From: Synechocystis sp. PCC 6803 substr. PCC-P
GTDB taxonomy: Bacteria > Cyanobacteriota > Cyanobacteriia > Cyanobacteriales > Microcystaceae
NCBI RefSeq assembly: GCF_000284455.1
Contig: NC_017039.1
Location: 3,360,001 to 3,392,000, forward strand
Direction of reading: 5' to 3'
DNA: 32,000 nucleotides
Both the position numbers and the translations under genes were made by a program. Below, one piece after another: positions 1 to 32,000 of the stretch. The notes beneath the pieces were generated by a model. The model saw nothing but the letters and a program-made list of their open reading frames with translations, was not told the DNA's origin and searched no databases. How positions within the stretch are numbered: the first letter of the stretch is position 1; every line of letters starts with the position of its first letter.

Positions 1-993
1 ATTTCCACCGTCAGTCGTCTCTTAAAAACGGCGATCGCCAGTGGGGAATATGAAACCTTAGTGCAGGAAAAAAGGGGCAGTAAGGGAATTAAAAATGATG
101 CCCAGTTGACGTTGCCGTTGCCCAAGCCATCTAGGAAAAAGTTGGAAGTGGCAGAAACCAATCTCCCTGGGGATGCCGTGGCGGAGGTGGCCCCTGTTGC
201 TGGGCCGAATCATCAAGACAGAGAGACTAATGAAACTAATGCTAGTGGCCAGGGCAGAAGGGTGCGTTCCCGTCGTCGAGTCACCGCCAGCCCCGTTGCC
301 CCAGAGCCTGGGGAGTTTACCGATGCGGAAAAAACCATTGATCCGCCGGCGATCGCCATCCCCTCCCTAGCCCAGCCCGATCCAACAGGATTTGGTGATA
401 TCCCAACCACCATGTCAGTGGCAAAAACTGAAGTACCGCCCGATGCCCCCATGGGGCGACGCCCCCAGATTGTTTCAATTAAATCTTCCGCCCTAGATGA
501 AATTGTCAAGGACATAGACGAGGACTTGGGTTTACTGGATGGCGAAGATATCGATGACCTTGACGACGAAGACGATGATGATGAGTTTGAAGATGAATTA
601 GACGATTTCGACGAAGACCAAGGGGAAGAGGATTATATTCCCACCCCAGTGGCCACCAAACAAACCCTAGCAAACACCGCAGAGCTAGTTTCAATTTTGC
701 CCCTAATAGAAGCTTCTATGCCCAAAAACTGCTACCTAGTGGTGGACAGAAGGGGGGAATTGATTGTCCGTCCCCTGAAGGAATTTAGTCTTGATGGGGC
801 CTTACCCCCCGAAGAAGTCCAGGCAAAAACCCTACCTGTTTTTGATAACCATCGGGTGGCCCGGCGCTTTTCCCTCAAAACCCAAAAGGTAATTCGTCTG
901 CCCGACGCTAGCATTGTCCAAAAAACCGCCCAGGCACTCAAATCCAAGGGGATTACCAGGGTGTTCCTCGGCGGCCAGGTTTATTCCCTTTAA
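1..993 (+). CDS. Hypothetical protein, C-terminal part (5' end outside the window). It has a disordered Pro/basic region, a poly-Asp/Glu tract and a C-terminal domain of about 100 aa.
   Basis: Frame 1 is open from nt 1: ISTVSRLLKTAIASGEYETL precedes the GTG at 61. Stop is at 991-993. The acidic tract DIDEDLGLLDGEDIDDLDDEDDDDEFEDELDDFDEDQGEEDY lies at nt 511-633. No family recognised. Confidence 0.55.
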   Translation: MSTVSRLLKTAIASGEYETLVQEKRGSKGIKNDAQLTLPLPKPSRKKLEVAETNLPGDAVAEVAPVAGPNHQDRETNETNASGQGRRVRSRRRVTASPVAPEPGEFTDAEKTIDPPAIAIPSLAQPDPTGFGDIPTTMSVAKTEVPPDAPMGRRPQIVSIKSSALDEIVKDIDEDLGLLDGEDIDDLDDEDDDDEFEDELDDFDEDQGEEDYIPTPVATKQTLANTAELVSILPLIEASMPKNCYLVVDRRGELIVRPLKEFSLDGALPPEEVQAKTLPVFDNHRVARRFSLKTQKVIRLPDASIVQKTAQALKSKGITRVFLGGQVYSL

Positions 994-1092
994 CTAAGCC
1001 GTTGAAGTTAAAACTTTCGACCTACTGCTAACAGCGTTGACAGCTTGATTGCTACAGGCGTTTGGCCCAAAGGACTAGGCAACCCCCAAACA

Positions 1093-3624
1093 TCAGGAAA
1101 AATGTTGGTAGGACTCCTCCTGGGCGTCACTAATAAAATTCAAGACCTGGGCTTGGTAGTAACGTAATTTCTCATCTACCCAATGGCGGTCTTCACTGTT
1201 GGCATAGATGTGGACCAGGGGCTCCCCCGCATCGGGCAAAATCAATACCCAGTTGTCTCCATGGGGAAAAGTCATTTTAACCCCGTCTACCAGTTCAATA
1301 TGTTGATCCCGATGAATTTCCACCAAATGGCGCATCAGGGCCCCTTTAATTTTCCAAGAACAACGGACACTACAACTGTTATGGTAAACCGTCGGCAATT
1401 CTGAGCGAATTTCCCCCAGGGTGCGTTTTTGGACAGTCAGCATTTCCATTACTTTGGCAATGCAAAACATGGCATCAAAGCCTGGGTGGAGGCGAGGAAA
1501 AATAAAGCCAGTTTCTCCACTACCGCCCAAAACCACGTTATGGCTCGATTGGGCGGCGGCCATCAATGCAGTGGGGTTAGCCTTGGTTCTCAAAACTTTA
1601 CCCCCATGGCGACGGGCCAAATGCTCCACCGCACTGGAAGCCTGTACTGGCACCACAATGGTTCCCCTGGGAGAAGCAGTTAACACCATATGCACCATCA
1701 AAGCTGTTAGCAGTTCCCCCCGGATGGGTAGGCCCCCTTCGTCCACCAGGGTGAGTTGTTCGCCATTAGCGGAAACCTGCACCCCCAAATTGGCCTGTAG
1801 GGCCGATACCACTTGTCCCAATTGACTAAGTAAGACTTCTTTTTCTTCATTGGAAACGGCGGTTTGTCGTAGACTGGCATTGAGCACCACTGCGTCGCAG
1901 CCGAATTTGGTCAACAGTAGGGGCAGAATGGCCCCAGACACTCCATAGGCGTAGTCAATAACAATTTTGGCCCCATCGTTGTTGATGATGTCCATGTCTA
2001 GGAGTTTTTCAAAGGTGTGGCAATAGGTTTCCAACACCTGGGCCGGATAGGACATGTCGCCAATTTGGGGAATGCTTACCCGCCGTAAATCTTCCTTGAA
2101 ATAGGCTCCTTCAATTTTTTTTTCGGTTTTTTTGGAAATATTGATACCCTGGCTATCCAGAAATTCAATCAGTAGGTAATCTGGGCGATCGGGATGGATA
2201 CGCACATGGATGCCGCCGGCCACTTTTAACTTCGGAGTCATGGTGCGAGCAATGGGGATCGCTGTGGCTTCCAGGTTTTGAATATTTACCCCCACCGACA
2301 TCAGGCCAGCAATGAGGGAACGGGTGACCATGCGGGAGACATTGCGTTGATCGCGGGAAACGACAATTTCTGCTCCGGGCCTGAGGGAAGAACCGTAGGC
2401 AGCCCCCAATTTGACAGCAAACTCCGGCGTCATATCAATGTTGACAATGCCGGAAACACCTCTCTGTCCGAATAGGTTGCGGTGGCCGGTGCTGCCCCAA
2501 ATTAAATTAATGTTGAGAATGGCTCCCGGTTCCACCCGTTTACTGGGCCAAACTTTAACATTTGAGTTGATTTGGGCTTCTTCGCCAATGATGGATAGGG
2601 GACCAATGACTGCCCCTTCCAGGACCTGTACCCGTCTTTCTATGCGACAGCCCCGCCCCACTACACAGGCAGCTAGATAGGCTTCATCACCAATGAGTAC
2701 GCCATTCCAAACAATGGCTCGCTTTAATTCTGCTCCAGCGCCAATGGTGACGTTATCGCCAATGATGGTGCCCGCTTCCAATTTAGTTCCTGAACCGATG
2801 TTGCAGTTATCCCCGATCGCCAGAGGGGGAGTGAGAATAGCAGTGGGGTCAATGGTGGTGTTTTCCCCGATCCAAATGTCCGAGTGCCGGGGTAGGTTAC
2901 CCAATTCCAGCGTGACTTTTTTTTCTAGGGCATCGTATTGGGCTTCCCGATAGGCGTCCAAATTACCGACATCGCACCAGTAACCATCGGCGACAAAACC
3001 ATACATGGGTTCGTCATTTTCCAGCAGGAGGGGAAATAAATCCTTGGAAAAATCCATTTCTTCCTTGGGGGGCAGATAGGCCAAAACTTCCGGTTCGAGG
3101 ATATAGGTGCCCGTGTTGACGGTGTCGGAAAAAACTTCACTGGTGGAGGGCTTTTCTAAAAATCTTTGCACCCGTTGGTTTTCGTCGGTGATGACCACGC
3201 CAAATTCCAGGGGGTTGGGAACCTTGGTCAAAATCAGGGTCGCCTTGGCTTGTTTTTGTTTGTGGAAGGCGATCGCCTGGGTGAGATTAAAATCGGTGAT
3301 GCTATCCCCACTAATTACCAAAAAAGTATCATCCAATAACTCTTCAATGTTCTTTACACAACCCGCCGTACCGAGGGGATGCTCGTCCTCCACTGCATAG
3401 GTCATCTGAACACCAAATTCACTGCCATCAAGGAAATAGTCCCGCATGGCATCAGGGAGGTAGTGGAGGGTGGCCACCACCTCAGTAATGTTATGGCGAC
3501 GGAGCAAATGGATAATATGGGCGGCGATCGGTTGATTAACAATGGGCACCATGGGCTTGGGCAGATCGCAAGTCAGGGGTCTCAAACGGGTGCCTGCCCC
3601 CCCTGCCATCAACACAGCTCGCAT
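1093..3624 (-). CDS. Sugar-1-phosphate nucleotidyltransferase (mannose-1-P guanylyltransferase-like) fused to a left-handed beta-helix region and a phosphoglucomutase/phosphomannomutase-like C-terminal half
   Basis: 843-aa ORF. The N-terminus [27 protein letters not shown] carries the GGxGTRL nucleotidyltransferase signature. Hexapeptide-repeat-like stretches ([31 protein letters not shown]) follow. The C-terminal approx. 450 aa have PGM/PMM four-domain-like spacing, with [11 protein letters not shown] as the sugar-loop equivalent. Confidence 0.85.
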
Positions 3625-3770
3625 TCCTTTACCTCAGTGACGAATTTCTGTTCCCATCTTAAGGTAAACCATTGACTATGACTGGTGGGGGGACGATCTC
3701 CCTGTGGCCAAGGAATCCTCCGTTCCTCCCTATTTTGGGACCATCGATTTAAATAATTGACCCCAGTCTT

Positions 3771-4964
3771 TTACAGCGCTGGTACCTGGGCGGCGATCGC
3801 CTGGCCAATTTCTAAGGAAGCGGTGGCCGCTGGGGAAGGAGCATTGAGCACCTGGAGAGAATTAGGACCGGGGACAATCAGAAAATCCTCCACCAAAGCC
3901 CCATCATTTTTCAAAGCCTGGGCCCTCACCCCCGCTGGATTGGGAAGAATATCGTCCGCTGTCACTTCCGGAATTAATTCCTGTAAACTCCGCACAAAGG
4001 CCGCCTTACTAAAGGAGCGAATAACTTCCTGTAAGCCTTCTTGCCAATGTTTACCCACCAACTTCCAAAAGCCAGCATAGGCCATCACTTCGGTAAAATC
4101 TCCCCAATCAAAATCCGTTTTGCGATAACCTTCCCGTTTCAAACTCAGCACCGCATTGGGGCCAGCGTGGATACTGCCATCAATCATGCGGGTGAAATGC
4201 ACCCCTAAAAAGGGAAAAGCCGGATTAGGTACCGGGTAAATTAAACCTTTGACTAAATATCTTTTCTCTGGCTTCAACTCATAATATTCTCCCCGAAAAG
4301 GCACAATTTTAGCATCGGGGTTAATGCCCGCCATTTTGGCCAGGCGATCGCTCTGGAGACCACCACAATTGATCAGAAAACGACTAAAAAAATTCCCCTG
4401 GTTAGTGATCAAACTATGTCCGTTAGCCTGGGTAACAATGCCATTGACTCGATGGTTAAACTTAATTTCCCCTCCCTGGACCTGAATTAGTTCCGCATAT
4501 TTTTGACAAACCAGTTTGTAATTAACAATGCCAGAGGTGAATACATGAATTCCTCCCAAACATTGCACATGGGGTTCGTATTCCTTAACTTGTTCTGCAC
4601 TAAGTTTTTTAACTTTTAAGCCATTGGCTTGACCCCGGTTAAATAAATTTTCTAATAACGGTAATTCCTCAGGTTTAGTAGCTACAATGACTTTGCCACA
4701 AACCTCGTAGGGTAAGGCGTGCTCTTGGCAAAATTCCACCATGCTCTGGTTACCAGCTTTAGTGAACTGGGCCTTAAAGCTGCCAGGTTTGTAGTAAATA
4801 CCAGAGTGAATGACACCGCTATTGTGCCCCGTTTGATGGTGGGCTGGGTCCGCTTCTTTTTCTAAAATCAACAATTTGTATTGGGGAAAGCGGCGACCAA
4901 TAAATAACCCCGTGGCCAAACCGACAATGCCACCGCCGATAATTGTGATGTCATAGGAAGCCAT
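3771..4964 (-). CDS. lhgO: L-2-hydroxyglutarate oxidase/dehydrogenase (FAD-dependent)
   Basis: 397-aa ORF. It has an N-terminal FAD Rossmann motif (DITIIGGGIVGLATG). Blocks HQTGHNSGVIHSGIYYKPGSFKAQF, FRGEYYELKPE, PFLGVHFTRMIDGSIHAGPNAVLSLKREGYRK and NAPSPAATASL closely match my memory of E. coli LhgO (YgaF). Confidence 0.85.
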   Translation of the reverse strand: MASYDITIIGGGIVGLATGLFIGRRFPQYKLLILEKEADPAHHQTGHNSGVIHSGIYYKPGSFKAQFTKAGNQSMVEFCQEHALPYEVCGKVIVATKPEELPLLENLFNRGQANGLKVKKLSAEQVKEYEPHVQCLGGIHVFTSGIVNYKLVCQKYAELIQVQGGEIKFNHRVNGIVTQANGHSLITNQGNFFSRFLINCGGLQSDRLAKMAGINPDAKIVPFRGEYYELKPEKRYLVKGLIYPVPNPAFPFLGVHFTRMIDGSIHAGPNAVLSLKREGYRKTDFDWGDFTEVMAYAGFWKLVGKHWQEGLQEVIRSFSKAAFVRSLQELIPEVTADDILPNPAGVRAQALKNDGALVEDFLIVPGPNSLQVLNAPSPAATASLEIGQAIAAQVPAL

Positions 4965-5118
4965 TTTTGCCCCACTCCTTGGAAAAATTACCAGCTAATT
5001 ATCGTAGCTGTACAATGCCGCCCTGTGGGAGATGATCACAAATTCCCGCCGTTGGCCGCAAATCCTCTGGACGAAATTTTTCCTTTAACCACAAAGGGAT
5101 TTTCGGGGAACAAGTTTA

Positions 5119-5192
5119 TGGACGTAACTGGATTCGAACCAGTGACCCCATCGATGTCAACGATGTACTCTAACCAACTGAGCTATACGTCC
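5119..5192 (-). tRNA. trnV: tRNA-Val (anticodon GAC), CCA not encoded
   Basis: The reverse complement reads GGACGTA-TA-GCTC-AGTTGGTTA-GAGT-A-CATCG-TTGACAT-CGATG-GGGTC-ACTGG-TTCGAAT-CCAGT-TACGTCC-A. The acceptor, anticodon and T stems are fully paired. The T loop is the canonical TTCGAAT. The anticodon loop is TT-GAC-AT. Confidence 0.95.
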
Positions 5193-5243
5193 TAGCAATT
5201 TAGTAATATAGCATGGCTCCATTTAAATTAACAATTGCTCCCC

Positions 5244-6116
5244 ATGCCTTCCATCACCGGTAAAACTAAGCTCCTTGGTGTGATCGGTTATCCTGTTGGT
5301 CATTCCTTATCCCCTGTGATGCATAATGCGGCGCTCCAGGCCATGGCCAGTGATTATGCATATGTTGCCTTTCCCATTGCTCCAGAGGATTTAACCATCG
5401 CCATAGCAGGGTTAGGAGCCAGTGGAGTCCAGGGATTAAGCGTGACCATTCCCCATAAGCAAGTGGTGATGCCATTGTTGACCCAGATAACCGAAACCGC
5501 TCGGCAAGTGGGGGCCGTGAATACTCTCTGGCGGGATGGCCATGGCTGGCAGGGAACCAATACGGATGTTGAGGGTTTTTTGGCTCCCTTGTTGGAGTTA
5601 AAGCAAGATTGGTCAGGGAGGACGGCGGTGATTCTCGGCTATGGTGGAGCCGCGCGGGCCGTGGTGGTGGGTTTAACCCAATTGGGTTGTCCAGAAATTA
5701 TTGTGGTGGGTCGCAGTCAAGAAAAATTAGCTCAGTTCGCCAACAGTTGGACGGACCCCAAAATTAAGCAAGCTCTGCAAGTTCTACCCTGGGAAGCTCT
5801 ATCTACCGTGATCCCCAAAGCAAGTTTATTGATTAACAGCACCCCCGTGGGCATGGCTCCCCACCCTAAGCAATCCCCCCTGGATCAATCCCTTGTGGAA
5901 AAACTACCGCCAACGGCGATCGCCTATGATTTGATTTATACTCCCCGCCCCACCAGGTTTTTACAACATGCTCAGGAGCGGGGTCTAGTGACCATTGATG
6001 GAGCAGAAATGCTAGTGCAACAGGGAGCCGCCGCCTTGAAAATTTGGCTACAACAGGAAGTGCCGGTGGACGTTATGCGCCAAGCCCTACTCCATCACTT
6101 AGAAAAATCTGCCTGA
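5244..6116 (+). CDS. aroE: Shikimate 5-dehydrogenase
   Basis: The ORF is open from TTG at 5235; the first ATG is at 5244. LLGVIGYPVGHSLSPVMHNAA is the AroE N-terminal signature. SVTIPHK and GTNTDVEGF are also present, plus the NADP-binding GYGGAARAV loop. Confidence 0.9.
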   Translation: MPSITGKTKLLGVIGYPVGHSLSPVMHNAALQAMASDYAYVAFPIAPEDLTIAIAGLGASGVQGLSVTIPHKQVVMPLLTQITETARQVGAVNTLWRDGHGWQGTNTDVEGFLAPLLELKQDWSGRTAVILGYGGAARAVVVGLTQLGCPEIIVVGRSQEKLAQFANSWTDPKIKQALQVLPWEALSTVIPKASLLINSTPVGMAPHPKQSPLDQSLVEKLPPTAIAYDLIYTPRPTRFLQHAQERGLVTIDGAEMLVQQGAAALKIWLQQEVPVDVMRQALLHHLEKSA

Positions 6117-6242
6117 TGACCCATTGGTAAGGGTTTTGGATAATTCTGCCCACCAAGGAAAACCGGAGAAATGTTCCTTGGGGTTGCGGGAAAACATTAT
6201 ATTGAGAATGTTTAAACTTGCCCCTGCCGAAACAAAGCCGTC

Positions 6243-7448
6243 ATGATTCACCATCCCCCCGCTGGGGCTAGGGATTTATTGCCCCTGGAAGTCGCCCAGA
6301 AAGCTCGCATTAATGACCAATTGCAACAAACCTTTCATCGTTGGGGCTATCAGCGCATTGTTACCTCCACCCTGGAATGGCTGGATACCCTAGTGGCCGG
6401 TGGGGCAATTTCGGCTAATAACGTGATTCAACTCCAAGACAGTGGCGAGGGACGGTTGGGGTTACGGCCAGAATTAACCGCATCCATTGCCCGGGCAGTC
6501 GTGACCCGCATGACTGACAATCAGCCCCAAAGATTGTGTTACCGGGCCAACGTCTTTCGTAATCCTCCGGAGGGCTACCACGGTAAGCAAATGGAGTTTT
6601 TCCAAGCGGGCATAGAATTGCTCTTTGCTGGGGGCGTCCGGGCCGATGCAGAAATTCTCCTACTGTTGACGGATTGCCTGACCCAATTGGGTTTAAGCGA
6701 TTGGCAATTGATTTTGGGTGATGCCGGTCTGACCAGAAGCCTATTGGCCAAATTACCCCCCACTCTCCAAGCCACTGTGCGGGATTGCATCACCCGTTTG
6801 GACTATGTAGAACTTTCCCAACTCCCCTATCCTGACAATGAAGCTAAAAATCTTGCTTTGCAACTGTTTGACCTGCGGGGCACAGTGGAGGAAGTTTTGG
6901 CCAGACTGGGCAAGTTAGATTTACAGGGGGAATGTCTGGGTCTGGTCGATCGCCTGCAGGCGTTGTTGTGCCTAGTGGCGGCCAGTGGAGATGGGCCCGC
7001 TAATCTGGTATTGGACTTGAGTTGGCTCCAGCCGTTTGATTACTACACTGGCATGGTTTTCCAAGCGGTGAGTCGCCAGGCCGATAACTGTTATGTGTTG
7101 GGCCAGGGGGGGCGTTATGACCAACTGCTCAGCCAATATCATCCCCAACAGCAGTCTTTTCCTGGTACGGGATTTTCTTTGAACATTGAGGAGCTACACC
7201 AATGTTTGCTTGAATTGGGGACTTTACCCACCAGTACCGCCCCCATCGATTATCTAGTTTGTCCAGTGGATGACACCGCCGAAGGAGCAACCTTTCGCCA
7301 TGCCCAACAGTTGCGCCGCCAGCATCCCGATCGCCGGGTAGAATTGGACCTAGGGGGGCGATCGCCGGAGGAGTTAAATACCTATGCCCAAGCCATGGCT
7401 GTGGGACAAATTGTCTGGGTTGGGGCCGATGGCCCGGTTGATCTGTAA
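6243..7448 (+). CDS. hisZ: ATP phosphoribosyltransferase regulatory subunit (HisRS-like paralog without an anticodon-binding domain)
   Basis: 401 aa. The N-terminus PAGARDLLPLEVAQKARINDQLQQTFHRWGYQRIVTSTLEWLD is class-II HisRS core-like. At about 400 aa it is too short for a full HisS and lacks a recognisable C-terminal anticodon-binding domain. Confidence 0.75.
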   Translation: MIHHPPAGARDLLPLEVAQKARINDQLQQTFHRWGYQRIVTSTLEWLDTLVAGGAISANNVIQLQDSGEGRLGLRPELTASIARAVVTRMTDNQPQRLCYRANVFRNPPEGYHGKQMEFFQAGIELLFAGGVRADAEILLLLTDCLTQLGLSDWQLILGDAGLTRSLLAKLPPTLQATVRDCITRLDYVELSQLPYPDNEAKNLALQLFDLRGTVEEVLARLGKLDLQGECLGLVDRLQALLCLVAASGDGPANLVLDLSWLQPFDYYTGMVFQAVSRQADNCYVLGQGGRYDQLLSQYHPQQQSFPGTGFSLNIEELHQCLLELGTLPTSTAPIDYLVCPVDDTAEGATFRHAQQLRRQHPDRRVELDLGGRSPEELNTYAQAMAVGQIVWVGADGPVDL

Positions 7449-7525
7449 TGCTGAAGGGAAAGGACAAAGACAACCCCGTTGCAGTTCCCAGGTAAAATTT
7501 CCAGTTCCAATTTCCAGGTGATGTC

Positions 7526-7855
7526 ATGGCTAATTTGTTCAACTGGCTTCCCCTCCTCAGTGGCCGCCAAGCGGATGGGATCAAAGCCAAAGTGGAAATA
7601 TATACTTGGCAAACTTGCCCTTTTTGCATCCGGGCGAAACTTTTACTGTGGTGGAAGGGAGTTAAGTTTATCGAGTACAAAATTGACGGCGATGACCAAG
7701 CCAGACAGGCCATGGCGGCAAGGGCAGAAGGAAGACGCACTGTGCCCCAAATTTTTGTCAATGACCAGGGCATTGGTGGCTGTGACCAACTGTATGGCCT
7801 GGACAGCCGCGGCCAGTTAGACCCCCTGTTGGCCACTCCTCCTAACCCAGCCTAG
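7526..7855 (+). CDS. grxC: Glutaredoxin (dithiol CPFC type)
   Basis: 109 aa. It has the CPFC active site in VEIYTWQTCPFCIRAKLLL, followed by TVPQIFVNDQGIGGCDQL (glutaredoxin TVP and GG motifs). Confidence 0.9.
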   Translation: MANLFNWLPLLSGRQADGIKAKVEIYTWQTCPFCIRAKLLLWWKGVKFIEYKIDGDDQARQAMAARAEGRRTVPQIFVNDQGIGGCDQLYGLDSRGQLDPLLATPPNPA

Positions 7856-7885
7856 GTATTATTTGTCCCTGTCCTGTTTTCCCCT

Positions 7886-8773
7886 GTGCCCGTGAATTCC
7901 CCAGCCCCCTGGCAAACCATTGCCCAACAAATCAGTCAGACCACTGGTCAACCCTTCCGTATTCAGGAACGGCGATCGGTGAGTGGTGGTTGTATTAATC
8001 AGGGCTATTGCCTGGTGGATGGGGAGCAAAAATATTTTGTCAAACTTAATCAAGCCCAGCAGTGGCAGATGTTTCAAGCGGAAGCCCTCGGGTTAGAAGC
8101 CATGGCGGCCACCCAAACCATTCGGGTTCCCCGTCCCATTTGCCACGGCAGTTCCGCTGGCCATAGTTATCTGGTGTTGGAATGGCTCGAGTTTGGCCGG
8201 GGTAACCATGACAGTTGGTACCGCATGGGACAAAATTTGGCGGCATTGCATCAAGCCGGGGGCAGTGCCCAATTTGGTTGGCAGACTGATAACACCATTG
8301 GAGCCACTCCCCAGCCCAATCCCTGGACCGATAGTTGGGCCGACTTTTTTGCGGAGCATCGCCTTGGCTATCAACTGGCCCTTGCTCGACGACGGGCAGG
8401 GAACTTTCCCGATCCCGCCGTAGTAGTTCCCAAAGTGAAGCAGCTGTTAGGCGATCGCCAACCGACACCAGCTTTAGTCCATGGGGATCTGTGGTCTGGC
8501 AATGGCGCAATTTTAACCACAGGGGAACCAGTCATCCTCGACCCGGCCACCTACTACGGCGATGGGGAAGTGGATCTGGCTATGACGGAATTATTTGGGG
8601 GATTTCCGGCGGCTTTTTACCAGGGTTACCATAGCATCAGTCCCGCGGAACCTGGTTATCAACAACGGAAAATTCTCTACAATCTGTACCACATTCTCAA
8701 CCACTTCAATTTGTTTGGGGGTGGTTATCAACAGCAAGCCCAGCAAATGCTTAAACAATGCTTAAGGATTTAA
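7886..8773 (+). CDS. Fructosamine/ketosamine kinase family protein (aminoglycoside-phosphotransferase-like fold)
   Basis: 295 aa with a GTG start. HGDLWSGN and the downstream DPATYYGDGEVDLAMT are typical catalytic and Mg-binding motifs of the fructosamine-3-kinase family. The N-terminal FVKLN is also present. Confidence 0.8.
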   Translation: MPVNSPAPWQTIAQQISQTTGQPFRIQERRSVSGGCINQGYCLVDGEQKYFVKLNQAQQWQMFQAEALGLEAMAATQTIRVPRPICHGSSAGHSYLVLEWLEFGRGNHDSWYRMGQNLAALHQAGGSAQFGWQTDNTIGATPQPNPWTDSWADFFAEHRLGYQLALARRRAGNFPDPAVVVPKVKQLLGDRQPTPALVHGDLWSGNGAILTTGEPVILDPATYYGDGEVDLAMTELFGGFPAAFYQGYHSISPAEPGYQQRKILYNLYHILNHFNLFGGGYQQQAQQMLKQCLRI

Positions 8774-9073
8774 TTGAAGAATTGTTGACTTTTTCTACAT
8801 GTTATTGTTCGGATTTTAGATTAATCCTATAATTAGCGTGGGTTCCTATGCCATATCTTCCCGTTGCTGGTAATTCCAACGCAAGCTAGTTGCCCAGCCA
8901 GAGCAGGGGAGAGGATGATGCCCAAACCTAAACAAAGCTTATTTTCATTAGCATTGCCTAGGGCATCGGTTGGCAGAAAGTTTTTATTTTTTCCAATTTT
9001 CTCCATGTATTTGCTGATGTAGGCAGAGTCCAACCATCGGTAAAGTTGATTAGAGTCGCCCAAACCTAAAACC

Positions 9074-9850
9074 ATGACCAATGCCACCAGCGAAAGCCTC
9101 AAACTTGAGACTCTGAGACTGTTCAAAATCTACGCAGAGTCCCACGATATTGGCGTGCGTAATCGGATTATGGAAGTCAATCTGGGTCTGGTGAGAAAGG
9201 AAGCGCACCATTGGACGGCCCAGTGCAATGAAAGTTTTGAGGATTTGTCCCAGGTGGGGTGTTTGGGTCTGATCCGAGCCATTGAACGGTTTGATGTGAG
9301 TAAGGGCAATGCCTTTAGCTCCTTTGCCATTCCCTATGTGCGGGGAGAAATCCAGCATTTTCTGCGGGATAAAAGTAACTGTGTTCGTATTCCCCGGCGT
9401 TGGTTAGATTTGGGTCGTCAGGCGATCGCCGTCCAGCAGGAATTTCGCCTCAAATATGACCGGGCGGCCACGGACGAGGAAATTGCACAAATTTTAGCAG
9501 TGCCCCTGGCGGACTGGCAGGAAACCAAACTGGCGCTGCAGAATCGTGAACTGGTGAGTTTGGACACCAAGGTAAATGGCGACGATGAAGGACAAGTTAA
9601 TCTGGGGGATTGTTTAGCCCACCACGAATTCCGTAGTTTTCAACTCAGCCAGGAAGATCAAATCCGTCTGCAACAGGCCTTAGCCGGTTTGGAAGAACGT
9701 ACCCGCCGCATTGTGGAATTTGTTTTTCTCCACGACTTTACCCACAAGGAAGCCGCCGAAATGATGGGGGTTAGTGTGATTACCGTTTCCCGTCGCATTA
9801 AACAGGGCATTGGGGCTCTGAAAAAAGCCTTAAATACGGAAATTTTTTAA
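9074..9850 (+). CDS. sigF: Group 3 (SigF/SigB-type) RNA polymerase sigma factor
   Basis: 258 aa. Sigma-70 region 2 is visible (EDLSQVGCLGLIRAIERFDVSKGNAFSSFAIPYVRGEIQHFLRD). Region 4.2 has an HTH (THKEAAEMMGVSVITVSRRIKQGIGALKKAL). The small size and missing region 1.1 fit a group 3 sigma. The neighbourhood matches my recollection of Synechocystis sigF. Confidence 0.85.
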   Translation: MTNATSESLKLETLRLFKIYAESHDIGVRNRIMEVNLGLVRKEAHHWTAQCNESFEDLSQVGCLGLIRAIERFDVSKGNAFSSFAIPYVRGEIQHFLRDKSNCVRIPRRWLDLGRQAIAVQQEFRLKYDRAATDEEIAQILAVPLADWQETKLALQNRELVSLDTKVNGDDEGQVNLGDCLAHHEFRSFQLSQEDQIRLQQALAGLEERTRRIVEFVFLHDFTHKEAAEMMGVSVITVSRRIKQGIGALKKALNTEIF

Positions 9851-9978
9851 CTGTTTAGAGTCTATCTCCAGTAGTAAGTAGCAAAAATTCAGCCAAGGTC
9901 GGCGATCGCCCTGGTAGTATGGCAAATGGAGCTTTATGTCTAACTTTTCCATTTTGTTTTGAGCCATTGTGTTAACCT

Positions 9979-10320
9979 ATGCTGCAATTGACCCCCAGTG
10001 CCGCCCAGGAAATTAAACGATTGCAACACAGTCGCCAACTAACCCGCCACCATTTTCGTTTGGCGGTCAGGCCCGGAGGGTGCGCCGGTTGGTTATACCA
10101 TTTGGATTTTGTGCCGGAAATTACCGCTGACGATTTGGAGTATGAAAGTGGCGGTGTGACGGTGCTGGTGGATAGCCAGAGTGCAGGTTACCTCCACAAT
10201 CTCAAATTAGACTATGCCGAGGATTTAATGGGGGGAGGATTTCGTTTCACCAATCCCAATGCTGCCCAGGTGTGTAGTTGCAGCTTGTCCTTTGCTCCTA
10301 ATTTAGAAAAGAATTTGTAG
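9979..10320 (+). CDS. IscA/HesB-family iron-sulfur cluster insertion protein-like
   Basis: 113 aa. LTPSAAQEIKRL, GGCAGWLY and the C-terminal CSCSLSF fit the three-Cys pattern (Cx..CxC) of A-type carriers. Confidence 0.7.
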   Translation: MLQLTPSAAQEIKRLQHSRQLTRHHFRLAVRPGGCAGWLYHLDFVPEITADDLEYESGGVTVLVDSQSAGYLHNLKLDYAEDLMGGGFRFTNPNAAQVCSCSLSFAPNLEKNL

Positions 10321-10328
10321 GCGGACAA

Positions 10329-11516
10329 ATGGTCACCTTTGTCTTGGCAATTACCGCAATCTCCTGCCTGATTTGGTGCTTTCTATTGGTTGGTTGGGGA
10401 AACTTTTGGCGTTGTGATCAGGTTTTAAACTTTGATCGCCCATCAACTTTACAAGCATATCCCTCCGTAGCGGCCATTATTCCGGCTCGGGATGAGGCGA
10501 GCGTATTGGGTCAAAGTTTGCCCAGTTTGTTGGAACAGCATTATCCAGGCCCGTTAAAAATTATTTTGGTGGATGACCAAAGCAGTGATGGCACCGGGGC
10601 CGTGGCCCAACGTATTGCCAGCGGTCTAGGCCATGGCGATCGCCTGGAAGTGGTGTCGGGGCAGCCGTTACCCCCTGGATGGTCGGGAAAATTGTGGGCC
10701 GTGGAACAGGGATGGCAAACAGTACAGTTGAAAAAAAAAGGTTCAGATTCCTGGCCGGAGTACATTTTTCTCACCGATGCGGACATTGCCCATGGTCCCC
10801 AAACCATTACAGCCTTGGTGGAAAAAGCCCAACGGGACAATTTAGCCCTGGTATCCCTGATGGTGCTGTTGCGCTGTGAGAGTGTTTGGGAAAAATTGCT
10901 AATTCCAGCCTTTATTTTTTTCTTTCAAAAGCTTTATCCTTTCCCTTTAGTTAATAATCCCCAACGTCAAACGGCGGCGGCGGCGGGGGGCTGTATTCTC
11001 ATGCAACGGTCAGCCCTACAAACCATTGGCGGTATTGGAGCTCTGAAGGAAGCGTTAATTGACGACTGCACCTTAGCCCAAAAGGTAAAAGCCCAAAAAT
11101 TACCCATTTGGTTGGGGCTAACTAGGGCAAATTGGAGCTTGCGGCCCTACGACAGCCTAGAAACCATTTGGCAGATGGTCAGCCGCACTGCCTATACCCA
11201 ACTGAATTACAATCCTTTGCTGTTGCTGGGGACTTTGCTTGGCATGGCTTTGGTCTATTTGACTGCCCCCATAGCCCTAATATTGGCAATAATTTGGGGT
11301 AATGCTCCCCTGGCCCTATTGGGAGCTTTCACCTGGATGCTAATGGCGATCGCCTATGGCCCGACCCTGAAATTCTATGGGCGCTCCTGGCTTTGGGGTT
11401 TAACCCTACCGTTGATTGCCCTGTTATATAGCCTCATGACCCTGGATTCTGCTTGGCAACATTGGCGAGGCCAGGGCGGCGGTTGGAAAGGTCGGATTTA
11501 TCCCCAGGGGTCTTGA
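10329..11516 (+). CDS. Family 2 glycosyltransferase, membrane-anchored (possibly HpnB-like)
   Basis: 395 aa. An N-terminal TM helix is followed by AAIIPARDEASVLGQSLPSLLEQHYPGPLKIILVDDQSSDGT (GT-A DxD region). FLTDADI, GGCILMQRSAL and C-terminal TM helices are also present. The HpnB-like label is tentative memory of the GWSGKLWA motif. Confidence 0.75.
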   Translation: MVTFVLAITAISCLIWCFLLVGWGNFWRCDQVLNFDRPSTLQAYPSVAAIIPARDEASVLGQSLPSLLEQHYPGPLKIILVDDQSSDGTGAVAQRIASGLGHGDRLEVVSGQPLPPGWSGKLWAVEQGWQTVQLKKKGSDSWPEYIFLTDADIAHGPQTITALVEKAQRDNLALVSLMVLLRCESVWEKLLIPAFIFFFQKLYPFPLVNNPQRQTAAAAGGCILMQRSALQTIGGIGALKEALIDDCTLAQKVKAQKLPIWLGLTRANWSLRPYDSLETIWQMVSRTAYTQLNYNPLLLLGTLLGMALVYLTAPIALILAIIWGNAPLALLGAFTWMLMAIAYGPTLKFYGRSWLWGLTLPLIALLYSLMTLDSAWQHWRGQGGGWKGRIYPQGS

Positions 11517-11545
11517 TTTTTTCGACCCCCAGGAAAACTCCCCAG

Positions 11546-12592
11546 TTATCGGGCAAGGGCACTGAGGTCCCAGATTTTTACGGTTTTGTCCTCCGCACCG
11601 CTGTAGAGGGTATTGCCGTCGGGACTAAAAGCTAGGGAAAGAACCCAGCCTTGGTGACCCCTCAGGGTAGTAACCTGTTTGCCGTTGGCTAAATCGAAGA
11701 TCATAATGGTTCCTTCTTTGTTCGCAGTAGCTACCCAGCGATTATTGGGGGAAACGGCGATGGTATTAATTTCTAAACTGGGGCCTCTGACGGAAAACAA
11801 CTCTTTGGCATCGGCTAAGTTCCAAGCTTTAACAAAATTCCGCACCGCTCCTACCAGTTTTCTGCCATCGGGGGTCACAGCTAAGCCGTTGATGAAACCT
11901 GGCTGTTGGGGAGAAGTGCCCAGTAATTCAAAGGTGTTGGCATCCCAAAATTTAATGGTGCGGTCCTGGCCGATCGCCCCGGTGATAAATTGACTGCCGT
12001 CGGGGGTGAACACAACGCTGGTAGTAGGGCCGAGGTTATCCGCTAGGGTTTGTATCAAGTTGCCCGATGCCCTTTCCCAAATGCGAATGGTGCGATCGCC
12101 ACCACTAACGCTCACAATAGTTTCTCCGTCGGGACTAAAGGCCACACCACTGACCTTATCCGTGTGGCCAACCAGGGTTTCAACCCTCATGCCATCCCGA
12201 ACCCGGCGCACATCAACATTATTGTCAGCGGCGATCGCCAACCATTGACCATCGGCACTAATGGCTAAATCAGCAAAATTATTGACGGGACTCCTTTGGC
12301 TATAAACCACTTCTTGGTTAGCTAAATCAATCAGGGTGATTTGGTTATCCGCCGTAGCCACAGCCAAATATTTACCATCAGGGGTGATGTTGAGGGCAGT
12401 GATAATGCCTTGAAAACCGCTCAGATTTTCCACTGCCACCGACGGACTGGCCGTAGTTTGAGCAACTGTGTATGGGTTAGGGGTGCTGGCATTAGCGTGG
12501 GCATTCTCGCCTGGATAAACTAGGCAAGCAACGGTCAAAAAAAATGTAGCAGGGGCAGAAAATTGTTTCAATCGAGGGAAATAGTTGTTCAT
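11546..12592 (-). CDS. Secreted/periplasmic WD40-repeat (beta-propeller) protein
   Basis: 348 aa. A signal-peptide-like N-terminus ends in AHA. WD-type blades repeat (GHTDKVSGVAFSPDGETIVSVSGGDRTIRIWE, DRTIKFWD, GHQGWVLSLAFSPDGNTLYSGAEDKTVKIWD). Confidence 0.85.
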   Translation of the reverse strand: MNNYFPRLKQFSAPATFFLTVACLVYPGENAHANASTPNPYTVAQTTASPSVAVENLSGFQGIITALNITPDGKYLAVATADNQITLIDLANQEVVYSQRSPVNNFADLAISADGQWLAIAADNNVDVRRVRDGMRVETLVGHTDKVSGVAFSPDGETIVSVSGGDRTIRIWERASGNLIQTLADNLGPTTSVVFTPDGSQFITGAIGQDRTIKFWDANTFELLGTSPQQPGFINGLAVTPDGRKLVGAVRNFVKAWNLADAKELFSVRGPSLEINTIAVSPNNRWVATANKEGTIMIFDLANGKQVTTLRGHQGWVLSLAFSPDGNTLYSGAEDKTVKIWDLSALAR

Positions 12593-12875
12593 CTTAAAAA
12601 ATAGTTAAGTTACTAAAACGTTCGCTTACTTGATTATAATAAGCGTTACTTAAAGTCTTTTTATAAGGTTTTAGTCCATCTTCTCAACCGACCCCCTAAA
12701 AATCTGTTGATAATAAATAATTTTTGCTAATCCTCCTTTTTGATGGGACGGATAGGAACAATTGATTATCACTTCTAGACTCTTCCAACACATTCTCAGG
12801 CAATTTATCTTGGGAGTACTATTTTAAAAAATATCAATAAATCATATACATTTGGCAACATTAGCCCTAACTTAA

Positions 12876-13004
12876 CCTAGAATGTGTTTACAAAGTTTTA
12901 TTTTGATCCCCAAATCTCCTGACTAAGGCTTCGGCAATGCTAGGAAACTTTCACTCAGTTTTTCTCCAAATTTGGGGAGTCAGGGGGGCTTGCAAAACAG
13001 GCTC
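12876..13004 (-). repeat. Dispersed MITE-like repeat, copy A (inverted relative to copies B and C)
   Basis: The reverse complement aligns by eye with 15414-15540 and 26337-26454. Shared blocks are AGCCTGTTTTGCAAG, CCCCAAATTTGG, AAAACTGAGTGAAAG, GATTTGGGG and AATAAAACTTT. Confidence 0.7.
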
Positions 13005-13117
13005 TTAATTAGCGGACTGATCAATTATTTGTCATTGGTTAATCAAGTGGTTTATATTTAATTGATTTATTCAGACCGGTTCAATATCTTTTGATCTATT
13101 TTTGACTATTAAAATAT

Positions 13118-15415
13118 ATGAAACTTTTTCATTGGCTACTTTATTTCACCACGTTCAGTTTACCAGGAATAATTCCCTGCCCTGTTTTAGCCAATGAAGT
13201 TCTCAATTTTACTAACTTTACCCCTACCACGGCAGAATTAAATGATGACTTCCCATTGGAAAAGACAATCAGATTAGAGCCATTTATAGTAGAAAATATT
13301 GCCGATTTAAGAGCCGCTGAATCAAATCAAGAGCCATGGCAAACTTCCGTAGATTATTCCCATAGCTTGACCTCCAGCACCCTAACCACGGAGGATTTAA
13401 GGGGCCAGTCAACACAGTTGGTACAGCTTACAAGCCAAGCATTAACTGAGCCAACAAAAGAAGGAGAACAAGATTTTTTGCCAGCCATAACTCCAGAAAA
13501 AAGTTCCTATCCGGAGAGTATTACCCAACAGTCGACCAACACAGAAAATAGTGAACAGCTTAGCCCCAACCCAATAGCTGACACTGCCCAAAATGACGGT
13601 TGGCAAATTTTTATTACCCCCGGTGCCATCCTACCCATTAATGCCTATGGGTCAGCCAGAATTAGGAGAGTTCAGGGTGATTATCACCTTACCACTGCGG
13701 ACATACTGGAAAAATTAACAGTTTATGCTGGGGGAAGAGTCGAAGCTTGGCACGGTAACTGGGGCATTATTTTGGATGGATTTTATTATAATTTGCAGGG
13801 AGCTACCACCAATCAACGGGACAATTTTACTGGCTTAGCATCTTTTAGTCCAATTAATTATTTACTCAACACAGATATCAATAATCGTTTGAATGGAATT
13901 AGTGACATTCTTGTCGACCAGTCTGATATTTTACAGCAAAAGAAAAGTGATATTAACCAAAGTCTAGACCAAATTCAATCTGAGTTTGAACTGGTGCGCA
14001 ATGCAGCTCCCGATCGCCAGGAGTTAATGGCGGCGATCGCCTCAGCTTCGGCCAAAATTGAAGCATTGCAAGCCTTGGGTAATGCCATTGACCGGGAAGC
14101 TATTGGGGCTTGGGCGGAACAAATTAACGAACTGAAAAAGATGGTGGAGGAGGGCAACCTTGGGGAACGGGAAATCGAACAAAAATTAGCCCAACTCCAG
14201 ACCGTCCTAGCTGCTGCCCAGGGTTTTCGGGACAATGCCATTGGTTCTATTGATCGTCTGGAGGACCGAGTGCAACAACGGGTGACGGAAATTCAAACCT
14301 TTGCTGCCCAGTTGCAAAACCTGAGGGAAGAAACTAGAGAATTGCTGGCCACATTGCCCCTCGAAGAAATTGACCGTCGGGATTTGGCCAAAATTGCCCT
14401 GGGGGGCCTAGATAAAATAAAGGAAATTGAGGGCGATCGGGACCGTTCCACTTTGGAAAATATCATCGACCGGATGGAAACTGCCCAGGATAAGTTGGAG
14501 GCAGTGCGTGCCTTACAGACGGAAATTCAAACGCGCATTGCTAATCTTCGTTCCAGGGAAGATCTAGGGGCATTGCAGAAAAAATTGGCGGAAACTAGGG
14601 AAAAAGTGGGACAAGTGCGGGAGGCGATCGCCAATCTAGAGAAAATTAAGGATTCCCATCTAGGGGAAATTATTCAAATCCTCCAAGACAGTAATGCCAA
14701 GGAAAACTTGATTCAATTGCAAGAAGCACTGGCCAAGTTGCAATCGCTCAAAAATAATGCAAATTTTGCCGATGCCTTACAAGATTTAGCCAAACTAGAC
14801 CAAATTTTGGCCAATGAAGAGCAAGTAATTGCCGCCATTCGGACTGAACTTTACGGGGCAGGGCAACGGGATTTAACCATTGATACCAACACCGAGCTAT
14901 CCGTCAGCGAAACTACCGTTGATCTAGCCATTAGCTACCATTTTGGCGACGCCCGTCCTGTTTACGGTTCAGGAAGCCAGAGCAGAAGTTATCCCCAGTG
15001 GTGGTTTGAACCCTACATCGGAGCCAGGTTGATCAATCTCAGCTTTGCCCTGGACCAGACCACTAACTACCGCTATAACAGCTCCCTAGTTTCCCTGGCG
15101 GGACAATTCCAAATTAATGAAACCGCTAGCCGCACTTGGATTAATCCCTTAGTGGGGGGAAAATTGGGGGTGCAGTTGACGGATACTTTGGCCCTTTGGC
15201 TCCGGGGGGATGTGTCCGGCTTTGACCTATCGGGGGAGGCGGATTGGAATTGGAACGCCATTTTAGGACTAGATTACTATGTAAGAGAAAATGTGGCCAT
15301 CCAGCTAGGTTACAAATTTTATAGTTTGAAGTATGGACAGGGCAGTGGCGACGATGGTTTTGATTTTTCCCTGAATTTGAATGGCCTCTATTTGGGTTTG
15401 ACCCTAAGGCTTTAG
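13118..15415 (+). CDS. Secreted protein with a predicted outer-membrane beta-barrel split by a long coiled-coil insertion
   Basis: 765 aa with a signal peptide (MKLFHWLLYFTTFSLPGIIPCPVLA). The layout is an S/T/Q/E-rich linker, then beta-strand-like segments (WQIFITPGAILP, GRVEAWHGNWGIILDGFYYNL), then about 330 aa of heptad-rich helix. The C-terminus has alternating-hydrophobic strands (VDLAISYHFG, PYIGARLINLSF, LALWLRGDVSGFD, WNAILGLDYYV, VAIQLGYKFYSLKY, LNGLYLGLTLRL). Confidence 0.7.
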   Translation: MKLFHWLLYFTTFSLPGIIPCPVLANEVLNFTNFTPTTAELNDDFPLEKTIRLEPFIVENIADLRAAESNQEPWQTSVDYSHSLTSSTLTTEDLRGQSTQLVQLTSQALTEPTKEGEQDFLPAITPEKSSYPESITQQSTNTENSEQLSPNPIADTAQNDGWQIFITPGAILPINAYGSARIRRVQGDYHLTTADILEKLTVYAGGRVEAWHGNWGIILDGFYYNLQGATTNQRDNFTGLASFSPINYLLNTDINNRLNGISDILVDQSDILQQKKSDINQSLDQIQSEFELVRNAAPDRQELMAAIASASAKIEALQALGNAIDREAIGAWAEQINELKKMVEEGNLGEREIEQKLAQLQTVLAAAQGFRDNAIGSIDRLEDRVQQRVTEIQTFAAQLQNLREETRELLATLPLEEIDRRDLAKIALGGLDKIKEIEGDRDRSTLENIIDRMETAQDKLEAVRALQTEIQTRIANLRSREDLGALQKKLAETREKVGQVREAIANLEKIKDSHLGEIIQILQDSNAKENLIQLQEALAKLQSLKNNANFADALQDLAKLDQILANEEQVIAAIRTELYGAGQRDLTIDTNTELSVSETTVDLAISYHFGDARPVYGSGSQSRSYPQWWFEPYIGARLINLSFALDQTTNYRYNSSLVSLAGQFQINETASRTWINPLVGGKLGVQLTDTLALWLRGDVSGFDLSGEADWNWNAILGLDYYVRENVAIQLGYKFYSLKYGQGSGDDGFDFSLNLNGLYLGLTLRL

Positions 15416-15540
15416 GCTGTTTGCAAGACCCCGCGGCCCCCCGAATTTGGGGGAAAACTGAGTGAAAGTCCTCCATTATTGCCGGAGCTTTAGTGGGTCG
15501 ATTTAGAGGGCGGAATGAAACTTTCCAATCTGAGTCTGTT
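15414..15540 (+). repeat. Dispersed MITE-like repeat, copy B
   Basis: It starts at the TAG stop of the 765-aa ORF: AGGCTGTTTGCAAG..CCCCCCGAATTTGGGGGAAAACTGAGTGAAAGTCC..GATTTAGAGGGCGGAATGAAACTTT. It aligns with copies A (reverse complement) and C. Confidence 0.7.
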
Positions 15541-15695
15541 AACTTTCACCAAGGAATTTATTTTAAAAACTTTAAAAACAGAGTCTTCTAACCGACAAAA
15601 ATCCCCTTCAGTCTCCCTATAACTCCATAACCCCGGATTATGGTGACTGGTACCATGGCAGGGTTGAACGCAAAACATCTCAATTTATCAAACCA

Positions 15696-16106
15696 ATGAA
15701 ACCTGAATTTGCCACTGTCCAGGCCTGGGAACAGGCAGATTGCCTGATGCAACCAGCTCTGATTCGCACCATTGACCATCTGCGACAAGGTTTGGAAAGT
15801 TGTCCCTGGCGCAGTCGCTACGAGGAGGTGCAGGAACCCATCCCAGGCCATCGGTTAATTCTGGAAAATGAGGGGCAAACCTACGGAGTTAACATTTGGG
15901 ATTTATGCTTTCAAGTCTGCTTTGCCAATTATCAAGCCCAGCCCTTTGGGGATAACTTGCCGGAGAATAATCAGGCTTTGGCAGTGGAAATAGACCAGGA
16001 CTTATTTAACGACCAAGGGGAAGTGGATTGGACGAAATTAGACCATAAAGCTCGCCATTGCGTGGAAGTATTTTTAGCCGCCCTGCCCACCGTTGGCCAT
16101 AGTTGA
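15696..16106 (+). CDS. Hypothetical protein (no family recognised)
   Basis: 136-aa ORF with an ATG start and composition like the neighbouring genes. Its last 33 nt overlap the 3' end of the convergent larB/cpmA ORF. Confidence 0.5.
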   Translation: MKPEFATVQAWEQADCLMQPALIRTIDHLRQGLESCPWRSRYEEVQEPIPGHRLILENEGQTYGVNIWDLCFQVCFANYQAQPFGDNLPENNQALAVEIDQDLFNDQGEVDWTKLDHKARHCVEVFLAALPTVGHS

Positions 16107-16913
16107 TTTTGATTGCAGGCGATCAACCGTGCGGAGAATTTGTCCTGCCAACATGGCCGCTCCAAAGCCGTTGTCAATATTGACTACCCCCACCCCCACT
16201 GCACAGGAATTGAGCATGGTTAACAGGGGAGCCACGCCGCCGAAACTGGTGCCATAACCGACGCTGGTGGGTACGCCAATCACAGGACAGTCCACTAATC
16301 CCGCCACCACACTGGGCAAAGCCCCTTCCATACCGGCCACCACAATCAACACATCCATGGCTTGGATTAATTCTCGATGGCTCAACAGTCGGTGAATGCC
16401 GGCAACTCCCACGTCCCAGAGTTTCTCCACTTTGAACCCGCAGAGGCTGGCAGTGATGGCCGCTTCCTCCGCCACGGGTAAATCCGCTGTACCTGCACTG
16501 AGAACGCCAATGGTACCGGAATATTTAATTTGTAAAGGGGTTTGCACCAGGGCACAAATGCGAGCTTGGGGATAGTACTGCAATAGAGGAATGCGATCGC
16601 CAAGGAGATCCGCCACCTCCGGCTCCACCCTGGTCACTAGCACCACCGGATTATGCACTGCTAAGACCTGGATAATCTGCTCAATTTGTTCTGGGGTTTT
16701 GCCTGGGCCCCACACAACTTCTGGAAAACCCGTCCGCAGTTGCCGCTGATGATCCACTTTGGCAAAATCATCGATCGCCTGGAAACTGAGGTGTTTAAGC
16801 TGCTCAAAACCCTCTTGGCTACTGATGTGGCCACTGGCGATCGCCGTGAGCAATTGTTGGAGGGAATCTGGGGTCATCGGTGCAGAAAACTGAAAAACAG
16901 GGCCACTGACCAT
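16074..16913 (-). CDS. larB: LarB-type NCAIR-mutase (PurE)-related protein; homolog of circadian phase modifier CpmA
   Basis: 279 aa. The C-terminal PurE-like fold shows GVLSAGTADLPVAEEA, IVVAGMEGALPSVVAGL, VIGVPTSVGYG and NIDNGFGAA. The N-terminal domain is typical of LarB/CpmA. Confidence 0.8.
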   Translation of the reverse strand: MVSGPVFQFSAPMTPDSLQQLLTAIASGHISSQEGFEQLKHLSFQAIDDFAKVDHQRQLRTGFPEVVWGPGKTPEQIEQIIQVLAVHNPVVLVTRVEPEVADLLGDRIPLLQYYPQARICALVQTPLQIKYSGTIGVLSAGTADLPVAEEAAITASLCGFKVEKLWDVGVAGIHRLLSHRELIQAMDVLIVVAGMEGALPSVVAGLVDCPVIGVPTSVGYGTSFGGVAPLLTMLNSCAVGVGVVNIDNGFGAAMLAGQILRTVDRLQSKSTMANGGQGG

Positions 16914-16928
16914 TCTGGACTATTTGGG

Positions 16929-17594
16929 CTAGGTTGCCCCGCCGTACATGGCCTGTAGTACCAGAGCCGGATCTACTAAAACTCCGTTATGGCGCAGTTC
17001 CCAATGGAGATGGGGCCCTGTGGTTCTTCCCGTCATGCCCACCCGACCAATGCGCATCCCCGCCACCACCTGTTGTCCCTGTTGGAGCACAATGCCCCCC
17101 TGGCGATCGACCAAATACCGTTGCCCCTGATGCACTTCCACCCCGCCCATTAAATGACAGTAAGTGTGCTGCCAAGGGCCGGACTGAATGCGAACCATGG
17201 TGCCGCAACCGGTATGGTCGGACATTTCCACCACTGTGCCATGCCACCAATTGCGTATGTAACTGCCCAGGGGCGCAGCCAAATCCAAGCCATTGTGGAA
17301 AGTGCTAGCCCCAGCGGTGGGGGCTCGGCGGGGACCAAACCCAGAAGTATATTGCTGGAAATTTTCCACCGGGAAAGAAGCATACTGCCAAGGGTTGGTG
17401 GAACTGGTAGCCACTGGAGCATATTGAGCAGCAACCTGGTTATTGGAGGCCAAAGCAATGGTCAAGGTGCTACTGGCCATAACCAGAGCGAGGAGAGATA
17501 TTAACGACCATAGTCGGCATTTTCTGACCCTGGGCCTGGATAAATTTCTACTTAACCAATGCTTTTGACGACAAGTTCGCCAGAAAGAGTTCAT
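16929..17594 (-). CDS. M23 (LytM-type) metallo-endopeptidase, membrane-anchored or secreted
   Basis: 221 aa with an N-terminal hydrophobic helix (LWSLISLLALVMASSTLTIALA). M23 Zn-ligand motifs are present: FHNGLDLAAPLG (HxxxD) and GRTTGPHLHWELRHNG (HxH). Confidence 0.85.
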   Translation of the reverse strand: MNSFWRTCRQKHWLSRNLSRPRVRKCRLWSLISLLALVMASSTLTIALASNNQVAAQYAPVATSSTNPWQYASFPVENFQQYTSGFGPRRAPTAGASTFHNGLDLAAPLGSYIRNWWHGTVVEMSDHTGCGTMVRIQSGPWQHTYCHLMGGVEVHQGQRYLVDRQGGIVLQQGQQVVAGMRIGRVGMTGRTTGPHLHWELRHNGVLVDPALVLQAMYGGAT

Positions 17595-17956
17595 AGCACA
17601 ATCCTCACACGTTTCACACTGCTCCCTAGTGTATGCCTAGAATTGTTCCCTGGCGAAGGTCAACTTATTTATCTCTGGAGGCATACCTGGGTGTGGGTAA
17701 AAAGCACGAAAATGCCCATTAATGCCCCTGTCGTCCGTAATGAGGAAAGATCTAGCAAAAGTCTTCTGGATGGAAAGAGGATTGCAAAAAGATTCTTCTC
17801 TAGAAAATCTTACTTTTCCAGTATTCTCCTAGACCATTAACTTTAGGCTTTAAGACCAGTTAAATTGGGCTTGGTTTGGTATAGATTGAGGTTAACTAGT
17901 TAAAAATACAGTCTATCTTGCTCCGTTGTTGTTGTTCTTCCGCCCCCCGCTGAGCC

Positions 17957-18616
17957 GTGCTCTACAAAATTCGCCACTATCCCAACTCGGTGTTGGCCGT
18001 TACGCTCAAACCCAAGGAACGGCTCTACATTAACCCCGGTTCCCTAATTAGCATGGATGGGGGATTGGTCGTTAGTCGGGTTTGTGGTGGAGGCTGGCTC
18101 CGGGCCTTGGCTCGGTTTTTATTGGGTAAAGAAAACTTAATGGTTAATGCCATCCATAATCCCAGCGATCAACCGTTAAGTTTTACCCTAGGCAAAGCCT
18201 TACCAGGAAATTTGACCAGGCTAGACTTACCCAAAAATGGCATAGTCATCAATCCAGGAGTACATGTTGCCCATACCAGCGGCGTCAATATGGGGGTGTA
18301 TTGGCTCGGTCTATCCAGTTGGTGGGGGGGGCAGGGTTTATTCGGTTTGAAACTCCAAGGTAAAGGCCGCGTCTTCCTTGGTAGCTACGGCACCCTTAAC
18401 CAGTTGTCCTGCCCCCAGAGTTTTGTGGTGGAGCACTCTCATTTAGTAGCGTTTCAGCCCAAGCTCAAGCTCAAAGTTAATTTTCCCCGGGGTATTGTTG
18501 GTGATCTCCAGTCCGGTCGGGGGCTGAGTTCCCTTCTAAAGGGCTCCGGCAACCTCTATTGGCAATCCCGTAGCTTGAGCAGTTTAGGCCGTTTTATCCG
18601 GCTCCGACTGCGCTGA
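17957..18616 (+). CDS. AIM24/DUF124-like protein, paralog 1 of 3
   Basis: 219 aa with a GTG start. Motifs are LYINPGSLISMDGG, LPGNLTRLDL, GQGLFGLKLQGKGRVFLGSYG and VVEHSHLVAFQPKLKLKV. These match my memory of the DUF124 (TIGR00266/PF01987) pattern. Confidence 0.65.
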   Translation: MLYKIRHYPNSVLAVTLKPKERLYINPGSLISMDGGLVVSRVCGGGWLRALARFLLGKENLMVNAIHNPSDQPLSFTLGKALPGNLTRLDLPKNGIVINPGVHVAHTSGVNMGVYWLGLSSWWGGQGLFGLKLQGKGRVFLGSYGTLNQLSCPQSFVVEHSHLVAFQPKLKLKVNFPRGIVGDLQSGRGLSSLLKGSGNLYWQSRSLSSLGRFIRLRLR

Positions 18617-18635
18617 TTTTTTCTTTGCCCGCCCT

Positions 18636-19316
18636 ATGAACATTAAACTTCTCAATTCCCCCCAAACGGCGATCGCCAGGGTACTTCTGGAGGCCAATGA
18701 AGAATTAGCAGCCCAGCATGGTTCTTTAATTGCCATGAGTCCCGACATTACGGTGCAAAGTTCCGTGCGGCGCACTAGCGATGGAGCAGGGAAACAGAGT
18801 AGCCGGGGCAATCAAGTTAAAACCATGTTTTTAAACAATTATCGAACCGGGGAAAATGGCGGTGAAATTTACCTGGCCCCTCCCCTAGTGGGAAACCTGG
18901 GGCACTATCAACTGGGCGGGAGGAAATTAATTGTCCGCCAAAGCTCCTACCTAGCATCCGATGGCAAGGTGGACATTTTCATGGGCTACAAATCCGCCGC
19001 CAAGAAAGAACCCTATTCCTGGCTGAGTTTGGTGGGCGTTGGAGATGTGTTAATCAGCTCCTTTGGGGCCATGTATTCCCTGGAAGTGAATGGCAAACAA
19101 ATTGTCAACTCCGACCATGTGGTGGCCTTTGATAACAGCCTCAAAGTTAAGCCGTATCAAGAGTTGCGTCCCTGGCCCAAACGTCTGGTGCCCAACCAAG
19201 AAATCCTCTATGAATTCAGTGGCACAGGTACAATTTTTTGCCAAACCCATGGTCCTCGGAATTTTGCTCGGGAAGTGGGTCGCCAACTCAAACCGGAAAA
19301 CTTCAAACTGCGCTAA
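18636..19316 (+). CDS. AIM24/DUF124-like protein, paralog 2 of 3
   Basis: 226 aa, starting 19 nt after paralog 1. Equivalent blocks are AAQHGSLIAMSPD, LVGNLGHYQL, LSLVGVGDVLISSFG and VNSDHVVAFDNSLKVKP. Confidence 0.6.
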   Translation: MNIKLLNSPQTAIARVLLEANEELAAQHGSLIAMSPDITVQSSVRRTSDGAGKQSSRGNQVKTMFLNNYRTGENGGEIYLAPPLVGNLGHYQLGGRKLIVRQSSYLASDGKVDIFMGYKSAAKKEPYSWLSLVGVGDVLISSFGAMYSLEVNGKQIVNSDHVVAFDNSLKVKPYQELRPWPKRLVPNQEILYEFSGTGTIFCQTHGPRNFAREVGRQLKPENFKLR

Positions 19317-19369
19317 ATCATAAACCGAAACCACTAATATCATTGCCCTGTAACTGAAATCTGCCCGCC

Positions 19370-20224
19370 ATGATGGAAGAAGAATCCCTAGAAAAGCTCG
19401 AAGAAAGTCTAGAACAGATCGACCCTGAGGAGGATTTGGAAGAGGATTACACCCAACATCTCTTTGCCCATCCCCGGGAAGCAGGGGGAGATAACCAGGT
19501 ACGTCCTACAGATGATGAATTTAATCTTCCCTACAGCATTAATGGCCATGCCCTGTACGCCACCCTGGAGCTGACCCTGAAGCCCGGTCAAATTGTCCTT
19601 GTTGATGCCAATGTAGTCACTGCCATGGACCGTTCTGTTCTCTTTGTTAACAAATTGCGGGGGGGATTGTTGGATGTCCTCCGTAAAGCCCTAGGGATAG
19701 ATACCCTATTTCTTAACCAATTTACGGCAGAACAAAGCGTTGGCCACCTGCAATTGGCGCCAGCCCTACCGGGGGATATTTGTCATTATTTTTTAACCAC
19801 AGAAAAAGGTATTTATCTCCGGGCAGATAACTTCCTGGCCTGCCAACCAACGGTGAAAATTGACACTAATTTCGCCAGTATGAAGCATTTTTATAACGAT
19901 AGTGAGAGTTTTTTATTGCGTTTAGTCGGACAGGGGGATTTGTGGTTCAGTCTTTATGGTGGTTTGGTGCAGGTTTCCATGAACGGCGATCTGGCCTATA
20001 ATCCCGATTACATTGTTGCATTTGAAGATACCCTGGATTACCAAATGACTAAACAGGAGGGGCTCGCCGTCGATCGCCTACGGGGGGACGTGTGGGGTGG
20101 TAAGGGTAGATTGTGCCGCTTCACTGGCCAGGGGAAAATTTGGCTCCAGGCCCGTCAGGCCAATAGCTTTTTGAACTATGTCCAATCAATTTTGCTCAAT
20201 TTACGTTTTCCCCGACTGAATTAG
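19370..20224 (+). CDS. AIM24/DUF124-like protein, paralog 3 of 3, with an acidic N-terminal extension
   Basis: 284 aa, starting 53 nt after paralog 2. The first approx. 55 aa are highly acidic (MMEEESLEKLEESLEQIDPEEDLEEDY). Then come LKPGQIVLVDANVVTAMDRS, LPGDICHYFL, LLRLVGQGDLWFSLYG and NPDYIVAFEDTLDYQM. Confidence 0.6.
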   Translation: MMEEESLEKLEESLEQIDPEEDLEEDYTQHLFAHPREAGGDNQVRPTDDEFNLPYSINGHALYATLELTLKPGQIVLVDANVVTAMDRSVLFVNKLRGGLLDVLRKALGIDTLFLNQFTAEQSVGHLQLAPALPGDICHYFLTTEKGIYLRADNFLACQPTVKIDTNFASMKHFYNDSESFLLRLVGQGDLWFSLYGGLVQVSMNGDLAYNPDYIVAFEDTLDYQMTKQEGLAVDRLRGDVWGGKGRLCRFTGQGKIWLQARQANSFLNYVQSILLNLRFPRLN

Positions 20225-20401
20225 GGGGATCAACGCATTTACGGAGGACTTGGGCCATGGTAGGATTACCAGGTGAAATTAGGTTATGGGCATTAAAAAT
20301 AAGCTTTTGCTTCAACGAATTAGAGCGGAAACTCACACCACTTTTGATCCGCAGTCGAAATTAAAACCACTACAAACATCACAACTTTTTTGGCTAGACC
20401 G

Positions 20402-21196
20402 ATGACAATGGGGGACGATCTCTGGGGATGGCAGAACATCAATGGTTCACCCTATCTCACCTGTGCTTTGTTGGCTCCCTGGCCCCATGCCTTTTTCACC
20501 AGAGCCTTCTATCCCCAATTGCCCGAACAACTGATCACCTATCTTGATCCCCAAGGAAAAGCTTTCCGGGTCAAACAGGTTCATGGGGACGTAACCCTAA
20601 CGGCAACGGAAATTGGCCAAACTCCCTTGGCCCCAGACAGTACCCATCCCCCAGCGGATGGCATCATTAGCGACGCTCCCCACCAAGGGGTCTGGGTGGC
20701 CAGTGCGGACTGTACCCCGGTATTGATTGGCGATTTGATTGGTAAACGTGTGGCGGCGATTCATGCAGGCTGGCGGGGGACCAAAGCCAGAATTGTGCCC
20801 AAAACCATCGATAAATTTCTGGCCCTGGGTAGTGAGTTAAAGGATTTACGGGTTGCCCTAGGCCCGGCGATCGCCGGAGAGGTGTATCAAGTCGATCCCT
20901 GGGTGGCCTTGGAAGTGGGGCAAAGTGTGCAAGCAGTACAAAAATTAGCGACAGAAGAACAGCAATGGGACCATTTATCCACCATGGTGAACCCGCCCGT
21001 GTTACCTGATGCAGAACCGGAAAAATATCGCCTTGATGTGCGTCGCATCAATCAATTGCAACTGTTAGAGTTAGGTTTTGCCCAGGAACAGATTGCTGTG
21101 GCCCCCCACTGTACTTTCCAAATGGAAGAACTTTTTTTCTCCTATCGCCGTACCCACACCAAGGAGGTGCAATGGTCTGGCATTGTCAGTTACTGA
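20402..21196 (+). CDS. pgeF: YfiH/PgeF-family protein (DUF152; purine nucleoside phosphorylase/laccase-like, peptidoglycan editing factor)
   Basis: The ORF is open from TTG at 20390; the first ATG is at 20402. Conserved blocks are VKQVHGDV, ADGIISD, SADCTPVLI and AIHAGWRGT (the His/Cys/His metal triad pattern), plus the C-terminal FSYRR. Confidence 0.8.
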   Translation: MTMGDDLWGWQNINGSPYLTCALLAPWPHAFFTRAFYPQLPEQLITYLDPQGKAFRVKQVHGDVTLTATEIGQTPLAPDSTHPPADGIISDAPHQGVWVASADCTPVLIGDLIGKRVAAIHAGWRGTKARIVPKTIDKFLALGSELKDLRVALGPAIAGEVYQVDPWVALEVGQSVQAVQKLATEEQQWDHLSTMVNPPVLPDAEPEKYRLDVRRINQLQLLELGFAQEQIAVAPHCTFQMEELFFSYRRTHTKEVQWSGIVSY

Positions 21197-21403
21197 CGCG
21201 GAGACAAAATGGGAAATCACTCACGCCTCGTCTCAATTTTTTCCTTGGTTAGTGGTTGGGGCGATGTTGACCAACTATTACAGTTAGGGAGCGACAAATA
21301 TTTTGACCTCCGTACCGGCAGCACCCCCTCCTTTTTTACAGACTTTGGGAGGTTTTGCAAAGTTCAGGAGGAGGTCAACGTTAGAGTTCAGCAAATTAAC
21401 AAA

Positions 21404-21673
21404 TTACTTTTTCGCATTTTCTTTAAAATCCTTATCCACCACAAAACGGTTAGCCACGGTTTCCGGTTGAATAGCCGAAAGAATTACCTGATTAGAGTCC
21501 ATAATGATCACAGCCCTGGTACGTCGGCCATAGGTGGCATCAATTAACTGACTACGTTCCTTGGCATCGCTGATAATCCTCTTAATGGGAGCGGATTCTG
21601 GACTGACAATGGCAACAACCCGATTGCCAGAAACAATATTGCCAAAGCCAATGTTGATGAGTTGAATTTCCAT
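21404..21673 (-). CDS. remA: RemA/DUF370-family small DNA-binding regulator-like protein
   Basis: 89 aa. [76 protein letters not shown] matches the RemA (YlzA) family pattern almost end to end. Confidence 0.8.
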
Positions 21674-21932
21674 AGATTAGGGTGGATGGGAAATGGGAGG
21701 AGAGGGGGAAATGATCGCTTAGGTATTTATTAGAAGCAATGGTTAGCCTTTAAGAGTAAATGTCTGTTTGTCCCGTAATTTAGCTAACTGAGTTAAATTA
21801 TGGCCAATTTCAGCCTATCCCTCCTTTTACTTTCGACTTTCAGGGCTTTTTCCGCGTCTATCCAGAGATAGATTAATCCGGAAAATTAGGACGAACCAGC
21901 GGATTTATCGTCAAATTGCCCAATATTTCCGG

Positions 21933-23417
21933 TTGTATCCACGGAAACTCCCCTTTGTCAACTTTCATGGAATTTTCATGCCCTTTGTTGCCATTGCTTT
22001 CGCCAAAATTTTTGATACCCTCGACGCCACCACCCTAAGTTTTGGGCGCACCCAACTTTCCCTCTTGGATTTATTCCAGTTGGCCCTATCTGCCCTAGCC
22101 ATATTCGTTTTAACCCACTACCTCAATCGGGTTTTACGGAGCATTGTTCTACGGCGTTTTATTTATGAACAAGGCATCCGCTACATTGTGGCCAATTTGT
22201 TGAGCTATGGTTTGGGTTCTTTTTTGTTCATTGCCATGCTCCAAACCAGTGGCATTAACCTCTCTTCTCTCACGGTGGTGGGGGGCACCCTTGGGCTAGG
22301 GATTGGTTTAGGTCTGCAAAATGTGACCCGTAATTTTGTTAGTGGGGTAACTCTGCTGGTGGAGCAAAAGGTCAAAATTGGCGACTATATCCGCTTTCAG
22401 AACATTCAGGGTTATGTGCGGGAAGTATCCACCAGGGCCGTGGTGGTGGGACTCAAGGATGGCTCCAAAGTAATTTTGCCCAGTAGTCTACTGATCGAAA
22501 ATCAGGTGATTAACTATCATTACGAAACGCAAACGGTGCGTTTGACCGTGGCCGTGGGGGTGGCCTATGGCACTGATCCGGTGTTGGTGACGGAAACCCT
22601 TTTGATGTGTGCCTATAGCCAAGCCTGTGTGGTCAAAACTCCCCCAGCCCAGGTGATTTTCCAGAATTTTGGCGACAATGCGTTGGAATTTGAGCTTTGG
22701 GTCTGGATTGAAGAGCAATACATGGGCCAGCATCCGGAAATTCTTAGTGCCCTACGCTACACTATTTGCTTTTACTTTAAGCGCAATGGCATTGGCATCC
22801 CTTGGCCCCAACGGGAACTCTGGCTTAAAAATCCCGAGGCGATCGCCAAATATTTTCACCCGGATTTGGATTTGCCCAGCCTGTCTGACCCAGCGCCCCA
22901 AGAACCGACCATTTCCCTCAGTCAGGTTTTGAAATCGAGTGACTATTTCAGTGGCTTAAACGAGTTGGAAATTCGCCAGTTGGTGGAAATTGGCCAGTTA
23001 CAATCCCTGCAATCGGAGGAGGTGCTTTTTCGGGAACGGGATCCAGCCGATGGCTTTTACATTGTCATTTCTGGGCTGGTGGAAGTCTATACGGAGAAAC
23101 TGGGTCGGGTACTGGCGAGTTTGGGACCTGGTAGTTTCTTTGGTGAATTAGCCTTGATGCTGGGCATTCCCCGCACTGCCTCGGTTAAAGCTAAGGAAAA
23201 ATCTCTCCTGTTTGTGGTGCGATTTCCCCAATTTGAACAATTGCTACAAAGCAATCCTGATTTCCGTGAAGCTATTATCAATGCGTTGGGGGAACACCAA
23301 GGGGAATTAATGCGCCGCAAAGAAGAACTGGCCACCAAGGGTCTCCTTACTTCGGAAGAGGAAGATAGTAATATTATGAACTGGGTGCGTAAACGGCTCC
23401 AGCGGCTATTTGGTTAG
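21933..23417 (+). CDS. MscS-family mechanosensitive channel fused to a C-terminal cyclic-nucleotide-binding domain
   Basis: 494 aa from TTG at 21933 (alternative ATG at 21978). TM helices are followed by the MscS beta-domain (VKIGDYIRFQNIQGYVREVSTRAVVVGLKDGSKVILPSSLLIENQVINY). The C-terminal CAP/cNMP fold shows FRERDPADGFYIVISGLVEV and FGELALMLGIPRTASVKA. Confidence 0.85.
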   Translation: MYPRKLPFVNFHGIFMPFVAIAFAKIFDTLDATTLSFGRTQLSLLDLFQLALSALAIFVLTHYLNRVLRSIVLRRFIYEQGIRYIVANLLSYGLGSFLFIAMLQTSGINLSSLTVVGGTLGLGIGLGLQNVTRNFVSGVTLLVEQKVKIGDYIRFQNIQGYVREVSTRAVVVGLKDGSKVILPSSLLIENQVINYHYETQTVRLTVAVGVAYGTDPVLVTETLLMCAYSQACVVKTPPAQVIFQNFGDNALEFELWVWIEEQYMGQHPEILSALRYTICFYFKRNGIGIPWPQRELWLKNPEAIAKYFHPDLDLPSLSDPAPQEPTISLSQVLKSSDYFSGLNELEIRQLVEIGQLQSLQSEEVLFRERDPADGFYIVISGLVEVYTEKLGRVLASLGPGSFFGELALMLGIPRTASVKAKEKSLLFVVRFPQFEQLLQSNPDFREAIINALGEHQGELMRRKEELATKGLLTSEEEDSNIMNWVRKRLQRLFG

Positions 23418-23468
23418 GGACTGAAGACCACGGACGGACAATTTTTACTAATTATTCCTGAGGTTATT

Positions 23469-23789
23469 ATGGGCAATCGATCTCGTTTTGGGGCATTGAC
23501 ATCCCTTGGTTTAATCGTTGTTGCTCCCTTGGTTCTGATTCTGAGTCCCAATTTTTCGGCCATGGCTACGGAACCGACCCAGACCCAGCTACAAACGGCG
23601 GCCAAACTTGTTTGCCAAGCTTTGAGTGAAGGTAAATCCCCCGATGTGGCCAGGGATGCCGCTAGGGCATATTTAATCGCCGAAGTGGGTAGTCGTGATT
23701 TGCTAAATGCCGATAATGTTCGCCAAAAACTACGGCCGGAAGTGATCAAGCAATGCCCTGGCCAAGCGATGAAACTCATTGGCCGCTAG
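23469..23789 (+). CDS. Small secreted hypothetical protein
   Basis: 106 aa. The signal-peptide-like N-terminus (LTSLGLIVVAPLVLILSPNFSAMA) is followed by a helical hydrophilic domain with two Cys. The antisense ORF has the S/R/W-rich composition typical of a non-coding frame. Confidence 0.45.
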   Translation: MGNRSRFGALTSLGLIVVAPLVLILSPNFSAMATEPTQTQLQTAAKLVCQALSEGKSPDVARDAARAYLIAEVGSRDLLNADNVRQKLRPEVIKQCPGQAMKLIGR

Positions 23790-23831
23790 ACCTTGCTAAC
23801 AAATAAACAACCTCGATAATTTGTCCTGCTA

Positions 23832-24320
23832 ATGCGTCTTGCCACCACCATTGAAGCGATCCTTTATCTCCAGGCTAAACCGGTGGCGATCGCCGACTTG
23901 GTCAGCATCAGTGGTCAGGAAAAGGCCTCCGTGGAGGATGCCCTGATGGAGTTGATGGAGGACTATGCTCACCGGGACAGTGCCCTGGAAATTGTGGAAA
24001 CTAACCAGGGTTACAGCCTGCAACTCCGGGCCGCCTTTCAACATCTGATCCAAGATTTTGTCCCCGCCGATCTCAGCACCGCGAGCCTCCGTACCTTGGC
24101 GGCGATCGCCATTAAATCCCCCCTACTGCAAACAGACTTGATCGAACTACGGGGCAGTGGAGCGTACCAACAGGTGCAGGAATTGGTGGAAACGGGTTTT
24201 GTCCGCAAAAGAAAGCAAACGGAAGGACGCTCCTATTGGCTGGAAATCACCGACAAGTTTCACCAATACTTTGAGATTGATAGTTTACCGGCGGATTTTG
24301 CTGAAAAAAAACCAAAATAA
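23832..24320 (+). CDS. scpB: Segregation and condensation protein B
   Basis: 162 aa. IEAILYLQAKPVAIADLVSISG, the tandem winged-helix pattern, LRTLAAIAIKSPLLQTDLIELRG and GFVRKRKQTEGRSYWLEITDKF are typical of ScpB. Confidence 0.8.
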   Translation: MRLATTIEAILYLQAKPVAIADLVSISGQEKASVEDALMELMEDYAHRDSALEIVETNQGYSLQLRAAFQHLIQDFVPADLSTASLRTLAAIAIKSPLLQTDLIELRGSGAYQQVQELVETGFVRKRKQTEGRSYWLEITDKFHQYFEIDSLPADFAEKKPK

Positions 24321-24603
24321 GCAAAAAAAACATCCGATCTTCTTAAACCCATCCCCAAAAACCAGTTTCACGCTTGATCATTATCGACTTAATCCCACAA
24401 TTGCCAATGGATATGACTGCTGGGGAAACCCTAGGTTACGGACTAGGAACGGGAGGTTAACTTTGCTGAATCTGCCTCAGAGAGCTTTTTCTCACTAGTT
24501 TTACCCCGTAACTTTTCCCGCCAAAACAGCTAAAAAGATCGGGCAAGGCCGCCGACAGCCCTGATAATGGGAAGGAATTGTCGCAAGAGGGTATCAGTCC
24601 GTT

Positions 24604-26292
24604 GTGAAACCCCGTTCTTTTTTCGTTCTACTGGCCGCCGTTGCAATTTTTTCATTGGCTGTGGCCGGCTGGGGTACTGCCCTGGTACTAGGCCACAGTC
24701 CCCTTAATTTAGCCCGGGGAGGGGTGAGCCGTAGTCCCATGGCCCCAGGGTTAATTCCTGGCCAGTCACCCATTATGGTGTCTTTGCTGGTTAATCCCGA
24801 TCGCCTGGAAGCCTTTACCCAATTGGCAGTTAATCCTGGGCGGCGGCGTCGATCCCACCGGGAGTTGGCCGAGTTGGAGCAGAGTTTGCTTGCTAAAACG
24901 GGGCTGGATTATCGCAAAGAGGTGAAACCCTGGTTAGGGGAGGAAGTTACCCTAGCGGTGACAGATTTGGATTACGACCACAATGGAAGCAATGGAGCCC
25001 AACCGGGATATTTACTGGTGGTCCACAGCCGGGATCCAGAGCTGAGTCGGGAGTTTTTGCAACTGTCCTACGCCACTGCGGCGATCGCCGGAGATACGGA
25101 CCTGGTGTTTGACCGTTACCAAGGAGTCAAAATTACCTATAAACACCCCGTTAACCCAGTGCCCAACGGCAATTTACTGGCCAGTGCGGTGGTGGGGGAC
25201 TATGTTCTATTTGCCAATCATCCCCAGGTTTTGCGCCAGGCTTTAAATAGTTTGCAGGCCCCTTCCCTCAGCCTGGCCCAAACCGCAACTTACCAACAGG
25301 CCCTAGCCAGTTTAAATAACCCGAAATTGGGAATAGTTTATGCTAATTTTCCTGCCCTTGCCGCTTGGCTTGGCCAGCGACCTGCCATTGATAAAAATTC
25401 TGACCAAACGGCGATCGAACAAACTTTAACAGTGGCTTTATCTCTCCAAGCCCAGGGATTGGTGGCCCACACTGCTTTGACGGGGGTACCTAGCAATAAC
25501 CCAGGGGAAAAGGCGGAAAATGTAACTGCCATTAAAACCAATTTAGTTAACTTACCCCCCAGCAGTAGCTTGGTAATTAATGGTCAAAACCTAGCTCAAC
25601 AATGGCAACAGTTGGCCACGGGTTTAGCCCCCCATAGTCTCCTACAACAGGCCTTAAGTAAGTTAGTTTATGATTGGCAACAGCCCCTAGGTTTAGATTT
25701 AACCACTGATATTTTTCCTTGGGTGCAAGGCGATTATCAATTAATCTTTTTGCCCAAAACTAATCCGAGCCAAAATGATTGGGTATTTGCCGCCCAGGAC
25801 TTGGATGCCGCCGCCACTGACTTAGCTTTGGAACATCTAGATCAATTGGCGATCGCCGCTGGCTACCAATTATCAACTTTGGACCTGGGTGGGCAACGGG
25901 TATGGGCTTGGACTAGTCTCCAAACCCTGGCCAAGCAGAATATTACCAGCCTACAAACCCAAGTTAGGGGAGTTCATTGCCGAGTCGGCGATCGGGTAAT
26001 TTTGGCCAGTTCCCTCGAAGCTTTATCCCAAGTGTTGGACCAAACCAGTCCTTCCTTGGCTGATCAACCAGAATTTCAACAGGCATTGTCCACTTTGCCC
26101 GATGACAGTTACGTTTACCTTGATTGGCAAAGGGGAGAACCATTTTTTAGCCAACAATTACCCGTGCTCAGGGTATTGGAGTTATCGCTCAAACCTCTGT
26201 TTAAAAATTTACGATCCCTAACCATTAATCAAGAGTCTAGCTCCACTTCCATTAGCAACAGCACTATTTACCTGAATCTGGGGGTTGATTAG
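24604..26292 (+). CDS. Membrane-anchored hypothetical protein (possibly DUF3352 family)
   Basis: 562 aa with a GTG start. It has one N-terminal TM helix (FFVLLAAVAIFSLAVAGWGTALVL) and a large soluble domain. The DUF3352 label comes from memory of similar cyanobacterial proteins and is not verified. Confidence 0.6.
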   Translation: MKPRSFFVLLAAVAIFSLAVAGWGTALVLGHSPLNLARGGVSRSPMAPGLIPGQSPIMVSLLVNPDRLEAFTQLAVNPGRRRRSHRELAELEQSLLAKTGLDYRKEVKPWLGEEVTLAVTDLDYDHNGSNGAQPGYLLVVHSRDPELSREFLQLSYATAAIAGDTDLVFDRYQGVKITYKHPVNPVPNGNLLASAVVGDYVLFANHPQVLRQALNSLQAPSLSLAQTATYQQALASLNNPKLGIVYANFPALAAWLGQRPAIDKNSDQTAIEQTLTVALSLQAQGLVAHTALTGVPSNNPGEKAENVTAIKTNLVNLPPSSSLVINGQNLAQQWQQLATGLAPHSLLQQALSKLVYDWQQPLGLDLTTDIFPWVQGDYQLIFLPKTNPSQNDWVFAAQDLDAAATDLALEHLDQLAIAAGYQLSTLDLGGQRVWAWTSLQTLAKQNITSLQTQVRGVHCRVGDRVILASSLEALSQVLDQTSPSLADQPEFQQALSTLPDDSYVYLDWQRGEPFFSQQLPVLRVLELSLKPLFKNLRSLTINQESSSTSISNSTIYLNLGVD

Positions 26293-26336
26293 CTTGGGGA
26301 AGTGCTCTCGCCATCTGAATTGGGAGCAAAGGTTTA

Positions 26337-26454
26337 GAGCCTGTTTTAAAAGCCCCCTTGGGCCCCCCAATTTTGGGGAAAAGTGAGTGAAATTCCCCCA
26401 GTATTCCGGTCGATTTAGGGGACGCAATAAAACTGTCTAAAAACGTTCTTAGGG
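26337..26454 (+). repeat. Dispersed MITE-like repeat, copy C (about 10 nt internal deletion relative to A and B)
   Basis: GAGCCTGTTTTAAAAGCCCCC..CCCCCCAATTTTGGGGAAAAGTGAGTGAAATTCC..TCGATTTAGGGGACGCAATAAAACTGTCT lies 45 nt after the stop of the 562-aa ORF. It aligns with copies A (reverse complement) and B. Confidence 0.7.
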
Positions 26455-26520
26455 AAATTTCCTTTGCTTTGATCGGATTAGCGTTGTTCCACACTTTGGC
26501 AAAATTTTGCCGACAAACCG

Positions 26521-27153
26521 TCAAAGATCCATACCTCCCTCACTGAGCACCACATTGGGATTTTCCCCCATGCGGAGGATATGGGCCGCCGTATTGTGTA
26601 CGCCAAATTCTGCCCCCAGTTGGGCCCCCAGGGTGCCATGGATGGCCATATAGGCCATGAGAAATAGGGCAAAACCGAGATAGGCCCAGCTAACTTCATT
26701 GCGGCAATTGGTGCGCCAAACAAACCGTTGATAGCCCCGCCAAATAGTTGTGCCCACCATCATCGCCAGTAGCAGGATGCCCCCCACGCCATGGAGCAAC
26801 ATGGTAGTACCAGCGCCAATGCCCCAATCACTGACTTGATTTGTGGGAGGTTGGGCCAAAAGAATTTCAAAAAAGCCCGCCGCCACCGTGAAAAAACTAA
26901 TGAAGGCACCGGCCACGGCATTGTACCAACCCACATCAAAGAAGTTTTGGCGCTGGGCGGGAATGGCAAACCCTTTGAGAATTGGCCGCTCCAAGGGGAA
27001 AAATACGCCCGCAAAATCAAAAATTAGGGCAATGATGAATAACCCCAGACTGAAATGAACCAAATTGGGATGGATGGGAAATCGGTAGGGCAGACCATTG
27101 GTGCCTAGCTGGAGGCCAATTTCTTTGAGTTGGTCAATCAGGGAAGGGTTCAT
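26521..27153 (-). CDS. DUF2231-like polytopic membrane protein (paralog b)
   Basis: I start it at the ATG at 27153 (MNPSLIDQLKEIG..., 210 aa). The 311-aa extension would overlap the upstream gene by over 230 nt. It has the HPNLVHF motif at the first TM helix, 4-5 hydrophobic helices, and further His residues in LLHGVGG and MAIHGTLG. Confidence 0.7.
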   Translation of the reverse strand: MNPSLIDQLKEIGLQLGTNGLPYRFPIHPNLVHFSLGLFIIALIFDFAGVFFPLERPILKGFAIPAQRQNFFDVGWYNAVAGAFISFFTVAAGFFEILLAQPPTNQVSDWGIGAGTTMLLHGVGGILLLAMMVGTTIWRGYQRFVWRTNCRNEVSWAYLGFALFLMAYMAIHGTLGAQLGAEFGVHNTAAHILRMGENPNVVLSEGGMDL

Positions 27154-27221
27154 GGTGCGGTCAATTTCCTCAGTGAAAATGAGATGGGGGGTAAAACTTC
27201 TATTTTGAAAACTTGTTAAGA

Positions 27222-27725
27222 CTAGGGAATAATGCCGTCTTTGGTTGCTTGGACTACGGGTAGGGTGTGCAGACCATAAACCCAATCCACTAGGGAGCCA
27301 AGGAAGATTTGGATGCATACTAACACCATAAATACAGTGGCTAGCATGAGGAAAGGCAGGCTGGTTTTCAGCGGATTTCGCACCCTCAACACTCCCCGCC
27401 AAGCCGTTAACCCTGCCAAAATGGCAGACAATGACCAGCCGTTGACCGTGTGCCAATCCAATGCCGGTTGGGCCGCCGGGTAGGGCATCGCTAGAGCCGC
27501 TTCAAATTCCCCAAAAATCACTGCAAAAAAAATGGCGATCGCCGCTGTGAGCCAATTCCACCAAGCGACTTCAAAGAACCGAGGCTTTTTTTGGAGGTAG
27601 CCCACCAGTTCACTAATGTAGGCAAAGAAAACCATGCCAATGACAAAGTGGACAATGATGGGATGGAGGGTATCGGGGTAGGGCAGATTTTGGTCATTGA
27701 GGGTGAACATGGGCAGGTTCCGCAA
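27222..27725 (-). CDS. DUF2231-like polytopic membrane protein (paralog a)
   Basis: 167 aa (alternative ATG at 27710, MFTLNDQ...). It has the HPIIVHF motif at the first TM helix, four hydrophobic helices and later His residues (DWHTVNGW, VYGLH). Confidence 0.7.
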   Translation of the reverse strand: MRNLPMFTLNDQNLPYPDTLHPIIVHFVIGMVFFAYISELVGYLQKKPRFFEVAWWNWLTAAIAIFFAVIFGEFEAALAMPYPAAQPALDWHTVNGWSLSAILAGLTAWRGVLRVRNPLKTSLPFLMLATVFMVLVCIQIFLGSLVDWVYGLHTLPVVQATKDGIIP

Positions 27726-27854
27726 AGTGGTTGGGTTTGGGGGCTGAAGTTAATAGTTGCCGGTGTGGTCAGGTCAAGAACAGATTTAAATACAAATTTA
27801 GCTAATTTAAAAACTAATAAAAAATTAAAAGTAATTGGCCATAGGTTAACCCCC

Positions 27855-29429
27855 CTACCGATTCATACCGGGGCTAGGTTGGGGGACGAAAGGAGCCCTT
27901 TCCCTTTCCGGTGTTTTGAAGCCAAGGTACAACAGGACGATAAAAATCAGGGGCGCAATGATGGCGATCGCCTTGATGCCTTGGTGTTCCTGCCGTTGGG
28001 CTGGGGTCATGGCGGCCCATTTTAGTTCCTGGGCGGTGGGGGCGTGGGGACGATGGAAACGGTCGATGGTTTCTTCCGCTAGCCATTGGGTGGTGGATTT
28101 GAAGTTATGCAGAGGAGTGGGCAATAGCTCTAGATAGGTGGCATTCCGCAATAAATCCCCTGCCTTGCCTTGGATGCGTACCCGGTCAAATAAATTGGCT
28201 ACCCCATTGTTCAAGCCCAACTTCATCAATGTGCCCCGCAGTTGGGGATCGGGACTAACTAACGGTTTACCATTGTGTACCGCCATTAAATTTTTGGCGA
28301 TCGCCGCTCCTTGTTGGTAGGCAATCTGGGCCAGGGCCGGTTTGGGATTATCTTTGACTGTCACACAGTCCCCGGCGGCAAATACCTGGGGAAAACTAGG
28401 CAATTGCAAAGTACTGGTTACTAGGGGTTGCCCATGGCGATCGAGTTCCTCGGCCGGAATCTGTTCCTTGAGGGTTTTGAGTAGAGGGTTAACCGCTGTG
28501 CCGGCGGTCCAAATGGTGGTGCCAGTGTCTAAGTGGCGCAATTCCTCCTCCCCAGTTTCCACAAACTGCAAACTTTCCGGGGTAACGCTTTTGACCCCCA
28601 CCCCTAACTTCAACGTCACCGGAATAGTTCTAGCTTGCAACTCCTCCAGGGCACAGCGCTTGAGCCCGCTATTGGCATCCCCGGCCAAAATTCCCGGCGC
28701 ATGGTTGACCAAGTAAATTTTTAAATCGTTGATATTGCCCCCCATGGGCACATACCAACTGGGCAGTAAATCCGCCAACGTGGCCGCCATTTCCACCCCC
28801 GCCGGCCCGGCCCCCACGATCGCCACGGTCAATAATCTTTCTTTTTCCGCTTGATCTGCTGTGGTTAACGACTTTTCTAAACAGGCTTTGAGATGATCCC
28901 TAAGGGCGATCGCCTCGGTTTGGGAACGGAAAGCAAAGGCATTTTCTGCCGCCCCCTGGGCCCCCAAATACCCCTGCACTGACCCCACTGCCAGCACCAA
29001 ATAGTCATAATGCTGTTCTTGGCCAGAATCAAGTACTAACCGTTTTTCCTTCAATTGCACATCCGCAACTCGGGCTTGGACTATATCAATGCCGCTATCG
29101 GCCAACAATTTTTCATAACTGGGACAAACCACCGACTCTGGTAACTCTTCGGTGAGCAACTCGTAGAGCATGGGCTTAAAGACAAAATTTGCCTGGGGTT
29201 CCACTAGGACAATGGGGCCGGCGTGCTGATGATGACGCAGATGGAGAGCAGTGAATAGTCCAACAAAACCACCACCGATAATCACCGTTGTTGCTGAATC
29301 AGACGAATTAATGGCCACAGTTTTCCATCCCACTCCCGAACAAGTTTCACTATGCCCGGAGGCACTTCCCCTGTAAAGGTAGCACGCAAGTAAAAAGTGG
29401 GGCCAATTTCCTGGAAACTGGAACCCCAC
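27855..29429 (-). CDS. ndbC: Type 2 NAD(P)H dehydrogenase (NDH-2) with a C-terminal hydrophobic helix
   Basis: The longest ORF is 524 aa. A GTG at 29318 (VAINSSDSATTVIIGGGFVGL) would place the first Rossmann motif at the usual distance from the N-terminus. The second dinucleotide motif is TVAIVGAGPAGVEMA. FAAGDC is present. The C-terminal helix is AIAIIAPLIFIVLLYLGF. Confidence 0.85.
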   Translation of the reverse strand: MGFQFPGNWPHFLLACYLYRGSASGHSETCSGVGWKTVAINSSDSATTVIIGGGFVGLFTALHLRHHQHAGPIVLVEPQANFVFKPMLYELLTEELPESVVCPSYEKLLADSGIDIVQARVADVQLKEKRLVLDSGQEQHYDYLVLAVGSVQGYLGAQGAAENAFAFRSQTEAIALRDHLKACLEKSLTTADQAEKERLLTVAIVGAGPAGVEMAATLADLLPSWYVPMGGNINDLKIYLVNHAPGILAGDANSGLKRCALEELQARTIPVTLKLGVGVKSVTPESLQFVETGEEELRHLDTGTTIWTAGTAVNPLLKTLKEQIPAEELDRHGQPLVTSTLQLPSFPQVFAAGDCVTVKDNPKPALAQIAYQQGAAIAKNLMAVHNGKPLVSPDPQLRGTLMKLGLNNGVANLFDRVRIQGKAGDLLRNATYLELLPTPLHNFKSTTQWLAEETIDRFHRPHAPTAQELKWAAMTPAQRQEHQGIKAIAIIAPLIFIVLLYLGFKTPERERAPFVPQPSPGMNR

Positions 29430-29471
29430 TTAACAAAACTTAGGCCAAAGATCTTAGGTTAATCAGACGAA

Positions 29472-30014
29472 TTACATAGGAGGCAGAATTACTTGGTCAA
29501 TGACATGGATTACACCGTTGCTGGCATCCACATCGGCGGAAATGACAGTGGCTTTGTTAACTTTCACTTTGCCATCTTTGACTTTGAAGGTGAGGGCTTC
29601 CCCAGCTAGGGATGCCACTTCACCGGATTGAACCTGGGCGGCGGTGATTTTGCCAGGAACGACGTGGTAGGTCAAAATTTTCACCAATTTATCTTTGTTT
29701 TCGGGCAACAACAGACTTTCCACCGTACCAGCGGGCAGAGCGGCAAAGGCATCATTGGTGGGGGCAAAAACGGTAAAGGGGCCTTCAGCGGATAAAGCTT
29801 CCACTAAATCAGCCGCTTTGACTGCTGCAACGAGGGTACTGAAAGTTTCATTGCCTGCGGCGACTTCCACAATAGTCATGGCGCTGTCCGTGGCGGCTTG
29901 ACTAACTACGGCAGATTTTTCGGTGGTTTCCATTTCCGCCATGGCAACGGTGGGCATCCCCAGGGCAAATCCAGTCAGAGCGGTAAAAGCAACAATTCTA
30001 GCAGCGGTTTTCAT
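29472..30014 (-). CDS. Secreted fasciclin (FAS1) domain protein
   Basis: 180 aa with a signal peptide (MKTAARIVAFTALTGFALGMPTVAMA). FAS1 blocks are FSTLVAAVKAADLVEAL, PFTVFAPTNDAFAALP and NGVIHVIDQVILP. Confidence 0.85.
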   Translation of the reverse strand: MKTAARIVAFTALTGFALGMPTVAMAEMETTEKSAVVSQAATDSAMTIVEVAAGNETFSTLVAAVKAADLVEALSAEGPFTVFAPTNDAFAALPAGTVESLLLPENKDKLVKILTYHVVPGKITAAQVQSGEVASLAGEALTFKVKDGKVKVNKATVISADVDASNGVIHVIDQVILPPM

Positions 30015-30059
30015 AGCAATGTTTCCTAGTGAGAAGACTGTCCATCGCTATTATGACAA

Positions 30060-30087
30060 ATTATAAATTTTTGTGAAGAAATGTTAA
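30060..30087 (-). promoter_or_regulatory. Candidate sigma-70-type promoter for the fasciclin gene
   Basis: The minus strand reads TTAACA-16 nt-TATAAT. The -10 element ends about 46 nt upstream of the ATG at 30014. This is sequence pattern only. Confidence 0.3.
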
Positions 30088-30128
30088 GACAAAATTGCCA
30101 CTGGCACAAGCTGACCCCTGAACACAGG

Positions 30129-31280
30129 TTAGAAAATATCCGCCGGATCTGCGGCCCGCAAACGCCCCACGGCGATCGCCCCGGAAATGCAACACATGGC
30201 AATGGTCATAATTAATACAGTTAACGCCCTGGCCGTGGTCATAATCAGGGGCAAACCCGTGGCCCGGGCTGTGTTGGTGTAGAGTAGAATCCCCAAGCCA
30301 AAACTGGGTAAAAAGCCAATCACTGCTAGCAATAGGGCTTCTTGGAACACAACTCCCAACAAATAACGATCGCCGTAGCCAATGGCTTTGAGGGTGGCAT
30401 ATTCCGGTAAATGGTCAGAAACGTCGGTGTAGAGAATTTGGTAAACAATGACGGTGCCCACAATGAAACCCATAGCGGTGCCCAAACCAAAGACAAAACC
30501 AATGGTGGTGCGGGTTTGCCAATAATTCAATTCGTATTGGACTAACTTTTCCTTGGTGAAAACCTGGACATCCCCCTCGGTTAACTCTTGGCGGATTTCC
30601 TCCGCTACTTTTTCCGGATCAGCGCCGGGTTTGAGTTGCAAAATACCCGCATCAATGGAACTGCGGTCCCGATTAGGAAAAAGACGGAAGAAATTCAAAT
30701 CGCTGGTAATTAAAGTCCCATCCGCCCCAAAGGAAGAACCGAGGGTGAATAAACCCTGCACCTGGATGCGGCGATTACCCACTTCGGTGAAAACTGGGCC
30801 GTCGGCTTCTAACAGGGCCGGCACTGGGCCAAATTCTTCCCTGGAGTCTTGGTCAAACAGGAACACGTCGGGGCGCTTAATCAAATCTAAATTTTCGGCT
30901 ACCCCTGGTAGATTGATCGGATTGTTAACGGGGTTGAAACCCATGATGTAAATCTGGCGGCTGACTTTAGTTTCCGGGTTTTTCCAGCGGTTGATGTCAA
31001 TGTAGAGGCTAGTGCCATCCTTAACAGAGGCGTTGCCCATGGCCTGGTATAAACGGCGGGCTGCAAAAGGGGTGGGGTTAACAAAGGTGTCCGTTTGGGT
31101 ACTGAGAATGAATAAATCCCCTTGCAAACTTTTAGGAACCCGGACTGCACTGTCAAACAAGGCATTTTTGAACCCCAGTTGCATAAAAATCAGCACATCG
31201 GCAAAGGCAATGCCGGCGATCGCCGCCAGGAGTCGCATCCTTTCATGGAATAGCTGGTGCCAGGCAAGGGGAATTTTCAT
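30129..31280 (-). CDS. devC: DevC-family ABC exporter permease (FtsX-like)
   Basis: 383 aa. The N-terminus MKIPLAWHQLFHERMRLLAAIAGIAFADVLIFMQLGF is followed by a large periplasmic loop. The C-terminal three TM helices form an FtsX-type domain (YATLKAIGYGDRYLLGVVFQEALLLAVIGFLP). Confidence 0.8.
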   Translation of the reverse strand: MKIPLAWHQLFHERMRLLAAIAGIAFADVLIFMQLGFKNALFDSAVRVPKSLQGDLFILSTQTDTFVNPTPFAARRLYQAMGNASVKDGTSLYIDINRWKNPETKVSRQIYIMGFNPVNNPINLPGVAENLDLIKRPDVFLFDQDSREEFGPVPALLEADGPVFTEVGNRRIQVQGLFTLGSSFGADGTLITSDLNFFRLFPNRDRSSIDAGILQLKPGADPEKVAEEIRQELTEGDVQVFTKEKLVQYELNYWQTRTTIGFVFGLGTAMGFIVGTVIVYQILYTDVSDHLPEYATLKAIGYGDRYLLGVVFQEALLLAVIGFLPSFGLGILLYTNTARATGLPLIMTTARALTVLIMTIAMCCISGAIAVGRLRAADPADIF

Positions 31281-31321
31281 CTACTAATGTACTGATGGAT
31301 AAATCTTTGGTTGATTGATTG

Positions 31322-32000
31322 TTAGTTGGGGGCAGAAGGAGGAGCGCTGTCGGGTTCAATTTTGACCACCACTTTGGCGTTGCTCAAGCCGGCCACGGTT
31401 TTGCTGGCGCTGGGACTGAGGGCAATTTTTACTTCCACCACCCTGGCATCAATGTCGGCGGCGGGGTCGGAGTCCAGCACATCATTTTTGCCAATTCTCA
31501 AACCAATATTGGTAACTCGCCCTTCCAATTCACCGCTAAAGCTGTCGTTTTCACTACGCACCCAAGCAGTTTGACCTAGTTCCACCCGGCCAATGTCATT
31601 TTCATACACTTCCGCCACCACAATCATTTGGGACGTAATGCCGAGATCGAGGATGCCATTGGTATCACTAACTTTTTCTCCAGGGCGAGTATAAATTTTT
31701 AACACCTGGGAATCCACCGGAGCCCGCACCAGGGCAGTGTCCAACTCAGCTCGGGCTTCCTGGAAACGGGCCATGGCCAAATTCAATTCTGCTTTGGCTT
31801 TTTGCACATCCACCGGACGAATTTCGGCAATTTGAGATAGGGTGGCCCGGGCCGATTCCCTTTCCAGCACCATGGTTTGGGCGTCCTTATCTCGGACTGA
31901 TTGCTGTTCCCGAATTTGTTCTTCTAAAGTAGCTTCGGTTTTCATTAGCCGAGCCTGGGCTTCTCGCAAGCGCTGGTTGCTGGTCTCCAAATTCAAACGT
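31322..32000 (-). CDS. devB: DevB/HlyD-family membrane fusion protein, C-terminal part (5' end outside the window)
   Basis: The frame is open to the window edge. Coiled-coil hairpin segments (LREAQARLMKTEATLEEQIREQQ; AKAELNLAMARFQEARAELD) are followed by a beta-barrel domain (APVDSQVLKIYTRPGEKV, VVAEVYENDIGRVELGQTAWV). It lies directly upstream of devC. Confidence 0.75.
   Translation of the reverse strand, partial: RLNLETSNQRLREAQARLMKTEATLEEQIREQQSVRDKDAQTMVLERESARATLSQIAEIRPVDVQKAKAELNLAMARFQEARAELDTALVRAPVDSQVLKIYTRPGEKVSDTNGILDLGITSQMIVVAEVYENDIGRVELGQTAWVRSENDSFSGELEGRVTNIGLRIGKNDVLDSDPAADIDARVVEVKIALSPSASKTVAGLSNAKVVVKIEPDSAPPSAPN

Follow-up and report, generated by a model that had tools for sequence, protein, structure and literature searches.

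The gene at positions 13118..15415 of the window, the 32,000-nucleotide stretch of DNA analysed here, encodes a predicted small outer-membrane β-barrel whose N- and C-terminal strand segments are shown, by comparison with insert-free homologs and by structure modelling, to be one barrel split by a long helical insert. We favour the reading, at a probability of roughly 0.6, that the barrel carries an outward-directed, two-armed helical rod at the tip of its β3-β4 hairpin. The signal peptide would be cleaved off and the remaining disordered linker of ~135 residues is expected to sit in the periplasm, while the barrel would be built from three N-terminal plus seven C-terminal strands. In insert-free relatives the long β3-β4 hairpin has a tip of two residues; here the tip would bear an insert of ~350 residues that runs through a first arm of ~160 residues, a conserved proline-containing tip and a second arm of ~140 residues; fully extended, it would form a rod of roughly 21-24 nm. 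We infer that this rod would stand on the extracellular rim, pointing outward from the cell surface, that it would be exported as a loop while the barrel assembles, as proposed for the 'type Vf' passengers of Hop proteins, and that it may work as a spacer, tether or adhesin at the surface, with arm length setting its reach. Related cyanobacteria would vary this length from ~100 to ~180 residues per arm, partly by tandem repeats.

Features of the locus (positions in the window):
11546-12592, − strand: WD40 gene, the divergent neighbour
12593..13117, + strand: AT-rich intergenic region upstream of the gene and divergent from the WD40 gene; GC 0.34-0.36
13118..15415, + strand: open reading frame of the whole gene; ATG start, 765 codons plus stop
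13118..13192, + strand: signal peptide, aa 1-25 (MKLFHWLLYFTTFSLPGIIPCPVLA / NE); hydrophobic N-terminus, AlphaFold helix 2-13
13193..13597, + strand: T/E/S/Q/P-rich disordered linker, aa 26-160, from composition and pLDDT 28-44
13598..13831, + strand: N-terminal part of the barrel, aa 161-238; strands 163-182, 185-212 and 215-238, pLDDT 90-95
13832..14869, + strand: helical insert, aa 239-584, at the β3-β4 hairpin tip, replacing the two-residue tip P83-N84 of the insert-free homolog P0006
13850..14350, + strand: arm 1, aa 245-411; DSSP helices 245-249, 252-296, 300-320, 323-344 and 350-411
14033..14040, no strand: HIP1 palindrome GCGATCGC, exact match
14351..14437, + strand: hairpin tip/turn, aa 412-440 (LPLEEIDRRDLAKIALGGLDKIKEIEGDR); pLDDT below 50 at 409-436
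14438..14854, + strand: arm 2, aa 441-579; DSSP helices 440-475, 480-524, 528-545 and 548-579
14624..14631, no strand: HIP1 palindrome GCGATCGC, exact match
14870..15412, + strand: C-terminal part of the barrel, aa 585-765; seven strands, pLDDT mostly 86-97

One barrel domain in two parts

A sequence-only reading of this DNA had proposed a barrel interrupted by a coiled coil, with strands at about aa 160-235 that resume after the helix and continue to the C-terminus. DSSP assignment of the AlphaFold model places strands at 163-238, helices at 245-579 and strands at 585-764. Both barrel parts were modelled confidently (pLDDT 90-97), with values of 52-84 for the insert helices and an overall pTM of 0.45, and all structural matches of the full window model with E <= 0.001 were outer-membrane barrels. 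The composition of the two segments is barrel-like, with 13% aromatic residues and 12% Gly at aa 161-260 and 15% and 11%, respectively, at aa 591-765. Two-residue strand periodicity, compared with shuffled sequences, reached z=5.1 in the C-terminal segment and only z=1.4 in the short N-terminal one. The strand at 185-212 holds a short helical bulge at aa 193-199.

Since the two strand segments are contiguous in insert-free homologs, they constitute one barrel domain, which bears out the earlier proposal. BLASTP against the insert-free homolog P0006 aligned aa 162-235 with its residues 7-76 (E 3e-17) and aa 593-765 with residues 90-261 (E 4e-43), and a custom family HMM matched aa 147-235 to profile positions 26-106 and aa 588-764 to positions 109-269, contiguously. 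P0006 was modelled as a complete monomeric barrel with a pLDDT of 92 and a pTM of 0.87. The barrel probably has 10 strands in these models; the N-terminus allows a count of either 10 or 12, which leaves the orientation unchanged. The insert-free barrel superposes on the 10-stranded OmpT (TM 0.57), OpcA (0.50/0.56) and Pla (0.51), and its top Foldseek match is the Legionella Dot/Icm porin I (PDB 9nh1; E 2e-7, TM 0.57/0.58).

By sequence comparison the window protein is a member of an unnamed family of P0006-like barrels of ~250 aa. This family has 2,525 representatives (clusters at 50% identity), mostly matched as one contiguous stretch, and extends through cyanobacteria, Planctomycetota and gamma- and alphaproteobacteria. 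No Pfam model for it was found, and a family of this size deserves one. The near-invariant family residues W162, E209, D220, Y223, Y607, R637, W674, G701-F702-G703 and G756 are all present in the window protein, with P757 replaced by Leu. Of the features of BAM-dependent barrels, a confidently modelled barrel and an N-terminus resembling a signal peptide were seen, together with a C-terminus of alternating hydrophobicity; the protein ends in ...GLYLGLTLRL, and its last residue is Leu where an aromatic one is usual (Phe in the family consensus). Whole-protein searches against Pfam, NCBIfam and PDB sequences returned sub-threshold matches only. Among these, PF13505 (OMP_b-brl) covered aa 648-754 alone with 17.1 bits (E=0.006), below its gathering threshold of 28.7 bits; weak matches to it in 14 of 88 family members (best E 4e-5) suggest a remote superfamily link and not membership. 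Sub-threshold matches to SMC, TIP20, DUF2730 and PUMA_CC in the coiled coil were treated as coiled-coil noise. A full-length word-indexed search recovered Synechocystis orthologs only, with words from the coiled coil crowding the candidates, and searching with the C-terminal part alone solved this. Elsewhere, conserved neighbours of the family are a DUF1400 α/β-hydrolase, MarC and a 157-aa secreted protein. The hydrolase and MarC are absent at the window locus, and no function was therefore transferred from this cluster.

The helical insert and its recurrence in unicellular cyanobacteria

The insert (aa 261-590 for composition) contains 1.8% aromatic and 31% charged residues and is rich in L/A/E/I/Q. 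It displays the hydrophobic heptad periodicity by which coiled coils are recognized, with a 3.5-residue period at z=5.2 relative to shuffles and a residue autocorrelation that peaks at lag 7 (z=3.9) and more weakly at 14 and 21. The description of aa 260-590 as helical and heptad-rich thus holds, with helices spanning 245-579, but the further claim of an uninterrupted helix does not, as the model breaks at about 297-299, 321-322, 345-349, 412-439, 476-479, 525-527 and 546-547. Arm 1 holds a conserved entry motif, SPINYLLNTDIN, common to other long inserts, and the tip (aa 412-440) is the most conserved segment relative to the PCC 7338 ortholog, at 97%.

Inserts at the same hairpin tip, with common entry and exit motifs, were found at 19 genome loci of unicellular cyanobacteria and range from 115 to 359 aa as measured from the domain tables of profile searches. 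A paralog has one of 204 aa. Synechocystis, Microcystis and unicellular cyanobacteria related to them thus share the design while differing in rod length; this taxonomic survey places the split design at no fewer than 19 loci. A literature search for the interrupted-barrel and helical-rod design of this family returned no earlier description. Some relatives, P0003, L013 and L020, are split or truncated. Together, the insert-free relatives and the inserts of 115-359 aa offer a natural series for studying the export of large loops by the barrel-assembly machinery.

Only three prolines occur in the window insert, at fractional positions 0.03, 0.18 and 0.51, the last being Pro413. A central proline is found in 15 homologs regardless of insert length and lies at 0.48-0.57 in most inserts of 186-359 aa; its mean offset from the midpoint is 0.03, compared with 0.116 by chance (0 of 5,000 simulations). 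The lengths of arm 1 and arm 2 covary across homologs (r=0.79). Because the midpoint break is kept at any length, the arms covary and the ends rejoin adjacent strands, an antiparallel two-armed helical hairpin is strongly indicated, the packing of its arms being predicted from the midpoint break and the covariation. Inserts of Microcystis and Pannus consist partly of 19-residue repeats spaced by DSEP, which are not heptad multiples. BLAST self-comparison for internal repeats missed the Microcystis positive control and was replaced by lag autocorrelation.

Proposed orientation of the rod and alternative readings

Both chain termini of such barrels lie in the periplasm. Seven strands follow the insert site in the models of both the window protein and P0006 and, given a periplasmic barrel C-terminus, the insert would lie on the cell surface. 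A hairpin of 20-24 residues on the tall rim, the one that is extracellular in solved barrels such as OmpT, bears the insert at its tip. The suggestion of the sequence-only reading that a stalk could project from the outer membrane therefore fits the topology proposed from the strand count and the OmpT-like superposition.

The same barrel and hairpin could instead direct the rod into the periplasm as a tether or spacer toward the peptidoglycan or inner membrane, in the manner of the coiled-coil stalks of OmpM and SLH-porins, Lpp or the helical domain of TolC. We consider this unlikely, although barrel-attached periplasmic coiled coils are the commoner precedent (OmpM; PMC10628300) and such a placement would spare a segment of 350 residues from crossing the membrane. 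Loop lengths gave the assumed topology no confirmation, the β4-β5 connection on the supposed periplasmic rim being as variable as the insert site, and this connection, on the rim opposite the insert, is also long, at 19-20 residues. Against a periplasmic rod, seven strands after the insert combined with a periplasmic C-terminus put the insert on the other rim; the hairpin that carries it rises on the rim that is extracellular in OmpT, Pla and OpcA; and the rim of the termini has connections of 2-4 residues (213-214, 687-690, 724-725), as periplasmic turns should. Less probable still is a surface-exposed insert that is folded into a compact multi-helix bundle or, like apolipoproteins, lies along the membrane or LPS as proline-punctuated amphipathic helices. 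The breaks in the model, which leave eight helical segments of 18-62 residues, the DSEP-separated 19-residue repeats of Microcystis and Pannus, which fit no heptad multiple, and a packing of arm against arm that is itself a prediction would leave room for such a fold, whereas the lag-7 signal and the scarcity of prolines in the window insert speak for the extended hairpin. So does the single conserved midpoint break over a threefold range of lengths, which a hairpin predicts and a multi-turn bundle does not.

An artefactual origin, be it a gene fusion, a pseudogene or a barrel gene broken up by a mobile or foreign coiled coil, can be regarded as refuted for practical purposes. The AT-rich 5' part of the gene, the split or truncated relatives and the Leu at the nearly invariant Pro757 could be taken as signs of one, but the reading frame stays open over all 765 codons, the gene is conserved at full length in PCC 7338, CACIAM 05 and S. 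salina, the same in-frame design recurs across the 19 loci, the locus keeps its collinearity within the genus and the protein has been detected.

For the outward-pointing rod, a more far-reaching and tentative proposal, which we hold to be doubtful, is an independently evolved, Hop-like or type V-like loop passenger of unicellular cyanobacteria, in which the monomeric 10-stranded barrel would export the insert in its loop 2 and present it as a length-tunable coiled-coil ruler of ~15-26 nm with a conserved, target-engaging tip. Candidate targets of this tip are an outer envelope layer (the S-layer or a sulfated/EPS matrix), a partner cell or a phage, and repeat expansion in the two arms is a candidate means of setting the spacing. 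We know of no explanation for S-layer anchoring in Synechocystis, and a literature search for the distance between S-layer and outer membrane in this organism returned nothing usable.

Relation to known systems and identity of the gene

The architecture had been called unusual; it is indeed uncommon, but it has precedents in the Helicobacter Hop proteins (PMC9289746) and TolC and is not peculiar to this gene. The Hop adhesins BabA, SabA and HopQ, described as 'interrupted β-barrels' with a proposed type Vf secretion, are the closest analogy, in that a small monomeric outer-membrane barrel is broken in sequence by a large, mainly helical insert, in their case a surface-exposed prolonged loop (PMC9289746). 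The Hop passenger connects strand 1 with strand 2 in a barrel of eight strands (PMC9289746), whereas here the insert follows strand 3 of a probably 10-stranded one. Sequence comparison points to an unrelated family, with no Hop-type or Helicobacter OMP family match for the window protein and family members in Pfam searches, and the two differ in phylum and ecology. Ligand-binding head domains are part of Hop passengers, whereas the window family has a plain two-armed heptad hairpin of variable length and no head.

The omptins OmpT and Pla, together with OpcA, superpose best (TM 0.50-0.57) and likewise have, on one rim, long strands that extend above the membrane, but they lack a helical insert and any detectable sequence similarity to the window family. 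Omptin proteases are characterized by catalytic Asp/Asp and Asp/His pairs. Pfam and PDB sequence searches gave no omptin match, so that the similarity (TM 0.51-0.57 for OmpT and Pla) is at the level of the fold only. Legionella Dot/Icm porin I shares just 11-12% identity and, at 256 residues, has no evident insert. As in TolC and other outer membrane factors, helical hairpins alternate with barrel strands in one polypeptide (for a review, see PMC8277102). No OEP match was found in the window protein with Pfam. TolC is an obligate trimer to which each chain contributes four strands of a 12-stranded barrel, and its periplasmic helices form a channel; here, in contrast, P0006 models as a complete barrel on its own. 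OmpM, cyanobacterial SLH-OprB porins and trimeric autotransporter adhesins also combine a coiled-coil stalk with an outer-membrane barrel, but their stalk is appended N-terminally and not embedded. The OmpM stalks are periplasmic and carry an SLH domain (PMC10628300), and Pfam searches of the window protein gave neither SLH nor YadA-anchor matches.

If the rod is surface-exposed, the family would represent a second, evolutionarily independent outer-membrane barrel with an exported passenger inside a loop, and its host would be a genetically tractable model, probably Synechocystis PCC 6803. It would also provide Synechocystis and bloom-forming Microcystis with a defined component that reaches ~20 nm past the cell surface. 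In these organisms the molecular basis of surface layers, colony formation, vesiculation and phage adsorption is, to our knowledge, poorly explained.

The gene probably corresponds to slr1567 of Synechocystis sp. PCC 6803, an assignment by gene order and not by sequence match, since the order sll1491 / x / x / sll1489 / sll1488 (PMC8670252 supplement) agrees with the window. The slr1567 product has been detected by proteomics only in the envelope ("debris") fraction, which is in keeping with an outer-membrane protein if this identity is correct. The exact window protein is present on 128 contigs, and the 715-, 719- and 762-aa variants in its 90% cluster go back to alternative starts, truncation of a contig and the loss of 3 aa from the linker, in no case to a change in stalk length. 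The predicted signal peptide and S/T/Q/E-rich linker were recovered as a hydrophobic N-terminal stretch followed by the disordered aa 26-160. The cleavage site was read from the sequence by eye and not with a prediction tool, and the L..LAN motif of the signal peptide is conserved in the consensus of the cyanobacterial clade. The linker is the least conserved segment relative to the PCC 7338 ortholog (64% identity). A promoter-like element at 13029-13058 agrees with 10 of 12 consensus positions, a consensus match only, as such matches are no more numerous in the region than in shuffled sequence.

The AT-richness noted for the start of the gene and its upstream region is real, with a GC content of 0.34-0.36 over 12600-13400 and 0.39-0.45 up to ~14000 against ~0.50 in the flanks. 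Recent horizontal acquisition was considered as its cause and rejected, given the HIP1 sites and collinearity within the genus. HIP1 sites had been reported near 14030 and 14625, and exact matches start at 14033 and 14624; with 31 sites in the 32-kb window, two in a gene of 2.3 kb are an ordinary density. The view that the gene was not acquired very recently is backed by collinearity of the locus with Synechocystis salina at ~85% DNA identity. The AT-rich coding part coincides with the poorly conserved T/E/S/Q-rich linker.

A barrel domain split by a helical insert

The gene lies where the sequence-only reading had placed it (13118-15415, + strand, 765 codons, ATG start), and the segmentation proposed for its product is borne out by composition. 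The ends are rich in aromatic residues and glycine (13-15% F/W/Y and 11-12% G at aa 161-260 and 591-765), whereas the middle (aa 261-590) is aromatic-poor (1.8%) and charged (31%). Measured as z against residue shuffles, the helical insert (aa 239-584) has a 3.5-residue hydrophobic periodicity (z=5.2) and the C-terminal segment a 2-residue periodicity (z=5.1); the N-terminal strand segment is short and non-significant taken alone (z=1.4). Lag 7 is the top of the residue autocorrelation in the insert (z=3.9).

Searches of NCBIfam and PDB sequences with the window protein yielded coiled-coil noise and no recognised family, the one Pfam match, PF13505 (OMP_b-brl), scored 17.1 bits and stayed below the cut-off of 28.7, and a full-length homolog search found Synechocystis orthologs only. 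P0006, an insert-free homolog and our reference for an unnamed outer-membrane barrel family of about 250 aa, was recovered by restricting the query to the C-terminal strand region. Window aa 162-235 correspond to its residues 7-76 (E = 3e-17) and aa 593-765 to its residues 90-261 (E = 4e-43). An exhaustive search (E ≤ 0.001) found 2,525 cluster representatives matching P0006, mostly proteins of 260-450 aa with a single contiguous match. When a family HMM built on 60 short members was compared with the window protein, positions 26-106 matched aa 147-235 and positions 109-269 matched aa 588-764; therefore, about 352 residues are inserted between adjacent profile positions. An insert divides the single barrel domain of the window protein, which is a member of the P0006-like family.

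Members of this family carry source names such as 'porin family protein', 'outer membrane protein' and 'opacity protein-like surface antigen' and are spread over Planctomycetota, Microbulbifer, Ruegeria/Shimia, Gloeobacter and many cyanobacteria. Among the family proteins listed, none has a precomputed Pfam annotation on the barrel; the sole entry, PF12296 on the Synechocystis paralog P0211, is taken to lie in the helical insert. In individual scans, 14 of 88 members weakly matched PF13505. Sequence searches detected no solved structure, the best hit being NspA (E = 0.02).

Predicted fold and orientation

The AlphaFold model of the window protein was based on a 100-sequence alignment in which each barrel part is covered by more than 90 rows. 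The barrel is modelled confidently (pLDDT 90-97 at aa 160-230 and mostly 86-97 at aa 590-765), the insert helices less so (52-84), and the linker and aa 409-436 fall below 50. The proposal of a barrel interrupted by a coiled coil was therefore essentially right, as P0006 matches both strand segments and nothing between them and both parts are modelled confidently. The helical stretch is, however, not uninterrupted as had been read: the model gives eight helices and a low-confidence gap at aa 409-436. In the P0006 model (pLDDT 92, pTM 0.87), strands 60-82 and 85-104 pair as a long hairpin whose tip consists of two residues, P83-N84; this tip is the insert site.

Every Foldseek match in the PDB at E ≤ 0.001 is an outer-membrane barrel. 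TM-scores against the P0006 barrel were 0.57 for OmpT, 0.50/0.56 for OpcA and 0.51 for Pla, all 10-stranded, and 0.57/0.58 for Legionella Dot/Icm porin I; barrels of 8, 12 and 14 strands scored 0.25-0.37 normalised by query length. From the DSSP assignment we read the predicted barrel as 10-stranded, the first strand being bulged and the second containing a short helix. A count of 12 is possible and would leave the orientation unchanged.

In BAM-assembled barrels the two chain ends are periplasmic. As the models of both the window protein and P0006 have seven strands after the insertion point, the insert would lie on the extracellular rim. In the model this is the tall rim, with strands of 20-28 residues in hairpins 1-2, 3-4 and 5-6, resembling that of OmpT-like barrels, and the rim bearing the termini has tight connections of 2-4 residues (213-214, 687-690, 724-725). 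Loop-length variability was also considered as a topology test; the beta4-beta5 connection on the supposed periplasmic rim is as variable as the insert site. On the modelled topology, the insert probably faces outward from the cell surface.

As a type, the window protein is an outer-membrane barrel with a passenger embedded in a loop. Helicobacter Hop adhesins offer the closest architectural parallel: they are described as an 'interrupted beta-barrel', type Vf (PMC9289746), and their barrel sequence is likewise interrupted. They are not homologous to the window protein, however, and differ from it in barrel family, number of strands, site of insertion and kind of passenger. TolC likewise intersperses helices among its strands but forms a trimeric channel in the periplasm, while in OmpM/SLH-porins and trimeric autotransporters the stalk is appended to the barrel rather than embedded in it. 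Membership tests placed the window protein in none of these families, and a literature search found no published description of a barrel with a loop-embedded helical hairpin. The window protein defines a cyanobacterial subfamily with a predicted coiled-coil hairpin of variable length.

Length and geometry of the insert

A scan of species-representative genomes gave 42 loci, and in 19 of them the gene has an insert at one and the same position of the profile. Insert lengths are 359 aa in Pannus, Microcystis aeruginosa and Microcystis novacekii, 353 aa in Synechocystis salina, 334 aa in Cyanothece sp. BG0011, 280 aa in a Microcystaceae MAG, 235 and 217 aa in Crocosphaera, 217 aa in a Synechocystis MAG, 215 and 115 aa in Cyanobacterium RI_101, 208 and 127 aa in Snowella, 204 aa in a second S. 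salina gene and 197 aa in Geminocystis. Genes lacking an insert occur in Aphanothece, Chroococcus, Chroococcopsis, Merismopediaceae, Pseudanabaena and Kovacikia. The same tip is a general insertion hot spot, since in other lineages it accommodates shorter inserts (40-97 aa) that are unrelated and either helical or Pro/Gly-rich. A second, minor hot spot (35-115 aa; homologs P0081, P0122, P0065, P0082, P0059 and P0063) lies at profile positions ~54-60, which alignment to P0006 puts close to the short helix in strand 2.

An entry motif, P-x-I-N-x-[LV]-[ND]-[FYW]-[LV]-L-x-x-x-[IV]-N, and also an exit motif are common to the long inserts, whose middles are only about 25% identical. Tandem repetition has lengthened some inserts: the unit is 19 aa in Microcystis (z=8.2) and 21 aa in the homolog P0017 (z=11.9); the window insert has a heptad signal only. 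Most inserts of 186-359 aa carry an [LIV]-P-x-[ED] motif at fractional position 0.48-0.57. The mean offset of this central proline from the midpoint is 0.03, versus 0.116 at random (0 of 5,000 simulations as extreme), and in the window protein it is Pro413, within the low-confidence break. Arm lengths covary (r=0.79, p=5e-4, n=15), which is indicative only as the proteins are related. A two-armed hairpin of tunable length is strongly indicated. At 1.5 Å per residue, a rod built from helical arms of ~160 and ~140 residues would measure ~21-24 nm. The full-length ortholog from PCC 7338 is 84% identical to the window protein; conservation is highest in the tip (aa 412-440, 97%), followed by the C-terminal barrel part (91%), the arms and N-terminal barrel part (87-88%) and the linker (64%).

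Genomic context, paralogs and alleles

Features of the window mentioned here are:
5119-5192 (-), tRNA gene, the sole Rfam match in the window
9074-9850 (+), group-3-type sigma factor gene, ~3.3 kb upstream of the barrel gene
13118-15415 (+), barrel gene
15696-16106 (+), 136-aa ORF directly downstream of the barrel gene
16074-16913 (-), AIRC/CpmA-like gene
17957-20224 (+), three tandem AIM24-family (PF01987) paralogs of 219, 226 and 284 aa

The gene order is sigma factor, GT2 glycosyltransferase, WD40 gene (-), barrel gene, 136-aa ORF, AIRC/CpmA-like gene (-) and M23 peptidase (-). It agrees with sll1491 / - / - / sll1489 (cpmA) / sll1488 in a proteomics supplement, and the barrel gene is therefore most likely slr1567. 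The sigma factor gene is probably sigF, slr1564; in PCC 6803, pili and secretion are under SigF control. The S. salina locus L003 is collinear with the window at ~85% DNA identity. The gene's 5' part and upstream region are indeed AT-rich (GC 0.34-0.36 at 12600-13400 and 0.39-0.45 to ~14000; surroundings ~0.50), and HIP1 sites lie inside the gene at 14033 and 14624. That the gene was not very recently acquired agrees with these data, since S. salina collinearity and HIP1 sites argue for vertical inheritance within the genus. The 136-aa ORF, also within the collinear stretch, has no Pfam match, and its 3' end overlaps that of the convergent AIRC/CpmA-like gene by 33 nt.

The barrel gene of other genera is part of a same-strand cluster that recurs among them (loci L004, L023-L026, L028, L033, L034 and others): MarC (PF01914) or a secreted protein of 157 aa with no family assignment lies 4-45 nt upstream of it, and a secreted DUF1400 (PF07176) alpha/beta-hydrolase lies 12-73 nt downstream. 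MscS, solute-binding protein (SBP_bac_8), sulfatase, DUF2808, DUF1254/DUF1214 and pilin-like (Pilin_GH) genes recur in the vicinity. This barrel/MarC/DUF1400 cluster may be an uncharacterised envelope module. None of its genes adjoins the barrel gene at the window locus, and the shorter S. salina paralog keeps its MarC neighbour. From this, the window gene looks like a paralog of the longest stalk class that has diverged and moved to another site. The second Synechocystis paralog, with an insert of ~204-224 aa, is represented by L015 (S. salina LEGE 00031, 5716-7524) and P0211 (PCC 6714-type, 498 aa).

Codon 757 (15386-15388) encodes Leu in the window allele where the family has a nearly invariant Pro, located in the motif NG-P-[FY]LG just ahead of the last strand and kept in all other Synechocystis orthologs examined (P0001, P0275, P0276, P0002, P0004). 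As the exact window protein sequence is present on 128 contigs, P757L looks like a lineage-specific change, and it might affect assembly. The protein ends in ...TLRL (15401-15412); Synechocystis orthologs end in Leu where the family consensus is Phe, and for an outer-membrane barrel this C-terminal beta-signal is unusual. P0003 from Synechocystis sp. B12 is a 468-aa fragment with the frameshifted end 'GENWGCS', and loci L013 (5707-7491) and L020 (5596-7421) each carry the gene as two separate ORFs; all three cases are either pseudogenes or assembly errors.

Follow-up and report, generated by a model that had tools for sequence, protein, structure and literature searches.

The three consecutive genes slr1570, slr1571 and slr1572 of Synechocystis encode paralogs, referred to here as A, B and C, which represent distinct orthologous lineages and are specialised AIM24 subunits of an ancient three-gene module widespread in bacteria. 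A gene encoding a single-pass M48 metalloprotease is situated directly beside this triad in most lineages. We suggest, with a probability of about 0.5, that one copy each of A, B and C build a heterotrimeric ring (1:1:1) whose nine domains resemble TRAP (trp RNA-binding attenuation protein), and that this ring would lie against a membrane on its cytoplasmic side, where it would work with the M48 protease. The window referred to below is the whole stretch of DNA analysed, 32 kb of the Synechocystis genome, and the features of the locus are listed in Table 1.

Table 1. Features of the AIM24 triad locus, in coordinates of the 32-kb window.
Feature	Position	Strand	Assignment or basis
Intergenic leader of the trio, 362 nt	17595-17956	.	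Gap, M23 peptidase gene to slr1570
ORF A, slr1570, 219 aa, GTG start	17957-18616	+	AIM24 paralog A
Antisense RNA slr1570-as, annotated	18002-18173	-	Yao 2020 supplement, mapped to the window
A-B spacer, 19 nt	18617-18635	.	Gap between ORFs
ORF B, slr1571, 226 aa	18636-19316	+	AIM24 paralog B
B-C spacer, 53 nt	19317-19369	.	Gap between ORFs
ORF C, slr1572, 284 aa	19370-20224	+	AIM24 paralog C
Acidic disordered N-terminal tail of slr1572, residues 1-50	19370-19519	+	Composition, pLDDT 32-56
Antisense RNA slr1572-as, annotated	19762-19895	-	Yao 2020 supplement, mapped to the window
Internal sense transcript starting inside slr1572 ('intern slr1572')	19985-20215	+	Yao 2020 supplement, mapped
Predicted C-terminal helix of slr1572, residues 264-279	20159-20206	+	DSSP on AF2 model

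The sequence-only reading of this locus had described three ORFs of 219, 226 and 284 aa on one strand, separated by gaps of 19 and 53 nt and preceded by 362 nt of non-coding DNA, and the coordinates in Table 1 bear out all of these statements. The landmark motif blocks quoted in it are all found in the three translations. The locus tags have been confirmed by mapping published sgRNA sequences onto the three ORFs (slr1570 at 18000-18023, slr1571 at 18660-18681 and slr1572 at 19388-19446). The M23 peptidase gene on the upstream side (16929-17594) is divergent from slr1570, and the PgeF gene slr1573 is the next gene after the triad in Synechocystis. It is plausible that the 362-nt leader of slr1570 contains a promoter for the trio. 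A crude scan for promoters and terminators, in which matches were fewer than in shuffled sequence, has revealed zero sigma-70-like consensus matches in the leader, being too crude to argue absence, and zero terminator-like sites within the two spacers. The internal transcript of slr1572 may contribute to the expression of slr1573.

All the three proteins have been assigned to the AIM24/DUF124 family, as had been proposed from the motif blocks. Matches to PF01987 extend from model positions 1-3 to 205 of 205 in each protein and score 146.6 bits for slr1570 (E=1.1e-42), 126.3 bits for slr1571 (E=1.7e-36) and 153.1 bits for slr1572 (E=1e-44, residues 55-262), the gathering score being 25.7 bits. 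TIGR00266, a hypothetical equivalog of NCBIfam with a curated cut-off of 96.6 bits, scores 317.6 bits with slr1570 and 357.8 bits with slr1572, and slr1571 clears the cut-off marginally at 99.9 bits. Nothing is known about any bacterial member of the family (PMC6677890) and our literature searches have identified nothing newer than that paper on the function of a bacterial AIM24 protein, in agreement with the earlier statement that no bacterial function is known. An apparent lead to 'DUF124' in papers on T6SS has been discarded, as the word-start matches were to DUF1240-DUF1249 and not to DUF124.

The AF2 models of slr1571 (pLDDT 87, pTM 0.84) and slr1572 (core pLDDT about 90) retrieve only 1pg6 and 1yox in Foldseek, each with a probability of 1.0 and with target-normalised TM-scores of 0.73-0.82 and 0.80-0.86 respectively. 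According to these models, paralogs B and C share the 1YOX/1PG6 fold, in which a C-terminal helix comes after three beta-sandwich repeats of the TRAP type. The two structures are those of PA3696 (PDB 1YOX, 6 chains) and SpyM3_0169 (PDB 1PG6), which belong to the same Pfam and TIGR family as the trio and have the same fold (target-normalised TM-scores 0.73-0.86). Each of the two is the product of a single gene and has been modelled as a homotrimer, whereas three lineages, specialised and arranged in a fixed order, are encoded in the window.

Copies 2 and 3 each share a sequence identity of 25% with copy 1, the three-way alignment has 25 invariant columns and slr1571 has diverged most among the Synechocystis copies. 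Orthogroups A, B and C are each monophyletic with bootstrap values of 100/100 in a distance-based tree, in which saturated distances were limited by a distance cap. The dN/dS values of 0.09 for A, 0.078 for B and 0.091 for C indicate strong purifying selection on each of them. The alignment of C orthologs has 70 rows, two of which (loci L001 and L005) are short of 20-40 N-terminal residues with negligible effect on the tree and dN/dS. When these two rows are left out of C, 28-35 residues per paralog are unique to it and conserved in at least 90% of its orthologs, and 12 are common to all three. Each orthogroup also has its own conserved C-terminal motif, exemplified by ...WIQSRxLxxLxNFLNPFRP..., which is conserved in paralog C only. 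The window proteins score 288-333 bits with the profile of their own orthogroup, these profiles containing the window's own sequences, and 67-127 bits with the other two. The earlier description of the trio as old, diverged copies kept adjacent is thus supported by the three lineages at 100/100, the same gene order across phyla and the purifying selection on each copy. Correlations between distance matrices (mirror-tree) among A, B, C and M48 are uniform (r = 0.70-0.80) and offer no discrimination.

Redundant or decaying duplicates without a joint function could in principle present identities of only about 25% among the Synechocystis copies and a paralog B just above the TIGR00266 cut-off. 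Such an explanation is effectively ruled out by the strong purifying selection on each copy, the retention of each across phyla, the confident fold of paralog B and the expression of all three proteins. Slr1570, Slr1571 and Slr1572 have all been detected by mass spectrometry in Synechocystis, the first being quantified, the second listed as identified and the third found both by mass spectrometry and by Grad-seq. The three proteins are not listed in the supplement of the Synechocystis complexome of Xu 2021, and the tags slr1570, slr1571 and slr1572 are not present in the CRISPRi fitness tables of Miao 2023.

The window trio is a triad in the sense used here, its genes being adjacent, on the same strand and falling successively into the classes A, B and C. 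The sequence-only reading had proposed a survey of this arrangement in cyanobacteria and other phyla, and the survey reveals that it is conserved. Of 84 cyanobacterial loci, 75 have the genes in the order A-B-C (in two of these a frameshift divides A), and the exceptions are mostly cut by contig ends. In 70 triads the median distance from A to B is 21 nt and that from B to C is 48 nt. The same order is found in Bacteroidota (Flammeovirga and Aureibacter), in the loci L099, L101 and L102 (35-68% GC) and in all 65 complete arrays obtained from metagenomes with a search pattern built from six sequences. A permuted gene order has been encountered neither in the loci surveyed nor in these 65 arrays. 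The AIM24 genes of haloarchaea, Enterococcus, Pseudomonas and others are single. Two singletons, one from a haloarchaeon and one from a Leptolyngbya plasmid, were run against the A, B and C profiles and are classed with none of them. None of the testable findings that the sequence-only reading had named as contrary to itself has emerged.

The module might instead specify three separate homo-oligomeric rings, each with its own partner or ligand, the genes being kept together only for co-regulation after a sub-functionalisation that involves no mixed complex. Single-copy AIM24 proteins evidently function alone in many organisms, and the roughly 30 uniquely conserved residues and the distinct C-terminal motif of each paralog could equally mean different partners. 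A few contigs from metagenome-assembled genomes carry C alone or only B-C, with upstream room for the missing genes. However, the strict order and co-occurrence of the three genes persist across phyla and through many rearrangements of the flanks, the spacers are tight and dN/dS is similar in all three. Each distant B-type protein sampled is, moreover, the middle gene of a triad, and none occurs alone. Since strict order, tight spacers, similar dN/dS and the constant presence of B within a triad constitute a pattern typical of subunits of one complex, separate rings are considered unlikely, while still deserving attention. The gene order within operons tends to follow the order in which complexes assemble.

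A heterotrimer of A, B and C is proposed here because single-copy AIM24 proteins have been modelled as homotrimeric flat rings. The published ring, in which the C-terminal helices are directed towards the membrane, is itself a template-based model (PMC6677890). The suggestion of an obligate hetero-oligomer made in the sequence-only reading fits this homotrimer model. The proposed heterotrimer would contain one A, one B and one C, with nine domains in a pseudo-symmetric ring and a total mass of about 80 kDa. The Grad-seq peak of Slr1572 is in fraction 5, below the threshold of about 250 kDa given in the Grad-seq paper; it fits an 80-kDa trimer and equally other states. A comparable evolutionary route is known for sliding clamps, where a homotrimeric ring has given rise to three-paralog heterotrimers, crenarchaeal PCNA1-2-3 and eukaryotic 9-1-1, with an own partner surface at each position. 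The analogy is confined to that route, the clamps being unrelated to the AIM24 triad in fold and function.

No transmembrane segment or signal-like stretch has been identified in the slr1570, slr1571 and slr1572 proteins. Their C-termini are basic or amphipathic, the C-terminal tail of slr1570 being both basic and strongly amphipathic (net charge +4 and muH 0.78, as medians over orthologs). In the AF2 model of slr1571 the helix equivalent to that of slr1572 comprises residues 207-217. The absence of signal peptides and transmembrane segments, taken together with the basic C-terminal helices and the strongly amphipathic character of that of A, suggests docking of the ring on the cytoplasmic face of a membrane. 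In that position the ring would serve as a scaffold or regulator of a membrane protein.

The acidic N-terminal tail noted on the third copy is real, with 19 D/E against 3 K/R in the 54 residues ahead of the domain of slr1572, and AlphaFold predicts it to be disordered. It is, however, not a general character of the module. N-terminal extensions of paralog C, of 26-54 residues, are found only in the loci L001-L013 of Synechocystis, Snowella and Merismopediaceae, and paralog C of most other cyanobacteria has 3-10 residues ahead of the domain.

In the current analysis we have identified a recurrent association of the triad with a gene for an M48 zinc metalloprotease. Its placement takes three forms: downstream of the triad in Cyanobacteriota (40 of 71 loci), upstream of it in Bacteroidota, and divergently transcribed from it in locus L102. 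Among the metagenomic arrays, 33 extend far enough in both directions, and the M48 gene is adjacent in 30 of them. Several triads are without an adjacent M48 gene (L088, L096, L097 and L101). The profile of the linked M48 proteins has no match within the 32-kb Synechocystis window, which put this most informative clue beyond the reach of the sequence-only reading, and a Synechocystis ortholog is absent from the best 120 of its 1011 matches. The protease gene would have ceased to be adjacent in the Synechocystis clade, where subunit C would have gained its acidic disordered tail. No description of the link between M48 and an AIM24 triad has been found in the literature searched.

The linked M48 proteins have a single N-terminal membrane anchor and a catalytic domain with the HExxH motif. 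Their predicted topology is N-in with one transmembrane segment, similar to that of BepA and LoiP, which would place the catalytic domain outside the cytoplasm. M48 proteins of the BepA/LoiP type, whose HExxH domain is probably extracytoplasmic as well, are their best NCBIfam matches, the scores of 66-117 bits being far under the curated cut-offs of 365-570 bits. The cyanobacterial proteins have only about 17 cytoplasmic residues, and those outside cyanobacteria possess an extra N-terminal domain of about 100 aa for which Pfam yields no match.

In most lineages the partner of the docked ring would be this co-encoded protease, which would point to a role in protein quality control or signalling at the membrane or envelope. 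We further advance, tentatively and as a possibility that is more doubtful than the main proposal, that the A-B-C ring is the cytoplasmic partner of the single-pass M48 protein, the two constituting a previously unrecognised transmembrane device for proteolytic quality control or signalling that is widespread in bacteria. The AIM24 family might originally have served in such a pairing, and eukaryotes might later have redirected it to MICOS of the mitochondria and, in the endoplasmic reticulum of plants, to Hrd1 ERAD. A direct contact between enzyme and regulator is not obvious, since the AIM24 proteins look cytoplasmic and the M48 catalytic domain is predicted to be extracytoplasmic. Oligomeric membrane scaffolds encoded beside or working with a membrane protease are known from HflK/C with FtsH and from stomatin with NfeD. 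These differ from the triad and M48 in having the SPFH instead of the AIM24 fold and proteases of other families; the interaction is proven in them and inferred here.

Characterised eukaryotic members of the family are known to act at membranes. Yeast Aim24 is firmly bound to the mitochondrial inner membrane in spite of having no predicted transmembrane helix, and stabilises MICOS (PMC3975624). It resembles the trio in its AIM24 domain and in lacking a predicted transmembrane helix, and differs in being a single eukaryotic protein whose MICOS partners are absent from cyanobacteria and for which no protease link is reported. PAWH1 and PAWH2 of plants, which belong to the AIM24-B subfamily, stabilise the Hrd1 ERAD complex, a quality-control machinery bound to the membrane, and a flat ring of three subunits is predicted for them (PMC6677890). 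They have the AIM24 domain in common with the trio, and the C-terminal helices of their ring are predicted to point at the membrane. Unlike the trio, they are two near-identical redundant paralogs with true C-terminal transmembrane helices, and their partner is a ubiquitin ligase and not an M48 protease.

The similarity to TRAP raises the question of a soluble ring that, like TRAP, senses a ligand or binds RNA and, through the small molecule or nucleic acid bound, regulates gene expression or an enzyme, the M48 protease being its target or a coincidence. Each AIM24 repeat resembles a TRAP subunit and both proteins are thought to form rings, the three proteins are hydrophilic and without transmembrane segments, and in Grad-seq the distribution of Slr1572 has a tail reaching the fractions to which many RNAs sediment. 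TRAP is, however, built from 11 single-domain subunits and binds both tryptophan and RNA, and neither activity is indicated for the trio. Rfam reveals no riboswitch or known RNA element at the locus (zero families at E<=1 across 17300-20500), and no nucleic-acid-binding domain has been detected in the three proteins. Considering also the membrane location of the characterised eukaryotic members, which do not act on RNA, and the membrane protease as the recurrent partner, a role of this kind is regarded as quite improbable.

AIM24 genes have also been described in the Ter clusters of Psychrobacter, associated with resistance to tellurite, phages and colicins, and AIM24 genes are reported to lie often beside terD (Anantharaman, Iyer and Aravind 2012, as relayed in PMC5822837). 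This neighbourhood hints at a membrane-associated stress complex. The triad could by comparison be a stress or defence module. TerC is encoded 3 kb upstream of a Myxococcota triad, and some relatives adjoin restriction-modification or Schlafen-like genes. The Ter-cluster AIM24 is a single gene of the same family among terD and terC, whereas the window has three paralogs without ter genes and with relatives linked to M48. Genes of the ter type are likewise absent from the 20-kb genomic context and from the recurrent flank clusters of cyanobacteria, and none of the three proteins matches the anti-phage defence models of PADLOC or the phage protein families of PHROGs at E<=0.01. The AIM24 gene associated with restriction-modification genes stands alone and is not classed as A, B or C, and the triad behaves as a core gene set, being phylum-wide with monophyletic lineages and dN/dS of about 0.08. 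A stress or defence module of this sort is therefore very unlikely.

The recurrent M48 neighbour is the first concrete lead to the role of bacterial AIM24 proteins, members of a family that in eukaryotes is important to the architecture of mitochondria and to protein quality control in the ER. With a strongly selected module of three subunits, probably assembled into a heterotrimeric ring, this role becomes accessible to experiment, and a concrete candidate partner, the M48 membrane metalloprotease, can be named. Synechocystis 6803 is suited to address it with its easy genetics, the expression of all three proteins and the existing CRISPRi guides for all three genes. A heterotrimer of paralogs would break the symmetry of the ring and would thus help to map which face binds what.

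The products of slr1570, slr1571 and slr1572 (paralogs A, B and C) are clear members of the known AIM24 (DUF124) family, as the sequence-only reading had proposed. PF01987 has been matched end to end in all three (E = 1e-42 for A, 2e-36 for B and 1e-44 for C) and each passes the cut-off of TIGR00266, B only marginally (99.9 vs 96.6 bits). When the three are aligned together, B and C each share 25% identity with A, in agreement with their earlier description as strongly diverged. The sizes of the three ORFs, their common strand, the spacers of 19 nt (A-B) and 53 nt (B-C) and the 362-nt leader that separates the trio from a divergent M23 peptidase gene are confirmed, and every motif block quoted earlier has been found in the translations. 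Published sgRNAs (Yao 2020) for slr1570, slr1571 and slr1572 map onto these ORFs in that order, and further downstream the PgeF-type gene and the MscS/cNMP channel gene are hit by the guides for slr1573 and slr1575, respectively. Exact protein hits place the locus at ~3.37 Mb of the PCC 6803 chromosome (CP003265.1 and its sister records).

In Synechocystis a cell-wall-related gene lies on either side of the trio, the M23 peptidase gene upstream and slr1573 downstream, and neither of them recurs at other cyanobacterial loci. The product of slr1573 is called 'laccase' in metabolic-engineering papers. A LarB gene lies at the upstream side, and the 20-kb context shows no sign of LarA, LarC or LarE. 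Two further ORFs situated just upstream of the locus are taken by us, from their position, to be slr1567 and slr1568.

Features of the Synechocystis window and M48 genes of linked triads at other loci (L numbers)
Sequence	Feature	Position	Strand	Remark
Window	765-aa ORF	13118-15415	+	No Pfam family in precomputed context table
Window	136-aa ORF	15696-16106	+	No Pfam family in context table or own Pfam scan
Window	LarB (nickel-pincer cofactor biosynthesis)	16074-16913	-	293 bits vs 175-bit cut-off
Window	M23 peptidoglycan peptidase	16929-17594	-	Directly beside LarB gene
Window	slr1570 (A)	17957-18616	+	ORF, 219 aa, GTG start
Window	Antisense RNA inside slr1570	18002-18173	-	Transcript list of Synechocystis CRISPRi library
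Window	slr1571 (B)	18636-19316	+	ORF, 226 aa
Window	slr1572 (C)	19370-20224	+	ORF, 284 aa
Window	Antisense RNA inside slr1572	19762-19895	-	Transcript list of Synechocystis CRISPRi library
Window	Internal sense transcript starting inside slr1572	19985-20215	+	Transcript list of Synechocystis CRISPRi library
Window	slr1573	20390-21196	+	PgeF (peptidoglycan editing factor), NCBIfam 266 bits vs 141-bit cut-off
Window	slr1575	21933-23417	+	MscS-type mechanosensitive channel fused to C-terminal cyclic-nucleotide-binding domain
L093	M48 with ~100-aa N-terminal domain	2463-3605
L094	M48 with ~100-aa N-terminal domain	2475-3593
L099	M48 with ~100-aa N-terminal domain	764-1882
L102	M48 with ~100-aa N-terminal domain	2972-4033

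The trio is expressed as protein. All three products are marked as identified in all five columns of the detection table in the PMC9175036 supplement, where Slr1570 and Slr1572 are also quantified; relative to low-CO2 autotrophy, both show a mild decrease in high CO2, mixotrophy and heterotrophy (log2FC -0.2 to -0.7). Slr1572 has been detected in all replicates of a Grad-seq study with a peak in fraction 5 and a shoulder into fractions 6-7, the fractions above 5 corresponding in that study to complexes larger than ~250 kDa. The transcript start inside slr1572 may feed the downstream slr1573.

In order to assess conservation, 80 loci, nearly all of them cyanobacterial, were fetched with a profile of paralog-C relatives, taking one genome per species. 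ORF scanning and classification have revealed the order A-B-C on one strand at 75 of 84 loci, in two of which A is frameshifted; the remainder are mostly cut by contig ends, with three or four MAG contigs as real exceptions. Each paralog forms a clade with a bootstrap of 100/100 in a tree calculated from 24 diverse triads and possesses a separate conserved C-terminal motif, and 28-35 residues per paralog are uniquely conserved (at least 90%) vs 12 common to all three. Median spacers across the triads are 21 nt and 48 nt. The paralogs share 33-40% identity in typical cyanobacteria, the Synechocystis copies being more derived, and the acidic tail of C is seen only in loci of Synechocystis, Snowella and Merismopediaceae. 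The dN/dS values are 0.09 for A, 0.078 for B and 0.091 for C, and this purifying selection therefore rules out decay or redundancy of the copies. It is possible that A, B and C form separate homo-oligomers, an arrangement that fits poorly with their strict co-occurrence and fixed order.

Gene A is broken into two or three ORFs at L021 (4442-5198), L033 (4551-5233) and L096 (4292-4949), possibly through frameshifts in the assemblies or because A alone has genuinely become a pseudogene. The contig L069, labelled as a Sphingobacterium thalpophilum MAG and probably mis-binned, also encodes an A-B-C triad of the typical cyanobacterial type with 39% identity to paralog C of the window.

Triads have also been identified beyond cyanobacteria. 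Three adjacent TIGR00266 genes occur on the Bacteroidota replicons p1 of Flammeovirga kamogawensis and pAT2 of Aureibacter tunicatorum, and the paralog profiles identify them successively as A, B and C, by margins of ~60-115 bits. Paralog B was used for an exhaustive HMMER search of 1.84 billion representatives, which yielded 470 relatives at E<=1e-3; the best 150 of these include 35 that are clearly B-type. All five distant B-type proteins whose context was fetched are encoded by the middle gene of a triad, among them those of a bin labelled Myxococcota and of a low-GC flagellated bacterium. With B-type proteins from outside cyanobacteria as seeds, a metagenome scan retrieved 80 loci with 65 complete arrays, all of which are A-B-C and none permuted. 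AIM24 is mostly a single gene in haloarchaea, Enterococcus, Lactococcus, Pseudomonas and others, and two singletons run against the A, B and C profiles class as none of the three. The earlier suggestion that old, diverged copies have been kept adjacent is borne out by the cyanobacterial, Bacteroidota and metagenomic arrays and by the tree.

Clustering of all genes flanking the cyanobacterial loci has revealed a sole recurrent family, a protein of ~273 aa encoded immediately downstream on the same strand at 40 of the 71 loci whose flank is long enough to hold it, among them loci of Moorena, Calothrix or Trichodesmium relatives. It is a Peptidase_M48 (E = 2e-28) with an N-terminal hydrophobic anchor. 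At the cyanobacterial loci without it virtually every triad is followed by a different gene, and the M48 gene was not found in the 32-kb Synechocystis window. In Bacteroidota and many metagenomic contigs an M48 of 353-380 aa is situated directly upstream of A, and at L102 it is beside the triad and divergently transcribed. The four genes of Flammeovirga are KM029_RS26080-26095. An M48 is adjacent in 30 of 33 metagenomic arrays having at least 1.3 kb on both sides. The cyanobacterial M48 profile detects the non-cyanobacterial linked proteases with E = 1e-28 to 1e-38, and the nearest known proteins are BepA and LoiP, with scores far below the curated cut-offs of these two. The non-cyanobacterial versions have a conserved extra N-terminal domain of ~100 aa ahead of the anchor, which cyanobacterial ones lack; it has no Pfam match and is probably cytoplasmic. 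No paper mentioning both AIM24 and M48 was found in a literature search.

Some single-copy relatives and a few triads lie in defence-like neighbourhoods, which would favour a Ter-like or defence role. Such a role for the triad is argued against by its behaviour as core genes, by the lack of ter genes in the window and the cyanobacterial flanks and by PADLOC and PHROGs searches that gave no hit for the trio. A lone AIM24, not classed as A, B or C, is situated between Uma2 endonuclease and Eco57I-type restriction-modification methylase genes on a plasmid of Leptolyngbya sp. BL0902 (L095, 4001-4687), and genes for Schlafen/AlbA_2-ATPase, a DNA methylase and NotI lie downstream of one metagenomic triad (L096, 6433-9692); some AIM24 members are therefore found in defence-island-like settings. 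In the bin labelled Myxococcota (L097, 169-1122) a TerC gene precedes the triad at a distance of ~3 kb, the interval holding genes for GIDE and a protein kinase, a faint echo of the Ter-AIM24 association described in the literature for single-copy members.

The only solved relatives by sequence are 1YOX (PA3696) and 1PG6 (SpyM3_0169). The AlphaFold2 model of B has a pLDDT of 87, a pTM of 0.84 and a helix at 207-217, and that of C has a core pLDDT of ~90, a disordered tail (residues 1-50) and a C-terminal helix at 264-279. Among PDB entries up to April 2026, the sole matches of both models are 1PG6 and 1YOX, with target-normalised TM-scores of 0.73-0.86, and no newer structure informing AIM24 mechanism is among the matches. 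The AIM24 subunit has been described as three TRAP-like beta-sandwiches (PMC6677890). The resemblance to TRAP could suggest a ligand or RNA sensor, a role that has no support beyond the fold.

In a published model AIM24 forms a flat homotrimeric ring whose C-terminal helices point to the membrane, and in plants the Hrd1 ERAD complex is stabilised by PAWH1 and PAWH2 (PMC6677890). Yeast Aim24 binds tightly to the membrane without a transmembrane helix and stabilises MICOS (PMC3975624). Slr1570, Slr1571 and Slr1572 have no transmembrane or signal-like segment, and their C-termini are basic, that of A being strongly amphipathic. The linked M48s have one strong transmembrane segment whose K/R-richer flank on the N-terminal side suggests an N-in orientation. 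On the basis of the ring model, the membrane-acting Aim24 and PAWH proteins and these C-termini, we infer that A, B and C may assemble 1:1:1 into a ring of ~80 kDa, which would sit on the cytoplasmic face of the membrane and act together with the M48 protease. A topological puzzle is that the protease domain probably points to the non-cytoplasmic side. The sequence-only reading of the trio as old AIM24 paralogs kept adjacent is supported as far as it is testable, and the hetero-oligomer that it suggested would fit the ring model. What is new is a bacterial module of three specialised AIM24 lineages, conserved with its gene order fixed and usually linked to an M48 membrane protease.

What the first reader, a model, noticed from the sequence alone, without database searches (positions are those of the whole stretch)
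26521..29429. NDH-2 (ndbC) followed by two paralogous His-rich DUF2231-like membrane proteins: a possible multi-subunit membrane redox module
On the minus strand the type-2 NADH dehydrogenase gene has two Rossmann motifs, IIGGGFVGL and IVGAGPAGVE. Two paralogous polytopic membrane proteins follow it after gaps of 129 and 68 nt. Each opens its first TM helix with HP(I/N)(I/L)VHF and carries more His residues in later helices (LLHGVGG, MAIHGTLG, DWHTVNGW).

NDH-2 enzymes are normally single-subunit, monotopic proteins. This one also has an unusual C-terminal hydrophobic helix (AIAIIAPLIFIVLLYLGF). Intramembrane His pairs are what one would expect for b-type haem or metal ligation, or for a quinone site. 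The pair could therefore be a dedicated membrane partner or electron acceptor for NdbC. I know of no described function for these DUF2231-like proteins.
Basis: partly seen in the sequence, partly recalled or inferred. Interest (0 to 1): 0.7.

Follow-up and report, generated by a model that had tools for sequence, protein, structure and literature searches.

The report
Oxidase-linked His-rich membrane protein pair
The two His-rich membrane proteins after the NADH dehydrogenase gene ndbC are real paralogues of unknown function, but across cyanobacteria their constant neighbour is a copper-A-less terminal oxidase (ARTO), not NdbC, so they are probably accessory parts of that oxidase.

Summary
The minus strand carries ndbC (Sll1484-type NDH-2, two Rossmann motifs, conserved C-terminal TM helix). 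It is followed by two paralogous 4-TM DUF2231 proteins, a and b, which fall in the ≥90%-identity clusters of Sll1485 and Sll1486. Their His residues are invariant and cluster on the periplasmic side.

In 80 cyanobacterial loci, a and b are always paired, with a 4-nt stop/start overlap in 71 of 76. They sit directly upstream of a CuA-less heme-copper oxidase operon (COX2-COX1-COX3, ARTO/cox3 type) in 67 of 73 loci. An NDH-2 lies directly upstream in only 9 of 72 loci.

The pair has duplicated and diverged together with its cognate oxidase. The literature lists alr2729-alr2730-coxB3A3C3 as one Anabaena operon.

NdbC-type NDH-2 genes do recur in this cluster (13 of 20 NdbC-centred loci), sometimes with a heme o synthase gene. 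The window therefore holds a remnant of a dehydrogenase + DUF2231 pair + ARTO cluster whose oxidase genes are not in it. They lie elsewhere in PCC 6803, from my own recollection.

Most likely a and b form a heterodimeric accessory module of ARTO with a periplasmic-side His-ligated metal or heme centre. The cofactor and exact role remain untested.

The parts
27855..29429 (-). ndbC, a type-2 NAD(P)H dehydrogenase (Sll1484-type). This is the maximal GTG ORF of 524 aa. The true start is probably an internal GTG at 29333, 29318 or 29285.
   Evidence: Pyr_redox_2 at E 3.6e-34. 89% identical to the gene at the same position in Synechocystis salina LEGE 00031 (L001). 53-60% identical to NDH-2 genes upstream of a-b in other cyanobacteria.
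27918..27971 (-). Coding region for the C-terminal hydrophobic helix of NdbC (residues 487-504, AIAIIAPLIFIVLLYLGF).
   Evidence: Mean Kyte-Doolittle hydropathy of 2.7 over 18 residues. An equivalent helix (A-L-A-I-L-A-P-I-x-F-L-I-A-A-Y-x-G-L) is present in all full-length NdbC orthologues upstream of a-b.
27711..27854 (-). 144-nt AT-rich spacer between the ndbC stop and the ATG of gene a.
   Evidence: Sequence read. The consensus scan found no promoter-like or terminator-like site there, so co-transcription is undecided from sequence.
27222..27710 (-). DUF2231 protein a (Sll1485 orthologue), 162 aa with 4 TM helices. Invariant His codons: H16 at 27663-27665, H21 at 27648-27650, H87 at 27450-27452, H148 at 27267-27269.
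   Evidence: PF09990 at 143 bits. It falls in the ≥90% cluster of Sll1485, UniProt P74613. AlphaFold2 model with pLDDT 83.8 and pTM 0.78, helices 15-40, 44-73, 78-111 and 118-146. Conservation. The positive-inside rule gives an N-out/C-out topology.
27154..27221 (-). 68-nt a-b spacer. This is atypical: in most cyanobacteria the a stop and b start overlap by 4 nt.
   Evidence: The 4-nt overlap is seen in 71 of 76 loci.
26521..27153 (-). DUF2231 protein b (Sll1486 orthologue), 210 aa with 4 TM helices plus extra loops. Invariant His codons: H28 at 27070-27072, H33 at 27055-27057, H121 at 26791-26793, H172 at 26638-26640, H186 at 26596-26598.
   Evidence: PF09990 at 137.6 bits. It falls in the ≥90% cluster of Sll1486, UniProt P74612. 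AlphaFold2 model with pLDDT 77.1, helices 27-50, 68-99, 114-149 and 156-183. Conservation.

Best explanation
Genes a and b (Sll1485/Sll1486 orthologues) encode a pair of paralogous 4-TM proteins made in fixed proportion. They most likely act as a heterodimer. [quoted passage not shown]

By position they correspond to alr2729 and alr2730, the two uncharacterised membrane-protein genes that head the Anabaena ARTO operon.

Each protein places a cluster of invariant residues at the periplasmic face of the membrane: His-Pro-x-x-Val-His at the start of TM1, a His at the start of TM3, a Gly-(Leu/Val)-His after TM4, and a Glu at the end of TM2. I propose that this cluster ligates a redox-active centre, either b-type heme or Cu/Fe. 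That centre would serve the CuA-less oxidase on its periplasmic side. Most likely it works as extra subunits providing an electron-entry or metal-reducing site. Alternatively it is a dedicated factor that loads CuB or heme.

ndbC sits beside the pair because the ancestral cluster encoded a whole plasma-membrane chain: (heme o synthase) - NDH-2 - a - b - ARTO, running NAD(P)H to plastoquinone to O2. The oxidase genes are not in this window. By my recollection of the PCC 6803 genome, not tested here, they lie elsewhere (sll0813 and slr2082-slr2083), leaving ndbC-a-b behind.

Shown: family membership, paralogy, His conservation, predicted topology, synteny, co-duplication, and published co-regulation and localisation.

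Inferred: the heterodimer, physical association with ARTO, the cofactor and the mechanism.
For: Synteny seen from the pair, in 80 loci from the genome collection:
- a and b are adjacent in 79 of 80 loci.
- A COX2-like gene is the next gene in 67 of 73 informative loci.
- COX1 (PF00115, E 4e-158) is present in 62 of 64 loci, and COX3 follows.
- The b-to-cox2 gap is 150 nt or less in 66 of 68 loci.
- All 68 COX2-like proteins lack the CuA Cys/His/Met ligands, with a median of 0 Cys. This is the ARTO/CtaCII signature.

Translational coupling: the a stop and b start overlap by 4 nt in 71 of 76 loci.

Co-evolution:
- In three genomes with two clusters, a, b, COX1 and COX2 are each closer to the same-type cluster of other genomes than to their in-genome paralogue.
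- Pairwise-identity correlations of a or b with COX1 or COX2 are 0.89-0.94, against 0.96 for COX1 with COX2.

Literature:
- The ARTO operon of Anabaena is given as alr2729-alr2730-coxB3-coxA3-coxC3 (PMC6616624).
- All four are co-regulated 'putative membrane proteins' and cox3 genes (PMC7065334; PMC4390870).
- NtcA binds upstream of alr2729, listed as the 'cox3 operon' (PMC3898017).
- In Synechococcus PCC 7002 the sll1486 homologue A0728 is numbered next to ctaCII (A0727). Both were labelled by lumen-targeted APEX2. Sll1486 and CtaCII are both listed as inner-membrane proteins (PMC7880944).
- NdbC and ARTO are both plasma-membrane proteins (PMC6878006). Both fall in abundance under mixotrophy (PMC9175036).

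Fuller clusters: a heme o synthase gene (NF003349, 424 bits) lies upstream of ndbC in L007, L010, L017 and L019 and in L094, L098, L099 and L110.

Redox or metal role of the family:
- H16, H21 and H87 are kept in 84-98% of distant members.
- Distant DUF2231 proteins are fused to cytochrome c (PSCyt1, three cases), Rieske (one case) and HMBD (two cases), or carry His-rich tails.
- They sit directly beside cupredoxins (L173, L174), a multiheme cytochrome c (L172), multicopper oxidases (L085, L088, L175) and YHS proteins (L081, L089).

Topology: the positive-inside rule puts all conserved His on the periplasmic side.
Against: - No cox gene lies in this window. The ARTO link here rests on orthology, not on local context.
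- In Synechocystis-like loci (L001, L092, L093, L005) the pair stays with ndbC after losing the oxidase genes. This could reflect a functional tie to NdbC.
- The name Alr2729 could not be recovered for any sequence, so equivalence with alr2729/alr2730 is positional inference.
- No significant sequence or fold match to any heme-binding or copper-binding protein. Foldseek best E is 0.17 for a and 0.45 for b. Pfam Ni_hydr_CYTB and COX15-CtaA matches are below threshold.
- The copper-homeostasis contexts of distant members fit a chaperone or loading role as well as they fit an electron-transfer role.
- H148 is specific to the cyanobacterial proteins.
Confidence: 0.6

Rival explanations
1. Assembly factor. 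The a/b pair is not part of the mature oxidase. It is a dedicated biogenesis factor that binds Cu (or heme) at its periplasmic His cluster and loads the CuB-heme centre of ARTO subunit I, in the way Cox11, Caa3_CtaG or Surf1 act elsewhere.
For: - Distant DUF2231 proteins are fused to the HMBD copper-binding domain or carry His-rich tails.
- They sit in copper clusters: CopA/CopZ/MerR/OEP/multicopper oxidase in L088 and L175, DUF305 plus multicopper oxidase in L085, and YHS in L081 and L089.
- Cox11 is confined to proteobacteria and eukaryotes, and Caa3_CtaG to Bacillota and Actinomycetota. Oxidase-specific assembly genes are commonly clustered with oxidase genes (PMC9145763).
- A biogenesis gene, heme o synthase, shares the cluster.
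Against: - Fusions and adjacency to cytochrome c, Rieske and multiheme cytochromes involve no copper.
- a/b diverge with the oxidase as tightly as its own subunits do.
- Both a-b translational coupling and first position in the operon suggest stoichiometric production.
- Peptides of the b orthologue are readily detected in membrane proteomes.
- No a/b gene was seen next to a CuA-containing coxB in the 80 loci, although that oxidase also needs CuB.
Confidence: 0.22
2. First reader's model. a/b are a dedicated membrane anchor or electron acceptor of NdbC, forming a multi-subunit NDH-2 module.
For: - Adjacency in this window and in Synechocystis-like loci that lack cox genes (L001, L092, L093).
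- 12 of 20 NdbC-type loci have a-b directly downstream.
- NdbC orthologues in this position share a true C-terminal TM helix.
Against: - An NDH-2 is the upstream neighbour of a-b in only 9 of 72 loci and absent within ±6 kb in 60 of 80.
- The NDH-2 can sit at either end of the cluster, separated from a-b by the three cox genes.
- It is replaced by a GMC oxidoreductase in other clusters.
- 7 of 20 NdbC-type loci have no a-b nearby.
- By general knowledge, NDH-2 enzymes reduce quinone directly.
Confidence: 0.08
3. Heme-modifying enzyme. a plus b form a split, heme A synthase-like 2 x 4-TM enzyme that tailors the heme used by ARTO.
For: - Sub-threshold Pfam matches to COX15-CtaA: a at E 0.03, and 3 of 78 distant members at E 0.001 or better, best 2e-5.
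- The architecture of two paralogous 4-helix bundles with outer-side His on alternate helices resembles CtaA, from my own knowledge of the CtaA structure.
- A heme o synthase gene shares the cluster.
Against: - Scores are below the Pfam cut-off (13.8 against 29.9 bits).
- Profiles of the family find no CtaA chain in the PDB even at E 10.
- Foldseek does not retrieve CtaA.
- The contexts of distant members are copper and electron-carrier proteins, not heme biosynthesis.
Confidence: 0.05

Closest known systems
alr2729-alr2730, the two uncharacterised membrane-protein genes at the head of the Anabaena sp. PCC 7120 ARTO (cox3/Qox) operon alr2729-alr2730-coxB3-coxA3-coxC3
   Same: Two consecutive small membrane-protein genes directly 5' of a CuA-less coxB-coxA-coxC. 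In more than 50 Nostocales loci examined here, the genes at that position are the DUF2231 a and b orthologues (55-60% identical to the window proteins). They are co-regulated with the oxidase genes in published transcriptomes.
   Different: In this window the oxidase genes are absent and ndbC precedes the pair. The identity of alr2729/alr2730 with DUF2231 a/b is inferred from position in relatives, not read from the PCC 7120 sequence. Neither pair has a tested function.
Small accessory subunits of heme-copper oxidases (for example subunit IV: CyoD, CtaF)
   Same: Small polytopic membrane proteins encoded in the oxidase operon that co-evolve with the core subunits.
   Different: Subunit IV proteins carry no conserved His cluster and no cofactor, and they are encoded after the core genes. 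a/b are two paralogues, are encoded first, have invariant periplasmic-side His/Glu residues, and belong to a family that also occurs without any oxidase.
Di-heme membrane cytochromes b that anchor periplasmic redox enzymes (FdnI, HyaC and prokaryotic cytochrome b561, PF01292)
   Same: Four-helix transmembrane bundles with conserved His on different helices. They partner with periplasmic redox proteins. Distant DUF2231 genes sit beside cupredoxins and multiheme cytochromes or are fused to cytochrome c or Rieske domains.
   Different: No significant sequence or fold match (PF01292 at 15.2 bits against a cut-off of 30.1; Foldseek E above 0.1). The conserved His residues all lie on one membrane face, and two of them are only 5 residues apart on TM1. 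They are not spaced about 13 residues apart for two stacked hemes.
CuB or copper delivery factors of oxidases (Cox11_CtaG, Caa3_CtaG/CtiP, CopD-type proteins)
   Same: Membrane proteins encoded next to oxidase genes, with metal-binding residues exposed on the outer side. Distant DUF2231 members lie in copper-homeostasis clusters or carry HMBD or His-rich tails.
   Different: No homology detected to any of these families. Cox11 uses a CXC motif and a single TM helix. DUF2231 has no conserved Cys.

Membership tests
DUF2231 (Pfam PF09990) | Match to the family HMM above the gathering score (26.4 bits) over the whole domain | tested here: met
   a: 143 bits over profile positions 2-137 of 139. b: 137.6 bits over positions 2-138 of 139.
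DUF2231 (Pfam PF09990) | Family-wide conserved residues: H-P-x-x-V-H-F at the start of TM1, D/E late in TM1, His at the start of TM3, W-R at the end of TM3, G-G in TM4 | tested here: met
   All are present in a and b. Frequencies in 83 distant representatives: H16 92%, H21 84%, H87 98%, D/E34 96%, R105 95%, G138 98%.
Type-2 NAD(P)H dehydrogenase, NdbC (Sll1484) orthologue group | Two dinucleotide-binding GxGxxG motifs in a Pyr_redox_2 fold | tested here: met
   IIGGGFVGL (residue 50) and IVGAGPAGVE (residue 204). Pyr_redox_2 at E 3.6e-34.
Type-2 NAD(P)H dehydrogenase, NdbC (Sll1484) orthologue group | Orthology to Sll1484 | tested here: inconclusive
   The sequence was not compared with Sll1484 itself. 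It is 89% identical to the gene at this position in Synechocystis salina. Its two downstream neighbours are the Sll1485 and Sll1486 orthologues. The C-terminal TM helix is shared by the 53-60% identical NDH-2s found upstream of a-b.
Type-2 NAD(P)H dehydrogenase, NdbC (Sll1484) orthologue group | NAD(P)H:quinone oxidoreductase activity with a non-covalent flavin | not testable with these tools
   Biochemical property. Only the sequence class is shown here.
ARTO-operon leader genes (alr2729/alr2730 type) | Position immediately 5' of a CuA-less coxB-coxA-coxC operon on the same strand | tested here: not met
   tblastn finds no cox or ctaB gene anywhere in the 32-kb window. Downstream of b lies a convergent DUF3352 gene. 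The feature is met by the orthologues in 67 of 73 loci.
ARTO-operon leader genes (alr2729/alr2730 type) | Orthology to the proteins that occupy that position in other cyanobacteria | tested here: met
   a is 54-76% and b 59-77% identical to the proteins encoded upstream of the CuA-less oxidase. The window pair groups with the NdbC-linked cluster type, as in L002 and L006-L010, where cox genes follow.
ARTO-operon leader genes (alr2729/alr2730 type) | Sequence identity with the PCC 7120 gene products themselves | tested here: inconclusive
   Exact look-ups of four Nostocaceae a proteins returned no member named Alr2729. Equivalence rests on position and on the description 'putative membrane proteins'.
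Membrane cytochrome b (PF01292 Ni_hydr_CYTB / bacterial cytochrome b561) | Significant match to the family profile or fold | tested here: not met
   a: 15.2 bits, E 0.018, against a cut-off of 30.1. b: no hit. Foldseek against the PDB gives best E 0.17 for a and 0.45 for b.
Membrane cytochrome b (PF01292 Ni_hydr_CYTB / bacterial cytochrome b561) | Bound b-type heme ligated by two His | not testable with these tools
   Needs spectroscopy of the expressed protein.
Heme A synthase (COX15-CtaA, PF02628) | Match above the gathering score (29.9 bits) | tested here: not met
   a: 13.8 bits, E 0.03. 3 of 78 distant members reach E 0.001 or better, best 2e-5. Family profiles find no PDB CtaA chain at E up to 10.
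CuB insertion factors (Cox11_CtaG, Caa3_CtaG) | Homology to either family | tested here: not met
   No such Pfam or NCBIfam hit for a or b, even at E up to 10 in Pfam.

The most novel reading that the evidence does not exclude
The DUF2231 a/b heterodimer is the missing periplasmic-side redox module of ARTO. It would be a His-ligated heme or copper centre that gives the CuA-less oxidase its electron entry. It might also be the site of the ARTO-dependent periplasmic Fe(III)/Cu(II) reduction reported for Synechocystis. More broadly, DUF2231 would be a widespread, undescribed class of 4-TM membrane redox partners for extracytoplasmic cupredoxins, multicopper oxidases and c-type cytochromes.
Probability: 0.25. 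Interest if true: 0.8.

Novelty: new variant of a known kind. Interest (0 to 1): 0.6.

Why it matters
ARTO is the least understood cyanobacterial terminal oxidase. By my recollection of the field, its electron donor and its subunit composition are unsettled. The published report that it supports periplasmic iron reduction (PMC7676907) has no stated mechanism.

This work shows that two conserved, His-rich, uncharacterised membrane proteins travel and diverge with ARTO across cyanobacteria. In Synechocystis these are the easily mutated genes sll1485 and sll1486. That turns an open question into direct experiments.

It also gives the first context-based functional lead for DUF2231. The family has at least 1,845 clusters at 50% identity and no literature.

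Finally, it reframes ndbC-sll1485-sll1486 as the remnant of a compact plasma-membrane NAD(P)H-to-O2 chain cluster.

Tried and rejected
- Sequence search of a, b and two family profiles against all PDB chains found no relative.
- AlphaFold2 models of a and b searched with Foldseek against the PDB gave only generic 4-helix bundles (CcmF, COX3/CyoC, cytochrome bd, STEAP1, FdnI) at E 0.17 or worse. I do not use these as evidence.
- A paired a-linker-b alignment was built to test the heterodimer with AlphaFold2.
- A metagenome scan with the 78-sequence distant DUF2231 alignment failed because no stretch was conserved enough. I used twelve single-protein context look-ups instead.
- An attempt to recover the names Alr2729/Alr2730 through exact cluster look-ups did not succeed.
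- The promoter/terminator scan of the ndbC-a spacer gave nothing above background. By eye there is a TTGACC-N16-TATTAA motif, which I do not count as evidence.
- The Huokko 2017 NdbC paper (PMC5490909) and the supplement of the Baers 2019 proteome map are not held.
- The COX15-CtaA and cytochrome b561 similarities were considered and set aside as sub-threshold.

Full report
**What is in the window**

On the minus strand, 29429 to 26521 holds three genes.

The first is an NDH-2, ORF 27855-29429. It matches Pyr_redox_2 at E 3.6e-34. Its two dinucleotide-binding motifs are IIGGGFVGL (29256-29282) and IVGAGPAGVE (28791-28820). It also has a strongly hydrophobic C-terminal helix, AIAIIAPLIFIVLLYLGF (27918-27971).

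After a 144-nt AT-rich spacer comes gene a (27222-27710, 162 aa). After a further 68 nt comes gene b (26521-27153, 210 aa).

Both a and b match Pfam DUF2231 (PF09990) at 143 and 138 bits against a cut-off of 26.4. They are 31% identical to each other, E 4e-18.

Exact-sequence cluster look-ups place a and b in the ≥90% clusters of Sll1485 (P74613) and Sll1486 (P74612) of Synechocystis sp. PCC 6803. The best genomic match is Synechocystis salina LEGE 00031, where a is 100% identical. Only the start codons of a, b and probably ndbC need correcting.

**Anatomy of a and b**

AlphaFold2 models (a: pLDDT 83.8, pTM 0.78; b: pLDDT 77.1, pTM 0.70) give four long transmembrane helices. Protein b has an additional N-terminal helix and larger loops.

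The charge distribution is consistent for both proteins. The TM1-2 and TM3-4 loops carry 3-4 Lys/Arg. The N-terminus, TM2-3 loop and C-terminus carry none or one. This gives an N-out/C-out topology.

All conserved His residues therefore fall on the periplasmic side. The same holds for a Glu at the end of TM2 (E70 in a, E96 in b).
- In a: H16 and H21 at the start of TM1, H87 at the start of TM3, and H148 just after TM4.
- In b: H28, H33, H121 and H186 in the equivalent places.
- b has one more invariant His (H172) in TM4, where a has an invariant Gln (Q134).

Every His in a is invariant across 16 orthologues down to 54% identity. Five of the six His in b are invariant.

Across 83 distant family representatives, the TM1 pair and the TM3 His are kept in 84-98% of sequences. 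The C-terminal His is specific to cyanobacteria.

**What the pair is linked to**

A pattern scan of one genome per species (GTDB) with the a family returned 80 cyanobacterial loci. I called ORFs, clustered them and annotated the recurrent clusters with Pfam and NCBIfam.

- a and b are adjacent in 79 of 80 loci. The exception, L003, has an inserted PIN-domain gene and a 470-aa ORF.
- The a stop overlaps the b start by 4 nt in 71 of 76 loci.
- The next gene after b is a COX2-like protein in 67 of 73 informative loci.
- COX1 (E 4e-158) is present in 62 of 64 loci, and COX3 follows it.
- None of the 68 COX2-like proteins has the CuA ligand motif, and their median Cys count is zero. This is the hallmark of ARTO subunit II (CtaCII/CoxB3).
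- By contrast, an NDH-2 is the gene directly upstream of a in 9 of 72 loci. It lies upstream within 6 kb in 11 loci. It lies downstream of COX3 in 9 of 60 by ORF calling, and tblastn shows NDH-2 fragments at the ends of three further loci.
- 60 of 80 loci have no NDH-2 within 6 kb.

**Co-evolution with the oxidase**

Three genomes carry two a-b-cox clusters: Chroococcus sp. FPU101 (L008/L067), Nostoc P12641 (L057/L071) and Nostoc S62 (L068/L080). A fourth pair of loci from one genome (L004/L069) was not analysed this way, because L004 keeps only a COX2 fragment.

In each of the three, a, b, COX1 and COX2 are all much closer to the same-type cluster of other genomes than to their in-genome paralogue. 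For example, a is 56% identical within the genome but 79% identical to the same-type cluster elsewhere.

Across 62 loci, pairwise identities of a or b correlate with those of COX1 or COX2 at r = 0.89-0.94. The two oxidase subunits correlate with each other at 0.96. Shared species history inflates all these values. The paralogue test shows that the whole five-gene block duplicated and diverged as a unit.

**The view from the NDH-2 side**

A metagenome scan with an alignment of NdbC orthologues gave 80 further loci.

- Of 20 informative NdbC-type loci, 12 have a-b directly downstream and one has the a-b-cox cluster upstream. Seven have neither.
- Where sequence continues, the cox genes follow in 8 of 10 by my length filter. 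L129 also shows a COX2 fragment at the contig end.
- The exception, L092, has the highest identity to the window proteins of these loci (NdbC 70%, a 82%).
- A sister NDH-2 clade, about 47% identical to NdbC and with a different C-terminal segment, lies downstream of COX3. In 20 of 25 such loci with at least 65% identity to the reference, the a-b-cox cluster is upstream.
- In eight loci a heme o synthase gene (NF003349, 424 bits) precedes ndbC.
- In other clusters a GMC-family flavoprotein oxidoreductase sits next to the oxidase genes instead.

The recurrent unit is therefore (heme o synthase) - dehydrogenase - a - b - ARTO. The dehydrogenase is variable in kind and position. The a-b pair is fixed directly ahead of the oxidase genes.

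This window contains no cox or ctaB gene. From my own recollection of the PCC 6803 genome, not tested here, its ARTO genes are dispersed (sll0813; slr2082-slr2083). Taken together, ndbC-a-b looks like what remains of the cluster in this lineage.

**Agreement with the literature**

- A review gives the Anabaena sp. PCC 7120 ARTO (Qox, formerly Cox3) operon as alr2729-alr2730-coxB3-coxA3-coxC3 (PMC6616624).
- Transcriptome tables list alr2729 and alr2730 as 'putative membrane proteins'. They change together with cox3B and cox3A, by log2 -4.3, -3.8, -4.2 and -5.1 (PMC7065334; also PMC4390870).
- NtcA binds upstream of alr2729, listed as the 'cox3 operon' (PMC3898017).
- In Synechococcus sp. PCC 7002 the homologue of sll1486 is A0728, numbered next to ctaCII (A0727). 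Both were labelled by a lumen-targeted APEX2. Sll1486 and CtaCII are both listed as inner-membrane proteins in Synechocystis proteomes (PMC7880944).
- NdbC and ARTO subunits both localise to the plasma membrane (PMC6878006). Both decline under mixotrophy (PMC9175036).

I could not read the PCC 7120 sequences themselves. That alr2729/alr2730 are DUF2231 a/b is a positional inference from more than 50 Nostocales loci.

The word DUF2231 occurs in a single, unrelated paper of the searchable library. sll1485 occurs in none and sll1486 only in the table cited above. The link drawn here between sll1485/sll1486, DUF2231 and ARTO is not made in any paper of the library I could search.

**What the family does elsewhere**

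A profile search of 1.84 billion representatives found 1,845 clusters at E up to 0.001.

Fusions seen in distant members:
- HMBD copper-binding domains, in 2 of 78 sequences.
- His/Asp-rich C-terminal tails.
- Planctomycete cytochrome c domains, in three proteins.
- A Rieske domain, in one protein.

Twelve context look-ups showed the following:
- DUF2231 directly after a cupredoxin (L173, L174).
- DUF2231 directly after a multiheme cytochrome c (L172).
- DUF2231 directly after a YHS protein (L089), and two genes after one in L081.
- DUF2231 directly before a multicopper oxidase (L085), or separated from one by a single OEP gene within CopZ-MerR-OEP copper clusters that in L088 also hold CopA (L088, L175).
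- DUF2231 near Ccm heme-lyase genes (L081, L083).
- DUF2231 next to a weak cytochrome b562 match (L090).
- Two contexts (L087, L091) showed no redox or copper neighbour.

The common thread is an extracytoplasmic copper protein or electron-transfer protein. This fits a periplasmic-face His site that binds a redox-active metal or heme.

It does not decide between an electron-transfer partner and a metal-loading factor. No structural or sequence relative in the PDB helps here. The Pfam matches to prokaryotic cytochrome b561 and to COX15-CtaA are below threshold.

**Most likely mechanism**

I commit to the following, with the confidence given for each step.

1. a and b form a heterodimer. This is inferred from invariant pairing and translational coupling. 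High confidence.

2. The pair is dedicated to ARTO. This is inferred from synteny, block co-duplication and published co-regulation and co-localisation. Confidence about 0.8.

3. Their periplasmic His/Glu clusters hold a redox-active centre that serves the oxidase, which has lost the CuA electron-entry site. I rate 'extra subunits that provide electron entry or a metal-reducing site' somewhat above 'dedicated CuB or heme loading factor'. The reasons are that a/b diverge with the oxidase as tightly as its own subunits, are encoded first and are coupled, are readily detected as proteins, and have relatives that partner with copper-free electron carriers.
   - The reported dependence of periplasmic Fe(III) reduction on ARTO (summarised in PMC7676907) would make sense if such an exposed centre existed.
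   - Known CuB insertion factors are restricted to other phyla (PMC9145763), which keeps the assembly-factor rival alive.

4. NdbC is a co-clustered input dehydrogenase of the same plasma-membrane chain (NAD(P)H to plastoquinone to ARTO). It is not a physical partner of a/b.

**Verdict**

The feature is real. The proposed partner is probably wrong. The pair belongs with ARTO, and the NDH-2 is a frequent but dispensable neighbour.

The genes themselves are long annotated, and their operon link to ARTO is recorded for Anabaena. What is new is threefold. The family is identified as DUF2231. The coupling with CuA-less oxidases is shown to be pan-cyanobacterial and to include block co-duplication. 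Synechocystis ndbC-sll1485-sll1486 is reinterpreted as a remnant of that cluster. Function remains untested, and simple experiments would decide it.

Noticed in passing
L102-L106 (metagenome loci), about 4995-6460 in each: Five NdbC-type genes (59-61% identical) align only to residue 418 or so, and so lack the C-terminal TM helix. In three of them (L102-L104) a COX1-like fragment of 20-40 aa follows. In L103 the upstream heme o synthase gene is split in two. This looks like a decaying ndbC-a-b-ARTO cluster.
   Followed up: partly
L007 960-2546, L010 10671-12257, L024 10328-11839, L028 10484-12055, L044 10693-12270, L045 5286-6800, L067 10349-11854: A GMC-family FAD oxidoreductase of about 520 aa lies directly after COX3 in clusters that lack an NDH-2, and also flanks two NdbC-type clusters. 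It may be an alternative electron-input dehydrogenase for the same oxidase.
   Followed up: partly
L016 10352-10606 and 10 other Nostoc-type loci (for example L042 10584-10829): A conserved ORF of about 81 aa with no Pfam or NCBIfam match sits between COX3 and the downstream NDH-2. It could be a small oxidase subunit.
   Followed up: no
L007 2827-3753; also L010, L017, L019, L094, L098, L099, L110: A heme o synthase (CtaB/CyoE) gene lies directly upstream of ndbC in the fullest versions of the cluster (NF003349, 424 bits against a cut-off of 246).
   Followed up: yes
L007 5331-5885 and L010 5333-5887; L006 5286-5795: A DUF308 membrane protein is inserted between ndbC and a in two loci. A DoxX protein lies between b and COX2 in one locus.
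   Followed up: no
window 29472-30014 (-); protein P0297: A secreted fasciclin-domain protein is encoded directly upstream of ndbC. Separately, a 1,548-aa protein with nine fasciclin repeats (P0297) matched the DUF2231 profile in nine stretches and Pfam DUF2231 at E 1e-9. This is probably a compositional artefact, but it is an odd coincidence.
   Followed up: no
window 24604-26292 (+): A 562-aa DUF3352 protein (E 1e-153) is encoded convergently, just downstream of b, where other cyanobacteria have the oxidase genes.
   Followed up: no
window 26521-27456 (-); protein P0263: The longest b ORF (311 aa, TTG start) overlaps gene a. The original PCC 6803 Sll1486 entry is 265 aa, against 210 aa in most records. 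The older annotation therefore looks over-extended at the N-terminus.
   Followed up: partly
L019 (Scytonema sp. HK-05 plasmid1, 772600-785073); protein P0170 (Fischerella sp. NIES-4106 plasmid): In Scytonema sp. HK-05 a heme o synthase-ndbC-a-b-cox2-cox1 cluster sits on a large plasmid, though no intact COX3 was called there. In Fischerella sp. NIES-4106 a b homologue (P0170) is annotated on a plasmid. This fits with cluster mobility and with the two-copy genomes.
   Followed up: no
L003 6807-8919: This is the only locus where a and b are separated. A PIN-domain gene and a 470-aa ORF with no Pfam match are inserted between them.
   Followed up: no
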